Shown here in pieces: positions 1 through 64,000 of a stretch of DNA of 64,000 bases. The stretch spans positions 3,808,001 through 3,872,000 of the forward strand of contig OZ220089.1 in NCBI GenBank assembly GCA_964291625.2, given 5' to 3'. This DNA comes from Candidatus Latescibacterota bacterium. GTDB lineage: Bacteria > Latescibacterota > UBA2968 > UBA8231. The position numbers were made by a program, and so were the translations under genes. Under the pieces are notes generated by a model, which had not been told where the DNA came from, did not search any database, and worked only from the letters and a program-made list of their open reading frames with translations. Every line of letters starts with the position of its first letter. Positions within the stretch are counted from its first letter, which is position 1.

Positions 1-999
1 GCCCCGGATGGAGGTCAGAGGCCGGCGCAGCTCGTGGCTCACCATGCCCAGGAACTCGGCCCGGAGCCGCTCCAGGTTCTCCAGCGGCGTCAGGTCCTGC
101 AGGGTCACGACGAAGGACTCGACCTCGTCTTCCCCGGAGCGGATCGGGGTGGCATTCAGCAGCACGCTCACGGGGCGCCCGCCGGGTACCTGGAGGACGA
201 TCTCCTCGACCCGCACCGTCTCCCCGGCGCTCAGCGCCCGGGGCAGGAGGAGCTCGCGCACGGGAATCTCCCGGCCGTCGGCCCGGCGGGCGGTGATCTC
301 GCCCAGGAGTTCCTCCACCGGCCGGCCCGGCTCGTGGAGGATGCGGGCAATCCTCGCGGTCTCCCGGTTGTGGGAGACCAGGCTTCCGGTCTCCGCGTCG
401 AAGACCAGCACGCCCACCGGCGAGGTGTCGATCAGGGCTTCCAGGTTCGCCCGGGCCCGCTGCTCGTCCCGGTGCCGGCGGGCGTTGGCGATGGCCGCAG
501 CCGCCTGGGAGGCGAACATGACCAGCGTCTCCTCATCCTCTTCGGTGAACGGCCCGCCCCCCCGCTTGGCGCCCAGATAGAAGTTGCCCAGGAGAACGCC
601 CCGGTGACGGATCGGCGCGCCCAGAAAGGTGCCCATGGACAGCAGGTCGCCGGTCACGCCCAGGCTCCGGGCGTGAGCCGAAGTGTCGGACAGCCGCACC
701 GGTCCGGGGTGGGTGATGAAGAACTTGTGCAGCACCTCGCCTTCCGGCAGGTCCATCAGCATTCGGCGCTGCTCGGCCGTCACCCCGGAGGTGATGAAGT
801 CCCGGAACTGCCCCCCGGGGTCGACGACGACGATGGCGCCGTAGCGGGCGCCAGTCAGCACCCGTGCACTGTCGACGACCTGGTTCAGGACGATGTCGAG
901 ATCCAGGCTCTCGCTGACACGCAGGCTGGCCTCGCACAGGCGGGAGAGGCGCTCCCGCAGAGCGGCGATCTCCCGATCGCGGGGGTCGGCTTGGGTCAA
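1..999 (-). CDS. GAF-PAS sensor histidine kinase, N-terminal part (runs off window start)
   Basis: Manual minus-strand translation from TTG at 999 (RBS GGGAGG upstream): SESLDLDIVLNQVVDSARVLTGARYGAI...FLGAPIRHRGVLLGNFYL (GAF), LEALIDTSPVGVLVFD (PAS), LRAEFLGMVSHELRRPLTSIRG (HisKA H-box). Absent from the ORF track because it has no stop in the window. Confidence 0.88.
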   Translation of the reverse strand, partial: MTQADPRDREIAALRERLSRLCEASLRVSESLDLDIVLNQVVDSARVLTGARYGAIVVVDPGGQFRDFITSGVTAEQRRMLMDLPEGEVLHKFFITHPGPVRLSDTSAHARSLGVTGDLLSMGTFLGAPIRHRGVLLGNFYLGAKRGGGPFTEEDEETLVMFASQAAAAIANARRHRDEQRARANLEALIDTSPVGVLVFDAETGSLVSHNRETARIARILHEPGRPVEELLGEITARRADGREIPVRELLLPRALSAGETVRVEEIVLQVPGGRPVSVLLNATPIRSGEDEVESFVVTLQDLTPLENLERLRAEFLGMVSHELRRPLTSIRG

Positions 1000-1282
1000 C
1001 TGCTCACCTCCCTCTCAAGCGGTTCGATCCCCTTCCGGGCGGCCGTCCGGTCCAGCCGGATGCGGAAGCCGGGGGCTCCGAAAATGATCACCGAAATATA
1101 GCCTGAAGAAGGCGACAATATCACGCTATTGTCATGCAGTGCTCGCTATGTTTCTTGAACCTGGTTGCCGGGGAGAGAGCTCCGCGCACGGTTCGGAGGG
1201 AGAGCCCCTCCTCGCCCTGCGGACTTACCGTGAGACCTGCATCCCGAACCGCCTTTCCCCTCTTCCAGAGGAGAGTGTAATC

Positions 1283-2039
1283 ATGCGCGGATGGAGAATT
1301 GCCCTCTTGGCCGTGCTCCTGGCGGCGTGTTCCGACGAGCCACGTCGCGCCCCTTCCTCGCCCATCGAGCCAGCACACAGCGACTACGCGGCTCTCGTGA
1401 ACTGGTTCGCCGAGCGCGGCATCACCCTGCCCGACGCCCCTCCGTCCCCGGACGGCCCGGCCGCCAAGGCCGCGCAAGACGGGCGCCTGCTCGGCGATGC
1501 CTCCGGCAACGGCTCGGTCTCCTTCTACGATCTGTGGGTCCTGTTCCAGTACCTGAGCGGCGAGGTGTATTTCGCCCAGCACTTCGACATGGACGCACTG
1601 GATATCGACCGCGATGGAGACAACGACTGGATCGACCTGGCCCTGCTTGGGGACTTTCTCTTCGGCTCCGGGGAGAATCCCCACGGCATCGGGCAGGCCA
1701 TGGAGGCGCGCCTCCCTGACCCCGCACTCGGACACGGTGTCCTTCGTCGCCGACGGAGCCTGGAAGAGGTTCACAGTTCAGGTCGCCGAGGGAGACTCCT
1801 CCGTAGTGGTGGCGGTGAACGGCCTCAGCCTGGACACCGTCTCCCTTGAGATCTCGGCGAGAGCCGAGGCGCCCGGCAACTACTGCCCAGCCGAGCGCAA
1901 CGACGGCGTGACCGCCAGCGACGGCGATGTCATCTGGATCGCCGGCTGCTCGGAAGGCAACAGCAGCATCTTCATTCTGGCACAAGACGGCACGATTCTC
2001 TGGGCGGACGTGTCCGTTCCGGTCGGACCGAGCCAGTAA
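1283..2039 (+). CDS. Lipoprotein with dockerin-like double EF-hand and C-terminal beta domain (copy 1; frameshift near 1705-1712)
   Basis: Lipobox LAAC; GDASGNGSVSFYD and DIDRDGDNDWID Ca-binding loops. The C-terminal half continues in another frame (ASLTPHSDTVSFVADGAWKRF...VPVGPSQ) and is colinear with the intact paralogue at 3721-4503. Confidence 0.75.
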
Positions 2040-2244
2040 CGTGTCGCAAGACTGGACTCAGCTGGGGCCGTCAAGCGGTCAGGCGGCCCCAGCCGGGATC
2101 CAGCGGTCCGAATCCACCGCACCGCAGTCGATGCTCTTGCCCTCGGCCTCGTCGTCGCCGATGCGCTCGTGGCCGAGCCACTCGGGGCTGTACCGGGGGT
2201 GGGGGCCACCTGCCCGGTCTGGGGCTGCATCGGCCGACGCGGCC

Positions 2245-3285
2245 TCACGGCCCCTCCGAGCCGCCTCCTTTCGCGCCGCAGGACTCCCGCACGATCAGAC
2301 GGGGCTCCACGACGACATGGCGGGGGGGCCGCTGCTTCGGGAGTTCCGCCATCAGCTCCAGGGCCGCCTCGGCCACGGCCCTGAAGGGAATCGCCAGACT
2401 CGTCAGGGCCGGCGTCGAGAGCGCTCCCGTCCCCGAATTGCCGCGCCCGACCACGGCCATGTCCTCGGGCACTCGCAGACCCGCCTCTCCCAAGCCTCGA
2501 CAAACGCCCATCGCCGTCGGGTCGCACCGGCAAAGGAGGGCCGTGGACTCTGCAGCAAGCTCTTGGGACAGGCCTTGCGACGGCTTGGCCGGAAAGGACT
2601 TCCGCGGTATGCGCCGGGGGTGCAGGCCATGTGTACGCATCGCCCGCAGGTATCCACGGCCCTTGCTCGAGCCCGTGATCGACCGGCTCCAGTCCGTTCC
2701 GATGAACCCGATTCGCCGGTGCCCAAGCCGGATCAGGTGTTCGGTGGCCTTGAAGAAGCCGGCGCCCTCATCCACGGCGACCCCACTCAGACCCTGAAGA
2801 GGATGGCCGAACGTCACCACCGGCGCCCGGCCTCCCACCGCGTCACGAATGTGCTCGGCCTCTCCTTCCCAACCACTCGCTTCGATCAACAGTCCGTCGA
2901 TTCCCCGAGAAAGGAGCTGGCTGATCTGCATGGCATGTTCGTGCAGGGAAGACATACTCCGCCTCCGCCTGGAGAGACCGATCAGGGCCTGGTATCCGCG
3001 CCTCTCCACGGTCCGCAGGATCTGCTCGACCTGACGCCAGGGCGCTTCCCAGTGATTTCTGTAGGTCAGCACACCAATGGTCCCCGTTCTACCCGTAGCC
3101 ATTCCCTGGGCCAGGACATTGGGACGATAGCGCATCTCCTCGGCCTTGTGGCGTACACGCCTCCGGGTCTTCTCGGCCACCCGCCGCGAGGCCTCTGGAT
3201 CCGAAGAGAGGGCCCGGGACACGGTTGAGTAGCAGAGTCCCAACTCCCCGGCGATGTCTCTGATGGTAGCTGGCCGATCTCTCAT
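2245..3285 (-). CDS. LacI/GalR family transcriptional regulator
   Basis: ATIRDIAGELGLCYSTVSRALS HTH, YRPNVLAQGM hinge, ATEHLIRLGHRRIGFI, GLRVPEDMAVVG, PALTS, PRLIVRES. Confidence 0.93.
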   Translation of the reverse strand: MRDRPATIRDIAGELGLCYSTVSRALSSDPEASRRVAEKTRRRVRHKAEEMRYRPNVLAQGMATGRTGTIGVLTYRNHWEAPWRQVEQILRTVERRGYQALIGLSRRRRSMSSLHEHAMQISQLLSRGIDGLLIEASGWEGEAEHIRDAVGGRAPVVTFGHPLQGLSGVAVDEGAGFFKATEHLIRLGHRRIGFIGTDWSRSITGSSKGRGYLRAMRTHGLHPRRIPRKSFPAKPSQGLSQELAAESTALLCRCDPTAMGVCRGLGEAGLRVPEDMAVVGRGNSGTGALSTPALTSLAIPFRAVAEAALELMAELPKQRPPRHVVVEPRLIVRESCGAKGGGSEGP

Positions 3286-3395
3286 GGACGAAGCTCTCGT
3301 CTGCACCTCCATCCTTGAGGGTAAGATCCCGAAGGTCACGAGTCCAAACCACAACCAGGGATCCAACAGCCCCATCGTTGGGGATCATCCCAACA

Positions 3396-3427
3396 ACAAC
3401 CGGTTGGCACTTCTGCCAACCGGTTGT
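3396..3427. promoter_or_regulatory. Tandem LacI-type operator palindromes (2x CAACCGGTTG) within one inverted repeat
   Basis: ACAACCGGTTGGCA-CTTC-TGCCAACCGGTTGT is a perfect 14-bp inverted repeat between the LacI start and the divergent lipoprotein; CG-centred palindromes are typical LacI-family operators. Confidence 0.65.
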
Positions 3428-3720
3428 CTCTGGAGATTCCCTCTTGTAGTGCCCGACAGCGTCTCCGTAGAGTGGGAGTGTGCCTACGCGCACGTGGCAC
3501 AGTCCTGTCTCGACCCAGGCCGAGGATCGCCTCGTCACCAGCCATCACGTCAGCACGGAGACCCAAGCAGTGCCGGGTCTTCTGCTTGCCACCCAACACA
3601 CGGAGGAGCGGATGGGGGAGAACGAGTCCACCTACGCTGCCCTCTTGGGTGGCCTACAAGATCATCCGTGCCTGCTACGAGACTCACGCAAATCAGCTTC
3701 CAGGGAAGGGAGATACCCCC

Positions 3721-4503
3721 ATGCAGGAGTCGCTTCGTCTATCACCCCTGAAGGCCCTTGTCGGGGCCTTTCTCATCGCGGCGTGCAGCGGCACGACGGA
3801 CCGTCCTGCTCCAACGGCCGCGCTGGTCGACAGAGATTACGAGGACTTCGTGTCGTGGTTCGAGGGTCGCGGGATCACCCTGCCCGACCGGCCTCCCGCC
3901 CCGGAACCGGCGGGCAAGGCCGCCCAGGAGATCGCCATCCTGGGAGACGGGACCGGCAACGGGTCCGTCAGCTTCTGGGATCTGTGGCACCTGTGGAACC
4001 ACCTCACTCAGGGCATGGGCATCGTGTCTTTCACGCTGAACATGAACGCCTACGACATCGACCGAGACGGGGATGTGGACTGGATCGACCTGGGGTTTCT
4101 TGGAGACTACCTGTACGGCGGCTCCGGGGACAACCCTCACGACATCGGACAGCCCATCAAGGAGGACCTGGAGGCCTCCTTGTCTCCGCATCCTGACACC
4201 CTGAACTTCGTCGCCGACGGTGCCTGGAAGAGGTTCGTGGTTCACGTATCCGAGCCAGACTCTTCCGTGTTCGTGATGGTGAACGGTCTGAACGTGGACA
4301 CCGTCTCCCTTGAGATCTCGGCGAGGGACGCAGCTCCCGGCAACTACTGTCCTGCGGAGCGCGCCGACAGGGTGGGAGCCAGCGACGGTGATGTCCTGTG
4401 GATTGCCGGCTGCTCGGAAGGAGACAGCAGCATCATGATCCTGTCGCAGGACGAGACGATTCTCTGGATCGACATCTCCGTGCCGGTCGGCCCGAGCCAG
4501 TAA
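3721..4503 (+). CDS. Lipoprotein with dockerin-like double EF-hand (copy 2, intact)
   Basis: Lipobox IAAC; GDGTGNGSVSFWD and DIDRDGDVDWID loops; RBS GGGAG; same C-terminus VPVGPSQ as copy 1. Confidence 0.82.
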   Translation: MQESLRLSPLKALVGAFLIAACSGTTDRPAPTAALVDRDYEDFVSWFEGRGITLPDRPPAPEPAGKAAQEIAILGDGTGNGSVSFWDLWHLWNHLTQGMGIVSFTLNMNAYDIDRDGDVDWIDLGFLGDYLYGGSGDNPHDIGQPIKEDLEASLSPHPDTLNFVADGAWKRFVVHVSEPDSSVFVMVNGLNVDTVSLEISARDAAPGNYCPAERADRVGASDGDVLWIAGCSEGDSSIMILSQDETILWIDISVPVGPSQ

Positions 4504-4662
4504 GGAGAAGAGTGCGTCACCTGCCAGAAGCAGGTCTGGAGGGCATGAAGGCGAACAGCGTCATGGGGTGGATACGCTTCGCTCGGTGGTACGTACGTCG
4601 TTCGCACCAGTGAGTTGGGAGTGACCGGCCGCACAGGGGGGACTGGCCCGAAGAAGGGCACC

Positions 4663-5571
4663 ATGCAGCGCTGGTGGGTCTATCAGGCGGAGCGGTTCCC
4701 CCTGTTGAGGCACGGGCCGCTGATCTTCGCCTTCAGTTTCAGCGCCGTCGCCTTCTCCTGGATGCTGCGCTCGCCCGGAGGATGGCCCGACCCCTTGTCG
4801 GTGGTGGTCGCCTTCGCCTCGTGTCTGGTCTTCTTCCTGCAACTGCGCATCGCCGACGAGTTCAAGGACTTCGAAGAGGATGCGCGCTATCGCCCCTACC
4901 GCCCGGTACCGCGGGGTCTCGTAACCCTCCGGGAGCTGGCCGGCCTCTTCGTCATCGCGGGGGCCCTGCAGCTGGGCCTGGCCCTCTGGCTGGACGCGCG
5001 GCTTCTCGTCCTGCTGCTGGTCACCTGGATCTACTTCACCCTCATGAGCAAGGAGTTCTTTGTCGCAAGGTGGCTGCGCGGCAGGCACCTGCTCTACATG
5101 GTCACCCACATGGCCATCATGCCCCTCATCGACCTCTACGCCACCAGCACGGACTGGCTGGTCTTCCAGGGCCATCCTCCATCCGGACTGTTCTGGTTCC
5201 TGCTGGCCAGCCTCTTCAACGGCATGGTGATCGAGATCGGCCGCAAGATTCGCAGTCCCCGGGATGAGGAGGAGGGGGTGGCCACCTATTCCGCGGTGTG
5301 GGGCCGGCGGCGGGCGGTGGGCGCGTGGTGGCTGGTGCTGGTGCTGGCGCTCGGTTGCGCCTGCCTGGCGGCGCGGGGCATCGACTTCCTGATGCCTCTC
5401 GCCATGGCCCTCGGGATGTCCTTGGGCGGTGCGGTGCTCGTCGGAGTTCGCTTTCTGCGGCGCCAGACTCCCGGAGCGGGGACCTGGATCGAGGCTTGGT
5501 CCGGGGTCTGGACGCTGGTGTTCTATCTCGGTCTGGGTCCGGCACCGCTACTGTGGCGGGAACTCGGATGA
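4663..5571 (+). CDS. UbiA-superfamily prenyltransferase-like membrane protein
   Basis: Multi-TM; Asp-rich motif RIADEFKDFEEDARYRPYRPVPRG (UbiA DxxxD..RP..G loop); second motif EIGRK...EEGVATYS. Confidence 0.75.
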   Translation: MQRWWVYQAERFPLLRHGPLIFAFSFSAVAFSWMLRSPGGWPDPLSVVVAFASCLVFFLQLRIADEFKDFEEDARYRPYRPVPRGLVTLRELAGLFVIAGALQLGLALWLDARLLVLLLVTWIYFTLMSKEFFVARWLRGRHLLYMVTHMAIMPLIDLYATSTDWLVFQGHPPSGLFWFLLASLFNGMVIEIGRKIRSPRDEEEGVATYSAVWGRRRAVGAWWLVLVLALGCACLAARGIDFLMPLAMALGMSLGGAVLVGVRFLRRQTPGAGTWIEAWSGVWTLVFYLGLGPAPLLWRELG

Positions 5572-8273
5572 CCTTCGTTCTCTCGTCTGCGGACGGTGTC
5601 GATCCCGGCCGCATGGGAGGCAAGGCGGCGGCCCTCTCCCAGCTGGCCGGCACGGGGGTGAGGATCCCCGCCTGGTTCGTGATCACGCCGGGCGCTTTCG
5701 AAGCCAGTCTCTCGACGGCCCAGCGCCGCGCCCTGCTCCGGGCGGAAGGACAGGCAGATCTCGAGGGGTTCTTCGACCGGGTCTCGCCGGCCCCCCAGGT
5801 CCTGAAGGAAGTAGAGGAAGGCTTCGCAACGCTGGGCGATACCCGCCTGGTCGCGGTGCGCTCGTCCGGTGTACAGGAGGATGGAGTCGAGCACTCCTTT
5901 GCCGGCCAGTTCGAGAGCTATCTGTCGGTAACCCGCAAACGCCTGCCGGCCCGGATCACCGACGTATGGCGATCCGGTTTCAGCGAACGCCTCCTCGCCT
6001 ACCGCCGGGAGAACGACCTCGAAGGGCTGCCCCAGGCTCCGGCCGTGCTGGTGCAGGTGATGGTCGACAGCGAGACCGCCGGAGTCGCCTTCAGCGCCGA
6101 CCCGGTGACGGGCCGCCGCTCGGTGGCGGTGGTGTCGACACTCTACGGTCTGGGAACGGCGCTGGTCGGCGGGGACGCCGACGCCGACACCTATCGCGTC
6201 CATTTCGATGGAACGATCCTCGAGCGGGAGATTGCAGCGAAGAGCCTGGCGCACCGGCCGGCCCCGGACAGTCCCGAAGGGTTCGCGGCGCAGGAGATCG
6301 CGGAACCCGCTGCCTCCCAGCCGGCGCTTACCGACGGGGAGGCCGCGCGCATCGCCGGGCTCGCCCGCCGCTCCGAGCGCCACTTCGGGCGGCCCCAGGA
6401 CATCGAATGGGCGATGCGCGGCGGCGAGATCTTCCTCCTCCAGTCGCGGCCGATCACCGCCCTGGCCGCGAGGCCCGACCCCGACGGGGTCCGCACCATC
6501 TGGGACAACTCGAACATCGTCGAGAGCTACAGCGGGATCACCACCCCCCTGACCTTCAGCTTCGCCCTTCACGCCTACGATGGGGTCTACCGCGAGTTCT
6601 GCCGCCTCCTGGGCGTGACCGGGGGCAGGATCGCGGCCAACGATCTCACCTTCCGCCGCATGCTCGGACTGGTGCGCGGCCGCGTCTACTACAACCTCCT
6701 CAACTGGTACCGCGTCATCGCCCTGCTCCCCGGTTACAGCTTCAACCGCCGCTTCATGGAACAGATGATGGGGGTGCGCGAGAGTCTTCCCGACGAGATC
6801 ACCGCTTCCGCATCCGGCGCTTCCCGGCCGGAGCGTGTTCTCGATCTGCTCAGGCTGGGCCGCACCGTGGCGGGCCTGGTCGTCAACCACGTGCGCCTGC
6901 CCGCCATGACCGCCAGGTTCGAAGAGCGGCTGGATCGGGCGCTCGCTCCTCGGGATCCACCCCTGGAGGCGATGCGGCTCGACCAGCTGGCCGCCGACTA
7001 TCGTGCCCTCGAGTCGAATCTTCTGACGCGCTGGGACGCGCCGTTGATCAACGACTTCTTCGCCATGGTCTTCTTCGGCGTTCTGGGCCGCCTCACGGCG
7101 AGGTGGTGCGGCGGCGGGAAGGATGAGCCGGGCTCTCTGCACAACGATCTGGTGTGCGGCCAGGGGGGCATGATCAGTGCCGAGCCCGCCAGGCGCATCG
7201 TCGAGATGGCCGCCGTCGCAGCGCCCCATGCCGACCTGACCGAGGTCCTCCGCCAGGGGGCGGCCGCGGCGGCCGAGCAGGACTTGCGGCGGCACGAGGA
7301 GCTGGCACGACTCTACGACGACTATCTCGCCACCTTCGGCGATCGCTGCCTCGAAGAGCTCAAGCTCGAGTCGACCACTCTCCTCGACGATCCCGAGCCG
7401 CTGCTGCGCTCGATCGGGCACGCCGCGGCCCGACTCGCGCGCGGTCAGACCTTCGATACCGGTCATCAGTCGGCCGTGCGGCAGGCGGCGGAAGAGAGGG
7501 TGGGGCGGGCCCTTGCGCGGCGCCCCTTGCGGCGCGCCGTCTTTGCGTGGGTATTGGGCAACGCCCGCCAGCGGGTGCGGGACCGGGAGAATCTGCGGTT
7601 CGAGCGCACCCGCATCTTCGGCCGCGCGCGCAGGATCTTCCTCGAGGTCGGGCGCAGACTGTTTGCCGAGGGGGTCCTCGACGATCCCCGTGACGTCTTC
7701 TACCTCGAGCGCGAGGAAATCCTGGCGTACGTCGAAGGGGCCTCGCCGTGTGACGATCTGCGTGGTCTCGCCAGCGTGCGCCGCCGCGCCTTCGAGCGCT
7801 ACGCGGAGCACGAGGCTCCGGCCAACCGCTTCGAGACCTTCGGCGCCCCCTACATCGCCAACAGCTGCGCCGGCAGCGACCCGGGGACGGGAGAGCAGGG
7901 TGAAGCCGGGGGAGAAGACGTGCTCCTCGGCCTCGGTTGTTGCCCGGGTCTCGTGCGGGGCCGGGCGCGGGTGATCCGCGACCCCCGCGGGGCGGAACTA
8001 CAGCAAGGGGAGATCCTGGTGGCGGAGCGCACCGACCCGGGATGGATCATGCTCTTCCCGGCCGCCGCCGGCATTCTGGTCGAGCGCGGCAGCCTGCTCT
8101 CCCACTCGGCGATCGTGTCCAGAGAGATGGGCATTCCCGCCATCGTCGCCATCGCCGGCCTCACCACCCGAGTCAGGAGCGGTTGCTGGATCGAGATGGA
8201 CGGCGCGCGCGGCAGGGTGAGCCTGAACCCGCCGCAACCCGAAGCCGCCCCGGAGCAGGGAACCTGCCCATGA
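5568..8273 (+). CDS. PEP-utilising phosphotransferase with PPDK_N ATP-grasp, central domain and C-terminal mobile His domain (RPH/PigC-type architecture)
   Basis: GGKAAAL, VAVRSSG..EDG..HSFAGQFES, PQDIEWA, LLQSRPIT; C-terminal ERTDPGW...ERGSLLSHSAIVSREMGIPA. ATGA overlap with the upstream gene. Confidence 0.88.
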   Translation: MTFVLSSADGVDPGRMGGKAAALSQLAGTGVRIPAWFVITPGAFEASLSTAQRRALLRAEGQADLEGFFDRVSPAPQVLKEVEEGFATLGDTRLVAVRSSGVQEDGVEHSFAGQFESYLSVTRKRLPARITDVWRSGFSERLLAYRRENDLEGLPQAPAVLVQVMVDSETAGVAFSADPVTGRRSVAVVSTLYGLGTALVGGDADADTYRVHFDGTILEREIAAKSLAHRPAPDSPEGFAAQEIAEPAASQPALTDGEAARIAGLARRSERHFGRPQDIEWAMRGGEIFLLQSRPITALAARPDPDGVRTIWDNSNIVESYSGITTPLTFSFALHAYDGVYREFCRLLGVTGGRIAANDLTFRRMLGLVRGRVYYNLLNWYRVIALLPGYSFNRRFMEQMMGVRESLPDEITASASGASRPERVLDLLRLGRTVAGLVVNHVRLPAMTARFEERLDRALAPRDPPLEAMRLDQLAADYRALESNLLTRWDAPLINDFFAMVFFGVLGRLTARWCGGGKDEPGSLHNDLVCGQGGMISAEPARRIVEMAAVAAPHADLTEVLRQGAAAAAEQDLRRHEELARLYDDYLATFGDRCLEELKLESTTLLDDPEPLLRSIGHAAARLARGQTFDTGHQSAVRQAAEERVGRALARRPLRRAVFAWVLGNARQRVRDRENLRFERTRIFGRARRIFLEVGRRLFAEGVLDDPRDVFYLEREEILAYVEGASPCDDLRGLASVRRRAFERYAEHEAPANRFETFGAPYIANSCAGSDPGTGEQGEAGGEDVLLGLGCCPGLVRGRARVIRDPRGAELQQGEILVAERTDPGWIMLFPAAAGILVERGSLLSHSAIVSREMGIPAIVAIAGLTTRVRSGCWIEMDGARGRVSLNPPQPEAAPEQGTCP

Positions 8274-9385
8274 GCACGGAAGCGGCGGCGCAAGCCGACT
8301 TCTCGTTCATCCGCTACGCGCAGTGCTGGGAGGACGCCGACGTTCTCCTCGAGGCGCTCGAGGTCGGCGAAAGCGACGTCTGCCTGTCGATCGCTTCGGC
8401 GGGGGACAACTCCCTCTCACTCCTGTCGAGGGGCCCGGCGCGTGTGATCGCCGTCGACATGAACCCGGCCCAACTCGCCTGTCTCGCGTTGCGCGTCGCC
8501 GCCTACCGCGTGCTCGAGCACGGCGAGCTCCTGCAACTCGTCGGCTCGCGGGAGTGCGCCGACCGGGAGGCCCTCTACAGACGCTGCCGCGGCGCCCTCG
8601 AAACCAGGGCTCGCGGCTTCTGGGATGCCCGCCCGGAGCTCATCCGGGCCGGCATCGGCGGCGCCGGCAAGTTCGAGCGTTACTTCGCCGCATTCCGCAC
8701 GAAGGTATTGCCGTGGATCCATCCCCGGCGTCGAGTCGATCGGCTCCTGGCCGGCGGCACCCTGCAGGAACGCCGCCGTTTCTACGCCGGGAGCTGGGAC
8801 AACCGGCGTTGGGGTCTCCTCTTTCGACTCTTCTTCTCCCGTTTCGCAATGGGCAGGATGGGCCGCGATCCGGCTTTCTTCCGCTACGTGGAGGGCTCGG
8901 TGGCGCAGCGCATCCTGTCGCGCGCCAGGCACGCCGCCACCGAGCTGGACCCGGCGGCCAACCCCTACCTCCAGTGGATTCTCACAGGCCGCCACACGAC
9001 CGCCCTGCCCCACGCCTTGCGCCAGGAGAACTTCGACGCCATCAGGGAGAATCTGCACCGGCTCGAATGGCACCGCATGTCGATCGAGGAACTCCTCGCG
9101 TCCGAGCCCGGGCTTCGCTTCGATCGCTGCAACCTGAGCGACATCTTCGAATACATGTCCGACGAGAGCTTCCACCGGCTGCTCTCCACCCTGGCCGGAC
9201 GCGCCCGCAAGGGGGCCCGATTCGCCTACTGGAACATGCTGGTGCCCCGCAGCCGGCCGCCGCAACTGGCGCACGCTCTCACTCCGCGCCGCGAGCTTGC
9301 CGAGCGGCTTCACCTTCAGGACAAGGCCTTCTTCTACAGCCGGTTCGTCGTCGAGACGGTAGCGGAGGGAGGAGGGCCGCGATGA
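8270..9385 (+). CDS. DUF3419/BtaA-family SAM-dependent 3-amino-3-carboxypropyl transferase-like protein
   Basis: IRYAQCWEDAD, SIASAGDN, VDMNPAQ, GKFERYF, NLSDIFEYM, AYWNM, DKAFFYSRF; ATGA coupling. Confidence 0.85.
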   Translation: MSTEAAAQADFSFIRYAQCWEDADVLLEALEVGESDVCLSIASAGDNSLSLLSRGPARVIAVDMNPAQLACLALRVAAYRVLEHGELLQLVGSRECADREALYRRCRGALETRARGFWDARPELIRAGIGGAGKFERYFAAFRTKVLPWIHPRRRVDRLLAGGTLQERRRFYAGSWDNRRWGLLFRLFFSRFAMGRMGRDPAFFRYVEGSVAQRILSRARHAATELDPAANPYLQWILTGRHTTALPHALRQENFDAIRENLHRLEWHRMSIEELLASEPGLRFDRCNLSDIFEYMSDESFHRLLSTLAGRARKGARFAYWNMLVPRSRPPQLAHALTPRRELAERLHLQDKAFFYSRFVVETVAEGGGPR

Positions 9386-10752
9386 CACTCACCGCCACCC
9401 TTCTCGCCATGGCGGCCCTCCTCGCCGCGTTTGCGGTTCTCCTGGCTGGTCTCAAGGCGATCGAGAAGAGAAGCCGTCTCCATCCCGAGCTCCTGCGCAA
9501 GGGCCTGCACGTCGTCATGGGGCTGGTCCTCCTTCCGTTGCCCTGGGTCTTCGATCGCGCCTGGCCGATGATCGCGCTGGCAGTCCTCGCCTGCGGCGCC
9601 ATGGTGGCGGCGCGCGCGAGTCGCCGCCTGCGCAGCGGCCTCGGCACGGTGATGGGCGGAGTGGGCCGGGACAGCCTCGGTGAGATCTACTTCCCCATCG
9701 CCGTCAGCCTCCTCTTCCTCCTCAGCCGCGGCGACTGGCTGCTCTACGTCGTTCCTATCCTCATGCTGGCGCTGGCGGACGCCGTCGCCGCCCTGGTGGG
9801 CATTCGCTACGGGCTGTCGCAGTACCGGACTTCGGACGGCCACAAGAGCCTCGAGGGCTCTCTCGCATTCTTCCTGGTGGCCTTCTTCAGCGCCCACCTT
9901 CCTCTCCTGCTCCTGACCGGCACGGGACGGGCCGAGGCCGTTCTGATCGCCGCGATCCTCGCCCTCCTCGTCATGATGCTGGAGTGCGTGGCGTGGCGCG
10001 GGCTGGACAACCTCTTCATCCCCCTGGGTGCCCACGCATTCCTTCGCCTCTACCTGGGTGCGGAGACCGGGCTTCTCCTCTTCCACCTGACGGTTGCCGT
10101 GGTCCTGACGGTCTTCTCACTGGCCTGGAGGCCGCGCAGGAAGCTCGACGACAGCGCCCTCATCGGATGCGCGCTCTTCGGCTACGCCGCCTTCGCGCTG
10201 GGCGGTTGGCTGTGGCTTCTCGGACCGGTGGTCTACTTCCTCGCCCTGATCCTGGTCTGGCCGCGCTCCCCCGCGGATCGTCCGCACACCGTGTATGCCA
10301 TGCTCGCGTCTTCCGCCGCGGGCCTGTGCTGGCTGTTCGCCCACTCCATCACCGGGAAGGGGTGGCTCCTGATCCCCTTCGCCGGCTCCTTCGCCGCACA
10401 GCTCACCCTGTATGGTGTCGCGAGGTTCGGCCACCTGCCCGACCGTGGACCGCGTTCGCTGCGCCTGGCCGGCGACATAGGTCTCGGCTGGCTCCTCATT
10501 CAATGCCCGACCCTGCTCATCGCATTCGCATACGGTCTCGCCGACCTGGCGTCCGACGCCCCCGTACTGGATGTCCCCGGTCTGTTGAGCGACCTCGGTC
10601 TCGGTCTGGCGGCCACCAGTCTGGTTGCCGTGGTCTTCTACCTGCTGGTGCCGCGAATCTACGGTCCACCCATGCGGGAGGCCGCGATCAACCCCACCTT
10701 CGCCACCCTCGGCGCGGGGGCGTCGGTCGTGGCGGGGCTGCGTTGGCTTTGA
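9382..10752 (+). CDS. CTP-dependent dolichol/phytol kinase-like (cytidylyltransferase family) membrane protein
   Basis: ELLRKGLHV, SLGEIYFP, DAVAALVG..YG, KSLEGS, GLDNLFIP motifs; long hydrophobic C-terminal extension; ATGA coupling. Confidence 0.78.
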   Translation: MTLTATLLAMAALLAAFAVLLAGLKAIEKRSRLHPELLRKGLHVVMGLVLLPLPWVFDRAWPMIALAVLACGAMVAARASRRLRSGLGTVMGGVGRDSLGEIYFPIAVSLLFLLSRGDWLLYVVPILMLALADAVAALVGIRYGLSQYRTSDGHKSLEGSLAFFLVAFFSAHLPLLLLTGTGRAEAVLIAAILALLVMMLECVAWRGLDNLFIPLGAHAFLRLYLGAETGLLLFHLTVAVVLTVFSLAWRPRRKLDDSALIGCALFGYAAFALGGWLWLLGPVVYFLALILVWPRSPADRPHTVYAMLASSAAGLCWLFAHSITGKGWLLIPFAGSFAAQLTLYGVARFGHLPDRGPRSLRLAGDIGLGWLLIQCPTLLIAFAYGLADLASDAPVLDVPGLLSDLGLGLAATSLVAVVFYLLVPRIYGPPMREAAINPTFATLGAGASVVAGLRWL

Positions 10753-10904
10753 CCCTGGCCCGATTTGTCCGGCTGTCGGTGGCCGGGAGCCTCGTCCTCG
10801 CGGTGTACGCCCACTATGAGGTGGCGGACGAGGACTGGAGGGAGGTCGTCGAAGGCGCCCAACGGGACATCCGGGCAGGACTGGACGCGCTGGCCGGCCG
10901 ATGA
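10749..10904 (+). CDS. 51-aa micro-ORF coupled to both neighbours
   Basis: TTGA overlap with the upstream stop and ATGA overlap with the downstream start; exactly fills the gap in the operon. Confidence 0.45.
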   Translation: MTLARFVRLSVAGSLVLAVYAHYEVADEDWREVVEGAQRDIRAGLDALAGR

Positions 10905-11899
10905 GCCCCTTTTCCACTATCGACCGGGTCGAGGATCTGGCGGCGCTGCGGGCCGGTCCGGTGGAGCCGTTGCAGGCCGAGGACTTCCTGCTCACCGGGC
11001 CCTCCCGCCATCTCGCATTGCAGGACGCGACGGGCGGGTTGCTGGCCCGGTGCTCGCTGTGGAGGGCCCGCGACGCCCATGGCGAGCCGACCCCCGCCGG
11101 CCTGATCGGACACTATGCCGCTCTCGATGCCGATGCCGGCCGGGCGCTGCTGGAACACGCCTCGGACTGGCACCGGTCCGAAGGGTGTGAACGGGTCATC
11201 GGTCCCATGGACGGCTCCACCTGGCACCGCTACAGGCTGCTGACCGAGCGCGGAACGGAACCGACCTTCTTCCTGGAGCCCGACAATCCCGACGACTGGC
11301 CCCGGCACTTCGCCGCCGCCGGATTCGTGCCGCTGGCCACCTACACCTCGGCGCTCAACTCCGACCTCCACCAGTTCGACCCGCGCTCGGACCGGCGGCG
11401 GTCCGAACTCGAACGGAAGGGCATCACCATTCGCACGATCGACGTCGAGCGCTTCGACGTCGACCTCGCCGCCATTCACGAGCTGTCGCTGGCGGCGTTC
11501 GCGGACAACTTCCTCTTCAGCCCCATCTCGCTCGAGGCCTTCGTCGCCTCCTACACTCCGATCCGTCCCTTTCTCGTCCCCGAGCTCGTCCTGCTCGCGG
11601 AGCAGCGCGGGCAACTCGTCGGTTTCGTCTTCGGCATCCCGGATCTCATGGAACCGGCGCGAGGCGATCCCCGACGCACGGTGGTCGTCAAGTCGCTGGC
11701 CGTGCATCCGTCGTCCGCTGGGAACGGCCTCGGCGGTCTGTTGGTGGACGACTGTCAGCAGGCGGCAAGGAAGCTCGGGTTCGAGCGCGCCATTCACGCG
11801 CTGATGCACGAGAGCAACCTGTCCCGGAGGATCTCGGCTCGCTACGGCACCGTGATCCGCCGCTACACTCTCTACGAGAAACCGTTGGTCCGGGAATGA
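10901..11899 (+). CDS. Tandem GNAT-family N-acyltransferase
   Basis: IGPMDGSTWHRYRL, FFLEPDNP, AFADNFLFSPI, VVKSLAVHP...GNGLGGLL (acyl-CoA binding motif), HALMHESN. Confidence 0.8.
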   Translation: MSPFSTIDRVEDLAALRAGPVEPLQAEDFLLTGPSRHLALQDATGGLLARCSLWRARDAHGEPTPAGLIGHYAALDADAGRALLEHASDWHRSEGCERVIGPMDGSTWHRYRLLTERGTEPTFFLEPDNPDDWPRHFAAAGFVPLATYTSALNSDLHQFDPRSDRRRSELERKGITIRTIDVERFDVDLAAIHELSLAAFADNFLFSPISLEAFVASYTPIRPFLVPELVLLAEQRGQLVGFVFGIPDLMEPARGDPRRTVVVKSLAVHPSSAGNGLGGLLVDDCQQAARKLGFERAIHALMHESNLSRRISARYGTVIRRYTLYEKPLVRE

Positions 11900-13484
11900 A
11901 CATCAGCCAGGTCCTGATCGATCAGGCCGCCGAGCGGCCCGAGGAGCCCGCCATCATCGAGGCGACGAAAGGGGGGGCGCGCTCCCTCACCTTTGGTCAG
12001 ATGGTGGAACGCTCGGCGAGGGCCGCCGCACTGCTGCACTCGGCCAGGCTCCACGAGGGGGATCGAATCCTCGTACTCCAGCCCATGTCCATGGAGCTCT
12101 ATGTCGTCCTCCTGGCGGTCTTCCGTCTCGGCCTGGTCGCCACCGTCCTGGATCCCTCGGCCGGACGCCGGCACATCGAGCAGTGCTGCGGCATCGCCCG
12201 GCCCAGGGCGTTCGTCGGCCCGGCCCGGGCCCACATCCTGCGGTTCGCCTGTGGAGGTCTGCGTCGAATCGAACGGCACTTCGTGACCGCGGGCTGGGCT
12301 CCTGGTGCGACCCGGTGGTCCCGGCTCGAACGCCTCGAGCCCCTGACACGGGTCACCGCCTGCGGTTCTCCGCACGACGCCCTTCTCACCTTTACCAGCG
12401 GCAGCACCGGAGTCCCGAAAGCGGTGGTCCGCAGCCACGGTTTCCTGTTGGCGCAGCACGAGGTCCTGGCCGACTCCATCGAACTCGAGCCCGGCGAAGT
12501 CGACCTCGCCACGCTGCCGATCTTCGTGCTCGCCAATCTGGCCTCGGGCGTGACGACGGTCATACCAGGGTGCGACCTCCGGCGTCCCGGCTTCGTGGAG
12601 CCGGCCCCGATTCTCGAGCAACTCAAGCGTCATCGCGTCACCCGGACCGCCGGATCCCCGGCGCTGTACGCCAGGCTGCTTCAGGGAGCTGGGAGCGGTG
12701 AGACGGGCCTCAGCACCCTCGAGAAGCTCTACACCGGCGGCGCTCCTGTCTTTCCTCCCCTCCTGCAGAAGCTCCGTTCGGCGATGCCGCGGGGCCGGGT
12801 GATCGTCGTCTACGGCTCGACCGAGGCAGAGCCCATCGCCCACCTCGATTGGGACGAAGCGGATCCCGCCGACCTGGAGGCCATGTATGCCGGGAAGGGG
12901 CTGCTGGTCGGAAGGCCGGTGCACCGGATCGAGTTGCGCATTCTGGACAACCGCTGGGGCGAAACCCTTCCGGAAATGAAGGCATGGGAATTCGCCGAAC
13001 GTGCGTTGCCCGCGGAGCGGGGCGGCGAGATCGTGGTGAATGGTCCCCATGTGCTGGGCGGCTACCTGAACGGCATCGGCGACGAGCAGACCAAGTTCCG
13101 GGTCGAAGGTGAGTGTGGCACCGCACCGGCGACGCCGGCTGTCTCGACGACTCAGGCCGGCTGTGGCTCCTGGGACGCGCCGGGGCGGTCATCCGGGACG
13201 AACGCGGCACGATCTATCCCTTCGCCGCCGAGTGCGCAGCAAGCCGGCTGGCCTGGATCGAAAGGAGCGCTCTCGCCGGGCACAATGGCGAGCGCCTCCT
13301 GGCGGTGCAGCTGGGGGCACGGGCGCCGGCGGACGCGGAGCTGCGCGTGAAGAAGATGCTATGCTGGGCACAACTCGACCGGGTCGTGCGGTTGGCACGA
13401 ATACCGGTCGATCGTCGCCACAACGCGAAAGTCGACTACCCCGCGCTGAAAGAGGCACTCGAGCGCCATGGCAACTCAGGATGA
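11896..13484 (+). CDS. AMP-binding acyl-CoA ligase/adenylating enzyme (OleC-like); frameshift near 13112
   Basis: FTSGSTGVPK P-loop, TGGAPV, YGSTEAEP, GEIVVNGPHV; second frame supplies WHRTGDAG..LWLLGR and DRRHNAKVDY. Confidence 0.85.
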
Positions 13485-13521
13485 CAGCTGGACAACACCA
13501 CCTCCGAACAGAAGGACTCCA

Positions 13522-16239
13522 ATGAGATTTCCCAGGAACGCTGTCCTGCTCTCGCTGGCCCTCGCTCTCTTGGTCCGGGCGGAGGCCGCTCCTCAGGAGG
13601 AATCACATGGGGAAGAGTCCCCTCCCCCGGGGTGGCGGATCCACCGCTCCATTCCTCCGGAGGGGGCCGCGACCCACCTGGTGGTTCCGGGGGAGAGGTT
13701 CGGGGCCGGAACGCTCAAACGCTGGCTCTACGGCAGCGACTACCGGGACCTCTGGACCACCCCCATCGAGGTTCAGGTCCTCGACCTCGACCGCGTCGGC
13801 GGCGGCCTGACGCCCCTGCGCACCGGCGGGTTCGGGCAGTCGATCTCGCTCCACTTCACGGGAGAGGACGGCCGCCGGTACACGGTGCGGTCCCTGGACA
13901 AGGACCCCACCAAGCGAATCTGGGACGAGCTCAAGGGCACGGTCGCCGACGGCCTGCTCCAGGACCTGATCGCCTCGCTCCTGCCCACCGGGGCGCTGGT
14001 CACCGATCCGCTGATGGAAGCCACGGGCATCCTCCATTCCAGACACACCCTCGTCGTCATCCCGGACCATCCCGGTCTGGGGGAGTACCGCGAGGAGTTC
14101 GCCGGCCTCATCGGAACGCTGCAGGAACACCCTTCCGAGGGCCCGGACGATACCCCCGGCTTTGCCGGGTCGCGCAAGATCAGCGGCACGGAGAGGCTGT
14201 GGGAGCGCATGGAGAAGACCCCCTGCAACCGGGTCGATGCCCGCGCCTACCTGAAGGCGAAGCTGATGGACTTCCTCATCGGCGACAAGGACCGCCACTT
14301 CGGCCAGTGGAGGTGGGCGCGGTTCCCGGACGGGGACTGCCACACCTGGGTCGTGATACCGGAGGACCGCGACCAGGCGTTCATCGACCTCGACGGGTTC
14401 GCCATGGCCGTGGCGCGCAGAGGCCTGCCGAGGCAGATCGAGTTCGGTGAGTCCTATCCGAGCCTGGTGGGCCTGACGACCACGGGCTGGGAGATGGACC
14501 GCGAGTACCTGGTCGAGCTGGACAGGGCCGCATGGGAGTCGGTGGTGGCGGAGTTCCGCGGCGACCTGCCGGACGCCGTCATCGAGGAGGCGGTCCGGAG
14601 GCTGCCGGCACCCTACTACGCGATGATCGGGGACGAGCTCGCCGGGGCGCTGAAGTCGAGGCGGGACGCCCTGCCCGACTTCGCCGGCCGCTACTACGAG
14701 CTGATCACCCGGGAGGCGGAGATCCAGGCGACCGACAAGGACGAGTACGCCCTGTGTGAGCATATGCCCGACGGCGAGCTCGCGGTCCGGATCGGCTTGC
14801 TGGAGGGGTCCGGAGGAAGCAGGGAAGCCCCCTACTTCCGGAGGACGTTCAGTCCCCGGGAGACCCGCGAGGTCCGCATATACCTGCGCGGGGGAGACGA
14901 CAGCGCGGAGATAACCGGGGGCTCGGGGCGCATCACCCTTCGCATCGATGGCGGAGGCGGGGACGACAGCTTCACGAACTCATCCCGGGCCGGTGCATCG
15001 AAGACCCGCTTCTACGACCATCGGGGGAAGAACCGCTTCGTCAAGGGTGAGGGAGCCAGGGTCGACGAGAGCCCCTACAAGCGGCCGCCCGCGACTCTCC
15101 TGCGGGCCCGCTACGCGCTCGACTGGGGCCAGCAGACCATGGCCTTTCCCATCTTCATGGCCACCCCGGACCTGGGCGTGTTCGCGGGAGGCGTGGCCAG
15201 CAGGCAGTACTTCGGCTATCGCAAGGACCCCTTCGCCTCCAGTCATTCGATCAACGCCGGGCTGGCCGTCAATCGGCTCGAGCCCTTCGTCGCCTATACG
15301 GGGACCTTCCGCCGAGTACTGCTCGGCCTGGACGCGAAGGTCAGGCTCAAGTACTCCGGGATCCAGGTGATCCGCTTCAACGGCCTCGGCAACGAAACCG
15401 AGATCCCCGGTCCTTCCTCCTTCTACGAGGTGGAGCAGAATCACTTCGCTTTCGCACCCTCTCTCGAATTCGGCGGGGGAGGGCGCCAGGGGGGCGGGTC
15501 CCACGGTGTCCCGCAGGCGCCGCGTCCGGAGTGGACCATCGGCTTCGGTCCGGCCATCAAGTACTCGGACACGCCCCTGAGCTCGAACGAGGGGAAGTTC
15601 ATCGCTTCCCGGGATGACCCGTGGTACGGCACCGGTTCCTTCGGCCAGGCGGGGGCCCAGGGCGAGATCACTTACGACGCGCGGGACAACTCGGGGTACG
15701 CCACTCGCGGTGTTCTGGTCAAGGTGGCCGGCGCCCTCTACCCGGGGGTCTGGGACGTGGAGTCGGCCTTCGGCAGCATGGACGGGGAGACGCGCGCCTA
15801 CCTGACGGCCCCCGTTCCCACCAGGCCGACCCTGGCCTTGCGGGCCGGCGGCAGGAAGGTGTGGGGAACCTTCCCCTTCCACGAGAGCGCCTTTCTGGGA
15901 GGACCCGGCCTGATCGCCGGGGATGCATCCAACGGCAGCTTGCGCGGCTTCCGCAAGAACCGGTTCGCCGGAGAGGCCGCGTTGTACGGGAATGCCGAGC
16001 TGCGCCTGTCGCTGGCCAGGATCCGGCTCCTGTTTCCGGGTGAGGTGGGCGTCTTCGGTGCGGCCGACGCCGGCCGGGTGTTCCACTCCGGGGATCCGGA
16101 CGATGCCGACAGCTGGCACACCAGTACCGGAGGCGGATTGTGGCTGTCCTTCCTCCAACGCCTGCAGACCTTGAGCGTGGCCGCCGTCAACGGCGATGAC
16201 CTGACGGGGGTGTACGTGCGCGCCGGTCTCACGTTCTAG
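13522..16239 (+). CDS. Secreted protein: atypical kinase-like N-terminal domain fused to an Omp85/BamA-TamA beta-barrel
   Basis: Signal peptide; GGFGQS..VRSLDKDP and DFLIGDKDRHFGQW..PEDRDQAF; barrel motifs YDARDN, FLGG..LRGFRKNRFAG..YGNAELR, DAGRV, terminal F. Confidence 0.8.
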   Translation: MRFPRNAVLLSLALALLVRAEAAPQEESHGEESPPPGWRIHRSIPPEGAATHLVVPGERFGAGTLKRWLYGSDYRDLWTTPIEVQVLDLDRVGGGLTPLRTGGFGQSISLHFTGEDGRRYTVRSLDKDPTKRIWDELKGTVADGLLQDLIASLLPTGALVTDPLMEATGILHSRHTLVVIPDHPGLGEYREEFAGLIGTLQEHPSEGPDDTPGFAGSRKISGTERLWERMEKTPCNRVDARAYLKAKLMDFLIGDKDRHFGQWRWARFPDGDCHTWVVIPEDRDQAFIDLDGFAMAVARRGLPRQIEFGESYPSLVGLTTTGWEMDREYLVELDRAAWESVVAEFRGDLPDAVIEEAVRRLPAPYYAMIGDELAGALKSRRDALPDFAGRYYELITREAEIQATDKDEYALCEHMPDGELAVRIGLLEGSGGSREAPYFRRTFSPRETREVRIYLRGGDDSAEITGGSGRITLRIDGGGGDDSFTNSSRAGASKTRFYDHRGKNRFVKGEGARVDESPYKRPPATLLRARYALDWGQQTMAFPIFMATPDLGVFAGGVASRQYFGYRKDPFASSHSINAGLAVNRLEPFVAYTGTFRRVLLGLDAKVRLKYSGIQVIRFNGLGNETEIPGPSSFYEVEQNHFAFAPSLEFGGGGRQGGGSHGVPQAPRPEWTIGFGPAIKYSDTPLSSNEGKFIASRDDPWYGTGSFGQAGAQGEITYDARDNSGYATRGVLVKVAGALYPGVWDVESAFGSMDGETRAYLTAPVPTRPTLALRAGGRKVWGTFPFHESAFLGGPGLIAGDASNGSLRGFRKNRFAGEAALYGNAELRLSLARIRLLFPGEVGVFGAADAGRVFHSGDPDDADSWHTSTGGGLWLSFLQRLQTLSVAAVNGDDLTGVYVRAGLTF

Positions 16240-16259
16240 CAGAAACAGGGAGAACTCAG

Positions 16260-17207
16260 ATGCTCAAGAACATCATCGTACGGCTCGTGATCTACTACGC
16301 CGCCTGGCTTCTGGCGCTCAGCGGGATCTTTCACCTCTTCCCGGAGATTCTCCACTACGTCGCCCTGGAGCGCGAACGCATCTTCGTCGCCAAGGGCCTG
16401 GTCCCCGGGGCCGACACCGTTCCCTATCCCCTCGGGTACATCCAGAAAGGGGTGGCCCGGCTCGTCGATCCCGCACACACCATTCCGGTCGTGGTCGCCA
16501 TGGTGCTGGCTTTCGCCGTCACCCTCCCCATTTCCTGGGTATACTGCTGGACGAGGCCGCGCAAGAAATACAATCAGGCTTTTGCACAGACCTTGCTCGT
16601 GGTGCCAGTCTCCATTGCCCTCGTTGTTTTTCTCGTCAAGGGCAGTCTGGCCCTCGCCTTCAGCCTGGCCGGCATCGTGGCCGCGGTCCGCTTCCGGACC
16701 TCCCTCGACGAGCCGATAGATGCCGTGTACATGTTCATGGCCATCGGCATTGGGCTGGCCGCCGGCACCCAGCTCACCACGGTCGCTTATCTCGCATCCC
16801 TGACGTTCGTCGCCATATCTCTCGCTTTGTGGAAGATCGACTTCGGAGCGAAGCCGCCTGCTCTGTCCGGATGGAGAATCGTCACCCCCCGGGAGCCGAC
16901 GCAGCCGTCCCGGGCGGAGGTCAGGGAGACCGCCTGGAATTCGCGGATCGAGGTGCATGCTTCCAGGGTCGATGCCGCCAGGAAAGCCGCAACTCCGGCA
17001 TTGAACGCCAGCGCCAGGCACTGGCAGGTCGCGGAGGTTCGGAGAAAGGCCGACGGAAGCGCCCTCATCGCGATCGATGCCAGGCTGAGGAAAGCGGTCA
17101 AGCCCACCTCCCTGGCCAAGGAGATCAAGAAGGCAGGGAAGGACAACATCCACAGCGTCGAGGTCAGGGACAGGTCGCTTCACGGCGAGATCCGCCAGGA
17201 AGGATGA
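16260..17207 (+). CDS. DUF4956-family membrane protein
   Basis: VKGSLALAFSLAGIVAAVRFRTSL, YMFMAIGIGLAAG, followed by a soluble C-terminal domain. Confidence 0.8.
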   Translation: MLKNIIVRLVIYYAAWLLALSGIFHLFPEILHYVALERERIFVAKGLVPGADTVPYPLGYIQKGVARLVDPAHTIPVVVAMVLAFAVTLPISWVYCWTRPRKKYNQAFAQTLLVVPVSIALVVFLVKGSLALAFSLAGIVAAVRFRTSLDEPIDAVYMFMAIGIGLAAGTQLTTVAYLASLTFVAISLALWKIDFGAKPPALSGWRIVTPREPTQPSRAEVRETAWNSRIEVHASRVDAARKAATPALNASARHWQVAEVRRKADGSALIAIDARLRKAVKPTSLAKEIKKAGKDNIHSVEVRDRSLHGEIRQEG

Positions 17208-17313
17208 ACCGCCACTGGACGCGTGCTCAGCGCGCGGGGGGTCTCCGCTTCCTGCTACAGATTGCCGACCCCGCCACCAACGCCCAGGCACGAGGTCCAG
17301 GACCGTGCGGCTG

Positions 17314-18744
17314 TCACCAGCGGAATTCTGAAGGGTTGCTTACCAGCTCGGACAGGAACTGCCATGTTTGAGGCGCGAGCAGGTATCCGGAGTTTTTCGC
17401 CTGCCATGCGAGCAGTTCCGAGCTCACACCGAACCGCGAACGGAGTGACCGAGCGGCGTACCCTTCGTTGCCTTCATGTTCCGAGACCACCTGTCCGGCG
17501 ATCTGGCGGGGCAACAGCAACTCGGCAGCGAAGGCGCGAGCCCGCTGCTCGACGTGCCTGGCGGTCCTGCCGCCGAGCACGTCAACGAGCGGCAATGAAC
17601 TCGAGCGATCGACCAGGAGGTGACAGATCTCGTGCGCCAGCGTCGCTCTCCTTCGGGCTGAGCTCGCGTGTCGGGCGTCCGAGTTCAGCAGCACGGCTGG
17701 ACCGTGACTCGGTCCCCAGCATCCGATAGCGTCGATGTCCCCAAGCCCGAGGCCTGCGTCCATGAGCGGCACACTCCACGGCGCAAGGATCTGCTCTGGA
17801 TCGACGCGTCCACCGGGGTGAACGATCTCCGGCTGTCCCCGCAGCCAACCGGCCAGCGTGTATCCCTGCATGAACGGCCGCTCGTCATGCGTGTCAGCAA
17901 GCACCGTCAGCGCGTCTTGGGAGGCTCGGTCCAGCTCTGACTTGTCGGACAACGGTACGCGCCTCAGGGCCTCAAGGATCGGTTTCAGAGTAGTCCGCGG
18001 CTGCGGTCCGACCAGTCGCGCCGCGGCCAGTAGTTCATCGGAGCGGGGAGTGGTCCAGTCACGCTCATCCTCGGAGTAGAAGATCGACTCGACCTCGGCC
18101 ACAAGCTCCGGGGTATACCCGGTGGCAGCCTCGATGACCTTCAGCCGGCTGTGGCTGTCTCGTGCATGCCACGACCGGACCGCCTCGCGCGACCGGGCGT
18201 CGGACACGCCATTCAACCTCGACGCAATGCAGTCCCCTACTTTGCGCAAGACATCGAGTAGCTCGTGGAACGGGGCCTTCGCCGTCGCTGTCGTCGAGGC
18301 CGCCCAACCGGTGTTGCCGTCTCGCACGATCCACAGCGGCGGCATTGCTGCTCCCTGCACGGCTTCTGCCAGATCATGGGTCATGCGGTATGCCTCAAGC
18401 TGCTCACCCTCACGCCCGAGGTCAGACCCCAGAGGTGAACCCGACTCGACTGCCATCTCGGAGGCTGCGACCATCCGCGGGACGGTGTCCAGGGCGACGC
18501 CGAGGGGAGCCCCGTCTTCGATGGCCAGGTACAGCCAGGACTCTGCCAGAAACTCCAGAAGCTCGATCCACGTCCACTCGAAGCCCGAGGCCGCGTCCGG
18601 ACCGTGCCAGATCGCCTTGCCTCGCAGGCTCACCCTGAGGCTTCCTCTGGTCGCGTTGGTCGCTGAAGTCCTCGGGCCTCCGGCCAGCCAGTCCAGCGAG
18701 ATCTCGATGTCGCCATCGGATGACCGTGCTACCAGTTCATCCAT
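17314..18744 (-). CDS. ImmA/IrrE-like (Peptidase M78) metallopeptidase with long novel N-terminal domain (module A)
   Basis: RRRATLAHEICH (HExxH), EQRARAFAAELLLP, LRSRFGVS; RBS GGAGG before ATG 18744; overlaps the upstream small gene by 16 nt. Confidence 0.85.
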   Translation of the reverse strand: MDELVARSSDGDIEISLDWLAGGPRTSATNATRGSLRVSLRGKAIWHGPDAASGFEWTWIELLEFLAESWLYLAIEDGAPLGVALDTVPRMVAASEMAVESGSPLGSDLGREGEQLEAYRMTHDLAEAVQGAAMPPLWIVRDGNTGWAASTTATAKAPFHELLDVLRKVGDCIASRLNGVSDARSREAVRSWHARDSHSRLKVIEAATGYTPELVAEVESIFYSEDERDWTTPRSDELLAAARLVGPQPRTTLKPILEALRRVPLSDKSELDRASQDALTVLADTHDERPFMQGYTLAGWLRGQPEIVHPGGRVDPEQILAPWSVPLMDAGLGLGDIDAIGCWGPSHGPAVLLNSDARHASSARRRATLAHEICHLLVDRSSSLPLVDVLGGRTARHVEQRARAFAAELLLPRQIAGQVVSEHEGNEGYAARSLRSRFGVSSELLAWQAKNSGYLLAPQTWQFLSELVSNPSEFRW

Positions 18745-19118
18745 CGCCGCACCTCCCTCTCGCATCCCTGCTGAATGGCCCGTTGCAGCAGCTCCTGCTT
18801 GATCGCCCTCGCGTTACGAGTGCGCGGGAATCCCGCAGGGTGCTCGGGGAAACCATGGTACGAGGCTCCTGGGTTGGTCGGCGCAGCACGATAGACGACA
18901 CCGTCTCGGACCGCGTACAGCCGCTGAGGGTATGGCCGGCTCCAGCGGGGAGGATAGTAGGGAACCGCATCGTCAAGAAGCGCCTGCGCGTCGGACAGGT
19001 TCAACGTCGCGGGACACTTGCCGACAAGGCTCGGCCCGACTTCGACGAACCCGGCATGGTCCTTGTTCCAGTGGTGCTTGCGCTTGGGTTTCTCATCCGG
19101 TTCGTAGAGCCACGGCAT
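18729..19118 (-). CDS. Small hypothetical protein, putative toxin/effector of module A
   Basis: RBS GGGGAG; MPWLYEPDEKPKRKHHW..GKCP..AQALLDDAV..YPQRLYAVRDGVVY..SYHGFP; motif order shared with 46888-47310. Confidence 0.72.
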   Translation of the reverse strand: MPWLYEPDEKPKRKHHWNKDHAGFVEVGPSLVGKCPATLNLSDAQALLDDAVPYYPPRWSRPYPQRLYAVRDGVVYRAAPTNPGASYHGFPEHPAGFPRTRNARAIKQELLQRAIQQGCEREVRRWMNW

Positions 19119-19647
19119 GTCAGTCTCCCCATCCGCCATCAGGGCCAATGCCGTTCTGCCCCCACGGCACGCAGCCGACCGGCTTGGTGAACAACTATAC
19201 GATCTGCCGAGGAATGGTGCGTCGGCTCGCACCGGGTGGACTGGACGGCCGGGCTCGGCTGGGTGAGTACAACCTCGCCGGCCGCGGGCTCGCCGCGCTC
19301 GAGGAAGGGGTCCTCCACCGCCAGGTCGAGGCCGGCCCGGAGCCCTGGTCCTGCCTTCGGAGTTCTCGAGCCGAAGGTCGACCAGGTGCTGTCCGGACGG
19401 CAGGGGCGGCTCGGCTGCCTCCGCGCCGACCGTCGCCTCACCCCGGGCCGCTGGTCCGGCATGGACGCGAAGCAGGTTTGGTGGGTGGCGCCCACGACGA
19501 AAGGGCTTCTCAGTGTGGAAAGAGCATGCGGCTCCCGCCGCCGAGCACGGCCGTTCCCCGGGAACTCCGCTTTCATCGGTGCCATGGGGGGTATACCTTC
19601 GACGCCGGTTCGCCGCAGCGCCCCATCTTCTCGGGAAAGGGAAGCAA

Positions 19648-20817
19648 ATGACCGCCGACTCGCCATCCACCTACCGCGCCCCCGCCTTCGCCGACTCCCT
19701 GCCCGAGCTCGCCGGTCCCGGCGCCACGCCGGAGAGGCTGGCCCACCTGCGGGAGCACGGCTTCGTCATCATCACCGACTTCGTCGACAACCCGTGGATC
19801 CCCGTCCTCCGCGAGGCCGGCCGCCGGATCACCGAGGCGTGCGCTCCGGAGAACGGGTACGACCGCATCGACTGCTCCCGGGGCTACGTCCACCGCGCCG
19901 CCGAGGACGAGCCGTGGGCGATCCGCGGCCTCGTCCACCCCGCCTTCGGGGAGCCGGACTTCGCCGCCTTCCACGGCTCCGACGACTTCCTGGGCTTCAT
20001 CGAGTCCTGGTGCGGCGGGCTGCAGCGGGAGGACCTGGCGTTCTCGGGTCTGCTGCTGTGGTGCAACCCCCGCAAGCGCGAGAACAAGCTCGGCTGGCAC
20101 CGGGACACGACCTGGTGGGGCACCGGCCGGCCCTACCGGGCCCAGGGCGGCGAGGAGCCCGAGGGCCCCGAAGCGTACTCCGAGGAGGTGGAGCGCAAGC
20201 GCTGGAAGGAGATCCAGGAGAGCAACGCCAAGTCGATCACCGAGCGCAACGGCGTGAGCATGTTCCTGGCCCTGACCGACGACGAGTGCCACGAGCTGAT
20301 CCCGGGATCCCACGACCGCTGGCGCACCCCCCTGGAGCACGACGTGCTGCTGCCCAAGGCGATGAAGGAGAAGGGGGTCCCCCACACCCCGAGCTGGAAC
20401 GGCGAGGACCCCCTGCCCGGCCAGACCGCCATCCGCCTCAAGGCCGGGGAGGCCCTCATCCGCAACGGCGCCACGATCCACACCGGCCACTGCGTCCCCG
20501 ACCGCGAGCGCAACACCCTCTCCATCGGCTGGTCGAAGTGGGGCGGCCCCCCCACCGGCGAGCCGACCGTGGCCGACGCCCGCAGTGCCTGGCAGCTCGA
20601 CCCGGCGGTGCGCGAGGCCCTGCCCCACGACTGGATGAAGACCGCCTGGGACCGCTGGGCCGAGACCCAGAAGCTCGGCGACACCCTCGAGGACCGCTAT
20701 GCCGGCTACGACATCAAGCGCATCAAGTCCGGCGAGGTCGTCGGCTGGCGCAGCGAGCTGGAGCGCCAGGCCGCGGCGGCGGGGGAGGACTGGAAGCCGT
20801 TCCAGACGGCGGCGTGA
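19648..20817 (+). CDS. Phytanoyl-CoA dioxygenase (PhyH)-like 2OG-Fe(II) oxygenase
   Basis: HLREHGFVII, LGWHRD (HxD), LIPGSH, LKAGEALI..TIHTG..R jelly-roll motifs. Confidence 0.78.
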   Translation: MTADSPSTYRAPAFADSLPELAGPGATPERLAHLREHGFVIITDFVDNPWIPVLREAGRRITEACAPENGYDRIDCSRGYVHRAAEDEPWAIRGLVHPAFGEPDFAAFHGSDDFLGFIESWCGGLQREDLAFSGLLLWCNPRKRENKLGWHRDTTWWGTGRPYRAQGGEEPEGPEAYSEEVERKRWKEIQESNAKSITERNGVSMFLALTDDECHELIPGSHDRWRTPLEHDVLLPKAMKEKGVPHTPSWNGEDPLPGQTAIRLKAGEALIRNGATIHTGHCVPDRERNTLSIGWSKWGGPPTGEPTVADARSAWQLDPAVREALPHDWMKTAWDRWAETQKLGDTLEDRYAGYDIKRIKSGEVVGWRSELERQAAAAGEDWKPFQTAA

Positions 20818-21815
20818 GGGTCCCGCGGGCAGAGGTGAACGGCCCCGGGGCAAGCCGCGCCATCGTCGGGGTGGAGCCCTTCGACACCGGTTTCGGCGGC
20901 GGCTTCCAGGCCCGCGTCGACGCCCCCGAGGCGCTGGCCTGCGAGCTGGTCGAGGATGACGGGGCCTTCCGCGTCCATTCGCCTGCGGCGGCGCAGCGCC
21001 CCCGGCGCCTGGCCTTCGTCGACGGGACGATGCGCGTCGAGGCGGGACTCACCCTCACCGGCGAGCAGGGGACGGTGGCCGGCCTCGCGGGGAGCTGGGG
21101 AGCGGGCGCGGTGGTGGTCGATGGCCGGCAGCCGCTGAGCTTCGACCGGGTCGCGGTGGGGCGGTCGGCGATCTTCACCGCGGGGCAGCGCGTCGAGCTT
21201 CCTCCGCAGCCCGGCGGATGGTCCTGGGAGGCGGACTCCATCACCGGCACCGAGCTGGAGGCCGCCCGCGACCGCCTGCGCCGGCGGATGCGGGACACGG
21301 AGGCCGATATCGCCGAGGGGCTTTCCGAGAAGGGGTGGCTGACGGTGATCGACGGGCCCCTGCACAACATCCGCCGCACCCGCACCCTGCCGATCATCGG
21401 CTACGTCAAGACCCATCACCGGCCGATGCTGGCGCCCGAGGCCTGGAACCAGGTGCCGCAACTGCCGTCCGGGGAGCGCTCCGGACTGTTCGCCATGGGC
21501 GACGATCTCTACGGCTGTTACCTGCGCGTCGGGCAGCCGGGGCCCTGGGCCGGGCCGTGGGCCGGCATCGTGCGGCTCGAGGTGCCGGCCGGCGTCGGCC
21601 TCGGGCTGGCCGTGGAGACCGCGGAGGCCGCGGCGAGCTGGCTGCCGGACTTCGCCTCCGCCCCCCACCGGGACGTGCGCGCCCCGGTGAACATGGCGCC
21701 CGTGGCCGGACTGGAGCGCCATCTGCACCACCTCCAGGGAGACCCGCGCCTGGCGCTGCGCGCCGTGAGGGCCGCGGTCCTGCAACTCAACCGCGGGGCC
21801 GGGGAAGAGGCATGA
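20814..21815 (+). CDS. nurA: NurA-family 5'-3' nuclease
   Basis: LAFVDG, VIDGPL, IGYVKTH, ERSGLF, YLRV, GIVRLEV, DVRAPVNMAPVAGLERHL; directly upstream of a HerA ATPase. Start is GTG 20814 or 20835. Confidence 0.8.
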   Translation: MRVPRAEVNGPGASRAIVGVEPFDTGFGGGFQARVDAPEALACELVEDDGAFRVHSPAAAQRPRRLAFVDGTMRVEAGLTLTGEQGTVAGLAGSWGAGAVVVDGRQPLSFDRVAVGRSAIFTAGQRVELPPQPGGWSWEADSITGTELEAARDRLRRRMRDTEADIAEGLSEKGWLTVIDGPLHNIRRTRTLPIIGYVKTHHRPMLAPEAWNQVPQLPSGERSGLFAMGDDLYGCYLRVGQPGPWAGPWAGIVRLEVPAGVGLGLAVETAEAAASWLPDFASAPHRDVRAPVNMAPVAGLERHLHHLQGDPRLALRAVRAAVLQLNRGAGEEA

Positions 21816-23632
21816 GCGACCCGACGCGCATCGGCCTGGTGGACGGCTCGGTGGACAGCGACTCCCGGACCTTCCACGTGGTGCTCGACCCCGAGACGGT
21901 GATCCAGCTCGATGAGCTGGTGACGGTGACCACCGACCTGCCCGACGGCCGCGAGGTCATCCACTACGGGATCGTCACCGAGCTGCTCTCCCGCTTCGAG
22001 GGGGCGGATCTGCCCTCCGACACGGGCCGCGTCATCGACCGGACCCTGCCGGCCGAGCTGGTCCGCCGCGCCCAGGTGCGGGTGCTGCGGGTGCGGCCGG
22101 AGCTGTTCCTCGCGCCCCACGCCGGGGCGGCGGCCACCCGCGCCGAGGGCGACCACCGGAGCTTCGCCCTCTTCGAGGACGAGATGACCCGCGGCAAGCT
22201 GCCCCTGGGGCTGGACATGGGCGGCTCCCCGGTCTACGCCGACATGCGCTTCGTCGACGGCCGCTCGGGCGGCCACGTGTCGATCTCGGGGATCTCGGGC
22301 GTGGCCACCAAGACCTCCTATGCGCTCTTCCTGCTCTACCAGATGCTGGAGACGGAACCGGGCATGGAGCTGCTCGGCGGGCGCGCCCAGCGGGACGGGG
22401 TGCGGGCCCTGGTCTTCAACACCAAGGGCGAGGACCTGCTGCACCTGGACCGCGCCAACAGCGAGTTCGCCGGCAAGCCGGACCAGCACCAGCTGTGGCA
22501 GGCGCTGGGGGTGGACGACCCCGGCCCCTTCCGCTCGGTGCGGCTCTATGCCCCGCGCGGCTCCGCCAGAGGGGACCATCTCACGCCGGAGGTCCACTCC
22601 CGCGCCACGGGCGACGTGGAGGCCTACGGCTGGACGCCGGAGCGGTTCATCCGCGATCAGCTGTTGCAGTTCTGCTTCACCTCCGAGGACGAGCGGGCGA
22701 CGCAGGTCGGCTTCGTGGAGCAGCAGGTGCGGATCCAGCTCCTGCGCCGGCTGCGCCGGCTGGCGGGCGATTCCACGGGCGCCGTGGTGATCGCCCAGCG
22801 GATCCCCGCCGACACCGGCTACAACCCCGACCGCCTGGCCGAGCGCGAGCCGGAGGAGGTCCCCGCCGGGGACGGACACGTGATCCGCCAGTTCGGGGAC
22901 CTGATCGACCTGCTGGACCAGGCCGCCGCCGAGGAGGACGAGGCCTCGGTGGACACCTGGTTCGGCCGCACCCAGAGCGGCACCCGGCAGGCCTTCCTGC
23001 GGCGGCTGCTGCGCCTGCGCCGCCACCTCGGGCCCCTCGTCGGCTGCGGCCTGGAGCCCCTGTCGCTGGAGAACGCCCGTCTCCACGTGGTCGACATCTC
23101 CCGCCTCCACGACGACGCCCAGCGCTTCGTCGTGGGAGCCCTGCTCGACGGCATCTGGCGCGCCAAGCAGGGGACCGGCCGCCTGCCCCTGCGCTTCGTC
23201 GTCCTCGACGAGCTGAACAAGTACGCCCCGGCCCAGGGGTTCTCGCCGCTGAGGGACCTGCTGGTCGATATCGCCGAACGGGGCCGCTCCCTCGGGGTGC
23301 TGCTCATCGGCGCCCAGCAGGCGGCCTCCGCCGTAGCCCAGCCGCTGCCGCGCAACGCCTCGTTGAAGGTGGCCGGCCGCCTCGACGCCAGCGAGTCGGA
23401 GACCTACCGCTTCCTCACCCCGGCCCTGCGCGAGCGCGCCACCCGCTTCATGCCGGGGACCATGGTGGCCTCCCAGCCGATCGTGCCCGAGCCGATTCCC
23501 ATCCGCTTCCCCTTCCCGCCCTTCGCCACCAATCCCGACGAGGCGGCCGCGGACGAGGCCGCGGACCGGCAGCGGACCGACGCGATCCGGAGCAACCTGA
23601 ACGCCATGGCAGGCCCGGACCCGGACCTGTGA
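21812..23632 (+). CDS. herA: HerA-family ATPase/DNA translocase
   Basis: N-terminal HAS-barrel-like region, bacterial HerA Walker A variant SISGISGVATKTSY, FNTKGEDLL, Walker B VVLDELNKYAP, ERGRSLGVLLIGAQQ. Confidence 0.88.
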   Translation: MSDPTRIGLVDGSVDSDSRTFHVVLDPETVIQLDELVTVTTDLPDGREVIHYGIVTELLSRFEGADLPSDTGRVIDRTLPAELVRRAQVRVLRVRPELFLAPHAGAAATRAEGDHRSFALFEDEMTRGKLPLGLDMGGSPVYADMRFVDGRSGGHVSISGISGVATKTSYALFLLYQMLETEPGMELLGGRAQRDGVRALVFNTKGEDLLHLDRANSEFAGKPDQHQLWQALGVDDPGPFRSVRLYAPRGSARGDHLTPEVHSRATGDVEAYGWTPERFIRDQLLQFCFTSEDERATQVGFVEQQVRIQLLRRLRRLAGDSTGAVVIAQRIPADTGYNPDRLAEREPEEVPAGDGHVIRQFGDLIDLLDQAAAEEDEASVDTWFGRTQSGTRQAFLRRLLRLRRHLGPLVGCGLEPLSLENARLHVVDISRLHDDAQRFVVGALLDGIWRAKQGTGRLPLRFVVLDELNKYAPAQGFSPLRDLLVDIAERGRSLGVLLIGAQQAASAVAQPLPRNASLKVAGRLDASESETYRFLTPALRERATRFMPGTMVASQPIVPEPIPIRFPFPPFATNPDEAAADEAADRQRTDAIRSNLNAMAGPDPDL

Positions 23633-24885
23633 AGCTGCTCCACACCTCCGACTGGCACCTGGGGGCGAAGCTCGGCCGGCACGACCGCACGCCGGATCAC
23701 CTGGCGGCGCTCCGGGGGTTGCTGGAGGTGGCCGAGTCCGCGGCGCCCGACCTCATCCTGCACACGGGCGACCTCTTCGACTCCTCCCGGCCGCCCCACG
23801 AGTCACTGAGGCTCGGCGTCACCGCCTTGGGGCGTCTGGCCAAGGTGGCGCCCACCGTGGTGATCGCCGGCAACCACGACTCGCCCATGCTCCTGCACGT
23901 CATCGACGATCTGGCCGCCGCCGCGGACCCCCGCCGGCTGTGGCTGGTGACGAGCCCGGAGGTCCTCTCCTTCCCCGGCCTGGCGGAGCTTCCGGTCAGC
24001 GTGGCCTGCGTGCCCTTCATCCCGCCCGGCGCCATCGCCGACTTCGCGTCGGGCGATCCAGCCCGGTTCGAGGGCGACTACGCCGACGGCATCCAGGCCC
24101 TCAACCGGGGCCTTCTCGACGAGGCGCACCAGGAGGCCGGCTCCGGGGGCATCGTCCTCTACGCCGCGCACCTGCACCTGCAGGGCGCCCGGCCGGGGAA
24201 GTCGGAACGGCGGATCACCGTGGGAGAGGACTACGCCGCTCACGTGGAGGGCTTGCACCGGGCCTCGTACTGCGCCTTCGGCCATATCCACGACCCCCAG
24301 CTGCTGCCGGGCGGGACCGCCCAGGGACGGTACGCCGGCTCCCTGATCCCTCTCGACTTCGGCGAGCGCGAGCGCACCAGGCAGGCGGTGCTGGTGACCG
24401 TGGAGGAGGATGTCCGGGTCGAGACCCGCGACCTGCCGGCCGGCCGGCCCCTCACCGAGTTCGCCGGTACGCTGGCCGACCTGCAGGCCCGCGCCGAGGG
24501 TGGGGGGCTCGACGGCTGCCTCCTGAAAGGGCGGGTCATCTCCGACGATCCGATCCTGGATCTGGCCGACCGGCTGGCCGAGTGGTCGCCCGACTGCGCC
24601 GTCTTCGAGCTGATCAACACCATCACGAGGCAGCCGGTGAAGCCGATCGACCCGGACCGCGAGGGGGATGAGGAGCCGCAGCTCGACGAGCTGTTTCTCG
24701 AGTGGCGGGGGACCGCGGCCCGGGGCATCAAGGCGGCCGACGACGATGTCTGCACCCTGTTCGCACAGGCCCTGGGCGGCGTGGGCCAGGAAGCGAGCCC
24801 CGACTTCGGGCTGACGCCGCTGCTCTCGGATGCGCAGGACGTCCTGGGCCGACTCGCCGCGAGCCGGGACCCCGACGGGGGCTGA
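23629..24885 (+). CDS. sbcD: SbcD/Mre11 nuclease
   Basis: LHTSDWHLG, GDLFD, AGNHDS, AHL, GHIH, YAGS..LDFGE; GTGA overlap. Confidence 0.92.
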   Translation: MKLLHTSDWHLGAKLGRHDRTPDHLAALRGLLEVAESAAPDLILHTGDLFDSSRPPHESLRLGVTALGRLAKVAPTVVIAGNHDSPMLLHVIDDLAAAADPRRLWLVTSPEVLSFPGLAELPVSVACVPFIPPGAIADFASGDPARFEGDYADGIQALNRGLLDEAHQEAGSGGIVLYAAHLHLQGARPGKSERRITVGEDYAAHVEGLHRASYCAFGHIHDPQLLPGGTAQGRYAGSLIPLDFGERERTRQAVLVTVEEDVRVETRDLPAGRPLTEFAGTLADLQARAEGGGLDGCLLKGRVISDDPILDLADRLAEWSPDCAVFELINTITRQPVKPIDPDREGDEEPQLDELFLEWRGTAARGIKAADDDVCTLFAQALGGVGQEASPDFGLTPLLSDAQDVLGRLAASRDPDGG

Positions 24886-24886
24886 C

Positions 24887-27800
24887 TTGCGGCCCCTGCA
24901 TATCACCATCGAAGGCCTGCGGTCGTTTCGCCCGGCCGTCTCCATCGACTTCACCGGCCGCGACCACCTCGCCATCGTGGGCGACACGGGGGCGGGGAAG
25001 TCGTCCATCCTGGAGGCGATGACCTACGCCCTCTACGGCCAGACGACGTTCACCGCCCACGCCAACCAGGAGCTGGTGAACGACACCTCGACCCACCTGC
25101 GGGTCGTGCTTCGGTTCGAGGTCACCGGCCAGACGTGGGAGGTGGCGCGCACCTTGCGCCGCGCCGGGGACGGCACGGTGGGGCAGCCCCAGGCCCGGCT
25201 CCGCAGGCTCGGCCGCGCCGGCGAGACGGTGGAGCAGGTCGAGCAGGTCCGCCGCGTCAACGACCGCGTCAAGACGCTGATCGGGCTCGACAGCGATGCC
25301 TTTCTGCGCACCGTCATCCTGCCCCAGGGCCGCTTCGCCCGCCTGCTGGTGGAGGACGAGCCGCGCGACCGCGGCCGGATCCTGAGGCAGGTCTGGCGCA
25401 CCGACGAGCTGGAGGCGGCCGGAGCGCTGGCCGGCGAGGCCCGACAGGAGGCGGCGACCCTGCGGGCCCGACTGGGGCAGGCGGCCTCCGCCTACCCCGA
25501 GGATCCCCCGGCGCACCTGGCCCGGCTGATGGCCGCCCAGGCGGAAGCGGTCCTGCGGGCCGAAGCGGCTTCCGAGGACGAACGGGCGGCCAACGAGGCT
25601 CGCGAGGCGATCCTCGCCGCCGAGGGGGAAGGGGAGGCGGCGTCCCGGGTCGCCAGGCGGCTGCGATCGCTGGACACGGGCGCGTTGGCGGACCGGCTCG
25701 ACCCGATCGCCGCCCTCGACCGCCAGCTGCAGGGGGAAGGGGCGGACCTGGAGCAGCGCCAGGCGCGGGCCGAGGAGGAGCTGGCCCGCATCCCGGCGGA
25801 CGACGGCCCCACGAGCGAGGTGGTGGCGGGGGCCCTGGCCACGTTGCGGAGTATCGGCGGCCTGATCGCCGACGGCGAGAGCGCCGCCCGGGAGCTGCGC
25901 GCCCGGGTCGAGGACGCTTCCGGCAAGCGAGTCGAGGCGGAGCGCCTGGCGAAGGAGGCGGCCAGGGCCCGTGAGACGGCGGCGGAGCACGCCGCCGGAC
26001 GGGCCCCCCTCGCCGAAGCCGTCGAGTCCGCCCGGGCCCGCAGGACGGAGGTCGACCGGGGGTACTCCAGGTGCGAGGAACTCGCCGGAGAACTGGATCG
26101 AACACGGACCCGCCTCTCCGAGCTCGGTCGGGAGTCGACCGGGCTCGGCGGCCGCCTGGACGCTGCTCGCGAGCGGGAACGGTGCGCGTCCAGGGCCGCG
26201 GCGCAGGCCGATGAGCACCTGGCCGCGGCGCGGCGGTCGGAGTCGGCGGCGGCGGCGGCCCACGCCCTGCACCCGGGTGACGAGTGCCCCATCTGCCGCC
26301 GCGGTCTTCCCGCCGGCTGGGAAGCCCCGGCCGGCGCCGGGATGGGCGCGGCCCAGGCGGCCGCCGAGGAGGTCCGCCGGGGCGCCAGGGAGGCGGAGAG
26401 AGAGGTGTCGGGCCTCGACGCGGAGGCCCGGGCCCTCGACCGCCAGACCGCCGACGCCGGAGACCGGCTCGCCGCGGTGGAGGAGAGACTCGGAGAGGCG
26501 CGCCGGGAGTTGGCCGGTCATGTCGATCTCGATGCGGAGGCTCACCTTCCCCGGAGAGAGATCCTGCTCGCCCCCCTGGAGGAGGCCGGCAGGAGGGCGG
26601 CGGACCTGCTGACCGAGCACGACCGTGTCCAGGACGAACTGCGCGAGACCTCGTCGGGGCGGGGCCAGGAGGCGAGCGCCGCCCGCGCCGAGGCGGACGG
26701 CGCCGACACGCTCGCCGACCATGCCCGAACGGCGGCGGACCAGGCCCTGCAGCGGCTGGGAGCGGCGGTGCGGTCGGTTCCGCCGCCGTACCGGCCGCAG
26801 CTGGATCTGTTCGGCGACCCTTCGGACCTGCACGAGGTGGATGCCACCCCGGTCAGCGAGCGGACCCAGTCGGCGGAGGCCCGGGAGAAGGTCTTGGCGG
26901 AGAGGGTGGACCAACGACGGCGCCTGGGCCGCGAGCTGGACGAAGTCGAGGCCGCCCGGTCGGACCTGGAGAGGCGGAGGGCCGACGAGGTGGCGGCGGC
27001 GATCGGCGAAATCGTCGACGATCTGAACGGGCACCGCGATGTCCTGGTCGATTCGGTCAGCCGCCTGGGGCTCGGCACGGACATCCCTCCGGCCTCTCCA
27101 CGAGGGAGACAGATGCCATGGCGTCGCGGATCGAGGAGCTGGAGGCGGTGACGGCGGATGTCTCACGTGGGGCGGGGGAGCAGGCGAGGGCCGCTGCTAT
27201 CCGGGTGGATGGTGCGCGAGCGGAACTGACGGCCATCGGCAAGCGACTCGGCGCGGGGATCGACGCCAGCGACCCTGATGCGATTCTGGACGGAGCTCGC
27301 GAGATCGCGGAGATCGCGCGCTCCAGAGAGCGGCAGTCCCGCGAATGCGCGGAGGAGTTCGCCGGGAAGGTTGACGATGTGCGCCGCCTGCGGGCCCTGC
27401 TGGAGGAAGTCGAGGCCAGGGAACGGGCCCTCGGCGACCTCGAGGACGCCCTGAAGCCGGGCGCCTTCCTGAAGTGGCTCACCCTCCGGCGGTCCCGCCG
27501 TCTGCTGGTCCACGCCTCGCGGATGCTCGGCGAGATGAGCGGCGGCAAGTACGCCTTCGTGGACCCCGGGGACAACGAGGAGCAGTGGCTCGTCCTCGAC
27601 CAGGAGTCCGGCCAGCCGCGCTCCCCGGCCAGCCTCTCCGGCGGCGAGCAGTTCGTCGCCTCCCTCTCCCTCGCCCTGGGCATGGTGGAGATGATGGCGC
27701 GCAGCGGCGGCCGGCTGGAGTCCCTCTTCCTCGACGAGGGCTTCGGCGCCCTCGACCGCAACAACCTCGACTCGGCGGTGCAGGCTCTGGCGACGGTCGC

Positions 27801-27993
27801 CGCCAGCGGCCGCATGGTGGGGGTGATCTCCCATGTCCGCGCCGTGGCCGAGCAGATCGACCACGTCCTCGCCGTGACCCGCGACGCCGCGGGAAGCCGG
27901 GCCCGGTGGCTCACGCGCGCGCAGCGGCAGCAACTCGTAGAATCGGATACGGGCTGGGAAGCGGCGTCGGCCCTGGGGGGGTTGCTGGAGTAG
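24887..27993 (+). CDS. sbcC: SbcC/Rad50 SMC-like ATPase; frameshift near 27093
   Basis: GDTGAGKSS Walker A, LPQGRF Q-loop, coiled coil with CPIC zinc hook; second frame gives LSGGEQF, LFLDEGFGALD, VISHV. Confidence 0.9.
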
Positions 27994-28044
27994 GGGGACA
28001 GTAACGTGGAGCCGCGGATCCCCCAGAACCTGGAGAGCCGCCCC

Positions 28045-28940
28045 ATGGATGACACACCGCACGGAGCACAGACATCGGAGGAGACACCGGCCAGCGCCTG
28101 GGACCGCGATGCGGCCAAGCGTGCTCTGGATGACCTCTTCAGTATCGCCAGCAAGTACAGGGCAACTGAGGCATACAGGGAATTGGTGTATTTCGTGGCC
28201 AGATTCCGGTTCTACTCACCGTTCAACGCCCTGCTGATCCACGTTCAGAGACCGGGATCGACCTTCGTTGCTCCGGCCCATCGGTGGCGTGGCAAGTACA
28301 AGAGAGAGATATGTGGCCTACGTGCATGGGGCCGGGAGTTGAGGCGTCCTGCCCCTCCCTTCACCAATCCGTTCCGGACGAGCGGTGAAACCATCGGCTG
28401 TGGACTCCCTCGGGTTATCGAGAATGGAAAGCGGGACGGCGTCCGCGTAAGGAGTGCCTCTCTTGGATCTCAAGGGGCCGGTTCCATCAGGATCAGGGTC
28501 TCGGGGGGTGCAATCTCACAGAAGTTCCAGGACGGATGGGACAGAGATCGAAGGCCGACCTATGTCGATGTTCCGGTCGGATACGATCTCCTGGTCAACT
28601 CGGAGCACACCCCGGAGGAACGGTATGCCACCGTCGCTCACGAGCTCGCTCACCTGTACTGTGGCCACCTTGGCTCTCCAGATCCCAAGTGGTGGCCAGA
28701 CCGACGGGGCTTGCAGAAGGACGCGATAGAGTTCGAGGCCGAGTCCATCTCCTACATCGTCTGCGCCAGGCGCGGGATCAGGACCTCGTCGGCGCGGTAT
28801 CTGGCGTCTATGTCGACCGCAATGCCGAAGTTCCCCCCATCAGTCTTGAGCTCGTCATGAAGACCGCCGGACTCATCGAGTCCATGACCAACCGGCGGCT
28901 GAGGCCTCGTGAGACAAGTCCTCGCAGGGGGCGTAGGTGA
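28045..28940 (+). pseudogene. ArdC-like ssDNA-binding domain plus HExxH zincin; apparent internal deletion and frameshift
   Basis: FRFYSPFNALLIHVQRPG..RW (ArdC-N), ATVAHELAHLYCGH, EFEAES; sequence looks disrupted after KYKREI (~28310) and the frame changes near 28806. Confidence 0.65.
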
Positions 28941-29326
28941 TGAGGTGCCGGCGAGCGATTGCGCGACCCATCGGTTGGCAGCTCGACCAACTGCGGCTGT
29001 TGAAGGACGGTTGGCTTGAAGGGGATGGCCTATCGCCACCCAGGTCAGGTCTCGATTGGCTGCAAGACGCCTTCGACCGGCACTTCCCCGACGAGGCTCC
29101 GTTGCCGCACCTCTACCCGACGGAGGCGGGAGGCGTCCAGGCCGAGTGGGCCATCGGCTCGATTGAGGTCAGCCTCGACCTGAACCTTGGTACCCATTCG
29201 GGTGAGTGGCACGCGCTCGGCACGGAAACCGGGGAGGTAGAGGAGCGGATACTCAACGGTGACGACAGCAGTGACTGGAAGTGGCTGTCGAGCCGGATCG
29301 AGGCCATGGTTGCGGGCGCAGGATGA
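28937..29326 (+). CDS. Hypothetical protein, probably a truncated C-terminal domain
   Basis: LDQLRLLKDGWLEGDG..PHLYPTEAGGVQAEW; protein-like composition but weak start. Confidence 0.45.
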   Translation: MMRCRRAIARPIGWQLDQLRLLKDGWLEGDGLSPPRSGLDWLQDAFDRHFPDEAPLPHLYPTEAGGVQAEWAIGSIEVSLDLNLGTHSGEWHALGTETGEVEERILNGDDSSDWKWLSSRIEAMVAGAG

Positions 29327-29356
29327 GACCGTGGTACCTCCCCAAGAAACACAGAA

Positions 29357-29388
29357 AGGGCCGGCACCCCTCGCGGGGCGCCGGCCCT
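29357..29388 (-). terminator. Intrinsic terminator of hsp20
   Basis: Minus strand AGGGCCGGCGCCCC-GCGA-GGGGTGCCGGCCCT followed by TTCTGTGTTTCTT, ~45 nt after the hsp20 stop. Confidence 0.7.
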
Positions 29389-29431
29389 CCTCTTGCCGCC
29401 TGCCTTCGGCGGCCGTTCAGCCCTCAGCCGG

Positions 29432-29875
29432 TCAGGCGCTGACCTTGACCTCGATCTGCTTCGGGCGGGCCTCCTCGGCCTTGGGCACGGTCACCTCCAG
29501 GACGCCGTCCTTGTAGGTGGCCGCCACCGCCTCGGTGTCGACCGCGGCGGGCAGGTCGAAGGTGCGGGTGAAGGTCCCGTAGGCGCGCTCCACCCGGTGC
29601 ACGTTCCCTTCCTTCGACTCGCTCTCGCGGTGGCGCCGGCCCTTGATCGTCAGGCGGTCGTCGGCCAGGGTGATGTCGAGATCCTCCCTGGCGATGCCGG
29701 GCAGGTCGGCGGTGAGGACGAAGTCGCGGTCCGTCTCGGCGATGTCCACCGAGGGACGCCAGACGGCCTCCCGGGGGGCCGCGCCGTGGTCGTTGCTCCA
29801 CAGACCGTCGAAGAGCCGGTCCATGTCCCGGCCGAAGCCGAAGAGCTCGCGGGGCTGCCAGCGAACGAGTGCCAT
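29432..29875 (-). CDS. Hsp20/alpha-crystallin small heat-shock protein
   Basis: WRPSVDIAET, ADLPGI, HRVERAYGTFTRTFDLP, ATYKDGVLEVTVPK; RBS AGGAGG. Confidence 0.95.
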   Translation of the reverse strand: MALVRWQPRELFGFGRDMDRLFDGLWSNDHGAAPREAVWRPSVDIAETDRDFVLTADLPGIAREDLDITLADDRLTIKGRRHRESESKEGNVHRVERAYGTFTRTFDLPAAVDTEAVAATYKDGVLEVTVPKAEEARPKQIEVKVSA

Positions 29876-29945
29876 TCTCTTTTCCTCCTGTCTTGGATCG
29901 GGCTTCCGTCCGATCTCGGTGTGTGTGGCTGTCGCCCGACCAGAT

Positions 29946-29961
29946 TGCAAAGGCCGTGCCA
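29946..29961 (-). promoter_or_regulatory. sigma54 (-24/-12) promoter for hsp20
   Basis: Minus strand TGGCACGGCCTTTGCA matches TGGCAC-N5-TTGCW, ~70 nt upstream of the ATG. Confidence 0.75.
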
Positions 29962-30085
29962 CCACGGCTCCTGGGGAGGCTTCGCCGCAACAGAAGCGAG
30001 AAACGCGCCGAAATGGCAGACAGGAGGGCGGGAGGCCAAAGATCGGCAGGCCCAAGACTGCCGATAAGACAGGATTCGCCGAGAG

Positions 30086-31156
30086 TCAGCCCGATGGTCC
30101 GGGATCCCCGAGGGACTGCCTCCGCCGCTGGTGGGCCAGCTCGCGCATGTCCACGGCGGTGTCGAACTCGTCGACGATCTCGGTGCCGAGGATCTCCTCG
30201 AGCACATCCTCAAGGGTGACCAGGCCGCCCAGGCTGCCGAACTCGTCGATCACCATGACCAGGTGCTGTCGCGACTCCAGCAGGCGGCGCAGCAGACGGC
30301 CGGCGGTCAGGCTGTCGGCGACGAAGTCCACGGGACGCATCAGCTCCTCCAGCGTGCGGTCCCATTCTCCCTCGGCCATGGCCGCGAGCAGGTCCTGCCG
30401 GTGCACGGTGCCCACCACGTCGTCGGCGCCGGCGTCGTACACGGGCACGCGCGTGTGGTTGAGGGACTGGGTCGAGTCCCGCACCTGACGCAGGGTCGAG
30501 GAGACGGCCAGCGAGGATACCACGGTCCGGGGGGTCATGATGTCCCGCACCGTCTTCTCCTTGAGGCCGAGGATGTTCTCGATGACGGCGGCCTCGTCGG
30601 CGTCGATGGCGCCCTCCTTGTGGCCGAGGCGGGCCATGACCAGCAGCTCCTCCTCCGAGACGCCGGGGGAGCCCTGGCCCCGGGCGATGAGCCGCGTGAC
30701 CTGCCCGGTGAGCCAGATCAGGGGCCGGAAGACCCACACCATGGCCAGCAGGGGGCGGGCGACCGGGCCCGCCAAGCCGCGGCAGTAGACGACGCCCGCC
30801 GTCTTTGGGATCACCTCGGAGAACAGGAGGATCGCCAGGGTGAAGGCGGCGGAGAACAGCCACAGGCGCTCCTGCGCGAGAGCGACGTCACCCAGCTTCT
30901 CGCCGAAGACGACTAGGTAGGCGGCGCCCGCCCAGGCCGCGCCCGCCGTGTTGGCGATCGTGTTCAGGGACAGGATGGCGGAGATGGGGCGGTCCACCCG
31001 CTCGCGCAGCGAGCGCAGGATGCGCCCGGTCCGCTGGCCGGACTCGGCCATGGCCTCCACGTGCCCGACGGGCACGGAGTAGAGGACCGCTTCGAAGAGC
31101 GAGCACATGGCCGAGAAGCCGACGGCCAGGGCCACGGCCAGAACCAGCTCCGTCAT
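30086..31156 (-). CDS. CNNM/CorB-type DUF21-CBS membrane protein (copy 1)
   Basis: SAMCSLFEAVLYS, ILSLNTIAN, FSEVIPK, IMTPRT, VIDEFGS.GLVTLEDVLEEILG.EIVDEFD. Confidence 0.9.
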   Translation of the reverse strand: MTELVLAVALAVGFSAMCSLFEAVLYSVPVGHVEAMAESGQRTGRILRSLRERVDRPISAILSLNTIANTAGAAWAGAAYLVVFGEKLGDVALAQERLWLFSAAFTLAILLFSEVIPKTAGVVYCRGLAGPVARPLLAMVWVFRPLIWLTGQVTRLIARGQGSPGVSEEELLVMARLGHKEGAIDADEAAVIENILGLKEKTVRDIMTPRTVVSSLAVSSTLRQVRDSTQSLNHTRVPVYDAGADDVVGTVHRQDLLAAMAEGEWDRTLEELMRPVDFVADSLTAGRLLRRLLESRQHLVMVIDEFGSLGGLVTLEDVLEEILGTEIVDEFDTAVDMRELAHQRRRQSLGDPGPSG

Positions 31157-32330
31157 GGAGAGCCTCCGGAAGGGGGATCCGCGGCGGCGGGATGGCCGGG
31201 CGCGGGGGTGCGGCTAGGATAGTCCAGGGGGAGGAGCGGTCACAATCGATCCGGCCCGAGGGACTGCCGCCGCCGCCGATGGGCCAGCTCGCGCATGTCC
31301 ACGGCGGGATCGAACTCGTCGACGATCTCGGTCCCGAGGATCTCCTCGAAGACGTCCTCGAGGGTGGCCAGACCCGCCAGGCTGCCGAACTCGTCGATCA
31401 CCATGACCAGGTGCTGGCGCGACTCCAGCAGGCGGCGCAGCAGCCGGTCGGCGGTCAAGGCGTCGGCGACGAAGTCCACGGGGCGCATCATCTCCTCGAG
31501 GGTGCGGTCCCACTGCCCCTCGGCCATGGCCGCGAGCAGGTCCTGGCGGTGCACGGTGCCCACCACGTCGTCGGCGTCGGCGTCGTACACGGGCACTCGC
31601 GCGTGGCCCAGGGACTGGGCCGAGTCGCGCACCTGCCCAAGGGTCGAGGACATGGCCAGGGAGAAGACCACCGTGCGCGGGGTCATGATGTCCCGCACCG
31701 CCTTCTCCTTGAGACCGAGGATATTCTCGATGAAGGCGGCCTCGTCGGCGTCGATGGCGCCCTCCTTGCGGCCGAGGCGGGCCAAGACCAGCAGCTCCTC
31801 CTCCGAGACGCCGGGGAAGCCCTGGTCCCGGGAGATGAGGCGCGTCACCTGCCCGGTGAGCCAGATCAGGGGCCGGAAGACCCACACCATCGCCAGCAGG
31901 GGGCGCGCCACGGGGCCCGCCAGTCCCCGGCAGTAGACGACGCCCGCGGTCTTGGGGATCACCTCGGAGAACAGCAGGATGGCCAGGGTGAAGAGGGTCG
32001 AGAAGAGCAGCAGGTGTTCCTCGCCGTAGAGGACCATGAAGACCGCGCCCGCCCAGGCCGCGCCCACCGTGTGGGCGATCGTGTTCAGGGACAGAATGGC
32101 GGCGATGGGGTGGTCCACCCGCTCGCGCAATGCGCGCAGGATCTGCCCCGTCCTCTTGCCGGCCTCGGCCATGGCCTCCACGTGCGCCATGGGCACGGCG
32201 TAGAGGACCGCTTCGAAGAGCGAGCACATGGACGAGAAACCGATGGCCAGGGAGATGGCCAGAACCAGCTCCGTCATGTCCGTCATGGAGAGCCTCCAGG
32301 AGGGGGGTCCGCGGCGGCGGGATGGCCGGA
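30118..32330. repeat. Tandem ~1.1-kb direct duplication (CNNM gene plus 5' leader)
   Basis: Long near-identical stretches; the leader CATGGAGAGCCTCC..GGGG..CCGCGGCGGCGGGATGGCCGG occurs at both ~31154 and ~32284. Confidence 0.85.
31240..32286 (-). CDS. CNNM/CorB-type DUF21-CBS membrane protein (copy 2)
   Basis: Near-identical paralogue of 30086-31156 with the same motifs. Confidence 0.9.
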   Translation of the reverse strand: MTDMTELVLAISLAIGFSSMCSLFEAVLYAVPMAHVEAMAEAGKRTGQILRALRERVDHPIAAILSLNTIAHTVGAAWAGAVFMVLYGEEHLLLFSTLFTLAILLFSEVIPKTAGVVYCRGLAGPVARPLLAMVWVFRPLIWLTGQVTRLISRDQGFPGVSEEELLVLARLGRKEGAIDADEAAFIENILGLKEKAVRDIMTPRTVVFSLAMSSTLGQVRDSAQSLGHARVPVYDADADDVVGTVHRQDLLAAMAEGQWDRTLEEMMRPVDFVADALTADRLLRRLLESRQHLVMVIDEFGSLAGLATLEDVFEEILGTEIVDEFDPAVDMRELAHRRRRQSLGPDRL

Positions 32331-32338
32331 CGCGGTGG

Positions 32339-33990
32339 TCATGATCGATTCAGCCCGAGGGCCGGGTCGGCGTGCACGAAGCGGCCATCCACCAGGGTCG
32401 CCAGGACCGGCAGGCCGGCCAGGTCCATGGGGTCCACGGCGAAGGGGTCCTCGCCCAGGACCACGAGATCGGCGAGCATGCCCGGGACCAGCGACCCGAG
32501 ACGGTCCTCCACCCCGCCGGCGAAGGCCGCCCCCCAGGTGAATCCGCGCACCGCCTCGGCCACCGTCAGCCTCTCCTGCGGCTGCCAGCCCCCGGCGCCG
32601 GGAGAGCCGTCCGCCCGGCGGCGGGTGGCGGCGGCGTGGACCCCGGCCAGCGGCGGGATCGGTTCCACCGGCGTGTCCGATCCGAAGGCCAGCACCGCGC
32701 CGGCCCGCCGCAGCGACTCGAAGGCGTAGGCCCACGGGGCCCGCTCCGGGCCCCAGAACCGGTCCACCATGGGGTAGTCGCTGGTGGCGTGGACCGGCTG
32801 CACCGACGCGATCACCCGCAGTTCGGCGAAACGGGGGGCGTCCTGCGGGTCGATGACCTGCACGTGCTCGATGCGGTGCCGCAGCCGCCTCCCGGAGCCC
32901 TCTTCCTCGGCCCGCGCCGCGGCCAGGGCGTCGAGGGCCTCGCGGTTGGCGCGGTCGCCGATGGCGTGGACGAAGCAGGCGAGGCCGTGGCGGCTGGCGC
33001 GGGTCACGGTCTCGCGCAGCTCCTCCGGCGCCATGAGGGGCATGCCGAGGTTGCCGGGCTCGTTCTCGTAGGGGGCCAGCATCCACGCCGTGCGCGGGCC
33101 GAGAGCGCCGTCGGCGAAGAGCTTGACGCCGCCGATCCACAGCATGTCGTCGCCGAAGCCGGAGCGCAGACCGGTGGCGATCGCCTCGTCGAGCCGGCTG
33201 GAGGGGATCGACTTGCAGACCCGGAGTCCCCGGTAGCCGCGCTCCCGCAGGATCTGCCAGGCCCGCAGGGCGCGGATGCCGTCGAGGTCGTGGACTCCGG
33301 TCAGGCCGCAGCGCCAGGCGGCGGGCAGGGCGGCGGCCATGGCGTCGGCCACCTGTTCCGCCGTCACCTCCGGCAGGCGGCCGGCCACCAGGCCGGAGGC
33401 CTCCTCGAGGAAGACCCCCGTGGGCTCGCCGGCCCCGTCGCGGACCACGGTGCCGCCGGCGGGGTCCGGGGTGCGGCGGGTCACGCCCGCGGCGTTCAGG
33501 GCCGCCGTGTTCGCCCACGAGGCGTGGCCGCTCTTGGCGGTCAGGAAGACGGGGTGATCCGGCGCGGCGCCGTCCAGGAGCCGGCGCGTGGGCCACTCGC
33601 CGGAGGCCCAGCGGTTGTGGTTCCAGCCGTGGCCGAGGATCCACTCGCCGGGCGGGGTGGCGGCGGGCCTCTCGCGCACGGCCGCCAGCACGTCCTCCAG
33701 CCGCGGCAGGTCGGCGTCGATGCGGGTCATGCCGAGGGCGAAGCCCTCGAAGTGGAGGTGGGCGTCCACCAGGCCCGGCAGACGCAGGCGCCCTCCAGGG
33801 CGATCCGGCGGGCGCCGGCGGGGGCGGCGGACAGGATCTCGTCGTCGGTGCCGGCGGCGGCGATGCGCCCGCCCCGGATCCACAGGGCCTCGGCCGGGGG
33901 CCGGCCCGCCTCCAGGGTGCGCACCCGGCCGCCGCTGAGGACGAGATCGGCGTCGTCGCCGGGGTCGTGCATCGGATCTCCGGTGGTCAT
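32339..33990 (-). CDS. Amidohydrolase 3 family (YtcJ-like); frameshift near 33780
   Basis: LVLSGGRVRT..GGRIAAAG in one frame; LPGLVDAHLH, KLFADGALG, HAIGDRA, HRIEH, QPVH, FGSDTPV, ADLVVL in the next. Confidence 0.88.
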
Positions 33991-34052
33991 GCCTATCTTA
34001 CGGCCGTGAAGCTCGCCGCCTCCGCCGACCAAATCAACCGATCGATCGCGCC

Positions 34053-35489
34053 GTGAGCGATACCCAGTCGCTGGCCACCCGCACCGTGCGCGGCCTGTTC
34101 TGGACCGGCAGCGCCTTCGCCCTCCAGATCGCCACCACCCTCGTCTTCTACCGGCTCCTCGGGGCCGAGCGCATGGGCGGCTTCGAGTGGGCCCTGCTGC
34201 TGGTGATGCTCGCCGCCCTGCTCTGCGACCTCGGCCTCGGCAGCGCCCTGGTGCAGGACCGCGAGGCCGGCGACGAGCACTTCGACGCCGCCTTCTGGAC
34301 CTGCCTGGCCTTCGGCTCGGCGGTGACGGCCCTGGTCCTGGTCCTGGCGCCGGCCCTGGCCTCCTGGCTGTCCCGGGCGGAGACGCGGGACTTCGAGCCG
34401 ATCCTGTCGCGACTGGTCCTGCTCGTCCCCTTCGCCTCGGTCTCCGGCGTCTTCCGGGCCCGCCTGCAGCGGGACCTGCGCTGGCGGGCCATGGCCGCCG
34501 CCGAGATCGCCGCCTCCTTCGCCCACGCCGCCCTCTCCTTCGCCCTCCTCGCCGCCGGCCTGGGGGTCATGAGCGTCGTCTACGGCGCCCTGGCGCGCGA
34601 GGTCGTCCTGCTCATCGGGCTCGCCGTGGCCGCCCGCTGGCTGCCGCGCCCGGCGATGCGGCCCCCGGCCCTGCGCCGCATCGCCGCCTTCGGCCTCAAC
34701 CTCACCGGCTCCCGCTGCCTGCAGTACCTCGGCAGCAACCTCCCGCGGCTGTTCATCTACCCCTTCCTCGGGGAGGCGGCCATGGGCCACTTCAGCTTCG
34801 CCTACCGCCTGACGCTGCTGCCGCTGGTGCGCCTGTCCACGGTGATCACGCGGGTGTTCTTCCCCACCTTCTCGGCGATCCAGACGGACACCGACCTGCT
34901 GAGCCGCGCCTACCTGCGCTCGGTGGGCGCCATGGCCCTGGGGTACTGGCCGGTCCTCGCCGGCCTCGCCCTGCTCGCCGAGCCGGTGGTCACCCTGACC
35001 CGGCCCGACATGGCCCCCGCCGTGTGGCCCCTGCGGCTGCTGGCCCTGGCCACCCTGGTCAAAGCCGCGGGCACCGGTGCGGGCTCGGTCTGGCTCGCAT
35101 GCGGCCGCGCGAACTGGGCCCTCTACTGGGCCCTGGCGAGCCTCGCCATCCTGGCCCCGGCCCTCCACGCGGCCATCGGCTACGGCGTCACCGGGGTCGG
35201 CGCCGCGATCCTGCTGACCTCCCTGTTGTTCCTGGCCATCTCCCAGCACCTGGCCAACCGGCTCCTGGAGATCGGCTTCGCCGACTACCTGGCGGTGCTC
35301 TGGCGGCCGGCCCTGGTGGCCGCGGCGGTGGCCCTGGCGCTGGGTGTGACCTCGCCGTGGCGGCCGGAGGCGCCGCTGGCGGCGTGCGCCGCGGGGGGGC
35401 TGGCGGCGGCACTCGGCGGTCTGGCGGGCCTGCGTCTCTTCGCCTGGGACGACTTGCGGGAGATGTGGCGCAGCGTCCGCGGCGGGTAG
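34053..35489 (+). CDS. Wzx/PST-family polysaccharide flippase
   Basis: [37 protein letters not shown]; ~12 TM segments. Confidence 0.85.
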
Positions 35490-35589
35490 GCCCGGTCTTT
35501 CCATGATATGGCGGGGCCAGTACTTTTTCCCGCTGGAACTTCCTTCAGGCCGCTGCAGCGGCCGCCTTTCACCAGGAGCAGCAAGAGAG

Positions 35590-36495
35590 ATGGATCCCCA
35601 GAGCGGCAACGGCCAGGCCACCGGCACCCACCGCCTCAAGACCGGGTTGGCGGAGATGCTCAAGGGCGGCGTCATCATGGACGTCACCGACAAGGACCAG
35701 GCCCGGGTCGCCGAAGACGCGGGCGCGGTCTCGGTCATGGCCCTCGAGCGGGTGCCCGCCGACATCCGCAAGGAAGGCGGCGTGGCGCGCATGGCCAGCA
35801 TCGCCAAGATCCGCGAGATCATGGAGTCGGTGAGCATCCCGGTCATGGCCAAGTGCCGCATCGGCCACTTCGCCGAGGCCCAGATCCTGCAGGCCCTGGG
35901 GGTCGACTACATCGACGAGAGCGAGGTCCTGACCCCGGCCGACGAGCACTTCCACGTGGACAAGTTCGCCTTCCAGGTGCCCTTCGTCTGCGGCTGCCGC
36001 GACCTGGGCGAGGCCCTGCGCCGCATCGGCGAGGGCGCCGCCATGATCCGCACCAAGGGCGAGGCCGGCTCCGGCAACATCGTCGAGGCCGTGCGCCACA
36101 TGCGCGCCGTCATGGACGGCGTCCGGCGCCTCACCACCCTGGCCCCGGAGCAACTCATGACCGAGGCCAAGGAGCTGGGCGCGCCCTTCGACCTCGTGCG
36201 CCTCGTGGCCGAGACCGGCCAGGTGCCGGTGCCCAACTTCTCCGCCGGCGGCATCGCCACCCCCGCCGACGCCTCGCTGATGATGCAGCTCGGCGCCGAG
36301 TCGGTCTTCGTCGGCTCCGGGATCTTCAAGTCCACCGACCCGAAGAACCGGGCCGAGGCGATCGTCAAGGCGACGACCAACTACCAGGATCCCGATGTGC
36401 TCGTGCAGGTCTCCGAGCAGCTCGGAGAGGCGATGCCGGGGATCGAGATGGAGACCCTCGGCGAGGGCGAGAAGCTGCAGACGCGGGGCTGGTAG
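35590..36495 (+). CDS. pdxS: Pyridoxal 5'-phosphate synthase lyase subunit
   Basis: [64 protein letters not shown]-terminal RGW. Confidence 0.98.
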
Positions 36496-36522
36496 GCATC
36501 ACCGGAACCCGCGGCTGGATCG

Positions 36523-36556
36523 AGGAGGCGCCCCACTTCGGGGGCGTCTCCTTTTC
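36523..36556 (+). terminator. Hairpin/terminator between pdxS and pdxT
   Basis: AGGAGGCGCCCC-ACTTCG-GGGGCGTCTCCT then TTTCT. Confidence 0.6.
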
Positions 36557-36583
36557 TGTGCGCGAACCATGGGGAGAGGTGCG

Positions 36584-37192
36584 GTGAGCGGAGCGGGACC
36601 GGTGGTCGGCGTGCTGGCCCTGCAGGGCGACTTCGAGGCCCACGCGCGGGTCCTGCGCGGCCTCGGCGCCCGCTGCCCGGCGGTGCGCAAGGCAGGGCAG
36701 CTCGACGGCCTGGACGGCCTCGTCATCCCCGGGGGCGAGAGCACCACCCTCATCAAGCTGATGGACGCCTTCGATTTCTGGGAGCCCCTCGACGCCTTCA
36801 TCGCCTCGGGCCGCCCGGTCTTCGGCACCTGCGCCGGGGCGATCCTTCTGGCCTCGGAGGTCCTCAACCCGCGGCAGCGCAGCCTCGGCGCCATGGACAT
36901 CACCGTCGAGCGCAACAGCTACGGTCGCCAGCTGGACAGCTTCGAGGGGGCCGGCAGGTTCCGGCCGCGCCCAGGCGGCGAGACCGAGATCGAGATGGTC
37001 TTCATCCGCGCCCCCCGCATCACCCGGATGGGCGCCGGCGTCGAGGCGCTGGGCGAGTGCCGCGGCGACACGGTGGTGGCCCGCCAGGGGGGTCTGCTGG
37101 CGGCCACCTTCCACCCCGAGCTGAGCGCCGGGGCGCAGGTGCACCGCCTTTTCCTGGAGATGACGGCCGCGGCCGCCGCGGGCCGAAGCTAG
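36584..37192 (+). CDS. pdxT: PLP synthase glutaminase subunit
   Basis: GVLALQGDF, IPGGESTT, GTCAG, RNSYGRQ, FIRAP, TFHPEL. Confidence 0.97.
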   Translation: MSGAGPVVGVLALQGDFEAHARVLRGLGARCPAVRKAGQLDGLDGLVIPGGESTTLIKLMDAFDFWEPLDAFIASGRPVFGTCAGAILLASEVLNPRQRSLGAMDITVERNSYGRQLDSFEGAGRFRPRPGGETEIEMVFIRAPRITRMGAGVEALGECRGDTVVARQGGLLAATFHPELSAGAQVHRLFLEMTAAAAAGRS

Positions 37193-37737
37193 AAGCGCAG
37201 GCCCACCTTCGCCGTGAACCGGTTGATGCCGAGTGGCTCGTCGGCGAAGATGAAGTCGCGCTGGTACTGCAGGCCCAGGCTGAGGTTGTCGGTGAGCAGG
37301 ACCTCGGCGCCGACGCCGGGGGCGAGGCCGAAGCGGGTGTCGCCCTCGCCCGGAGCGTAGAGCTCGGCGTCGAGGCTGAGGTGGTAGTTGAAGGGCTCGT
37401 ACTCGAGGATGTTGCGCACGCCGACGCCGAAGAGGCTGGTCTCCTGGTCCTGGATGAAGGCGTAGCTGGCGTGCACGCCGAGCCAGTCCTCGGTGCGCCA
37501 GCCCACGTTCAGGCCGTACATCAGGTCGGTCTCAGCGTCGTCGTCGGACTCCACGATGGCGGCCCCCATGAAGGGGGCGACGGACCACGTCCCCGGGGTG
37601 CCCGCCAGCCGGTAGCCTCCCTTGCCGATCTCGCTGCCCTCGGGCCCGTCGGTGCGCCCCGGGGAGGCGTCCCCCGCGAAGGCGCCCGCCGTCCACAGGG
37701 TCACCGCTGCCGCTGCGGTCCAGGCTCTCATTCCCAC
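37189..37737 (-). CDS. Small outer-membrane beta-barrel protein
   Basis: Signal peptide, alternating beta strands, terminal VGLRF. Confidence 0.6.
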   Translation of the reverse strand: MGMRAWTAAAAVTLWTAGAFAGDASPGRTDGPEGSEIGKGGYRLAGTPGTWSVAPFMGAAIVESDDDAETDLMYGLNVGWRTEDWLGVHASYAFIQDQETSLFGVGVRNILEYEPFNYHLSLDAELYAPGEGDTRFGLAPGVGAEVLLTDNLSLGLQYQRDFIFADEPLGINRFTAKVGLRF

Positions 37738-37740
37738 CTC

Positions 37741-38343
37741 CTAGAAGCCGATGGCCCTCTTCTTGAAGGCCTTGGTGATCTCCTTGTGGTCGGTCCACAC
37801 GATCACGCTGGTCTCGATGTCGGTGAGCTCGAAGGTCGCCTTGTAGTAGACGACCTTGTCCTTGCCCACCTGCTGGATCGTCGAGGTGATCACCAGGCCG
37901 AGGAGGAACTCGGCGGCCTGCTGCCGGCCGGGGCCCTTGGCCTGGGACGGGTCGACGTACCCGGAGCCCTGGTACTCGTACTCCCTGGCGATCTCGCGGC
38001 GGGCCGCCTTGTCGAGGAAGGTGAACTCGCCGCTGTTGATCAGCGCCGTCTTCACGTGGTCGTACAGGGCCTGCAGGTCGATGTGCTCGGTGGTGCGGTT
38101 CCTCGGCGTCTCGAGGATGATCGTGGGATCGCCGTCGAGGGCGTCGCGCTCCTTCCAGCTCTGCAGGGAGGTGACGATCTTCCTGGCCACCAGCTGCATG
38201 TCGTTCTGGTTCCAGTCGTCGTCGAGCATGACGATCTCTTCGGGGTCGGTGTAGGTCCCCTGGGTGAAAGCCCGGGGTCCCGCGCAGGCCGACAGTCCGG
38301 CCGCGGCCAGGGCCGCGGCGCACGTCATCGCGATTCCATTCAT
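37741..38343 (-). CDS. lpoB: Penicillin-binding protein activator LpoB-like lipoprotein
   Basis: Lipobox LSAC, RNRTTEHID, ALINSGEF, YYKATFELTDIETSVIVW. Confidence 0.78.
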   Translation of the reverse strand: MNGIAMTCAAALAAAGLSACAGPRAFTQGTYTDPEEIVMLDDDWNQNDMQLVARKIVTSLQSWKERDALDGDPTIILETPRNRTTEHIDLQALYDHVKTALINSGEFTFLDKAARREIAREYEYQGSGYVDPSQAKGPGRQQAAEFLLGLVITSTIQQVGKDKVVYYKATFELTDIETSVIVWTDHKEITKAFKKRAIGF

Positions 38344-38348
38344 GCCTT

Positions 38349-39185
38349 TCACTCCCACTCGCACTCGAAGTGCGAACGTTCCATGTGCCAGCGGTTGTCG
38401 AGCATCGCGTCCTGCCGGTGCAGGACCTGCAGCGAGCAGAACCGCTGCAGCGAGCTGGCCGGGTAGTCGAAGGTGAACTCCTGGACCCCCTTGCGGTCGG
38501 CCGCGGGGATGTCCGCCTCGGTGTAGATGTTCGGCCGCGTCGAGGTGAAGACCAGGGCGCGCTTGGCCCCGGGCACCTTCAGCGGCACGCGGGCCACGAA
38601 ACTGACGCGGCGCACCTGTTTCGGCAACAGCAGGTCGGTGTTGTCCACCGCCGTGCCGCGGCGCCCCGCCCGGGCGAGTACGTCCGCGAGGCTGCCGAAG
38701 AACACGCGCTCGCGGTCGCCGTCGGGGATGATCAGGTAGAGGTAGGCCCGGTGCGCCCGGGCGGAGACCGCCGCGCCGCCGAGGCCCTCGAAGTCCATGT
38801 GGATGGCCAGGTCGAGGGAACGGTTCGGCGGCAGGGCGTGGAGCGACATGGCCTGGATGACCTTCTCGGTGACCCCGCTCTTCTTGAGGCGCACCAGCGA
38901 GCCGACCGAGGCGTCGCAGGCGCAGCGGCGCTCCTCGAGCATCTTGAGGATCATCTCCTCGCTGAACTTCGCCTCCGTGAGGGAGACGATGTCGTGGAGG
39001 CTCATGGGGAGCTGGTCGGAGCGCTCGTACAGGGGCGGCAGCGCGCCGCCCTCCCAGTCGACGATGTTGAAGACGTACCCCGGCGGCAGGGTGCGGCCGC
39101 CGCCGGCGGGGCTGGCCGTCTGGGCCGGGGCGGCCCCGGCGGCGAGCAGCACCAGGGCCGCGGCGCCGGTGAGGAATCCCGTCAT
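38349..39185 (-). CDS. Hypothetical exported protein
   Basis: Signal peptide (AAPAQ), coding-like codon bias, within the minus-strand operon. Confidence 0.6.
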   Translation of the reverse strand: MTGFLTGAAALVLLAAGAAPAQTASPAGGGRTLPPGYVFNIVDWEGGALPPLYERSDQLPMSLHDIVSLTEAKFSEEMILKMLEERRCACDASVGSLVRLKKSGVTEKVIQAMSLHALPPNRSLDLAIHMDFEGLGGAAVSARAHRAYLYLIIPDGDRERVFFGSLADVLARAGRRGTAVDNTDLLLPKQVRRVSFVARVPLKVPGAKRALVFTSTRPNIYTEADIPAADRKGVQEFTFDYPASSLQRFCSLQVLHRQDAMLDNRWHMERSHFECEWE

Positions 39186-39207
39186 CGCTTGGTCGATCCT
39201 TCCTTCT

Positions 39208-40563
39208 TCAGCGGAAGCTGCGCCAGCTGAGGAATACGGGGTGCTCGCCGTTCGCCTGCACGCCGGTGAACGCGTGCCGGTCGACGACACCGCCTTGTGC
39301 ATTGATAAACTCCAGAACCACCTCCCGCGTTCCCGGCGGCATCTGCATTCGAGCCATCCAGATGGTCCGCGGCAGGGCGAGCCAGCTGCGGGTGTCGGCC
39401 GCCTCGGTGCCGGCGCCGAAGAGGTTGATCAGGGCCCCGAGGACCTCGCTCTCCTCCTCGGCGGCCTCCTTGGCCAGCCACTTGGCCGCGGCCCGGGCCA
39501 CCGTGCGCCGCAGGATGACGTCCTCCTTGTCGCGCAGGGTGCGCCCGGCGATGGCGTCCAGGTCCTCCACCAGCCAGCCGCGGGCCTGGGCGTCGCCGGC
39601 GCGCAGGCGCACGCCGGCGACCTCGCTGCGGGCGGGCTCGTACACGGGCAGGGCCACCCGCAGCCAGTACTCCACCTTGCCCCTGTACCCGGAATGGTAC
39701 TGCCGCACGGCGCGGTCGGAGATCGTCCAGACCTCCGTGAGCTGGCCGCCCTTGGTGATCGGCACGTTGATCTCGCTCTGTCCCTTGCGCCCCACGAAGC
39801 CGGTCTCGGCGAAGACGGTCACCGTGCCGGGCCCCAGGGGCGGGGCCCCGGAGGCTTCGGGGTCGAGGCCCCAGCGCTCCTGCAGCTCCGTCCACTCGGG
39901 CTCGAAACCGAGTACCGCGGTGGTGCGGCGCAGGTCGGCGGCCAGGCTCGGCGGCGGCGCCAGGCCGAAGGCGTCGGCGTACGCGGCGTAGCCCTTGACC
40001 GCGTCCCGGTAGGAGATGTAGGCGTCGTTGACCTCGCCCCCGGCCTCGTAGAGGAGGCCGGTGAGGTACTGCATGAAGGCGTCGTTGCGGTAGCCGAGCT
40101 CGTACTCGGCGGCCTCGGCGAAATCGGCGAGACGCAGGTTCGCCTTGCGGCACTCGACGAGGGCGCCCTGGTGGTCGCCGAGGTAGTGGTAGTTCAGGGC
40201 CCGGTAGTAGTGGATGAGGACGCGCTCGTACTCCTCGCCCGAGTAGGCGCGGATGGCGTCGTTGGTGAGCAGGGCCGCCACCTCGCGGCTGATGGAGCGA
40301 GTGTAGTGCCGGTCGATGAGCTTCTCGGCCTTCTCGAACTGGCCGTTGGAGCCCGTGTAGTCGCCGGCGTAGTGGAGGATCAGCCCCTTCTCCAGCCGGT
40401 AGAGGAGCATGTTGGTGTCGCCCAACGGCTTGTCGAGCTTGCTCAGCGCCCCCTCCCAGTCGCGGCTCTGCACGCGCCCCAGGCTCTTGCCCATGGTGCG
40501 CGAGTAGCCGGCGGCGCAGCCGGCCAGGACCGCCGCCAGGAGCAGGACCACGCCCGCCCGCAT
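39208..40563 (-). CDS. COG3014-like TPR lipoprotein
   Basis: Lipobox LAGC, LYRLEKG, AYSGEEYE, ALVECRK, TEAADTRSWLALP; this family usually neighbours lpoB. Confidence 0.78.
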   Translation of the reverse strand: MRAGVVLLLAAVLAGCAAGYSRTMGKSLGRVQSRDWEGALSKLDKPLGDTNMLLYRLEKGLILHYAGDYTGSNGQFEKAEKLIDRHYTRSISREVAALLTNDAIRAYSGEEYERVLIHYYRALNYHYLGDHQGALVECRKANLRLADFAEAAEYELGYRNDAFMQYLTGLLYEAGGEVNDAYISYRDAVKGYAAYADAFGLAPPPSLAADLRRTTAVLGFEPEWTELQERWGLDPEASGAPPLGPGTVTVFAETGFVGRKGQSEINVPITKGGQLTEVWTISDRAVRQYHSGYRGKVEYWLRVALPVYEPARSEVAGVRLRAGDAQARGWLVEDLDAIAGRTLRDKEDVILRRTVARAAAKWLAKEAAEEESEVLGALINLFGAGTEAADTRSWLALPRTIWMARMQMPPGTREVVLEFINAQGGVVDRHAFTGVQANGEHPVFLSWRSFR

Positions 40564-40709
40564 CCAGGCCCCCTGTCCCGTCATCCCTGATCCGGCCTCA
40601 TGCCACGCTCCCGGGCGCGCGTACGCCGGCGCCGGTGCCGTCGGTATGCACACCCCCGTTAGGATGCCCTGCCGCTCCCCGCCGTTCCCCACTCTCCCAT
40701 CCCCCCGGC

Positions 40710-41084
40710 TCAGGCGCCGGGCCGTTCCACGGTGATCTCCATGCCGTCGCGCACGCCGGCCAGCACCCTCGGGTCCTCCTCCAGCCGGCCCAGCAGGTTG
40801 ACCTCGGTCACCAGCCGGCACTCGTCCCCGCGGGAGGCCGGCGTCGGACCGTAGGGCAGGGCCAGGGAGCGGCCTTCCACCCAGAAGCAGACGGTCCCGG
40901 GATCGACGACCTGGGCCGCGTCCGCCTCGAGGGCGGCCTCCACGCCGGTGTCGAAGTAGACCTCCTCGCCCCAGGTGCTGGCCCGGGAGCGGATCGGCAG
41001 GGCCGCCAGCAGGGCCCGCGACGTGGGTGTGTCGTCGAGATCGGCGTGGGCCTGGCCGCCGGGCCAGCTCAGTCGGATGCGCAT
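40710..41084 (-). CDS. Cyclophilin-like fold protein (DUF369/TM1367 type)
   Basis: ALPI...STWGEEVYF, GTVCFWVEG..LALPYGPTP.S. Confidence 0.8.
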   Translation of the reverse strand: MRIRLSWPGGQAHADLDDTPTSRALLAALPIRSRASTWGEEVYFDTGVEAALEADAAQVVDPGTVCFWVEGRSLALPYGPTPASRGDECRLVTEVNLLGRLEEDPRVLAGVRDGMEITVERPGA

Positions 41085-41150
41085 CTCCCTCTCCTTTCGT
41101 GCCCGCACTAATCTGGCGGACCCCTCCCGGCGCCGCTACCATTGCCGCCC

Positions 41151-42206
41151 ATGACCTCAACCGATCCCGTGGTCGCCGCCGTGGTCGGCTACGGCTACGC
41201 CGGCCGCTGCTTCCACTCGTACCTGGTCCGCCTCGCCGAGCCCGGGCTGTCCCTGAAGGGCGTCGTCTCCAGCCGCCCGGAGGCGCGAGAGGCGATCGCC
41301 GCCGAGGGCCTGCGCGCCTGGGAGCGCTTCGAGGAGGTCCTCGCCGACGACGAGGTGGAGCTGGTGGTGCTGGCCACCCCGAACGACCTGCACGCGCCCC
41401 AGGCGATCGCCGCCCTCGAGGGCGGCAAGCACGTGGTCACCGACAAGCCCATGAGCCTCGACGGCGCCGAGGCCGACGCCATGATCGCCGCCTCGCGCCG
41501 GGCCGGCCGCCTGCTGTCGGTCTTCCAGAACCGCCGCTGGGACGGCGACTACCTCACGGTGCGGCAGCTGCTGGCCGAGGGGGCCCTGGGCGATCTCGTC
41601 TACGCCCAGCTCGCCTGGGGGCAGTACGGGGCGCCGCGCTCCTGGAGGGGGCGGGCGGCCAGCGGCGGCGGCAAGTTCGTCGACCTCGGGGCCCACATGA
41701 TCGACCAGGCCCTGCTGCTGGCCCCCGGCCCGCTGCAGCGGGTCTACGCCCGGCTCTCCGACGCCGGCCTCGACAACGACGTGGAGGACCATGCCCACTG
41801 CGTCCTCTCCTTCGGCGGCGGCGCCGAGATCCACGTGGTCACCTCCTCCATCGCCCGGATCCCCATGCCGCGCTGGTACGTCCTCGGCACCGACGGCGCC
41901 CTGACCAAGGAGGGGCTGGACCCGCAGGAGGCGGCCATGGTGGCCGGCGACATCGACTCGGCGCGCGAGGAGGACCGCCTCCTCTGGCCGCGCCTGTCGC
42001 GCCACCGGGACGGCCGCCCCCTGGAGGAGGTGCTCGAGCCGGTGGCCGGCCGCTGGCGCTCCTACTACGAGAACGTGGCCGCCGCCATCCGGGGCCGGGA
42101 GGAGCTGGCGGTCACGGCGGAGAGCGTCCGCGCCGTCATGGGCGTCATCGACGCCGCCCGCGAGTCGGCCCGCAGCGGCCGCGCCGTGGAGATCGCCGCC
42201 TCTTGA
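41151..42206 (+). CDS. Gfo/Idh/MocA oxidoreductase
   Basis: VGYGYAG, ATPNDLH, GKHVVTDKP, FQNRRWDGD, DLGAHMIDQ. Confidence 0.93.
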   Translation: MTSTDPVVAAVVGYGYAGRCFHSYLVRLAEPGLSLKGVVSSRPEAREAIAAEGLRAWERFEEVLADDEVELVVLATPNDLHAPQAIAALEGGKHVVTDKPMSLDGAEADAMIAASRRAGRLLSVFQNRRWDGDYLTVRQLLAEGALGDLVYAQLAWGQYGAPRSWRGRAASGGGKFVDLGAHMIDQALLLAPGPLQRVYARLSDAGLDNDVEDHAHCVLSFGGGAEIHVVTSSIARIPMPRWYVLGTDGALTKEGLDPQEAAMVAGDIDSAREEDRLLWPRLSRHRDGRPLEEVLEPVAGRWRSYYENVAAAIRGREELAVTAESVRAVMGVIDAARESARSGRAVEIAAS

Positions 42207-43153
42207 GCGCCGCCGCCGGCGGGTCTCCCGCCACGCCCGTGGAACCCGTCTGGCAGGTCCCCGCGCCCCTCTCCACCCACCCTGTGCGCGTCGACGACGA
42301 CACCGTCATCATCCTGCGGCGGCACGGGAATCCCTCGGGGCCCCGGCTCGTCCTCAGCCACGGGAACGGACTCGCCATCGACCTCTACTACCCGTTCTGG
42401 TCCCTCCTGGCGGCCGACTTCGACCTGGTGGTCCACGACCTGAGGAACCACGGCTGGAACGGCGCCGGAGCCCTGGAAGCCCACGACTTCGACGCCTTCG
42501 CCCGGGACCATGATCGCATTTCGGAAGCGATCGCCGCGCTCTTCGGCGACAAACCCACCGTCGGCGTCTTCCATTCCATCTCGGCCCTGGCCGGGCTGCA
42601 CCTTCCTTCGCGGGGCGGCCACTACTCCGCCATGGTGCTCTTCGCTCCCCCCCTCTGCAGCCCCGGCACCGGGTACACGCAGATCGAGCTGCAGGCCGGG
42701 AGAATGGCCGGCATGCTCCGGCGCCGTGCAACGAGGTTTCGAGCCAGGGAAGACCTCGTGGAGCTGCATACCTGGCTGCCCTATTTCCAGCGGGCCGTGC
42801 CCGGCGTGCTGGAGCTGTTGGCCAGGACCCTCCTCAAGGAGTCGGAGACCGGAGAGGGCTACGAGCTTCGATGTCCTCGCGAGCACGAGGCCCGGATCTG
42901 GGACCAGGCCCCGGGGCCGGCGGTGTCGGTGGACTTCGGCTCCCTGCGATGCCCCACCACGGTCATCCGCTCCGATCCCGCCCTGGAGCCGGACCGTCCG
43001 GAGTTCAACCCTCCTGACGCCGCGGGTGTCGACCACGAGTTCCTCCCTGGAACGACACACTTCCTGCAGCTCGAGAAGCCGGAGGAATGCGTCGCGGCGA
43101 CGCTGGAGTTCCTCGCGCGGCAGGGCATCGTCGAGGAGAGCGCCGCCCCTTGA
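42203..43153 (+). CDS. Alpha/beta hydrolase
   Basis: LSHGNG, DLRNHG, nucleophile elbow FHSIS, GTTHFLQLEKP; TTGA overlap. Confidence 0.82.
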   Translation: MSAAAGGSPATPVEPVWQVPAPLSTHPVRVDDDTVIILRRHGNPSGPRLVLSHGNGLAIDLYYPFWSLLAADFDLVVHDLRNHGWNGAGALEAHDFDAFARDHDRISEAIAALFGDKPTVGVFHSISALAGLHLPSRGGHYSAMVLFAPPLCSPGTGYTQIELQAGRMAGMLRRRATRFRAREDLVELHTWLPYFQRAVPGVLELLARTLLKESETGEGYELRCPREHEARIWDQAPGPAVSVDFGSLRCPTTVIRSDPALEPDRPEFNPPDAAGVDHEFLPGTTHFLQLEKPEECVAATLEFLARQGIVEESAAP

Positions 43154-43758
43154 GCCGGCGCCGCCGGCAGGTCTCCGGCCTCGAGGAGTCCGGCTTCGAG
43201 GTCCGCAGCCGCGACCTCCACATCCCATACGACGAGTACGCCCGCCGCCCCAAGTTCCCCGTCGTCCTGGTGCTGGACAACCTGCGCTCCGCCTTCAACG
43301 TGGGGGCCCTCTTCCGGGTCGCCGACACCGCCCGGCTGGCGGGGCTGCTCACCTGCGGCCACACCGCCCATCCGCCCCATCCGCGCCTCGACAAGACCGC
43401 CCTCGGCAGCCTCGACTACGTGGCCGGCGGGCACTTCCCGACGACGGAGGAGGCCGTCGGCCGTCTGCGGGACGACGGCGTCCCCGTGTGGGCCCTGGAG
43501 ACGACGTCGCGCAGCCGCCACTACGCGCGGGTGAGCTACCCGCGGCCGGTGGCCCTCGTTCTCGGCAACGAGGCCCTCGGGGTGCAGCCCTCGGTGCTGG
43601 AGAGCTGCGACGAGCTGGTGGAGGTGCCCGTCTTCGGCTTCAAGAACTCCCTCAACGTCGCCGCCGCCGCGGCGGTCGTGGTCTACGAGATCCTGCGCCA
43701 GTGGGACTACGAGCCCGGGGACGAGGCCGCGGCCTTGCGCTTCTGCAGTCGGAGGTAG
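43150..43758 (+). CDS. TrmH/SpoU family RNA methyltransferase
   Basis: VLDNLRSAFNVGALFR, LVLGNEALGV, NSLNVAAAA. Confidence 0.9.
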   Translation: MSRRRRQVSGLEESGFEVRSRDLHIPYDEYARRPKFPVVLVLDNLRSAFNVGALFRVADTARLAGLLTCGHTAHPPHPRLDKTALGSLDYVAGGHFPTTEEAVGRLRDDGVPVWALETTSRSRHYARVSYPRPVALVLGNEALGVQPSVLESCDELVEVPVFGFKNSLNVAAAAAVVVYEILRQWDYEPGDEAAALRFCSRR

Positions 43759-44975
43759 CGGCGGGCCAGGTCGCGGGTGCCCTCGTGGTCGGGCAGCTCG
43801 AGGACGCGCCGGAAGCGGACCCCGGCGGCGTCGAGGTCGCCCAGCTCCTCCAGGGCGATCCCCATGTAGAGGTTGGCCATCGGCACGTACCCCCGGACCG
43901 ACTGGACCTTCGCCTTCTTCCCGAGTCCGTAGGAGAGGCTGTCGGCGGCGGCCAGGGCGCGCACCGCATGCCGGAGCCGGGCCTGGCGCTGGGCGTGGCG
44001 GCCGATGTAGTAGAGGGCCTCGATGTGGCCCCGCGTGTGGTATCCCCGGTCGCCGCCGCGGCTGCGGCGCGCCACCTCCTCGTAGACCGCCGCGCCCTCG
44101 CGCCAGCGCCCGACGCCGACGAGGGCGCGCCCGACGTAGCGGTGAAAGAGGGAGTTGTCCGGGTAGCGCCGGTGAAGCTGCTGGAGGTAGGGCAGGGCGG
44201 CGGCGTCGTCCTCCTCGAAGAGGCGGTGGATCTGGGCCAGGAAGTAGAGGGCCTCGGTGCGGGCGTAGCGCCCCTCGCGGCCCACCTGCCGAAGCTGCTC
44301 CAGCCCGAGCTCCTTGTCGCCGCCGGGGAGCAGCAACATGACCGGCCGCACCACCGGGTGGCGCCGGGGGATCACCTCGGCGAAGTAGTTGTAGACCCCC
44401 TGGCCGAAGAGGATGTCCTTGTTCTCCGGCTCCAGGCTGCGGCTCTTCTCCAGCAGCGGCAGGGAGAGCAGCCCGTCGTGGGCCGCCTTCAGGAACTGGC
44501 GCCGGTCGCCGCGCAGCCGCCCCCGGAAGCCGATGGCGCCGCCCTTGAAGAGGATGGCGTCGAAGTCGTCGGGGTCGGCCTCCAGCCGCCGGTCGCAGAC
44601 GTCGATGCAGCGCTGCAGCAGCGCGTAGAACGCCTCGTCGTGGGAGCGGTCCTCCAGGTCGACGAGGATCCGCCACCAGGTGACCGAGGCCAGGAAGAAG
44701 TGGCCCAGGGGGTGGTCCGGATCGGCGGCGATGATGCCCTCGAAGTAGCGCTCGGCCTCTTCGAAGCGCAGGCTGTAGATCAGGTCGATGCCGGCGTGGA
44801 TGCGCGGGTCGGAGGGGCCGCGCAGGGTGAAGGGGGCGTCCGGTGCGGGCTGCTCCTGTGCCCCGGCCCCCGGGGGCTGCAGCAGGATCCCCGCCAGGGT
44901 CAGGGCGCCGAAGGCTCGGGCGGGGCGGATTGCGGCCCTCCGAATCAGTCCGCTTGTTATGCCGGCTCGGCTCAT
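43707..44975 (-). CDS. Exported tetratricopeptide-repeat protein
   Basis: Signal-like N-terminus; repeated helical TPR pattern (FEEAERYF..DPDHPLG, ALYFLAQI, NLYMGIAL). Confidence 0.75.
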   Translation of the reverse strand: MSRAGITSGLIRRAAIRPARAFGALTLAGILLQPPGAGAQEQPAPDAPFTLRGPSDPRIHAGIDLIYSLRFEEAERYFEGIIAADPDHPLGHFFLASVTWWRILVDLEDRSHDEAFYALLQRCIDVCDRRLEADPDDFDAILFKGGAIGFRGRLRGDRRQFLKAAHDGLLSLPLLEKSRSLEPENKDILFGQGVYNYFAEVIPRRHPVVRPVMLLLPGGDKELGLEQLRQVGREGRYARTEALYFLAQIHRLFEEDDAAALPYLQQLHRRYPDNSLFHRYVGRALVGVGRWREGAAVYEEVARRSRGGDRGYHTRGHIEALYYIGRHAQRQARLRHAVRALAAADSLSYGLGKKAKVQSVRGYVPMANLYMGIALEELGDLDAAGVRFRRVLELPDHEGTRDLARRYLRLQKRKAAASSPGS

Positions 44976-45044
44976 GGGAGGCGGAACGGGCGGAGACGGG
45001 GGGAGTCCATGCAAGTGGGAGGCATCATGGGGAAAGGGTACGAC

Positions 45045-46430
45045 ATGTCCGCATCGGGCATCGATCACGACGTCATCGTCGTCGGCGGCGGGTCGGCGGG
45101 GTACGCGGCGGCGCGCACGGCCCGCGACGAGGGCGCCGACGTGGCCATCGTCGACCCGGGGCCGCTGGGAGGCCTGTGCATCCTGCGGGGCTGCATGCCG
45201 AGCAAGTCGGTGCTGCGCTCCTCGGACGTCATGTCCCTGATCCGCCGGGCCCCGGAGTTCGGCCTGTCGGCGCCGGATCCCGGCGCCGACCTGGAGGCGA
45301 TCATCGACCGCAAGGACCGCCTGATCCGCGAGTTCGCCGACTACCGCGTCGAGCAGCTGCGCGGCTTCACCCTCTATGAGTCACCGGCGCGCTTCACCGG
45401 TTCCCGCCAGATCGAGGTCGGCGGCCGCCGGCTGCGGGCCCGCGCCTTCGTCATCGCCACCGGGTCCGCCATCAGCCGGCCGCCGATCCCCGGCCTGGAG
45501 GAGACCGGTTTCATCACCTCCGACGACGCCCTCGACCTGCGCGATCTGCCCGAATCGATGGTCGTCCTCGGCGGCGGCCCCATCGCCTGCGAGCTGGCCC
45601 AGTTCTACTGCCGCCTCGGCGTGAGGACGGTGATGATCCAGCGCAGCGGCCACATCCTGTCGCAGACCGACGAGGACCTGGCGCGCCCCGTGGAGGCCCG
45701 TTTCCGCGAGGAGGGCATGGAGCTCTACACCGGCACGAAGCTGCACCGCCTCGAGCGCGCCGACGGCGCGGCCTCGGTCCACTTCCGCCACGGCGAGGAG
45801 GAGCGCACCGCCTCGGGGCAGGTCGTCTTCCAGGCCCTGGGCCGGCGGCCGAACACCGACGGCCTCGGCCTGGACGCCGCCGGCGTGGAGGTCGACCGCC
45901 GCATCCTCGTGGACGACGCCATGCGCACCAGCCAGCCCCACATCTTCGCCGCCGGCGACGTCAACGGCCTCCACGAGATCGTCCACATCGCCGTGCTCCA
46001 GGGCGAGGCGGCCGGCTACAACGCCGTCCACCTGCAGGGGGAGCCGCGGCGCCTCGACTCGCGCCTCGACATGGCCGTCACCTTCACCGACCCGGCGGTG
46101 GCCACCCTCGGCCGCCTGGAGAGGCAGTGCCGGGCCGAGGGCATCCCCCACCTGGCCGCCAGCTATCCCTTCGACGACCACGGCAAGTCGATGACCCTGG
46201 GCGAGCTGCACGGCCACGCCAAGATCCTCTGCGATCCCGCTACCGGCGAGATCCTCGGCGCCGGCATCGTCGGGCCCGAGGCCGGCGAGCTGATCCACGA
46301 GCTGGCCGCGGTGATGTACTTCCGCGGCACCGTGCGCCAACTGATGGAGATCCCCCACTACCACCCGACCCTGGCCGAGATCCTCACCTATCCCGCCGAG
46401 GAACTGGCCGACCAACTGCAGGGAGACTGA
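45045..46430 (+). CDS. Class I pyridine nucleotide-disulfide oxidoreductase (dihydrolipoamide dehydrogenase-like)
   Basis: VGGGSAG, GGLCILRGCMPSK redox disulfide, LGGGPIACE, FAAGD, HPTLAE. Confidence 0.92.
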   Translation: MSASGIDHDVIVVGGGSAGYAAARTARDEGADVAIVDPGPLGGLCILRGCMPSKSVLRSSDVMSLIRRAPEFGLSAPDPGADLEAIIDRKDRLIREFADYRVEQLRGFTLYESPARFTGSRQIEVGGRRLRARAFVIATGSAISRPPIPGLEETGFITSDDALDLRDLPESMVVLGGGPIACELAQFYCRLGVRTVMIQRSGHILSQTDEDLARPVEARFREEGMELYTGTKLHRLERADGAASVHFRHGEEERTASGQVVFQALGRRPNTDGLGLDAAGVEVDRRILVDDAMRTSQPHIFAAGDVNGLHEIVHIAVLQGEAAGYNAVHLQGEPRRLDSRLDMAVTFTDPAVATLGRLERQCRAEGIPHLAASYPFDDHGKSMTLGELHGHAKILCDPATGEILGAGIVGPEAGELIHELAAVMYFRGTVRQLMEIPHYHPTLAEILTYPAEELADQLQGD

Positions 46431-46433
46431 ACG

Positions 46434-46814
46434 ATGAAGATCCGCGGCACCGATTTCGTCTACTACCAGACCGGGGACATCGACCGGTCCATCGCCTTCT
46501 ACCGGGACACCCTCGGCCTCGAGCTGGAGGGCTACTACGAGCAGATGCGCTGGGCCGAGTTCGACGCCGGCAACACGACCCTGGTCCTCAACGACCCGTC
46601 GATCCTGGGCGTCGGCATCGAGCCCCGGCCCGGGGGAGGGGCGGCCGCCCTGGCCGTGGAGGACCTGGCCGCCGCCATGGAGGAGCTGGAGGGCAAGGAC
46701 GTGACCGTCGTCTTCCCGGCCCAGGAGAGCCCCATCTGCCATCTCTCCTGCATCGAGGACCCCGACGGCAACCACGTCTGGCTCCACCAGCGCAAGGACG
46801 GCACCTTCGGCTGA
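46434..46814 (+). CDS. VOC/glyoxalase family protein
   Basis: DRSIAFYRDTLGL, WAEFDAG, AVEDL, IEDPDGN. Confidence 0.9.
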   Translation: MKIRGTDFVYYQTGDIDRSIAFYRDTLGLELEGYYEQMRWAEFDAGNTTLVLNDPSILGVGIEPRPGGGAAALAVEDLAAAMEELEGKDVTVVFPAQESPICHLSCIEDPDGNHVWLHQRKDGTFG

Positions 46815-46887
46815 TCGCGGGGTATACCCACAGGATCTGACTACTGGCACCGCCCGTCTAACCTGTAGCGTATATTGGAGGACCCAA

Positions 46888-47310
46888 ATGGCGAGGAACC
46901 GTCCCCGTCCTCAACTCACCGATGACGAGCTTAGGACATTGGCCTCAAGAGCTCGCTATGAGGGAAGTGCCGAGCACAAGGTGGAGCGCTGGTGGGGAGG
47001 GCTTCCCGAGGGGAGTCAGATGCCCGGAGGGGGGACAGGAAGGCCCTGGAAGCAGAGCACCTCGATCTGTCCCCTCGTTGACCTCGCCGGAAAGAGGCGG
47101 GCTACAAGGATGCTCCGGAAGGCCATCACCAATGGTCAGTTCGAGTTTCTCGAGAGAGATAGAGACTTCCCCTCAAGGGTCTGGTACGAGGATAGGGAGG
47201 GCACACTCTGGAGTGGAAGTTGCTTCAACGGAGAGAGCGGAGAGTACAAGGGATGGCCCCTGACGCCTTCGGAGAAGCAGGACTTCAAGAAAAAGAAGAA
47301 GATCCCATGA
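46888..47310 (+). CDS. Small hypothetical protein, putative toxin/effector of module B
   Basis: RBS GGAGG; RYEGSAEHK..SICP..ATRMLRKAI..FPSRVWY..GEYKGWP; ATGA overlap with the downstream gene. Confidence 0.8.
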   Translation: MARNRPRPQLTDDELRTLASRARYEGSAEHKVERWWGGLPEGSQMPGGGTGRPWKQSTSICPLVDLAGKRRATRMLRKAITNGQFEFLERDRDFPSRVWYEDREGTLWSGSCFNGESGEYKGWPLTPSEKQDFKKKKKIP

Positions 47311-48554
47311 GGTTCGAGAGGGAGTGGATCGATTCCGGCCCCAACAAGTCGGAAGAGGAATCGGCCACTCTCTGCTATCTCCAGATCTGGCTTGGGAACA
47401 ACAACACCTGCAGGTTCCTCGATGCAAGGGAGAAGGCAGCCCATGAGTGGCTGCTCATGCCAGCTGTCAACCTTGCCGAAGGCCTGGCGATGGATTGGTG
47501 GAGCATCTTCGGGAAGAGGGACTACGAGCACCGCCTGCTGCTTCACAGACGTGGCTACCTGGTTCCCGATCTTGTTCTTGAATTCGATGGAACCCGATTC
47601 AGGATCTCCAGCAGGGGAGGATCCTGGCCGGAGGAAGTGCATTTCCATCCATGTGATCCGGCGTTCCTTTCCGAAGAAGAGCTCAGATCGACGGTTGGCG
47701 GCTTCATCGAAGACGTCGTGTCCCGTCTTCGGGGAAGGGGTATAGAGGACTGCACAACGGTATCCAGGTGGAGCAGAATACAGGAGTCTCTCGGAGACCC
47801 GGGAGAAACTCTCTTCTGCGAAGCTGCCGGAGCCCTTGAGCTTGACCCCTACTTCATGTCGGAGGCTGATGAGCGATTCATCGAAGGCATGGTCGAGCTC
47901 TTTCGCGACAGGGAATCGTTGGTCGAATTCCTTTCGGGCGTATCGGAGTACTCTTCGAATCGAAGACGGATCAAGGACTGGATGGACCAGATGGATGCCC
48001 GGTCCAGGGAAGAGTCAGAGCTGCCCGGTCTTCCAGGAATCGCTGAACAAGTGAGGGACCACCTGGGGAGTCGTGCAGATCGACCTTGGGCCATCGGATA
48101 TCGTGCGGCCAAGAAGTTCCGTGACCTCTTCCCGGGATCCTGGGTCCCCTCTTTCCGGGACTTGTCCACTTGCTTGGGAGCCCCCGAGTTCGCGGCCGTA
48201 GACTCGGACCCTCTTCCTGGCATCTTCGCCATGGGCTCTGCCGGAGAGGGTTCCCCCCGGGTCCACTTGCGCAAGCGGACCTCTCAGGAGGACCAGAACT
48301 TCGACTTTGCCAGAGCAGTGGGCTACGTAACCTGCTTCCCTGACTCTTCAAGATTCGTGGTCAACAACCTGCATCGATCGAGCCGGCAGGCCGTTACTCG
48401 AGCCTTTGCCGCGGAGTTGCTGGCCCCGGGAGAGATCGTCTCGGACATGCACGAGGAAGGCCATGACACCTACCTCATTGCCGATCGTCTCGGGGTTCCG
48501 ACCCAGGTTGTACAGCACCAGTTGGAGAACAGGCGCCGGATAGCTGCCGCTTAG
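47307..48554 (+). CDS. ImmA/IrrE-like protein lacking HExxH (module B)
   Basis: Colinear with 17314-18744 (RPWAIGY..A, TRAFAAELLAP, IADRLGV..V.HQLEN) but FDFARAVGY replaces TLAHEICH. Confidence 0.8.
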   Translation: MRFEREWIDSGPNKSEEESATLCYLQIWLGNNNTCRFLDAREKAAHEWLLMPAVNLAEGLAMDWWSIFGKRDYEHRLLLHRRGYLVPDLVLEFDGTRFRISSRGGSWPEEVHFHPCDPAFLSEEELRSTVGGFIEDVVSRLRGRGIEDCTTVSRWSRIQESLGDPGETLFCEAAGALELDPYFMSEADERFIEGMVELFRDRESLVEFLSGVSEYSSNRRRIKDWMDQMDARSREESELPGLPGIAEQVRDHLGSRADRPWAIGYRAAKKFRDLFPGSWVPSFRDLSTCLGAPEFAAVDSDPLPGIFAMGSAGEGSPRVHLRKRTSQEDQNFDFARAVGYVTCFPDSSRFVVNNLHRSSRQAVTRAFAAELLAPGEIVSDMHEEGHDTYLIADRLGVPTQVVQHQLENRRRIAAA

Positions 48555-48681
48555 TTCGAGACCGCTCCACTTGGTGCGGCTGCAAGCGCCTATGGCGATC
48601 TCGCAGTAGCTCTCGCAGACCCCGACCCCGACGCCGACGCTGTTTCACCCCCAGGCTCTCGCCCTCCAGGCGGGTACTGCG

Positions 48682-49995
<1,314 letters not shown>

Positions 49996-50092
49996 GGAAG
50001 CAGCTCCTGGCTGGGTGGGGGAGAATCGGCGAGGGGAGCCCCCGCCGCGCACCGAAGCTAGGCCTTCCATCTCATTGCACAAATCGATACTT

Positions 50093-50119
50093 TCTATGTA
50101 AACCATAGACATATTCTAT
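50093..50119. promoter_or_regulatory. LysR-type T-N11-A boxes in the divergent ino1/LysR promoter
   Basis: TCTATG-TAAAC-CATAGA and overlapping ATAG-ACATATT-CTAT palindromes in an AT-rich patch. Confidence 0.65.
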
Positions 50120-50127
50120 CATTAGAG

Positions 50128-51048
50128 ATGAATCTCCAGCACCTCCGCTACTTCCTCGCCGCCGCCCGGGGCGGGGGCTTCACCCAGGCCGCCCGCGCCC
50201 TGCACGTGACCCAGCCCACCGTCTCCAGCGCCATCGCCGAGCTGGAGCAGTCCCTGGGGGTGCGCCTCTTTCACCGCGGCCGGCAGGTGGAGCTGACCGC
50301 CGAGGGCCGCCGCCTCGTGGACTTCGCGGTGCGCATCGAGGACCTCGTCGACGAGGCCCGGGAGAGCGTCGGCGTCGGCGAGCCGACGACGGGCGACGGT
50401 TTCCGCTTCGGCGCCATCGACGCCGCCGTCATCTACCTGCTGCCGGAGGTGCTGCGGGGCTTCGTGGCCGCCCACCCGGGGGTGGAGCTGGCCATCGAGG
50501 TGGGGCCCTCCTCCCGCCACCTGGTGGAGGAGGTGCTGGCCAACCGCTCGGAGTTCGCCGTCATCTCCCTGCCCTTCGAGGACCCGCGGCTGTGCACCCT
50601 GCCCGTGCTGCGCGACGAGATGCCCCTCGTGGTCGGCGCCGGGCATCCCCTGGCGGGGCGCCGGCGGATCTCCCTGGAGCAGGTGGCGCGCGAGCCCCTG
50701 ATCCTGTTCCCGCCGGGGTCGGTGTCGCGCCGTATCGTCGACGAGGGCCTGGCCGAGGCCGGGGTGGCGCCGCGGGCGGCGATGGAGATGGGCAGCCCCG
50801 AGGCGATGCGCAAGCTGGTGGAGGCCGGCATCGGCATCTCCTTCCTGCCGCGCCTGGCCGTGGCCGAGTCGCTGGGAAGCGGCGCCCTGCGCGAGGTCCG
50901 GGTCACCGGGCTGACCTTGTCGCGGTGGATCGGGCTCGCCTGGCGCCGGGGCCGCTGGTTCGGGCCCGCCGTCCGCGCCCTGGTGGAGGCGTTTCTCGAG
51001 GTTCACGGACTGGTCGGCGACTGGCGCTCCGCCGCGGTCGAGGCCTGA
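50128..51048 (+). CDS. LysR family transcriptional regulator
   Basis: LRYFLAAA..GFTQAARALHVTQPTVS..LEQSLGVRLFHR..LTAEG; substrate-binding domain GIGISFLP. Confidence 0.95.
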   Translation: MNLQHLRYFLAAARGGGFTQAARALHVTQPTVSSAIAELEQSLGVRLFHRGRQVELTAEGRRLVDFAVRIEDLVDEARESVGVGEPTTGDGFRFGAIDAAVIYLLPEVLRGFVAAHPGVELAIEVGPSSRHLVEEVLANRSEFAVISLPFEDPRLCTLPVLRDEMPLVVGAGHPLAGRRRISLEQVAREPLILFPPGSVSRRIVDEGLAEAGVAPRAAMEMGSPEAMRKLVEAGIGISFLPRLAVAESLGSGALREVRVTGLTLSRWIGLAWRRGRWFGPAVRALVEAFLEVHGLVGDWRSAAVEA

Positions 51049-51090
51049 CGGAGGCGCCCTCTCGCCTCGGAACGGCCTGCCGCAGGCGCC

Positions 51091-51666
51091 TCAGCGGGAA
51101 TCGGCAGCGGCAGGGCCGGTGCCACGCGCGGGCAGGTCCAGCCGCAGGGTCGGCCCATCCACCCGCGCCGCCACCTCCGAAGACCCGGCGGTCTCCGCCT
51201 CCAGCAAGGCGCCGGCGTCCTCCACCAGCGCCGCCACGTCGGCGCCGAGAAAGACCGGGTGCCGGGCGGCCACGCCCCGCAGCCGCCCACGGCTGCGCCG
51301 CCACAGCCGCCGCCGCCCGCGGGGGTTGCCGGCGTGCCACTTGATCAGCGCCGCCGCCAGCTGGATCAGCCCCTGCAGGTAGGTCCGCGTGGTCTCGTCC
51401 TCGGTGGCCCGCCAGGCCGCCTCCCACCACTCGTGGGACTCCCACCAGTAGGCGTGGTTGAACAGGTCCGCGCCGAAGAGGTAGGCGGGATGGGCGCTCC
51501 AGTTGGCATCGGTCAGGGGCCCGCTGGCCGGCTCGGGCCCGCCGTGGCCGTGGCCGCGGGGGTCGGTGCGCGGGTGGGGGGTCACGCCGGGCTCGTGGCG
51601 GTACGGCGGGAAGGGTGGACCGGGCGCGTAGCGGCCGATGCCCGGGTCGAAGGGGCGCGGCGGCAC
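51091..51666 (-). CDS. DUF309 domain protein
   Basis: GADLFNHAYWWESHEWWEAAW, LQGLIQLAAA. Confidence 0.85.
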   Translation of the reverse strand: MPPRPFDPGIGRYAPGPPFPPYRHEPGVTPHPRTDPRGHGHGGPEPASGPLTDANWSAHPAYLFGADLFNHAYWWESHEWWEAAWRATEDETTRTYLQGLIQLAAALIKWHAGNPRGRRRLWRRSRGRLRGVAARHPVFLGADVAALVEDAGALLEAETAGSSEVAARVDGPTLRLDLPARGTGPAAADSR

Positions 51667-51675
51667 CCTGGCGCC

Positions 51676-52740
<1,065 letters not shown>

Positions 52741-52775
52741 CGGCTTGATAAGCTACGGACCGGTGCGGACCGAGG

Positions 52776-53084
52776 CTACAGAAGGGAGCCCTTGTCGGTG
52801 ACCTTGTCCATGACGCGCACCTCCCGGCGGCGGATCATGGGCCGCAGGTCGTCGACGATGCGCAGCCACTCCGGGCTGTTGTAGTAGGCGTCGATCGCCT
52901 CGTCCCGCGCCTTGCGGCCGGGGAAGGCGCGCATCCAGGCGAACTCGTCCTCGCGGTCGGTCTCCCAGGCGGCGACGAAGGTGACGCCGTACTTCTTCAT
53001 GAACCGGCGGGCGCGGCGGAACTGGCGCACGAAGGCGGGCCTCTGGCCGGGGTGCAGGCGGTAGATGCGCAGCTCGTAGATCAT
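52776..53084 (-). CDS. NIPSNAP family protein
   Basis: MIYELRIYRLHPG, AYYNSPEW; ATGA coupling. Confidence 0.82.
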   Translation of the reverse strand: MIYELRIYRLHPGQRPAFVRQFRRARRFMKKYGVTFVAAWETDREDEFAWMRAFPGRKARDEAIDAYYNSPEWLRIVDDLRPMIRRREVRVMDKVTDKGSLL

Positions 53085-53668
53085 GGGGCCTCTCTCCTCG
53101 GGTGCAGGCCGGAGGGGGTGGCGACGGCGTCGACGGCGACATCGTGGTCCTCGGTGGGGACCCGGTCGACGAAGAGCTCGTCGTAAATCAGACCGATCCT
53201 CTCGCCGCCGGCCAGCCCGGCGAGAAAGCGGTCGTACCAGCCGCCGCCGCGGCCGATGCGGCCTCCCCGCCGGTCGAAGAGCAGGCCCGGCACGAGGACG
53301 AGGTCCGCGGCGGGCTCGACGAACCGCGGACTCCGCGGCTGCAGCAGGCCCAGGGGGCCGCGGGAGAGCTCTCCGGGGCTGCCGATCTCGGCGTGGCGCA
53401 GCGACTCCCGGCGGCCGGCCACGACCGGCACGAGAACGCGCTTGCCCTGGGCCCGGGCGGCGCCGATGAGGGCGTGGGTGTCGATCTCCCCGGGGAGGCT
53501 GCCGACGTAGGTGTGCAGCGTCCGCGCGCGGGTCCAGGCGGGGGACTCGAGGACCCACCGGGTGATGCGCGCGCTCGCGGCGGCCCGGCGCCCGGGGGAC
53601 AGCTCTCCGAGAAGCCGGAGGGCCTCGCCGCGCCGGCGCGCCTTCTGCAGCGGGATCGGGTCGGTCAT
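53081..53668 (-). CDS. ygfA: 5-formyltetrahydrofolate cyclo-ligase
   Basis: EIDT, GKRVLVP, DLVLVPGLLFDRRGGRIGRGGGWYDRFL, EDHDVAVD. Confidence 0.92.
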   Translation of the reverse strand: MTDPIPLQKARRRGEALRLLGELSPGRRAAASARITRWVLESPAWTRARTLHTYVGSLPGEIDTHALIGAARAQGKRVLVPVVAGRRESLRHAEIGSPGELSRGPLGLLQPRSPRFVEPAADLVLVPGLLFDRRGGRIGRGGGWYDRFLAGLAGGERIGLIYDELFVDRVPTEDHDVAVDAVATPSGLHPRREAP

Positions 53669-53782
53669 GGCGGGGGATGCAAGAGCCGTCCCCGACCGGC
53701 TGTCAACCGCCATGTGGACGCCCCGGCGGCCAATCGGTAGATTCGATAACTTCTTTGCAGCCAATCGATTGAACGAATCCCC

Positions 53783-54553
53783 ATGACCGTCAGCGCACGT
53801 CCCGCCGCGGCCCAGAGCCCCGACGACGCCGACCTCCAGCGGCGCCTGGGGGAGTCGGGGCCGCTGCCCCGGCACGTGGCCATCATCATGGACGGCGACC
53901 GGCGCTGGGCCAAGGAACGGGGCCTCAAGCTCACCGAGGGCCACCGCCACGGCCGCGAGTCGGTGCGCGACATCGTGCGCGCCTGCGGCCAGCTGGAGAT
54001 CGAGGTCCTCACCCTCTACACCTTCTCCAGCGAGAACTGGAACCGGCCGCGCCACGAGGTGCGCGCCCTCATGCACTGGCTCGAGGAGTCGCTGCGCCAG
54101 GAGACGCCGGAGCTGCACGACAACCGGGTGCGCCTCAACGCCGTGGGCCGTCTCGAGGGCCTGCCCGCCCGGGTCCGCAAGGCCCTCGACGACGCCCTCG
54201 CCGAGACCGCCGGCAACACCGGCCTGGTCCTCAACCTGGCCCTCAACTACGGCGGCCGCGCCGAGCTCGTCGACGCCTGCCGCGAGCTGGCCCGGCGGGT
54301 GCGCGACGGCTCTCTCGACCCCGGCGAGATCGATGAGGCGGCCCTCGGCGGGGCGCTCTACACCGGCGGCCTGCCCGACCCCGACCTGCTGATCCGCTGC
54401 AGCGGCGAGATGCGGCTGAGCAACTTCCTCCCCTGGCAGATGGTCTACACCGAGATCTGGTTCACCCCCGTGTTCTGGCCCGACTTCCGGCGCCACCACC
54501 TGTACGAGGCGATTCGCGCCTTCCAGCAGCGGCAGCGGCGCTTCGGCGTGTGA
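53783..54553 (+). CDS. uppS: Undecaprenyl diphosphate synthase (cis-prenyltransferase)
   Basis: PRHVAIIMDG.RRWA, LYTFSSENWNRP, ALNYGGR, DPDLLIR.SGEMRLSNF..WQ, WPDF. Confidence 0.96.
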   Translation: MTVSARPAAAQSPDDADLQRRLGESGPLPRHVAIIMDGDRRWAKERGLKLTEGHRHGRESVRDIVRACGQLEIEVLTLYTFSSENWNRPRHEVRALMHWLEESLRQETPELHDNRVRLNAVGRLEGLPARVRKALDDALAETAGNTGLVLNLALNYGGRAELVDACRELARRVRDGSLDPGEIDEAALGGALYTGGLPDPDLLIRCSGEMRLSNFLPWQMVYTEIWFTPVFWPDFRRHHLYEAIRAFQQRQRRFGV

Positions 54554-54556
54554 TCG

Positions 54557-55369
54557 GTGAGCGCCGAGGACCGTTCCCTGGGGCGCCGCTCGCTGTCGGC
54601 GTGCGTCTTCGTACCCGCCGTCCTGGCGGCCCTGTGGGCGGGGGGCTGGGCCCTCTTCTCCCTGGTGGTCCTGGTCGTCGGCCGCGGCACCTGGGAGCTG
54701 CTGCACATGGCCAGCCGCGCCGGGCACCGGCCCGCCGTCGCCGCGGGTGTCGCCGTGGCCCTCGCCTGGTGCCTCTACCTGCAGGTGCGCGGCGCCGACG
54801 CGGGGCTGGTCCTGCTGCTGATGGCCGCCGTCGTCCTGGCCCTGGGCGCGGCCCTGCGCCGGGGCGTGGAGGGTTTCCTCGCCAACACCCTGATCACCCT
54901 CGGGGGGCTGCTCTACGTGGCCGTCCTGGGGGCGGCGCCGCTGCTGCTGGCGCCGCGCCTCGGGGACGAGGCGGGCTGGATGATGATCGCCCTCTTCGCC
55001 TGCATCTGGCTCACCGACACCGCCGCCTACCTGGGCGGCCGGCGATGGGGCCGGCGGCGGCTGGCGCCGACGATCAGCCCGGGCAAGACGGTGGCCGGCT
55101 TCGTCTGCGGACTCGCCGGCGGCCTGGTGCCGCTGCTGCTGTGGCCGCAACTGCCCACGTGGTCGCTGACGGAGCTGGCCGGCCTGTTCCTCCTCGTCTC
55201 CCTCGGCGGGCAGGCCGGTGACGTCGTGGAGTCGGCGATCAAGCGCGATCTCGGCGTCAAGGACGCGCCGGTCCTGATCCCCGGACACGGCGGCATGCTC
55301 GACCGCTTCGACTCCTACCTCTTCGCCTTCCCCCTCGCCTACGTCTACACCGTCGTCTTCAGGAGCTGA
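54557..55369 (+). CDS. cdsA: Phosphatidate cytidylyltransferase
   Basis: DTAAYLGG, ISPGKT, GDVVESAIKR..GVKD..IPGHGGMLDRFDS. Confidence 0.95.
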   Translation: MSAEDRSLGRRSLSACVFVPAVLAALWAGGWALFSLVVLVVGRGTWELLHMASRAGHRPAVAAGVAVALAWCLYLQVRGADAGLVLLLMAAVVLALGAALRRGVEGFLANTLITLGGLLYVAVLGAAPLLLAPRLGDEAGWMMIALFACIWLTDTAAYLGGRRWGRRRLAPTISPGKTVAGFVCGLAGGLVPLLLWPQLPTWSLTELAGLFLLVSLGGQAGDVVESAIKRDLGVKDAPVLIPGHGGMLDRFDSYLFAFPLAYVYTVVFRS

Positions 55370-55377
55370 CTCTCCCC

Positions 55378-56703
55378 GTGCTCGGATCGATCCTCGACGT
55401 ACTCATCGGCCTCTCCTGGTTCCTCATCGCCCTCGGCGTCCTGGTCTTCGTCCACGAGCTCGGCCACTTCCTGGTGGCCAAGCGCGCCGGCATCCGCGTC
55501 GAGCGGTTCTCCCTCGGCTACCCGCCGAAGATGGTCGGCTTCACCTGGGGGGAGACGGAGTACTGCATCTCCTGGATCCCCTTCGGCGGCTACGTGAAGG
55601 TGGCGGGCATGGCCGACGTCGGCTCCGACGAAACCCGGGGCGAGCCCTGGGAGTTCCCCTCCAAGTCGCTGCCGGTGCGCATGGCGGTGATCGCCGCCGG
55701 CCCGCTGATGAACTTCGTCTTCGCCTTCGCCGTCTTCGTCGTCGTCTACGGCGGCTTCGGCATGGAGACGGTGGAGTCGACCCTCATCGATCCCGCCGAG
55801 GGCTCGGTGGCCGAGGCCGCCGGCCTGCGCCACGCCGACGTCATCCGCGCCGTCGACGGCAAGGCGGTGAGCAACGCCCACGAGCTGGTGGAGGGGCTGA
55901 AGCGGGCCTCCATCTCCGGCGCCGTGCTCTCCGTCGAGCGCGGCGGCGACCGGGTCGACGTGGAACTGCCGCCCGAGCCGGGCGGCGCCTACGGCCTGAC
56001 CGTGATGCTGCCGCCGCGGGTGGGCAGCACCGACCCCGGGACCCCGGCCGACGAGCTCGGCCTGCAGCGGGGCGACCTGATCACCGCCGTCGACGGCCAG
56101 CCGGTGGCCACCTGGTCGGCCATGCGCGAGGTGATCAGCGTCCACCCCGGCGAGGCGGTCGAGCTGCGGTGGCAGCGCGGCGGACGCGCCATGACCGCCA
56201 CCATCACCCCCGAGGAGCGCCTGGAGGGCGACAGGCCCATCGGCATCATCGGCATCCGCCACCACCAGTCGGGGTCGGTGAGCATCGGCTGGTGGCAGGC
56301 GGTGAAGATCGGCGCCTACAGCGTCTACTCGTCGTCGTCGCTGATCCTCGACTTCCTCGGCAGCATCTTCGAGGACCGGCGCTACAAGGAGCTCGGCGGC
56401 CCGATCCGCATCGCCATCATGGCCGACGACACCGCCGACATGGGGCTGCGCTACTTCCTGCAGTTCCTCGCCCTCCTCAGCGTCAACCTCGCCGTCCTCA
56501 ACCTCCTGCCCATTCCCGTCCTCGACGGCGGCCACCTCACCTTCCTCACCCTGGAGGCGATCCTGCGGCGCCCGCCCTCGGTGCGCCAGCGGGAGGTGGC
56601 CCAGCAGGTCGGCCTGGTGATCATCCTCTTCATCATGGTCATGGTCACCTTCAACGACCTCAACCAGTTCGTCCTCAACCCCGTCCTGGAACTCTTCCAG
56701 TAG
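55378..56703 (+). CDS. rseP: RIP metalloprotease RseP (two PDZ domains)
   Basis: HELGH, GGYVK, AGPLMN, NLLPIPVLDGGH. Confidence 0.96.
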   Translation: MLGSILDVLIGLSWFLIALGVLVFVHELGHFLVAKRAGIRVERFSLGYPPKMVGFTWGETEYCISWIPFGGYVKVAGMADVGSDETRGEPWEFPSKSLPVRMAVIAAGPLMNFVFAFAVFVVVYGGFGMETVESTLIDPAEGSVAEAAGLRHADVIRAVDGKAVSNAHELVEGLKRASISGAVLSVERGGDRVDVELPPEPGGAYGLTVMLPPRVGSTDPGTPADELGLQRGDLITAVDGQPVATWSAMREVISVHPGEAVELRWQRGGRAMTATITPEERLEGDRPIGIIGIRHHQSGSVSIGWWQAVKIGAYSVYSSSSLILDFLGSIFEDRRYKELGGPIRIAIMADDTADMGLRYFLQFLALLSVNLAVLNLLPIPVLDGGHLTFLTLEAILRRPPSVRQREVAQQVGLVIILFIMVMVTFNDLNQFVLNPVLELFQ

Positions 56704-56719
56704 CCTCGCGGGGCCGGGT

Positions 56720-57865
56720 GTGTCCGATCGGCAGGCGCTGACCCGGTTCGCCCGCCAGGAGGCGGAGCGCCAGGGCTTCGGCCTCTTCGGGGTGACCCCG
56801 GCCGATCCCCTCGCCGGCGCCGGGTTCTACGCGCGCTGGCTGGCCCTCGGCTTCGCCGGCCGCATGTCCTGGCTCGAGCGCAACGTCGAGAGCCGGGCCG
56901 ACCCCCGGCAGCGGGTGCCGGGGGCGCGCAGCGTCATCTGCCTCGGCATGCACTACGATCCCCCCGCCGCCGCGCAGGAGCCGGAGCCGGCCCCCGGACG
57001 GCCGCGGGGCCGGATCGCGCGCTACGCCCGGGGCGACGACTACCACGGCCTGATCGAGAGCCGCCTCAAGGGCCTGTGGGAGGCGCTGCGGGTGCGCGCC
57101 GGCGCCGGCGAGGGGCGCTGGTCGGTGGACACGGCGCCGGTCCTCGAGCGCGAGCTGGCCGCCCGCGCCGGCCTCGGCTGGTGGGGCAAGAACACCTGCC
57201 TCATCAACCGCCGCGGCGGCTCGTACTTCTTCCTCGCCGAGATCGTCACCACCCTCGAGCTGACCTTCGACGAGCCGGAGGTCGACCACTGCGGCTCCTG
57301 CACCCTGTGCCTGGAGGCCTGCCCCACCGGCGCCTTCCCCGAGCCCTACGTCCTCGACGCACGGCGCTGCATCTCCTACCTGACGATCGAGCTGAAGGAG
57401 GCGATTCCGCGGGACCTGCGCGACGGCGTCGGCGACTGGGTCCTCGGCTGCGACATCTGCCAGGAGGTCTGCCCGTGGAACCGCCGCGCCGAGGCCACGG
57501 AGGAGGAGGCCTTCCACCCGCGGCCGGGGCTCGACCCGGTGGACCTCGTGGAGCTGCTGGACATGGACCGGGAGGCCTTCAACGAGCGCTTCCGCCGCAA
57601 CCCGGCCAAGCGCCCCAAGCGCCGCGGCATGCTGCGCAACGCCGCCGTCGGCCTGGGCAACGCCGGCGACCGCCGGGTGGTGCCGCACCTGGCGCGGGCC
57701 CTGGCGCGGGAGCAGGAGCCCCTGGTGCGGGCCCACGCGGCCTGGGCCCTGGGCAAGCTGGGCGGCGAGGAGGCGAGGCAGGCGCTGCGGGATGCGCGGG
57801 AGCGCGAGACCGACGCCGAGGTGCTGGAGGAGATCGAGGCGGCCCTGGCGGCGTGGGCCGCCTGA
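56720..57865 (+). CDS. queG: Epoxyqueuosine reductase with C-terminal HEAT repeats
   Basis: IARYARGDDYH, DTAPVLERE, CGSCTLCLEACPT, CISYLTIE, GCDICQEVCPWN. Confidence 0.95.
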   Translation: MSDRQALTRFARQEAERQGFGLFGVTPADPLAGAGFYARWLALGFAGRMSWLERNVESRADPRQRVPGARSVICLGMHYDPPAAAQEPEPAPGRPRGRIARYARGDDYHGLIESRLKGLWEALRVRAGAGEGRWSVDTAPVLERELAARAGLGWWGKNTCLINRRGGSYFFLAEIVTTLELTFDEPEVDHCGSCTLCLEACPTGAFPEPYVLDARRCISYLTIELKEAIPRDLRDGVGDWVLGCDICQEVCPWNRRAEATEEEAFHPRPGLDPVDLVELLDMDREAFNERFRRNPAKRPKRRGMLRNAAVGLGNAGDRRVVPHLARALAREQEPLVRAHAAWALGKLGGEEARQALRDARERETDAEVLEEIEAALAAWAA

Positions 57866-57872
57866 TCCCGCG

Positions 57873-59154
57873 TCAGCTCCTCACCACCGTGTCCACTTCC
57901 GCCTCCCCCTCGGAGCGGGCGATGACGGCGGCGCCGCAGGAGTCGCTGAAGACGTTGACCACGGTGCGGTACATGTCCAGGGGCCGGTCGATGGCGAGCA
58001 TGGCCCCCACGATGAGGGCCACCTGCGGCCCCGTGAGGTTCACCGTCTCGAGGACGACGAAGATCACCACCAGGCCGGCCGAGGGCACCGCCGCGGCGCC
58101 GATGGAGGCGAGCAGGGCGGTGACCACGATCAGCGCCTGTTGCTCCAGGCCCATGGCCACCCCCATCACCTGGGCGATGAACAGCACCCCGGCGCACTGG
58201 TAGAGGGCGGTGCCGTCCATGTTGACGGTGGCCCCCATGGGCAGCACGAAGGGTCACGCGGTTGGAGACGCCGACCTTGTTCCGCACGGCGTCGATCGTC
58301 ACCGGCAGGGTCGCCCCCGAGGAGCTGGTGGAGAAGGCCATGCACATGGGCTGCACCATGTTGCGGAAGTGGGTCCGCGGATCGATGCCGCCGAGGCACC
58401 GCAGCACCAGGGGCAGGACGACGAAGAGGTGGAAGGTCAGCCCCAGGCACAGGACCAGGGCGTAGAGACCCAGGGCCTTGAAGGAGCCCGGTCCCGTGGT
58501 CCCCACGAGGGTGAGGATGAGGGAGAACACGCCGATGGGCGCCACCCAGCGGATGATCCCCGAGGTGAGGCGCATCATCGCCTGGAAGGCCGAGGCGGCG
58601 AGGTCCGCCAGGGGGTCGCGGTGGCGGGGCGGCAGGCCGGCGATGCTGAGGCCCACGAGGATGGCGAAGAAGATGATGGAGAGCATCTTCGCCTCGGAGG
58701 CGGCGTCGACGATGTTGACGGGGACGATGTCGAGGAGGAGGTCGACGGGGGAGGTCACCACCGTGAGGTCGGGGAGCTGCCGGGTCTCGGCGGCCCCGAG
58801 GTCGGCGCCGGCGCCGGGCCTGACCAGGTTGACCAGGACCAGCCCGGTGAGGACGGCGAGGAAGCTGGTGGCCAGGTAGTAGCCCAGGGTCTTGCCGAAG
58901 AGCCGCCCGAGGCCGGCGCCGCCCACCGAGGCGACGCCGGAGATGATGGAGGCCAGGACCAGCGGCACGATGACCATCTTGAGCAGCTTGATGAAGAGCT
59001 GCCCGATCCACCCCAGTTCCGCGGCCAGGGCCTCGCCCCCGGCAAGCCCGGCGAGGGTCCCCAGGACCATGGCCAGGGCCACCTGCCAGTGCAGCCGGCG
59101 GTACCAGGCCGGCGCCGCCGCCGAGGCCGCGGGGGGTGCCTCGGGGGCGGTCAA
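57873..59154 (-). CDS. Dicarboxylate/amino acid:cation symporter (DAACS); frameshift near 58252
   Basis: FIKLLKMVIVPLV, APIGVF, AFSTSSSGATLP; second frame LPMGATVNMDGTALY, AIDRPLDMYRTVVNV. Confidence 0.9.
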
Positions 59155-59915
59155 TCGTCGAGGTTGTTCAGCTGGTCGCGGAGCTCGGCGGCGCGCTCGA
59201 ACTCCTCGCGGGAGACGGCGGACTCCAGCTCCTGGCGGAGGCGCTCCTTCTCGCTGAGGGGCCGCCGCCCGGTGAGTTCCTCCACGAGCTCGTCGAGGGC
59301 CTGGATGGAGCGCTCGCGCTCGGCGTGGAACTCCTCGGCGTCGACGTCGTCGAGATTCTCGATGCTCCGGCGCGCCTTGTTCAGGCGGCCGATGGCGTCG
59401 TCGAAGTCGTCCTCCTCGACGGCGAGCATGGCGCGTGCCGTGGCGTCGATGCGCAGGATGTAGGGCCACCACTTCTCGAGGTTGTTGCGGTCGTCCTCGT
59501 GGGCGGCGTAGCGGTTGACGAAGCGGAACAGGGCCATGTTGCGCTCGGTGTCGCGCACGACGCGGTGGTACTCCTTGATCTGCAGCAGGAAGACGTAGCG
59601 CCCGTAGATGCGGGAACTCTCGTCGAAGAGCTCCTTGCAGACCTCCCGGTCGAGGTGGAAGTCCTGATCGCTGCCCCCGTGGGTGGCGCGGTGGTCCTTG
59701 AGGGCGGCGGTGTAGTGGTCGAGGGCGAAGTCGTGGTCGTGGGGCCGCCGGCCGTCGGGACGGCCGTCGAGGTTGAGCTGGAGGATGCCCTGGAAGGCGC
59801 CCTGGTCGACGCGGACCTGGATCTTGGCGACGCCGTCGGCGCCCTTGATCTTGCGCACGTTCGACTCGGGATCGTAGGCCCAGGCGTCGAGCAACCCGGT
59901 GATGTCTGCGCTCAT
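59151..59915 (-). CDS. UvrB/UvrC (UVR) motif-containing protein
   Basis: C-terminal LESAVSREEFERAAELRDQL; N-terminal GRPDGRRP, VVRDTERN. Confidence 0.8.
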   Translation of the reverse strand: MSADITGLLDAWAYDPESNVRKIKGADGVAKIQVRVDQGAFQGILQLNLDGRPDGRRPHDHDFALDHYTAALKDHRATHGGSDQDFHLDREVCKELFDESSRIYGRYVFLLQIKEYHRVVRDTERNMALFRFVNRYAAHEDDRNNLEKWWPYILRIDATARAMLAVEEDDFDDAIGRLNKARRSIENLDDVDAEEFHAERERSIQALDELVEELTGRRPLSEKERLRQELESAVSREEFERAAELRDQLNNLDD

Positions 59916-60029
59916 GGCGGTCCGTCTCTTCCCTTGGCCGGGCTAGGTTACCCCGGCCCTCCGGCAGTGTCAATCGAGCCGCAGGCGCCCATGCCGGCCG
60001 ACCGCGGTCGGGCTGGCCGCGGTCGGCCC

Positions 60030-60091
60030 TTGACGATCAGGCGATAGGCGACATATTTGTCTTTTTGGTATTCGGCAAAGACGCTTTTGTC
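60030..60091 (+). promoter_or_regulatory. Putative sigma70 promoter of the NifA-like gene overlapped by two GAC-N6-GTC boxes
   Basis: TTGACG(60030)-16 nt-CATATT; GACATATTTGTC (60050) and GACGCTTTTGTC (60080). Confidence 0.6.
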
Positions 60092-60109
60092 CCAATTCCC
60101 AACGAGGCG

Positions 60110-61666
<1,557 letters not shown>

Positions 61667-61685
61667 GATCCAGCCCCGGGAAAGA

Positions 61686-61727
61686 GACAAATTCGTCGCA
61701 CTTGATTCTCAAAGAGACGAAATTGTT
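61686..61727 (+). promoter_or_regulatory. Upstream activator sequences (2x GAC-N6-GTY, 30-bp spacing) for amtB
   Basis: GACAAATTCGTC (61686) and GACGAAATTGTT (61716), each preceded by AAAGA, ~100-140 bp upstream of a sigma54 promoter. Confidence 0.68.
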
Positions 61728-61822
61728 GCTTCCTTCCTCAGGTGCAGACCCGCGCTACAAGATCCTGCAAATCGAGTAAAAACAGCCTCTTGGGAGGGGA
61801 TTCGGCGATCGTCCCCTGGTGC

Positions 61823-61838
61823 TGGCACCAAGGTTGCT
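61823..61838 (+). promoter_or_regulatory. sigma54 (-24/-12) promoter of the amtB-glnK operon
   Basis: TGGCACCAAGGTTGCT matches TGGCAC-N5-TTGCW; adjacent to an enhancer-binding protein gene. Confidence 0.82.
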
Positions 61839-61886
61839 ACAGACCCGGGCCGACAGCCTCACACCCCCCACGGAGGAAGAACGGCC

Positions 61887-63230
61887 ATGCGCCAACACCG
61901 GCGTCTCCTGTTGCGATTGCTGCCCGCCGCCGCGGTCCTGCTCGGAGCGACCGCACCTGCCCACGGGCAGGAGATCGCGTCCATGGACGGGTTCCGGAGC
62001 ATGCCTCTGGTCTACCCCAAGTTCATGGTCGACAACCTGTGGATCCTGATCGCCGCGGCCCTCGTCTTCGTCATGCACCTGGGCTTCGCCACCCTCGAGT
62101 CGGGCCTGACGCGGCAGAAGAACACGGTGAACATCCTCTTCAAGAACGTGTTCATCATCTGCGCCGGGATCATCACCTACGCCCTCACCGGCTTCAACAC
62201 GATGTACCCCGGAGACTTCAACGGCTTCCTGGCGATCCTCGGGCCGATCGGCTTCAGCGACGAGGTGGCGAACCTGACCGCCGCCTACGCCGACTACACC
62301 TACTGGGCCGACTTCATCTTCCAGGCCATGTTCGCCGCCACCGCGGCCACCATCGTCTCCGGCGCCGTGGCCGAGCGCGTCAAGCTCAACGGGTTCATGG
62401 TCTACGCGGCGGTCCTGGTCGCCTTCTGCTACCCCGTGGCCGGCTCCTGGAAGTGGGGCGGCGGCTGGCTCGACGCCATGGGCTTCCACGACTTCGCCGG
62501 CTCGTCGATCGTCCACGCCTTCGGCGGGTTCTCGGCCCTGGCGGCGGTCCTCGTCCTCGGGTCCCGCATCGGCAAGTACACCGCCGGCGGCCAGGTGCGG
62601 CCGATCCTCGGCCACAGCATGCCATTGGCGACGATCGGCGTCTTCCTGCTGTGGCTCGGCTGGTTCGGCTTCAACGGCGGCTCCGTCCTCAGCGCCGACC
62701 CGGGCGCCGTCGCCCTGGTCTTCGTCACCACCTCGCTGGCCGCCGCCGCCGGGGGGCTGGCCTCGATCTTCACCTCCATGGCCTACCTGAAGAAGCCCGA
62801 CATCACCATGGCCCTCAACGGCATCCTGGCGGGCCTGGTGGGCATCACCGCGGGGGCCGATTCCGTCACCTGGATCGGCGCCATCCTCATCGGCCTCATC
62901 GCCGGCGTGATCGTCGTGTTCTCCATCGTCCTCATCGACCGTCTGCGCGTCGACGACCCGGTGGGCGCCATCTCCGTCCACGGCGTCTGCGGCGTCTGGG
63001 GCACCGTCGCCGTGGGCCTCTTCAGCACCAATCCCGGGCACACCGTAGGCGTCCAGATCGCCGGCACCCTGTCCTATGCCGCCTTCGCCTTCGTCGTCTC
63101 CTTCGTCCTCGCCACCGCGGTCAAGCACACCCTGGGCCTGCGCGTCAGCGCCGAGGAGGAGGACGAGGGGCTCGATCTGGGCGAGCACGGCCAGCCGGCC
63201 TACGCCGACTTCCAGTACATCGCCAACTGA
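61887..63230 (+). CDS. amtB: Ammonium transporter
   Basis: FQAMFAATAATIVSGAVAER, DFAGSSIVH, LWLGWFGFNGGS, DDPVGAISVHG, GLDLGEHG. Confidence 0.97.
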   Translation: MRQHRRLLLRLLPAAAVLLGATAPAHGQEIASMDGFRSMPLVYPKFMVDNLWILIAAALVFVMHLGFATLESGLTRQKNTVNILFKNVFIICAGIITYALTGFNTMYPGDFNGFLAILGPIGFSDEVANLTAAYADYTYWADFIFQAMFAATAATIVSGAVAERVKLNGFMVYAAVLVAFCYPVAGSWKWGGGWLDAMGFHDFAGSSIVHAFGGFSALAAVLVLGSRIGKYTAGGQVRPILGHSMPLATIGVFLLWLGWFGFNGGSVLSADPGAVALVFVTTSLAAAAGGLASIFTSMAYLKKPDITMALNGILAGLVGITAGADSVTWIGAILIGLIAGVIVVFSIVLIDRLRVDDPVGAISVHGVCGVWGTVAVGLFSTNPGHTVGVQIAGTLSYAAFAFVVSFVLATAVKHTLGLRVSAEEEDEGLDLGEHGQPAYADFQYIAN

Positions 63231-63254
63231 CACAGCGACAGAGGAGAGAGAGAA

Positions 63255-63593
63255 ATGGTCAAGATCGAAGCGTATCTGCGGCCCGCGTCGCTGGAGAAGG
63301 TGCAGCAGGCGCTGGCGGAAATCGGCATCGCCGGTCTCTCGGTGCTGGAGGTCCGGGGCTTCGGCCGCCAGCGCGGACACCGCGAGGTCTACCGCGGCGC
63401 CGAATATACCCTAGACTTCGTGCCCAAGATCAAGGTGGAGGTGGCGGTCCGGGAGGTGGACCGGCAGCAGGCCGTGGACGCCATCGTCGAGGCCTCCAAG
63501 ACGGGCCAGACCGGCGACGGCAAGGTCTTCGTCGTTCCCGTGCAGGAAGCCGTCAGGGTGCGCACCGGAGAGACCGGGGACAGCGCTCTGTAG
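63255..63593 (+). CDS. glnK: P-II nitrogen regulatory protein
   Basis: GFGRQRG..EVYRGAEY, PKIKVE, TGQTGDGKVFV, RVRTGE; next to amtB. Confidence 0.95.
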   Translation: MVKIEAYLRPASLEKVQQALAEIGIAGLSVLEVRGFGRQRGHREVYRGAEYTLDFVPKIKVEVAVREVDRQQAVDAIVEASKTGQTGDGKVFVVPVQEAVRVRTGETGDSAL

Positions 63594-63625
63594 CCCCACC
63601 CCACCGAATGGGAGGAACGGACATC

Positions 63626-64000
63626 ATGCGCATGCGTACCCTCACCCGCACCCTCGCCGCGACCGCCGCGATCGCCGCGGCGGGGTGGCCCGCCGCCGCC
63701 CCGGCGGAGATCGGCATCGGCGCCGACGTGGTCAGCCGCTACGTCTGGCGCGGCACCGACTTCGGCAACGCCGTCAGCGTGCAGCCGGGCATCGCCTTCT
63801 CCAGGGACGCCGTCGAGATCGGCGCCTGGTCCTCGTGGGCGATCAACGGCGGCGGCGCCAACGAGAACGACCTCTACGTCTCCTGGTCATCCGGTCCGGT
63901 CTCCGTCACGGTGACCGACTACTACTTCCCCGTCGGCGAGGAGGAGGAGCCCGAGGAGGCCGCCATGGAGGGCGACGAAGAGCACGCCCCCGACAGCGCG
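63626..64000 (+). CDS. TorF/TIGR02001-like putative porin, partial (runs off window end)
   Basis: RBS GGAGG; signal peptide; ADVVSRYVWRG..VQPG..IGAW.S..ENDLY..VTDYYFP; this family often neighbours amtB/glnK. Confidence 0.75.
   Translation, partial: MRMRTLTRTLAATAAIAAAGWPAAAPAEIGIGADVVSRYVWRGTDFGNAVSVQPGIAFSRDAVEIGAWSSWAINGGGANENDLYVSWSSGPVSVTVTDYYFPVGEEEEPEEAAMEGDEEHAPDSA

Follow-up and report, generated by a model that had tools for sequence, protein, structure and literature searches.

Paralogous gene pairs encoding a small basic protein and an M78 peptidase-like protein in a Latescibacterota genome: probable toxin-antitoxin cassettes

What is the role of a small gene of no named family that overlaps a gene for a peptidase-like protein, when such a pair occurs more than once in the same genome? 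The question is raised by the window analyzed here, a stretch of 64,000 nucleotides of a Candidatus Latescibacterota bacterium (contig OZ220089.1, positions 3,808,001 to 3,872,000). Module A (17314-19118) consists of a small gene (P0002; 18729-19118, minus strand), which encodes a putative toxin of 129 aa, and a large gene (P0001; 17314-18744, minus strand), which encodes a protein of 476 aa. The two genes overlap by 16 nt, and the sequence GGGAGG lies 7 nt 5' of the large-gene ATG (18744). An earlier note, made from the sequence alone, had described this overlap together with the motifs HEICH and RAFAAELLLP in the large protein, and both its coordinates and its motifs are correct. It had also taken the pair to be present in two copies. 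A second overlapping pair is indeed found at 46888-48554, as a remote paralogue (module B), but the genome encodes three modules, the third of which (module C) is located on its other contig (contig 2).

P0001 can be divided into three parts. Residues 1-175 (18220-18744, minus strand) form a CdiI-like domain, predicted from structure models to be the toxin-binding (immunity) domain. Residues 176-285 (17890-18219, minus strand) form a helical linker region, and residues 286-476 with the stop codon (17314-17889, minus strand) encode an M78 (ImmA/IrrE) peptidase domain. This domain is recognized by Pfam Peptidase_M78 (PF06114; 43.2 bits, cut-off 22). Its HEICH motif (residues 371-375; 17620-17634, minus strand) is intact, E399 is also present, and RAFAAELLLP corresponds to residues 403-412. 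None of H371, E372, H375 and E399 varies among the 31 A-type large proteins compared, which indicates that peptidase activity is under selection in this type.

Module B has the same layout. Its small gene (P0003; 46888-47310, plus strand, 140 aa) is a distant paralogue of P0002, and its large gene (P0004; 47307-48554, plus strand, 415 aa), joined to it by an ATGA overlap, encodes a protein with the architecture of P0001. The earlier assignment of an M78 peptidase to both large proteins holds at the level of the domain, as P0004 also exceeds the Pfam cut-off of 22 (Peptidase_M78, 35.1 bits; E-value: 1.3e-8), but not at the level of the active site: P0004 has no HExxH, with FARAVGYVTC (48306-48335, plus strand) in its place, and the third metal ligand is changed to Q. 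The same catalytic loss is found in all 11 metagenome relatives aligned. The large protein of module C has no Pfam match at an E-value of 0.001 or below, but is similar to P0004 by phmmer (E-value: 5.9e-12, 374-protein set). In 13 of 13 B/C-type large proteins aligned, HExxH is replaced by F-[AST]-R-A-V-G-D and the downstream Glu by Q. The B- and C-type large proteins are pseudo-peptidases that keep the M78 fold, and this domain is conserved in them although it is peptidase-dead.

By sequence comparison, module B is a distant paralogue of module A and not a duplicate. BLASTP aligns P0001 and P0004 over 50 C-terminal residues only (E-value: 7e-5) and finds no match between P0002 and P0003 (best E-value: 0.65). 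Profile comparison of the A and B families aligns the large proteins over 298 columns (E-value: 8e-5, probability 61%) and the small proteins over 67 columns (E-value: 0.0029, probability 10.7%). The small protein of module C bridges both families, with phmmer matches in the 374-protein set to P0003 (3e-12) and to the A-type protein P0338 (8e-11). Modules A and B lie in patches of atypical composition, as had been suspected, with a GC content of 0.65 over module A and 0.57 over module B against approximately 0.70 nearby.

The organization of the two genes is that expected of type II toxin-antitoxin pairs: they are adjacent, co-directional and overlapping in all three modules (by 16, 4 and 22 nt in A, B and C, respectively). 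It is also widely maintained. Among 24 A-type loci, drawn from six or more phyla, 23 have the large gene immediately downstream of the small one, as do 20 of the 22 B-type loci from metagenomes; the three loci with no downstream large gene (one A-type, two B-type) all stop at a contig edge. Both gene families are conserved across many other genomes and remain linked there, far beyond chance. Within the phylum their distribution is patchy, with the A-type found in 3 of 168 genomes and the B/C-type in 9 of 168. A B/C-type small gene with no A-type counterpart is present in six Latescibacterota genomes (92-96% complete), so reliance of the B/C modules on an A-type peptidase acting in trans was rejected as a general rule. 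An Agrobacterium pAt plasmid carries one copy, with VapC/Phd as its neighbours. No convincing direct or inverted repeats flank module A or B, no promoter-like site was found at the modules and terminator-like sites occur at chance level. A tblastn search of 50,697 phage records returned no match.

The small proteins belong to a family with no name. P0002 is basic and has the conserved motifs E-x-P-K-x-K-H-x-W, G-K-C-P and S-Y-H-G-F-P; 18 residues are invariant in the A-type. Conservation is highest in residues 5-17, an extended N-terminal arm modelled with lower confidence, and the arm is equally conserved in the B family (E29, H30, K31, W35 and W36). The median pI is 9.31 for 28 small proteins and 9.51 for 12 members of the B family. 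Neither P0002 nor P0003 has a match in Pfam, PADLOC or NCBIfam; for PADLOC, no family, RmrT included, is matched at an E-value of 1 or below. PHROGs returned only two chance-level matches to P0002 (E-values: 0.18 and 0.28), and comparison of the small proteins with PDB sequence profiles returned nothing or only chance TPR matches. In the ESM Atlas they match unnamed "hypothetical protein" clusters. The family comprises 307 clusters at 50% identity, and the representatives of the best 150 of these are all short proteins (70-283 aa), none of which is the C-terminal part of a long protein destined for secretion. A Foldseek search of PDB and BFVD found nothing at an E-value of 0.001 or below. The best fold match is a CdiA-CT, and six of the eight matches listed are toxins (CdiA-CT, ParE2, PrpT, RelE2, RelE1 and colicin D); a wider search also gives YxiD, MafB2-CT, HigB and Nsp15. 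The BECR fold of RNase toxins (barnase, EndoU, colicin E5-D and RelE) is a candidate fold for the small protein.

The N-terminal part of the large protein, at first described as unfamiliar, proves to have a known fold in the structure model: P0001 residues 4-173 are predicted to adopt the fold of a CdiI immunity protein. In sequence, the two proteins match no Pfam CdiI or CdiA family. A single cognate CDI pair behind both folds was considered but is not supported, as the CdiI of 5t87 is absent among the 50 matches listed for the large model. The large proteins are acidic (median pI 5.23 for 31 sequences; 4.48 for the N-terminal domain of P0001). As the earlier note had stated, there is no HTH: no such family was found in the large or small proteins with Pfam, PADLOC, NCBIfam or PHROGs.

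A complex of the small and large proteins was modelled with a score of 0.85 (0.85, 0.86 and 0.84 in separate runs), compared with 0.19 for the best control. Of 157 solved complexes, 116 attain a score of 0.85, as do 2 of 215 mismatched pairs; this calibration holds only roughly here, because the score is the model's own confidence and custom alignments were used. The runs agree on at least 97% of contacts, with a partner pLDDT of at least 87. Confident contacts on the large protein are confined to residues 28-211, including the invariant W46 and W57, and the M78 domain has no part in any predicted contact. Residues 45-58 and 130-135 of the large protein are predicted to touch residues 27-33 of the small one. 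Contacts on the small protein include the invariant E9, K14, H15, T81, F90 and P91; invariant residues are not enriched at the predicted interface, which holds 6 of the 18 and makes up about a third of the chain. The small protein is thus predicted to sit on the CdiI-like domain of the large protein.

The pattern of gene decay is asymmetric. Among 23 loci, the small gene is broken beside an intact large gene in three (L007, L022 and L024), both genes are broken in two (L010 and L013), and in none is the small gene intact with the N-terminal domain of the large gene lost. In this small sample, the asymmetry fits a toxin encoded by the small gene and an antitoxin encoded by the large one. With the predicted complex, it makes likely the core of our interpretation, a toxin and an antitoxin that binds it directly. 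The gene linkage, the opposite charges of the two proteins, the toxin-like fold matches, the patchy and multicopy occurrence, the low GC content, the plasmid-borne copy, the defence genes near some loci and the precedent of Zn-peptidase antitoxins also speak for this interpretation. As a whole, each module is probably a two-gene toxin-antitoxin (toxin-immunity) cassette in which the peptidase would serve as a switch.

The mechanism that we infer for such a cassette is as follows. The toxin would be the small basic protein, which would most likely act enzymatically on nucleic acids, in the manner of the small alpha/beta toxins CdiA-CT, RelE/ParE and colicin D; RNase activity is tentatively favoured. 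The large acidic protein would be the antitoxin, with its N-terminal CdiI-like domain binding and holding the toxin. In the A-type, whose metal site is preserved, the C-terminal M78 peptidase would be switched on by a signal, which could be single-stranded DNA or some other mark of DNA damage or phage attack, by analogy with CapP and PprI. Once active, it would degrade the antitoxin or process the toxin-antitoxin complex, such that toxin is freed and growth stops. In the B/C-type, the M78 domain would be a conserved remnant with no catalytic activity, which may still serve as a sensor or a scaffold. Because the B/C-type has lost the catalytic residues and is found in six genomes with no A-type, proteolysis is not essential to the basic module. 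This weakens the idea of the peptidase as a signal-triggered release switch, which is possible but doubtful.

Several other explanations were weighed, and the genes around the modules bear on the first of them. Strong PADLOC matches lie within three genes of the module in 8 of 23 loci (a raw count, taken without a background rate and with neighbour genes called by a crude ORF picker). Hma is beside the module in four of these (L001, L004, L005 and L006), which are close relatives, and DISARM genes lie on either side of it in two (L014 and L018). A type I R-M system is near the module in L019 and BrxC (BREX) in L021, and AbiL is also named among the adjoining defence systems. The other 15 loci have no strong named defence match, L002 having only a candidate family (PDC-S11). 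A placement in defence islands is thus borne out for part of the family but not for the genome studied here, where the neighbours of all three modules are housekeeping genes. Such positions, along with the basic charge of the small protein, which is like that of DNA binders, could mean that the pair regulates neighbouring immune operons, as CapH/CapP, ImmR/ImmA and DdrO/IrrE do, and that the small protein is a repressor or signalling partner bound and cleaved after DNA damage rather than a toxin. Genes like CapH/CapP have been reported alongside DISARM and other systems. However, neither protein has an HTH or other DNA-binding family, and the predicted contact is at the CdiI-like domain, away from the peptidase site. 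CapH/CapP is described as upstream of and opposite to the operon, whereas the L018 module is co-directional and mid-operon and the L014 module is convergent on drmMI. Most loci, and all three copies in this genome, lack a strong named defence neighbour to regulate. The B/C-type peptidases are dead yet conserved, and loss of the small gene with retention of the large one would be unexpected for a repressor and its dedicated protease. A regulatory pair is therefore improbable.

It is quite improbable that the peptidase is directed at the toxin rather than the antitoxin, with the large protein binding and cleaving the small one to inactivate or mature it. The invariant catalytic residues of the 31 A-type sequences would suit such a role, the conserved arm at residues 5-17 could be the cleavage site, and the complex model tethers the toxin to a peptidase-bearing polypeptide. 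The arm, however, is kept equally in the B family, where the peptidase is dead, and so is not conserved as a peptidase substrate; nor does the M78 domain make any of the predicted contacts.

Contact-dependent inhibition systems are known to include orphan toxin-immunity cassettes, and the best fold matches of both proteins (CdiA-CT and CdiI) come from systems of this type. The modules could accordingly be stranded polymorphic-toxin cassettes, in which an exported interbacterial toxin and its immunity gene serve in competition. We consider this very improbable. The small proteins in the best 150 of 307 clusters are free-standing and short, no delivery domain or secretion gene was found among the neighbours in the window or the 23 loci, the immunity-like domain is joined in one polypeptide to a peptidase of a cytoplasmic regulator type, and the two fold matches belong to different CDI systems. 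Least probable of all is a reversal of roles, with the large M78 protein as toxin and the small protein as antitoxin: an older comparative-genomics review names COG2856 among putative toxins, with Xre as its partner, and the PDB depositors of CapP termed it a "toxin", but in three loci the large gene is intact while the small gene is broken, a state that would kill the cell if the small protein acted as antidote, the B/C-type large proteins have no catalytic residues, and later work makes the peptidase protein the antitoxin.

The toxin-antitoxin cassette thus preferred is not of a wholly undescribed kind, as the earlier note had proposed, since Zn-peptidase antitoxins with variable toxins are already described as RosmerTA (RmrT/RmrA) and the NetFlax ImmA hub. 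What does stand is that the small protein matches no family in Pfam, NCBIfam, PADLOC or PHROGs and that gene decay fits a toxin and an antitoxin. RosmerTA and its relatives are known to defend against phages. The likeness to RosmerTA and the ImmA hub extends to a two-gene organization of an M78/ImmA Zn-peptidase antitoxin and a small variable toxin, a toxin-first order that is common among them, and members located in defence islands. P0001 matches 13 PADLOC RmrA models (best E-value: 1.1e-11). However, the best of these matches covers the peptidase core only (P0001 residues 336-466 against profile positions 181-307 of 394), P0004 matches no PADLOC model and the small proteins match no RmrT model. 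No RmrA model is matched over its full length. RmrA is described as often, although not always, having a small N-terminal HTH, whereas P0001 has the 175-residue CdiI-like domain and helical linker, and the catalytic site is lost in two of the three lineages here. The best reading is a Rosmer-like variant with an immunity domain in the usual place of the HTH.

CdiA-CT/CdiI pairs resemble the modules in having a basic toxin and an acidic binder, with direct binding and the immunity fold of the P0001 N-terminal domain predicted here by structure modelling. Unlike in those pairs, the putative toxin has a gene of its own instead of forming the end of a giant secreted CdiA (as judged from the best 150 of 307 clusters), and the immunity domain shares a polypeptide with a peptidase; the two fold matches are from unrelated CDI systems. 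Module A shares the HExxH...E metal site of CapP/CapH, IrrE(PprI)/DdrO and ImmA/ImmR, in which a signal-activated M78 peptidase cuts a repressor, and regulators of the CapP/CapH type are likewise reported with DISARM and other defence operons. It differs from them in having no HTH partner or fusion and a toxin-like partner; the position and orientation of CapH/CapP relative to defence operons, as described, are also different, and most copies of the module adjoin no defence operon. In the literature on CdiI, polymorphic toxins or toxin-antitoxin systems with M78, ImmA, IrrE or COG2856, this architecture was not found described, although one search was swamped by unrelated word matches and the NetFlax supplementary datasets, outside the scope of the search, could hold the pair.

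A more far-reaching reading, which is rather unlikely, can be drawn from these features. The large protein may act as a one-piece fuse, in which an immunity domain that cages the toxin is joined to a damage- or phage-sensing M78 peptidase, and a triggered cut by this peptidase, in the large protein itself or in an adjacent copy of it, would free the toxin. In the B/C-type, the same scaffold would have become a non-catalytic sensor or a plain immunity protein, and the small proteins would be a new family of intracellular toxin enzymes, fold kin of the CDI toxins. If this reading is true, the antitoxin would destroy itself, with no need for a host protease or a transcriptional step. The putative toxin-binding part here is a recognizable immunity domain by its predicted fold and not a DNA-binding HTH. 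The small proteins form a sizeable unannotated family with sharply conserved residues, and the presence of intact and naturally dead peptidases in sister lineages within one genome provides ready-made controls for the role of the peptidase. The repeated placement of modules inside DISARM and Hma operons suggests that these cassettes accompany or back up larger defence systems.

The window contains two copies of a two-gene module in which a small gene overlaps a downstream large gene. Module A is on the minus strand, with its small gene (129 aa) at 18729-19118 and its large gene (476 aa) at 17314-18744; the overlap is 16 nt, and the large-gene start is preceded at 7 nt by the ribosome-binding motif GGGAGG. 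Module B is on the plus strand, with its small gene (140 aa) at 46888-47310 and its large gene (415 aa) at 47307-48554, joined by an ATGA overlap. Gene calling bore out the coordinates, motifs and gene order read for both modules in the earlier note. The two copies described there are both real, but the genome encodes three modules, A, B and C, because a third is present on its other contig (contig 2, minus strand). Module C has a small gene at 1447-1944 (a 165-aa ORF, whose true start is probably internal) and an overlapping large gene at 98-1468 (456 aa) which lacks HExxH and ends in QRAFAAEFLCP. The large proteins of A and B have the Pfam domain Peptidase_M78 (43.2 and 35.1 bits, respectively, cut-off 22). 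The GC content is 0.65 in module A, 0.57 in module B and approximately 0.70 in the region.

Judged by sequence comparison, modules A and B are old paralogues. Using BLASTP, the large proteins align only over their last 50 residues (E-value: 7e-5) and the small proteins show no match, but the B-type large protein can be aligned over 298 columns to a profile built from 31 A-type sequences (E-value: 8e-5). The two small-family profiles align weakly over 67 columns (E-value: 0.0029, probability 10.7%), with the common motifs C-P, Y-P-x-R-[IV]-[YW] and G-x-Y-[HK]-G-[FW]-P. This link is firm because the module C small protein bridges both families, matching the module B protein P0003 (3e-12) and the A-type protein P0338 (8e-11; phmmer, 374-protein set). 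In the same set, the module C large protein matches that of module B, P0004 (5.9e-12).

Co-occurrence of the two genes elsewhere, a check proposed with the original observation, is nearly complete. When one genome per species was scanned with the small-protein profile, 24 A-type loci were found; a large-protein relative is directly downstream in 23, and the remaining locus ends 172 nt beyond the match. Among the hosts of these loci are Acidimicrobiia, Planctomycetota, Myxococcota, an actinomycete and a Latescibacterota-labelled genome. In metagenomes, the B-type profile picked out 22 loci, of which 20 have a B-type large gene directly downstream and the other two reach a contig edge. The small-protein family is sizeable, the A-type profile matching 307 clusters at 50% identity (E-value of 0.001 or better). 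Distribution within the phylum of the window is patchy (A-type in 3 and B/C-type in 9 of 168 genomes, including the genome studied here), and a search of 50,697 phage records yielded no copy. An A-type module also occurs in a cultured organism, on the Agrobacterium tumefaciens pAt plasmid (NZ_CP048538.1, 3546-6703; 148 aa and 467 aa, HELCH intact, 4-nt overlap), where it adjoins a VapC/Phd pair and is annotated merely as "hypothetical protein" and "ImmA/IrrE family metallo-endopeptidase". The same match was obtained for another Agrobacterium plasmid (NZ_CP039924.1).

The best-supported reading of these modules is a toxin-antitoxin cassette, in which the large protein would hold a small basic toxin through its acidic CdiI-like domain. 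The small protein has no family match in Pfam, PADLOC, NCBIfam or PHROGs, and only unnamed clusters in the ESM Atlas. It is basic (family median pI 9.31 in A-type members, 9.51 in B-type members), and 18 positions are invariant in 28 A-type proteins, including E9, K12, K14, H15, W17, K34, C35, T81, S86, Y87 and H88. In a fold search, six of the eight matches listed are toxins, with scores under the level that the tool treats as convincing; as a lead, the protein may have a toxin-like small alpha/beta fold and is perhaps an RNase. The large protein is acidic (family median pI 5.23), particularly in its N-domain (pI 4.48). Its structure is modelled confidently (pLDDT 87.5), with residues 176-285 helical, and the N-terminal domain previously regarded as unfamiliar is CdiI-like in this model. 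The large protein has no sequence-level match to CdiI families.

Modelling of the pair as a complex, also proposed earlier, gave a score of 0.85 (runs 0.85, 0.86 and 0.84), compared to 0.19 for the best control. In the calibration of the tool, 116 of 157 solved complexes scored this high, as did 2 of 215 mismatched pairs; this calibration is only rough here, as the pair was folded using our own alignments. The runs have at least 97% of contacts in common, with a partner pLDDT of at least 87. All confident contacts predicted on the large protein are in residues 28-211, which span the CdiI-like domain and extend into the first part of the linker, and none are in the peptidase. The predicted interface includes the invariant W46 and W57 of the large protein and E9, K14, H15, T81, F90 and P91 of the small protein; invariant small-protein residues are not enriched there (6 of 18, with the interface covering approximately one third of the chain).

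Three genes on each side of the module were collected from 23 A-type loci with a crude ORF picker and scanned. Strong, near-full-length PADLOC matches are found in eight. Four of these (L001, L004, L005 and L006) have HmaA, HmaB or HmaC, joined in L006 by AbiL and a type II restriction enzyme. The module directly follows a complete type I R-M system in L019 and is directly followed by BrxC in L021. It lies inside DISARM in L014 (4727-19147; DrmA on one side, DrmMI/DrmD on the other) and L018 (6022-18076; DrmMI directly upstream, DrmA downstream). Classical toxin-antitoxin pairs are near the module in L010 and L018, L004 has PIN and TnpB genes, and L008 has an ISL3 transposase. The remaining 15 loci have no strong named defence match; L002 has the candidate PDC-S11 and, L008 and L010 aside, the neighbours of the others are housekeeping or unknown genes. 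Enrichment in defence islands, raised in the earlier note, is suggestive for the A-type loci; the eight are a raw count that includes four closely related Hma loci. In the window the neighbours are ordinary genes: module A is surrounded by an Omp85-like protein, DUF4956 and a PhyH-like gene, and module B by a pyridine-nucleotide oxidoreductase, a glyoxalase, inositol-1-phosphate synthase and a LysR regulator. Module C is beside a GFO/IDH oxidoreductase.

Several of these loci have further features. In L004 (2177-16787) and L006 (4443-17565), from sponge-associated Acidimicrobiales, the module is part of an Hma (helicase-methylase-ATPase) island in which PDC-S01, a PIN gene, AbiL, an XhoI-type restriction enzyme and a TnpB/IS605 element are also present. 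L014 and L018 are from myxobacterial/deltaproteobacterial genomes, with the module between class 1 DISARM genes (DrmA, DrmMI, DrmD); a Schlafen/AlbA_2 gene is present in the former, and ParDE and a PDC-M02B candidate in the latter. Approximately 1.7 kb from module A, the region 20853-23632 (plus strand; ORFs 19236-21815 and 21218-23632) resembles by eye a pair of genes for a NurA-type nuclease and, behind it, a HerA-type ATPase. The latter ORF matches PADLOC mad8 (3.4e-15) with no Pfam match at an E-value of 0.001 or better, and L007 has a HerA-like gene in the matching position (PADLOC HerA, 5.8e-9).

The DISARM, Hma and BREX neighbours, together with a CapP-like fold, fit the main rival reading, a CapH/CapP-like regulator of adjacent defence operons. 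However, no DNA-binding domain was found, many copies have no adjacent operon, the small gene is in places lost alone, and orientation relative to the defence operons is inconsistent when compared to the published description. A stranded polymorphic-toxin cassette is unlikely: the best 150 of the 307 A-type clusters are 70-283 aa throughout, none being a long fused form, and neither the window nor the 23 A-type loci showed a secretion context.

Gene decay supports the assignment of toxin and antidote within a toxin-antitoxin cassette. In the closest relative of module A (L007, same genus; large protein 90% identical), the large gene is intact and the small gene (10001-10354) is a pseudogene, with a frameshifted stretch as well as a premature stop after G-K-C-P-A-T. 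The small gene is likewise deleted or frameshifted beside an intact large gene in L022 and L024, and both genes are broken in L010 and L013. An intact small gene with loss of the large-gene N-domain was found in none of 23 loci. This asymmetry, in a small sample, is as expected if the small protein is the toxin and the large protein the antidote; it speaks against the reversed roles. Masked bases (X in translation) interrupt the large gene of L021 at approximately 10640-11150, so its middle part cannot be judged.

A zinc-peptidase antitoxin paired with a variable toxin is a design already in print; in NetFlax, an ImmA-domain antitoxin hub is described, often with a small N-terminal HTH. The present family may work like the RmrA-type system of RosmerTA, but lacks three RmrA features: a full-length model match, an HTH and a known RmrT partner. 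The features that appear to be new are a predicted CdiI-like immunity domain where that group often has an HTH, a putative, unannotated toxin family, and sister lineages with what the alignments indicate is a conserved dead peptidase. No description of a CdiI-like and M78 toxin-antitoxin architecture was found in open full texts (one search being noisy). The suggestion of an undescribed toxin-antitoxin or anti-phage system therefore appears to hold for the architecture but not for the peptidase-antitoxin design.

The peptidase differs between module types. H371, E372, H375 and E399 are invariant in 31 A-type large proteins, indicating a catalytic site that is under strict selection. In P0004, 11 B-type metagenome relatives and the C-type protein, the HExxH position is occupied by F-[AST]-R-A-V-G-D or a related sequence, and the third metal ligand is Q in all. 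As the replacement motif is itself conserved, the B/C-type domain can be classified as a maintained pseudo-peptidase rather than a product of decay.

The model for toxin-antitoxin function is as follows. The small basic toxin would be held by the acidic CdiI-like domain. In A-type modules, a triggered M78 peptidase might inactivate the antitoxin and so free the toxin. This step is a tentative and rather doubtful analogy, proposed because the nearest structural relatives of the domain are peptidases activated by single-stranded DNA or DNA damage, and because the A-type catalytic site is so strictly conserved. It is weakened by the B and C lineages, which lack catalysis, and by six genomes that carry B/C-type modules with no A-type partner; proteolysis is therefore not needed for the basic module, and the B/C-type M78 domain may instead sense or scaffold without cutting.

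Follow-up and report, generated by a model that had tools for sequence, protein, structure and literature searches.

A low-GC cassette in a Latescibacterota genome carries one copy of a widespread, mobile and unnamed two-gene module that is most likely a toxin–antitoxin system with a dead protease, retained to bind or to sense rather than to cut. The cassette lies in the window, the 64,000-nucleotide stretch of a Candidatus Latescibacterota genome (hereafter G000) that was analysed, and consists of two intact plus-strand open reading frames, 46888-47310 (a small protein of 140 aa) and 47307-48554 (a large protein of 415 aa), overlapping in an ATGA that reads TTGA in the relative G007. It is flanked by a glyoxalase/VOC gene (46434-46814) and by ino1 on the minus strand (48682-50112). 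This pair is referred to as module B; the window also holds a homologous pair, module A. Nine relatives of the same genus are numbered G001-G009, and L numbers denote individual loci. The features of the window are as follows.

46871-46881, plus strand: TATATT (46871-46876), a -10-like word conserved in G007, directly followed by GGAGG; candidate only
46888-47310, plus strand: small gene, encoding a basic 140-aa protein with a BECR-like fold, putative RNase toxin
47307-47741, plus strand: N-domain of the large protein (about aa 1-145), sPC4L/Whirly-like fold, acidic, putative toxin-binding domain
47742-48062, plus strand: middle helical region of the large protein (about aa 146-252), acidic, with a conserved CEAAGALxLDPY
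48063-48554, plus strand: C-part of the large protein (aa 253-415), catalytically dead IrrE/ImmA (M78) domain and HTH (373-415)
48564-48663, minus strand: methylase remnant, about 100 bp, the 3' end of an N6/N4 DNA methylase gene
17314-19118, minus strand: module A, homologous pair, peptidase motif intact
18729-19118, minus strand: small gene of module A, KH...YHGFP
17314-18744, minus strand: large gene of module A, HEICH...E399

The cassette stands out by its composition: its GC content, 58.7% against 69.9% for the window, makes it the stretch of lowest GC there, and of 624 sliding windows of 1667 bp no more than 3 are as low. GC3 is 0.68-0.70 in its genes compared with 0.94 in ino1. The initial annotation had described a lower-GC cassette of 1.7 kb between the VOC gene and ino1, with ATGA coupling and an intact large reading frame, all of which holds. 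It had also credited the cassette with its own -10-like TATATT and a GGAGG ribosome-binding site, and this stands in part: TATATT is real and conserved in G007, but it has no -35 partner (0 sigma-70 -35/-10 pairs found at the cassette, 0.2 expected) and abuts GGAGG. With a -10 word ending right before GGAGG, the transcript would begin in or after GGAGG, so that the promoter and ribosome-binding readings cannot both be literal.

The C-terminal part of the large protein has the fold of a metallopeptidase. Pfam Peptidase_M78 matches residues 316-406 at E 1.3e-8 (and 67 of 105 family rows at E<=0.1), and in the predicted model of the large protein, which falls into three parts (pLDDT 94.5), residues 253-415 align with CapP (7T5T; Z 12.5, rmsd 3.1, 147 aligned), PprI (8SLN; Z 9.6, rmsd 3.1, 139 aligned) and the M. 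tuberculosis regulator 6D2S/6CYJ, with a C-terminal HTH (Z 8.4, rmsd 3.7, 144 aligned for 6D2S). All four metal-binding and catalytic positions are nonetheless lost (His to R336, Glu to A337, His to Y340 and Glu to Q361), and an active M78 metallopeptidase is rejected, HExxH and the downstream Glu both being absent. The profile alignment places the HEICH of module A on R336-A-V-G-Y340 of module B, confirming the replacement of HExxH by RAVGY that had been noted at the outset; the downstream Glu, likewise noted as missing, is indeed gone, but its register has been corrected, the third zinc ligand E399 of module A pairing with Q361 (an E-to-Q change) and not with R360.

This loss extends across the family. 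HExxH occupies the site in 0 of 120 rows of the close set (the window protein together with 119 homologues out of the best 120 listed; 198 were found), where the consensus is R-A-[VI]-G-D and R336, G339, N353 and Q361 are invariant (120/120). It is equally absent, at 0 of 79 motif sites, from a distant set of 80 metagenome loci with identities down to 24%, whose 64 full-length members carry R336 in 64/64 and Q361 in 61/64. Nor has the active site moved to the HEEGH at residues 382-386, ahead of the HTH: this word is a chance occurrence, since HExxH-like words occur anywhere in the protein in only 8 of the 120 rows. Judged from these alignments, which have neither zinc ligands nor catalytic Glu throughout the family, the IrrE-like domain of the B clade cannot cut peptides. 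The first zinc His is always replaced by Arg, which suggests that the old active-site pocket may still bind something anionic.

Substitution rates indicate that the dead domain is kept under purifying selection. Between G000 and G007, dN/dS is 0.14 (CI 0.08-0.23) for the dead domain (aa 253-415), 0.19 for the large gene and 0.13 for the small gene, and the last 165 codons of the large gene give 0.04-0.27 in six other pairs, two of the pairwise values being saturated. In a tree of 85 rows, quick and midpoint-rooted, so that the direction of change is taken from the wider M78 family and not from a root, 30 A-type rows separate from 55 dead rows with an SH-aLRT of 100. Simple decay of a protease gene, the reading against which the initial annotation had set a survey of HExxH retention and dN/dS, could draw on a broken copy in G007 (internal TAG) and on a rearranged locus, L032; it is excluded by the fixed substitutions together with the low dN/dS (no HExxH in either set, loss in 120/120 and 64/64 rows), and with invariant replacement residues and all 55 dead rows in one clade it keeps next to no probability.

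Modules A and B had been taken for diverged variants of one system, and homology in both genes bears this out. BLAST yields a weak alignment of 51 residues between the two large proteins, and family profiles align them end to end over 379 columns with a probability of 99.4%. Profiles of the small proteins agree at 95.7% (E 1e-8, 122 rows against 6, three of the A-side rows being partial near-copies of A), while a shallower comparison of 13 rows with one sequence gave 1.2%. A-type large homologues retain HExxH and Glu in 107/107 full-length rows (of 120 listed), and the earlier view that proteolysis is dispensable thus applies to the B clade only. The large protein of module A also matches RmrA models (E 1e-11). 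Altogether, G000 carries four modules as diverged copies, namely A, B and two more of the dead type:

C2:1004277-1006147, minus strand: dead-type module, small protein with last-strand His (YHGY)
C1:1588503-1590364, minus strand: dead-type module, small protein with last-strand His (YHGY)

Two loci of G007 (L135, L095) hold a module A small gene interrupted by a stop in the query frame and a dead-type large gene with an internal TAG. On a plasmid of Azospirillum ramasamyi (L142:3792-5984), an active A-type large protein follows a different protein of 262 aa, GNAT-like by eye, the gene of which is possibly a second toxin swap.

The small protein is probably a BECR-fold RNase toxin, as its predicted fold and its motifs suggest. 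It belongs to a family of 322 clusters at 50% identity, with conserved YxGSxEHK, C61, P95, W99 and YKG[WY]P, for which Pfam gave no shared family over 122 rows. Its predicted model (pLDDT 92.9) has a helix at 66-81 and strands at 97-101, 107-114 and 119-124, and 11 of its 16 top structural chains are toxin-immunity or toxin-antitoxin entries. The toxin chains that it matches are those of YxiD, CdiA-CTs, MafB2, colicin D, BrnT and MqsR, most of which we take to be BECR RNases. The best match, YxiD, reaches Z 5.4 (rmsd 3.0, 86 aligned) where a clear match needs about 8; a second structural comparison with 999 chains gave a best Z of 4.4, Foldseek found no match at E<=0.001, and a sequence search of the PDB found none. 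In the ESM Atlas only unnamed clusters stand at 0.9 or above, the nearest named family, Ntox50/DUF6972, being a lead only at 0.78-0.79. Conserved His and Lys residues are present (H30 in 121/122 rows, K31 in 120/122), and position 121 in the last strand is Lys in 109/122 rows and His in 13/122, as it is in module A. With the last-strand His mostly Lys in B-type rows, nuclease activity of the B small protein is less sure.

The N-terminal part of the large protein is a putative toxin-binding domain. Residues 1-137 resemble the CdiI immunity protein 5FFP (Z 7.5, rmsd 3.3, 113 aligned) and CdiI 4NTQ_B (Z 6.3, rmsd 4.9, 111 aligned), as well as the nucleic-acid-binding Whirly and MRP proteins (Z 5.6-5.7). 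The sPC4L fold takes in CdiI immunity and Whirly/MRP proteins alike and serves both toxin binding and nucleic-acid binding, according to the available portion of PMC9424270; given this common fold, the N-domain could be a sensor instead. Net charges run from +8 in the small protein to -6 in the N-domain (median over 95 rows) and -13 in the middle region. Foldseek gave no match for the large-protein model at E<=0.001, and neither of the window's B proteins has a match in PADLOC or NCBIfam.

The two genes travel together. Of the metagenome loci, 67 extend 300 nt or more upstream and 13 fall short of that; in 65 of the 67 the small gene lies directly upstream of the dead-type large gene, the exceptions being the rearranged L032 and a TumE locus, L041. 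Pairwise distances of the small and large proteins correlate (rho 0.84 over 48 pairs, the best of 500 permutations giving 0.17), which is co-inheritance, not co-adaptation. A predicted complex of the two proteins scores 0.44 against 0.02 for the best control and supports an interaction weakly: its runs gave 0.79, 0.00 and 0.44, with a contact agreement of at least 37% and a partner pLDDT of at least 62. Among solved pairs, 116 of 157 attain the mark for such scores, as do 2 of 215 mismatched ones, but the passing pairs at 0.60 or under comprise only 18 of the solved and both of the mismatched.

At two loci the toxin appears to have been exchanged, which is the most telling result on the partnership. 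In L140 (Rhizobium etli pRetIE4771b) and L041, TumE stands upstream of a large protein with an N-terminal wHTH extension:

L140:6132-8095: TumE, then wHTH fused to the dead IrrE-like protein
L041:3833-5762: TumE, then wHTH fused to the dead IrrE-like protein

TumE is a validated translation toxin in the available text of PMC10584680. The N-domains of the two loci score 27 and 4 bits, compared with 89-141 in 10 held-out canonical members, while their C-parts score 123 and 117 bits, within the 95-148 of the same members. A diverged N-domain beside a canonical dead domain would mean that the N-domain tracks the toxin and that the job of the dead domain is toxin-independent, on the thin basis of two related loci. 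The antitoxin part is thus more likely the CdiI-like N-domain than the dead peptidase; of the first proposal, a binding antitoxin or sensor in the IrrE-like protein as such, the antitoxin role would shift to the N-domain. A further locus, L036, looks like the TumE/wHTH subfamily and is cut by the end of its contig.

The module is patchily distributed and mobile. Besides G000, B-type genes occur in 5 of 40 relative genomes. A comparison of the VOC–ino1 site across the nine same-genus genomes (G008 not assigned) shows module B with an N6/N4 methylase and a putative restriction enzyme, inferred and with no Pfam match, in G007, the methylase and putative restriction enzyme without B in G004 and G006, an unrelated gene of about 500 aa in G001, G005 and G009, and an empty site in G002 and G003, the last being the state that an empty-site check proposed at the outset had looked for. 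The methylase gene is intact in G004, G006 and G007 alongside the putative restriction enzyme, and G000 has therefore probably lost the pair. At the same hotspot of G006, a low-GC HEPN-domain gene (L127:2736-3584) replaces most of the VOC gene. Cassette dS between G000 and G007 (L133) is 0.46-0.62, two to three times the 0.19 of ino1, which suggests that the cassette was replaced, or was acquired independently at one and the same site. Target-site duplications and terminal repeats at the cassette did not exceed chance expectation.

Three plasmids carry a B-type module. In Agrobacterium pAt2 the pair is flanked by an nSTAND3-containing gene and an Mrr-like nuclease gene, beside repABC, and on Tistrella mobilis pTM2 it lies between housekeeping operons, the small gene upstream of WP_014752866.1 (L138, about 6590-7000) being absent from the gene table of the record. 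Named carriers include a Latescibacterota genome, Alphaproteobacteria, Gammaproteobacteria and Chloroflexi; a single-protein query against genome contigs returned one locus. In 40 metagenome neighbourhoods (a scan of 40 of the 80 loci and 166 of 170 predicted ORFs that had no control set, so that defence-island enrichment is not claimed), seven have toxin–antitoxin or restriction-type neighbours, six have integrases or transposases, and most are housekeeping. Viral contigs gave only one match of 45 residues and phage genomes none to the small protein, and there is thus no sign of phage carriage in those collections. A role in phage defence is plausible. The coupled two-gene operon and the patchy, mobile distribution (65/67 loci, empty sites, plasmids) are those looked for in a toxin–antitoxin system.

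With moderate confidence, we read the module as a type II-like toxin–antitoxin system neutralised by the N-domain, with the pseudo-protease–HTH part retained for ligand sensing or regulation. The upstream gene would encode a BECR-fold RNase toxin, and the acidic, CdiI-like sPC4L N-domain, perhaps together with the acidic middle helices, would bind and block this basic protein. The dead IrrE-like domain would bind a ligand in its old active-site pocket, where the invariant Arg stands for the first zinc His, and ligand binding would control the release of the toxin or, together with the HTH, how the operon is expressed. Phage infection or DNA stress may conceivably be the trigger. On this reading, the corresponding domain of module A is still a protease. 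A bolder version of this scheme, which we regard as doubtful, makes the module a widespread family, so far undescribed, that acts against phages or in stress suicide. An RNase of the polymorphic-toxin type would, with its immunity domain, have become an intracellular switch with an active-protease form (A) and a pseudo-protease receptor form (B); the Arg that replaces zinc would bind a nucleotide, a nucleic-acid end or a phage peptide, and the sensor would be portable, having been re-attached to TumE.

Other divisions of labour between the two proteins are conceivable. The dead peptidase domain might act as a substrate trap that binds the toxin, which the active A form would cleave, leaving the N-domain as a nucleic-acid sensor; the pocket residues are invariant, the fold of the N-domain includes the ssDNA- and RNA-binding Whirly and MRP proteins, and ImmA-domain proteins are the antitoxins in RosmerTA as far as described in the available part of PMC10440598. 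The TumE loci, where the dead domain remains canonical while the N-domain diverges, and the acidity of the N-domain, unlike that of a nucleic-acid binder, make this unlikely. The roles might also be reversed, as in PD-lambda-2, with a large protein that acts as toxic effector under the restraint of its small upstream partner. The available portion of PMC9519451 provides the precedent, a toxin-like gene and a peptidase fusion of the same polarity, and both the weak RNase fold match of the small protein and its mostly Lys last-strand position would fit. However, the large protein has no catalytic site to be toxic with, its N-domain resembles immunity proteins, and two loci pair it with a validated toxin family, TumE, and this arrangement is quite improbable.

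An equally modest probability, on a par with that of the substrate trap, attaches to a two-part stress regulator, made of a non-proteolytic IrrE-fold/HTH regulator and a small RNA-binding or RNA-processing partner. Such a regulator would account for the fold match to 6D2S, for the C-terminal HTH and for the mostly housekeeping neighbourhoods, but no fixed target gene lies beside the module, and its sporadic spread, diverged copies, plasmids and toxin swapping fit toxin–antitoxin modules better. The preferred reading remains a toxin–antitoxin system neutralised by the N-domain.

ImmA/IrrE domains in defence and toxin–antitoxin systems are assumed to act by cutting a repressor. A selected dead clade beside its active sister, often in the same genome, provides a natural experiment on non-cutting roles such as ligand sensing and toxin release, and the module supplies an unnamed candidate family of RNase toxins together with a fusion of immunity domain and sensor. 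The cultured carrier Tistrella mobilis pTM2 opens it to experiment.

No description of the module was found in the open-licence PMC and bioRxiv literature, the available portions of PMC5512222 and 10.64898/2026.10.19.760177 containing nothing on it. The accessible parts of PMC2701414 and PMC10440598 describe ImmA/IrrE proteins that neighbour toxins and have both an Xre HTH and an intact motif. RosmerTA (RmrT and RmrA) and the COG2856-Xre antitoxins beside RelE or PIN toxins likewise join a toxin and an ImmA/IrrE (M78) protein in two genes (PMC10440598, PMC2701414, in the portions available). Module B, in contrast, has a CdiI-like domain and a helical region in place of the N-terminal Xre HTH, its peptidase is dead throughout the clade, its small-protein family is not in Pfam, and its proteins have no match in PADLOC. 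PD-lambda-2 also places a small BECR-type (HigB-like) gene upstream of an ImmA/IrrE peptidase fusion, but comprises three genes with an Xre–peptidase fusion and a toxic peptidase protein, as the available text of PMC9519451 has it, whereas module B has two genes and a dead domain. Membership of either system is thus rejected, the N-domain being beta-rich and sPC4L-like instead of an Xre HTH and the peptidase being dead.

CapP and IrrE/PprI share the peptidase and HTH fold with module B, which, however, is without zinc ligands, a GAF domain, the conserved main ssDNA arginines or a separate HTH repressor gene. The main ssDNA site of PprI consists of R85, R207 and R267 in the portion of PMC10904395 at hand; the position of R85 is D329 here and S/T/A/G in the family, and the protein ends after the HTH. 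Residue conservation thus gives no support to ssDNA sensing of the PprI type.

The signature of BECR-Tox2-like RNases, an N-terminal KH together with a His where the last strand begins (available text of bioRxiv 10.64898/2026.08.28.747851), is shown by module A small proteins; B-type small proteins depart from it with EHK and, mostly, a last-strand Lys. No peptidase partner is named in the main text of that preprint, so far as available, and its supplementary family tables may list the small family. CDI pairs with sPC4L immunity proteins (4NTQ, 5FFP) offer a likeness on both sides, the N-domain resembling CdiI and the small protein resembling CdiA-CT/YxiD tips, but the B pair is stand-alone and intracellular, has no delivery domain, and carries its immunity-like domain fused to a pseudo-peptidase. 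With TumE–TumA, finally, as given in the accessible part of PMC10584680, the link consists of the two loci that couple TumE to a wHTH-extended version of the large protein, whereas the canonical module pairs a large protein free of that extension with a different small protein.
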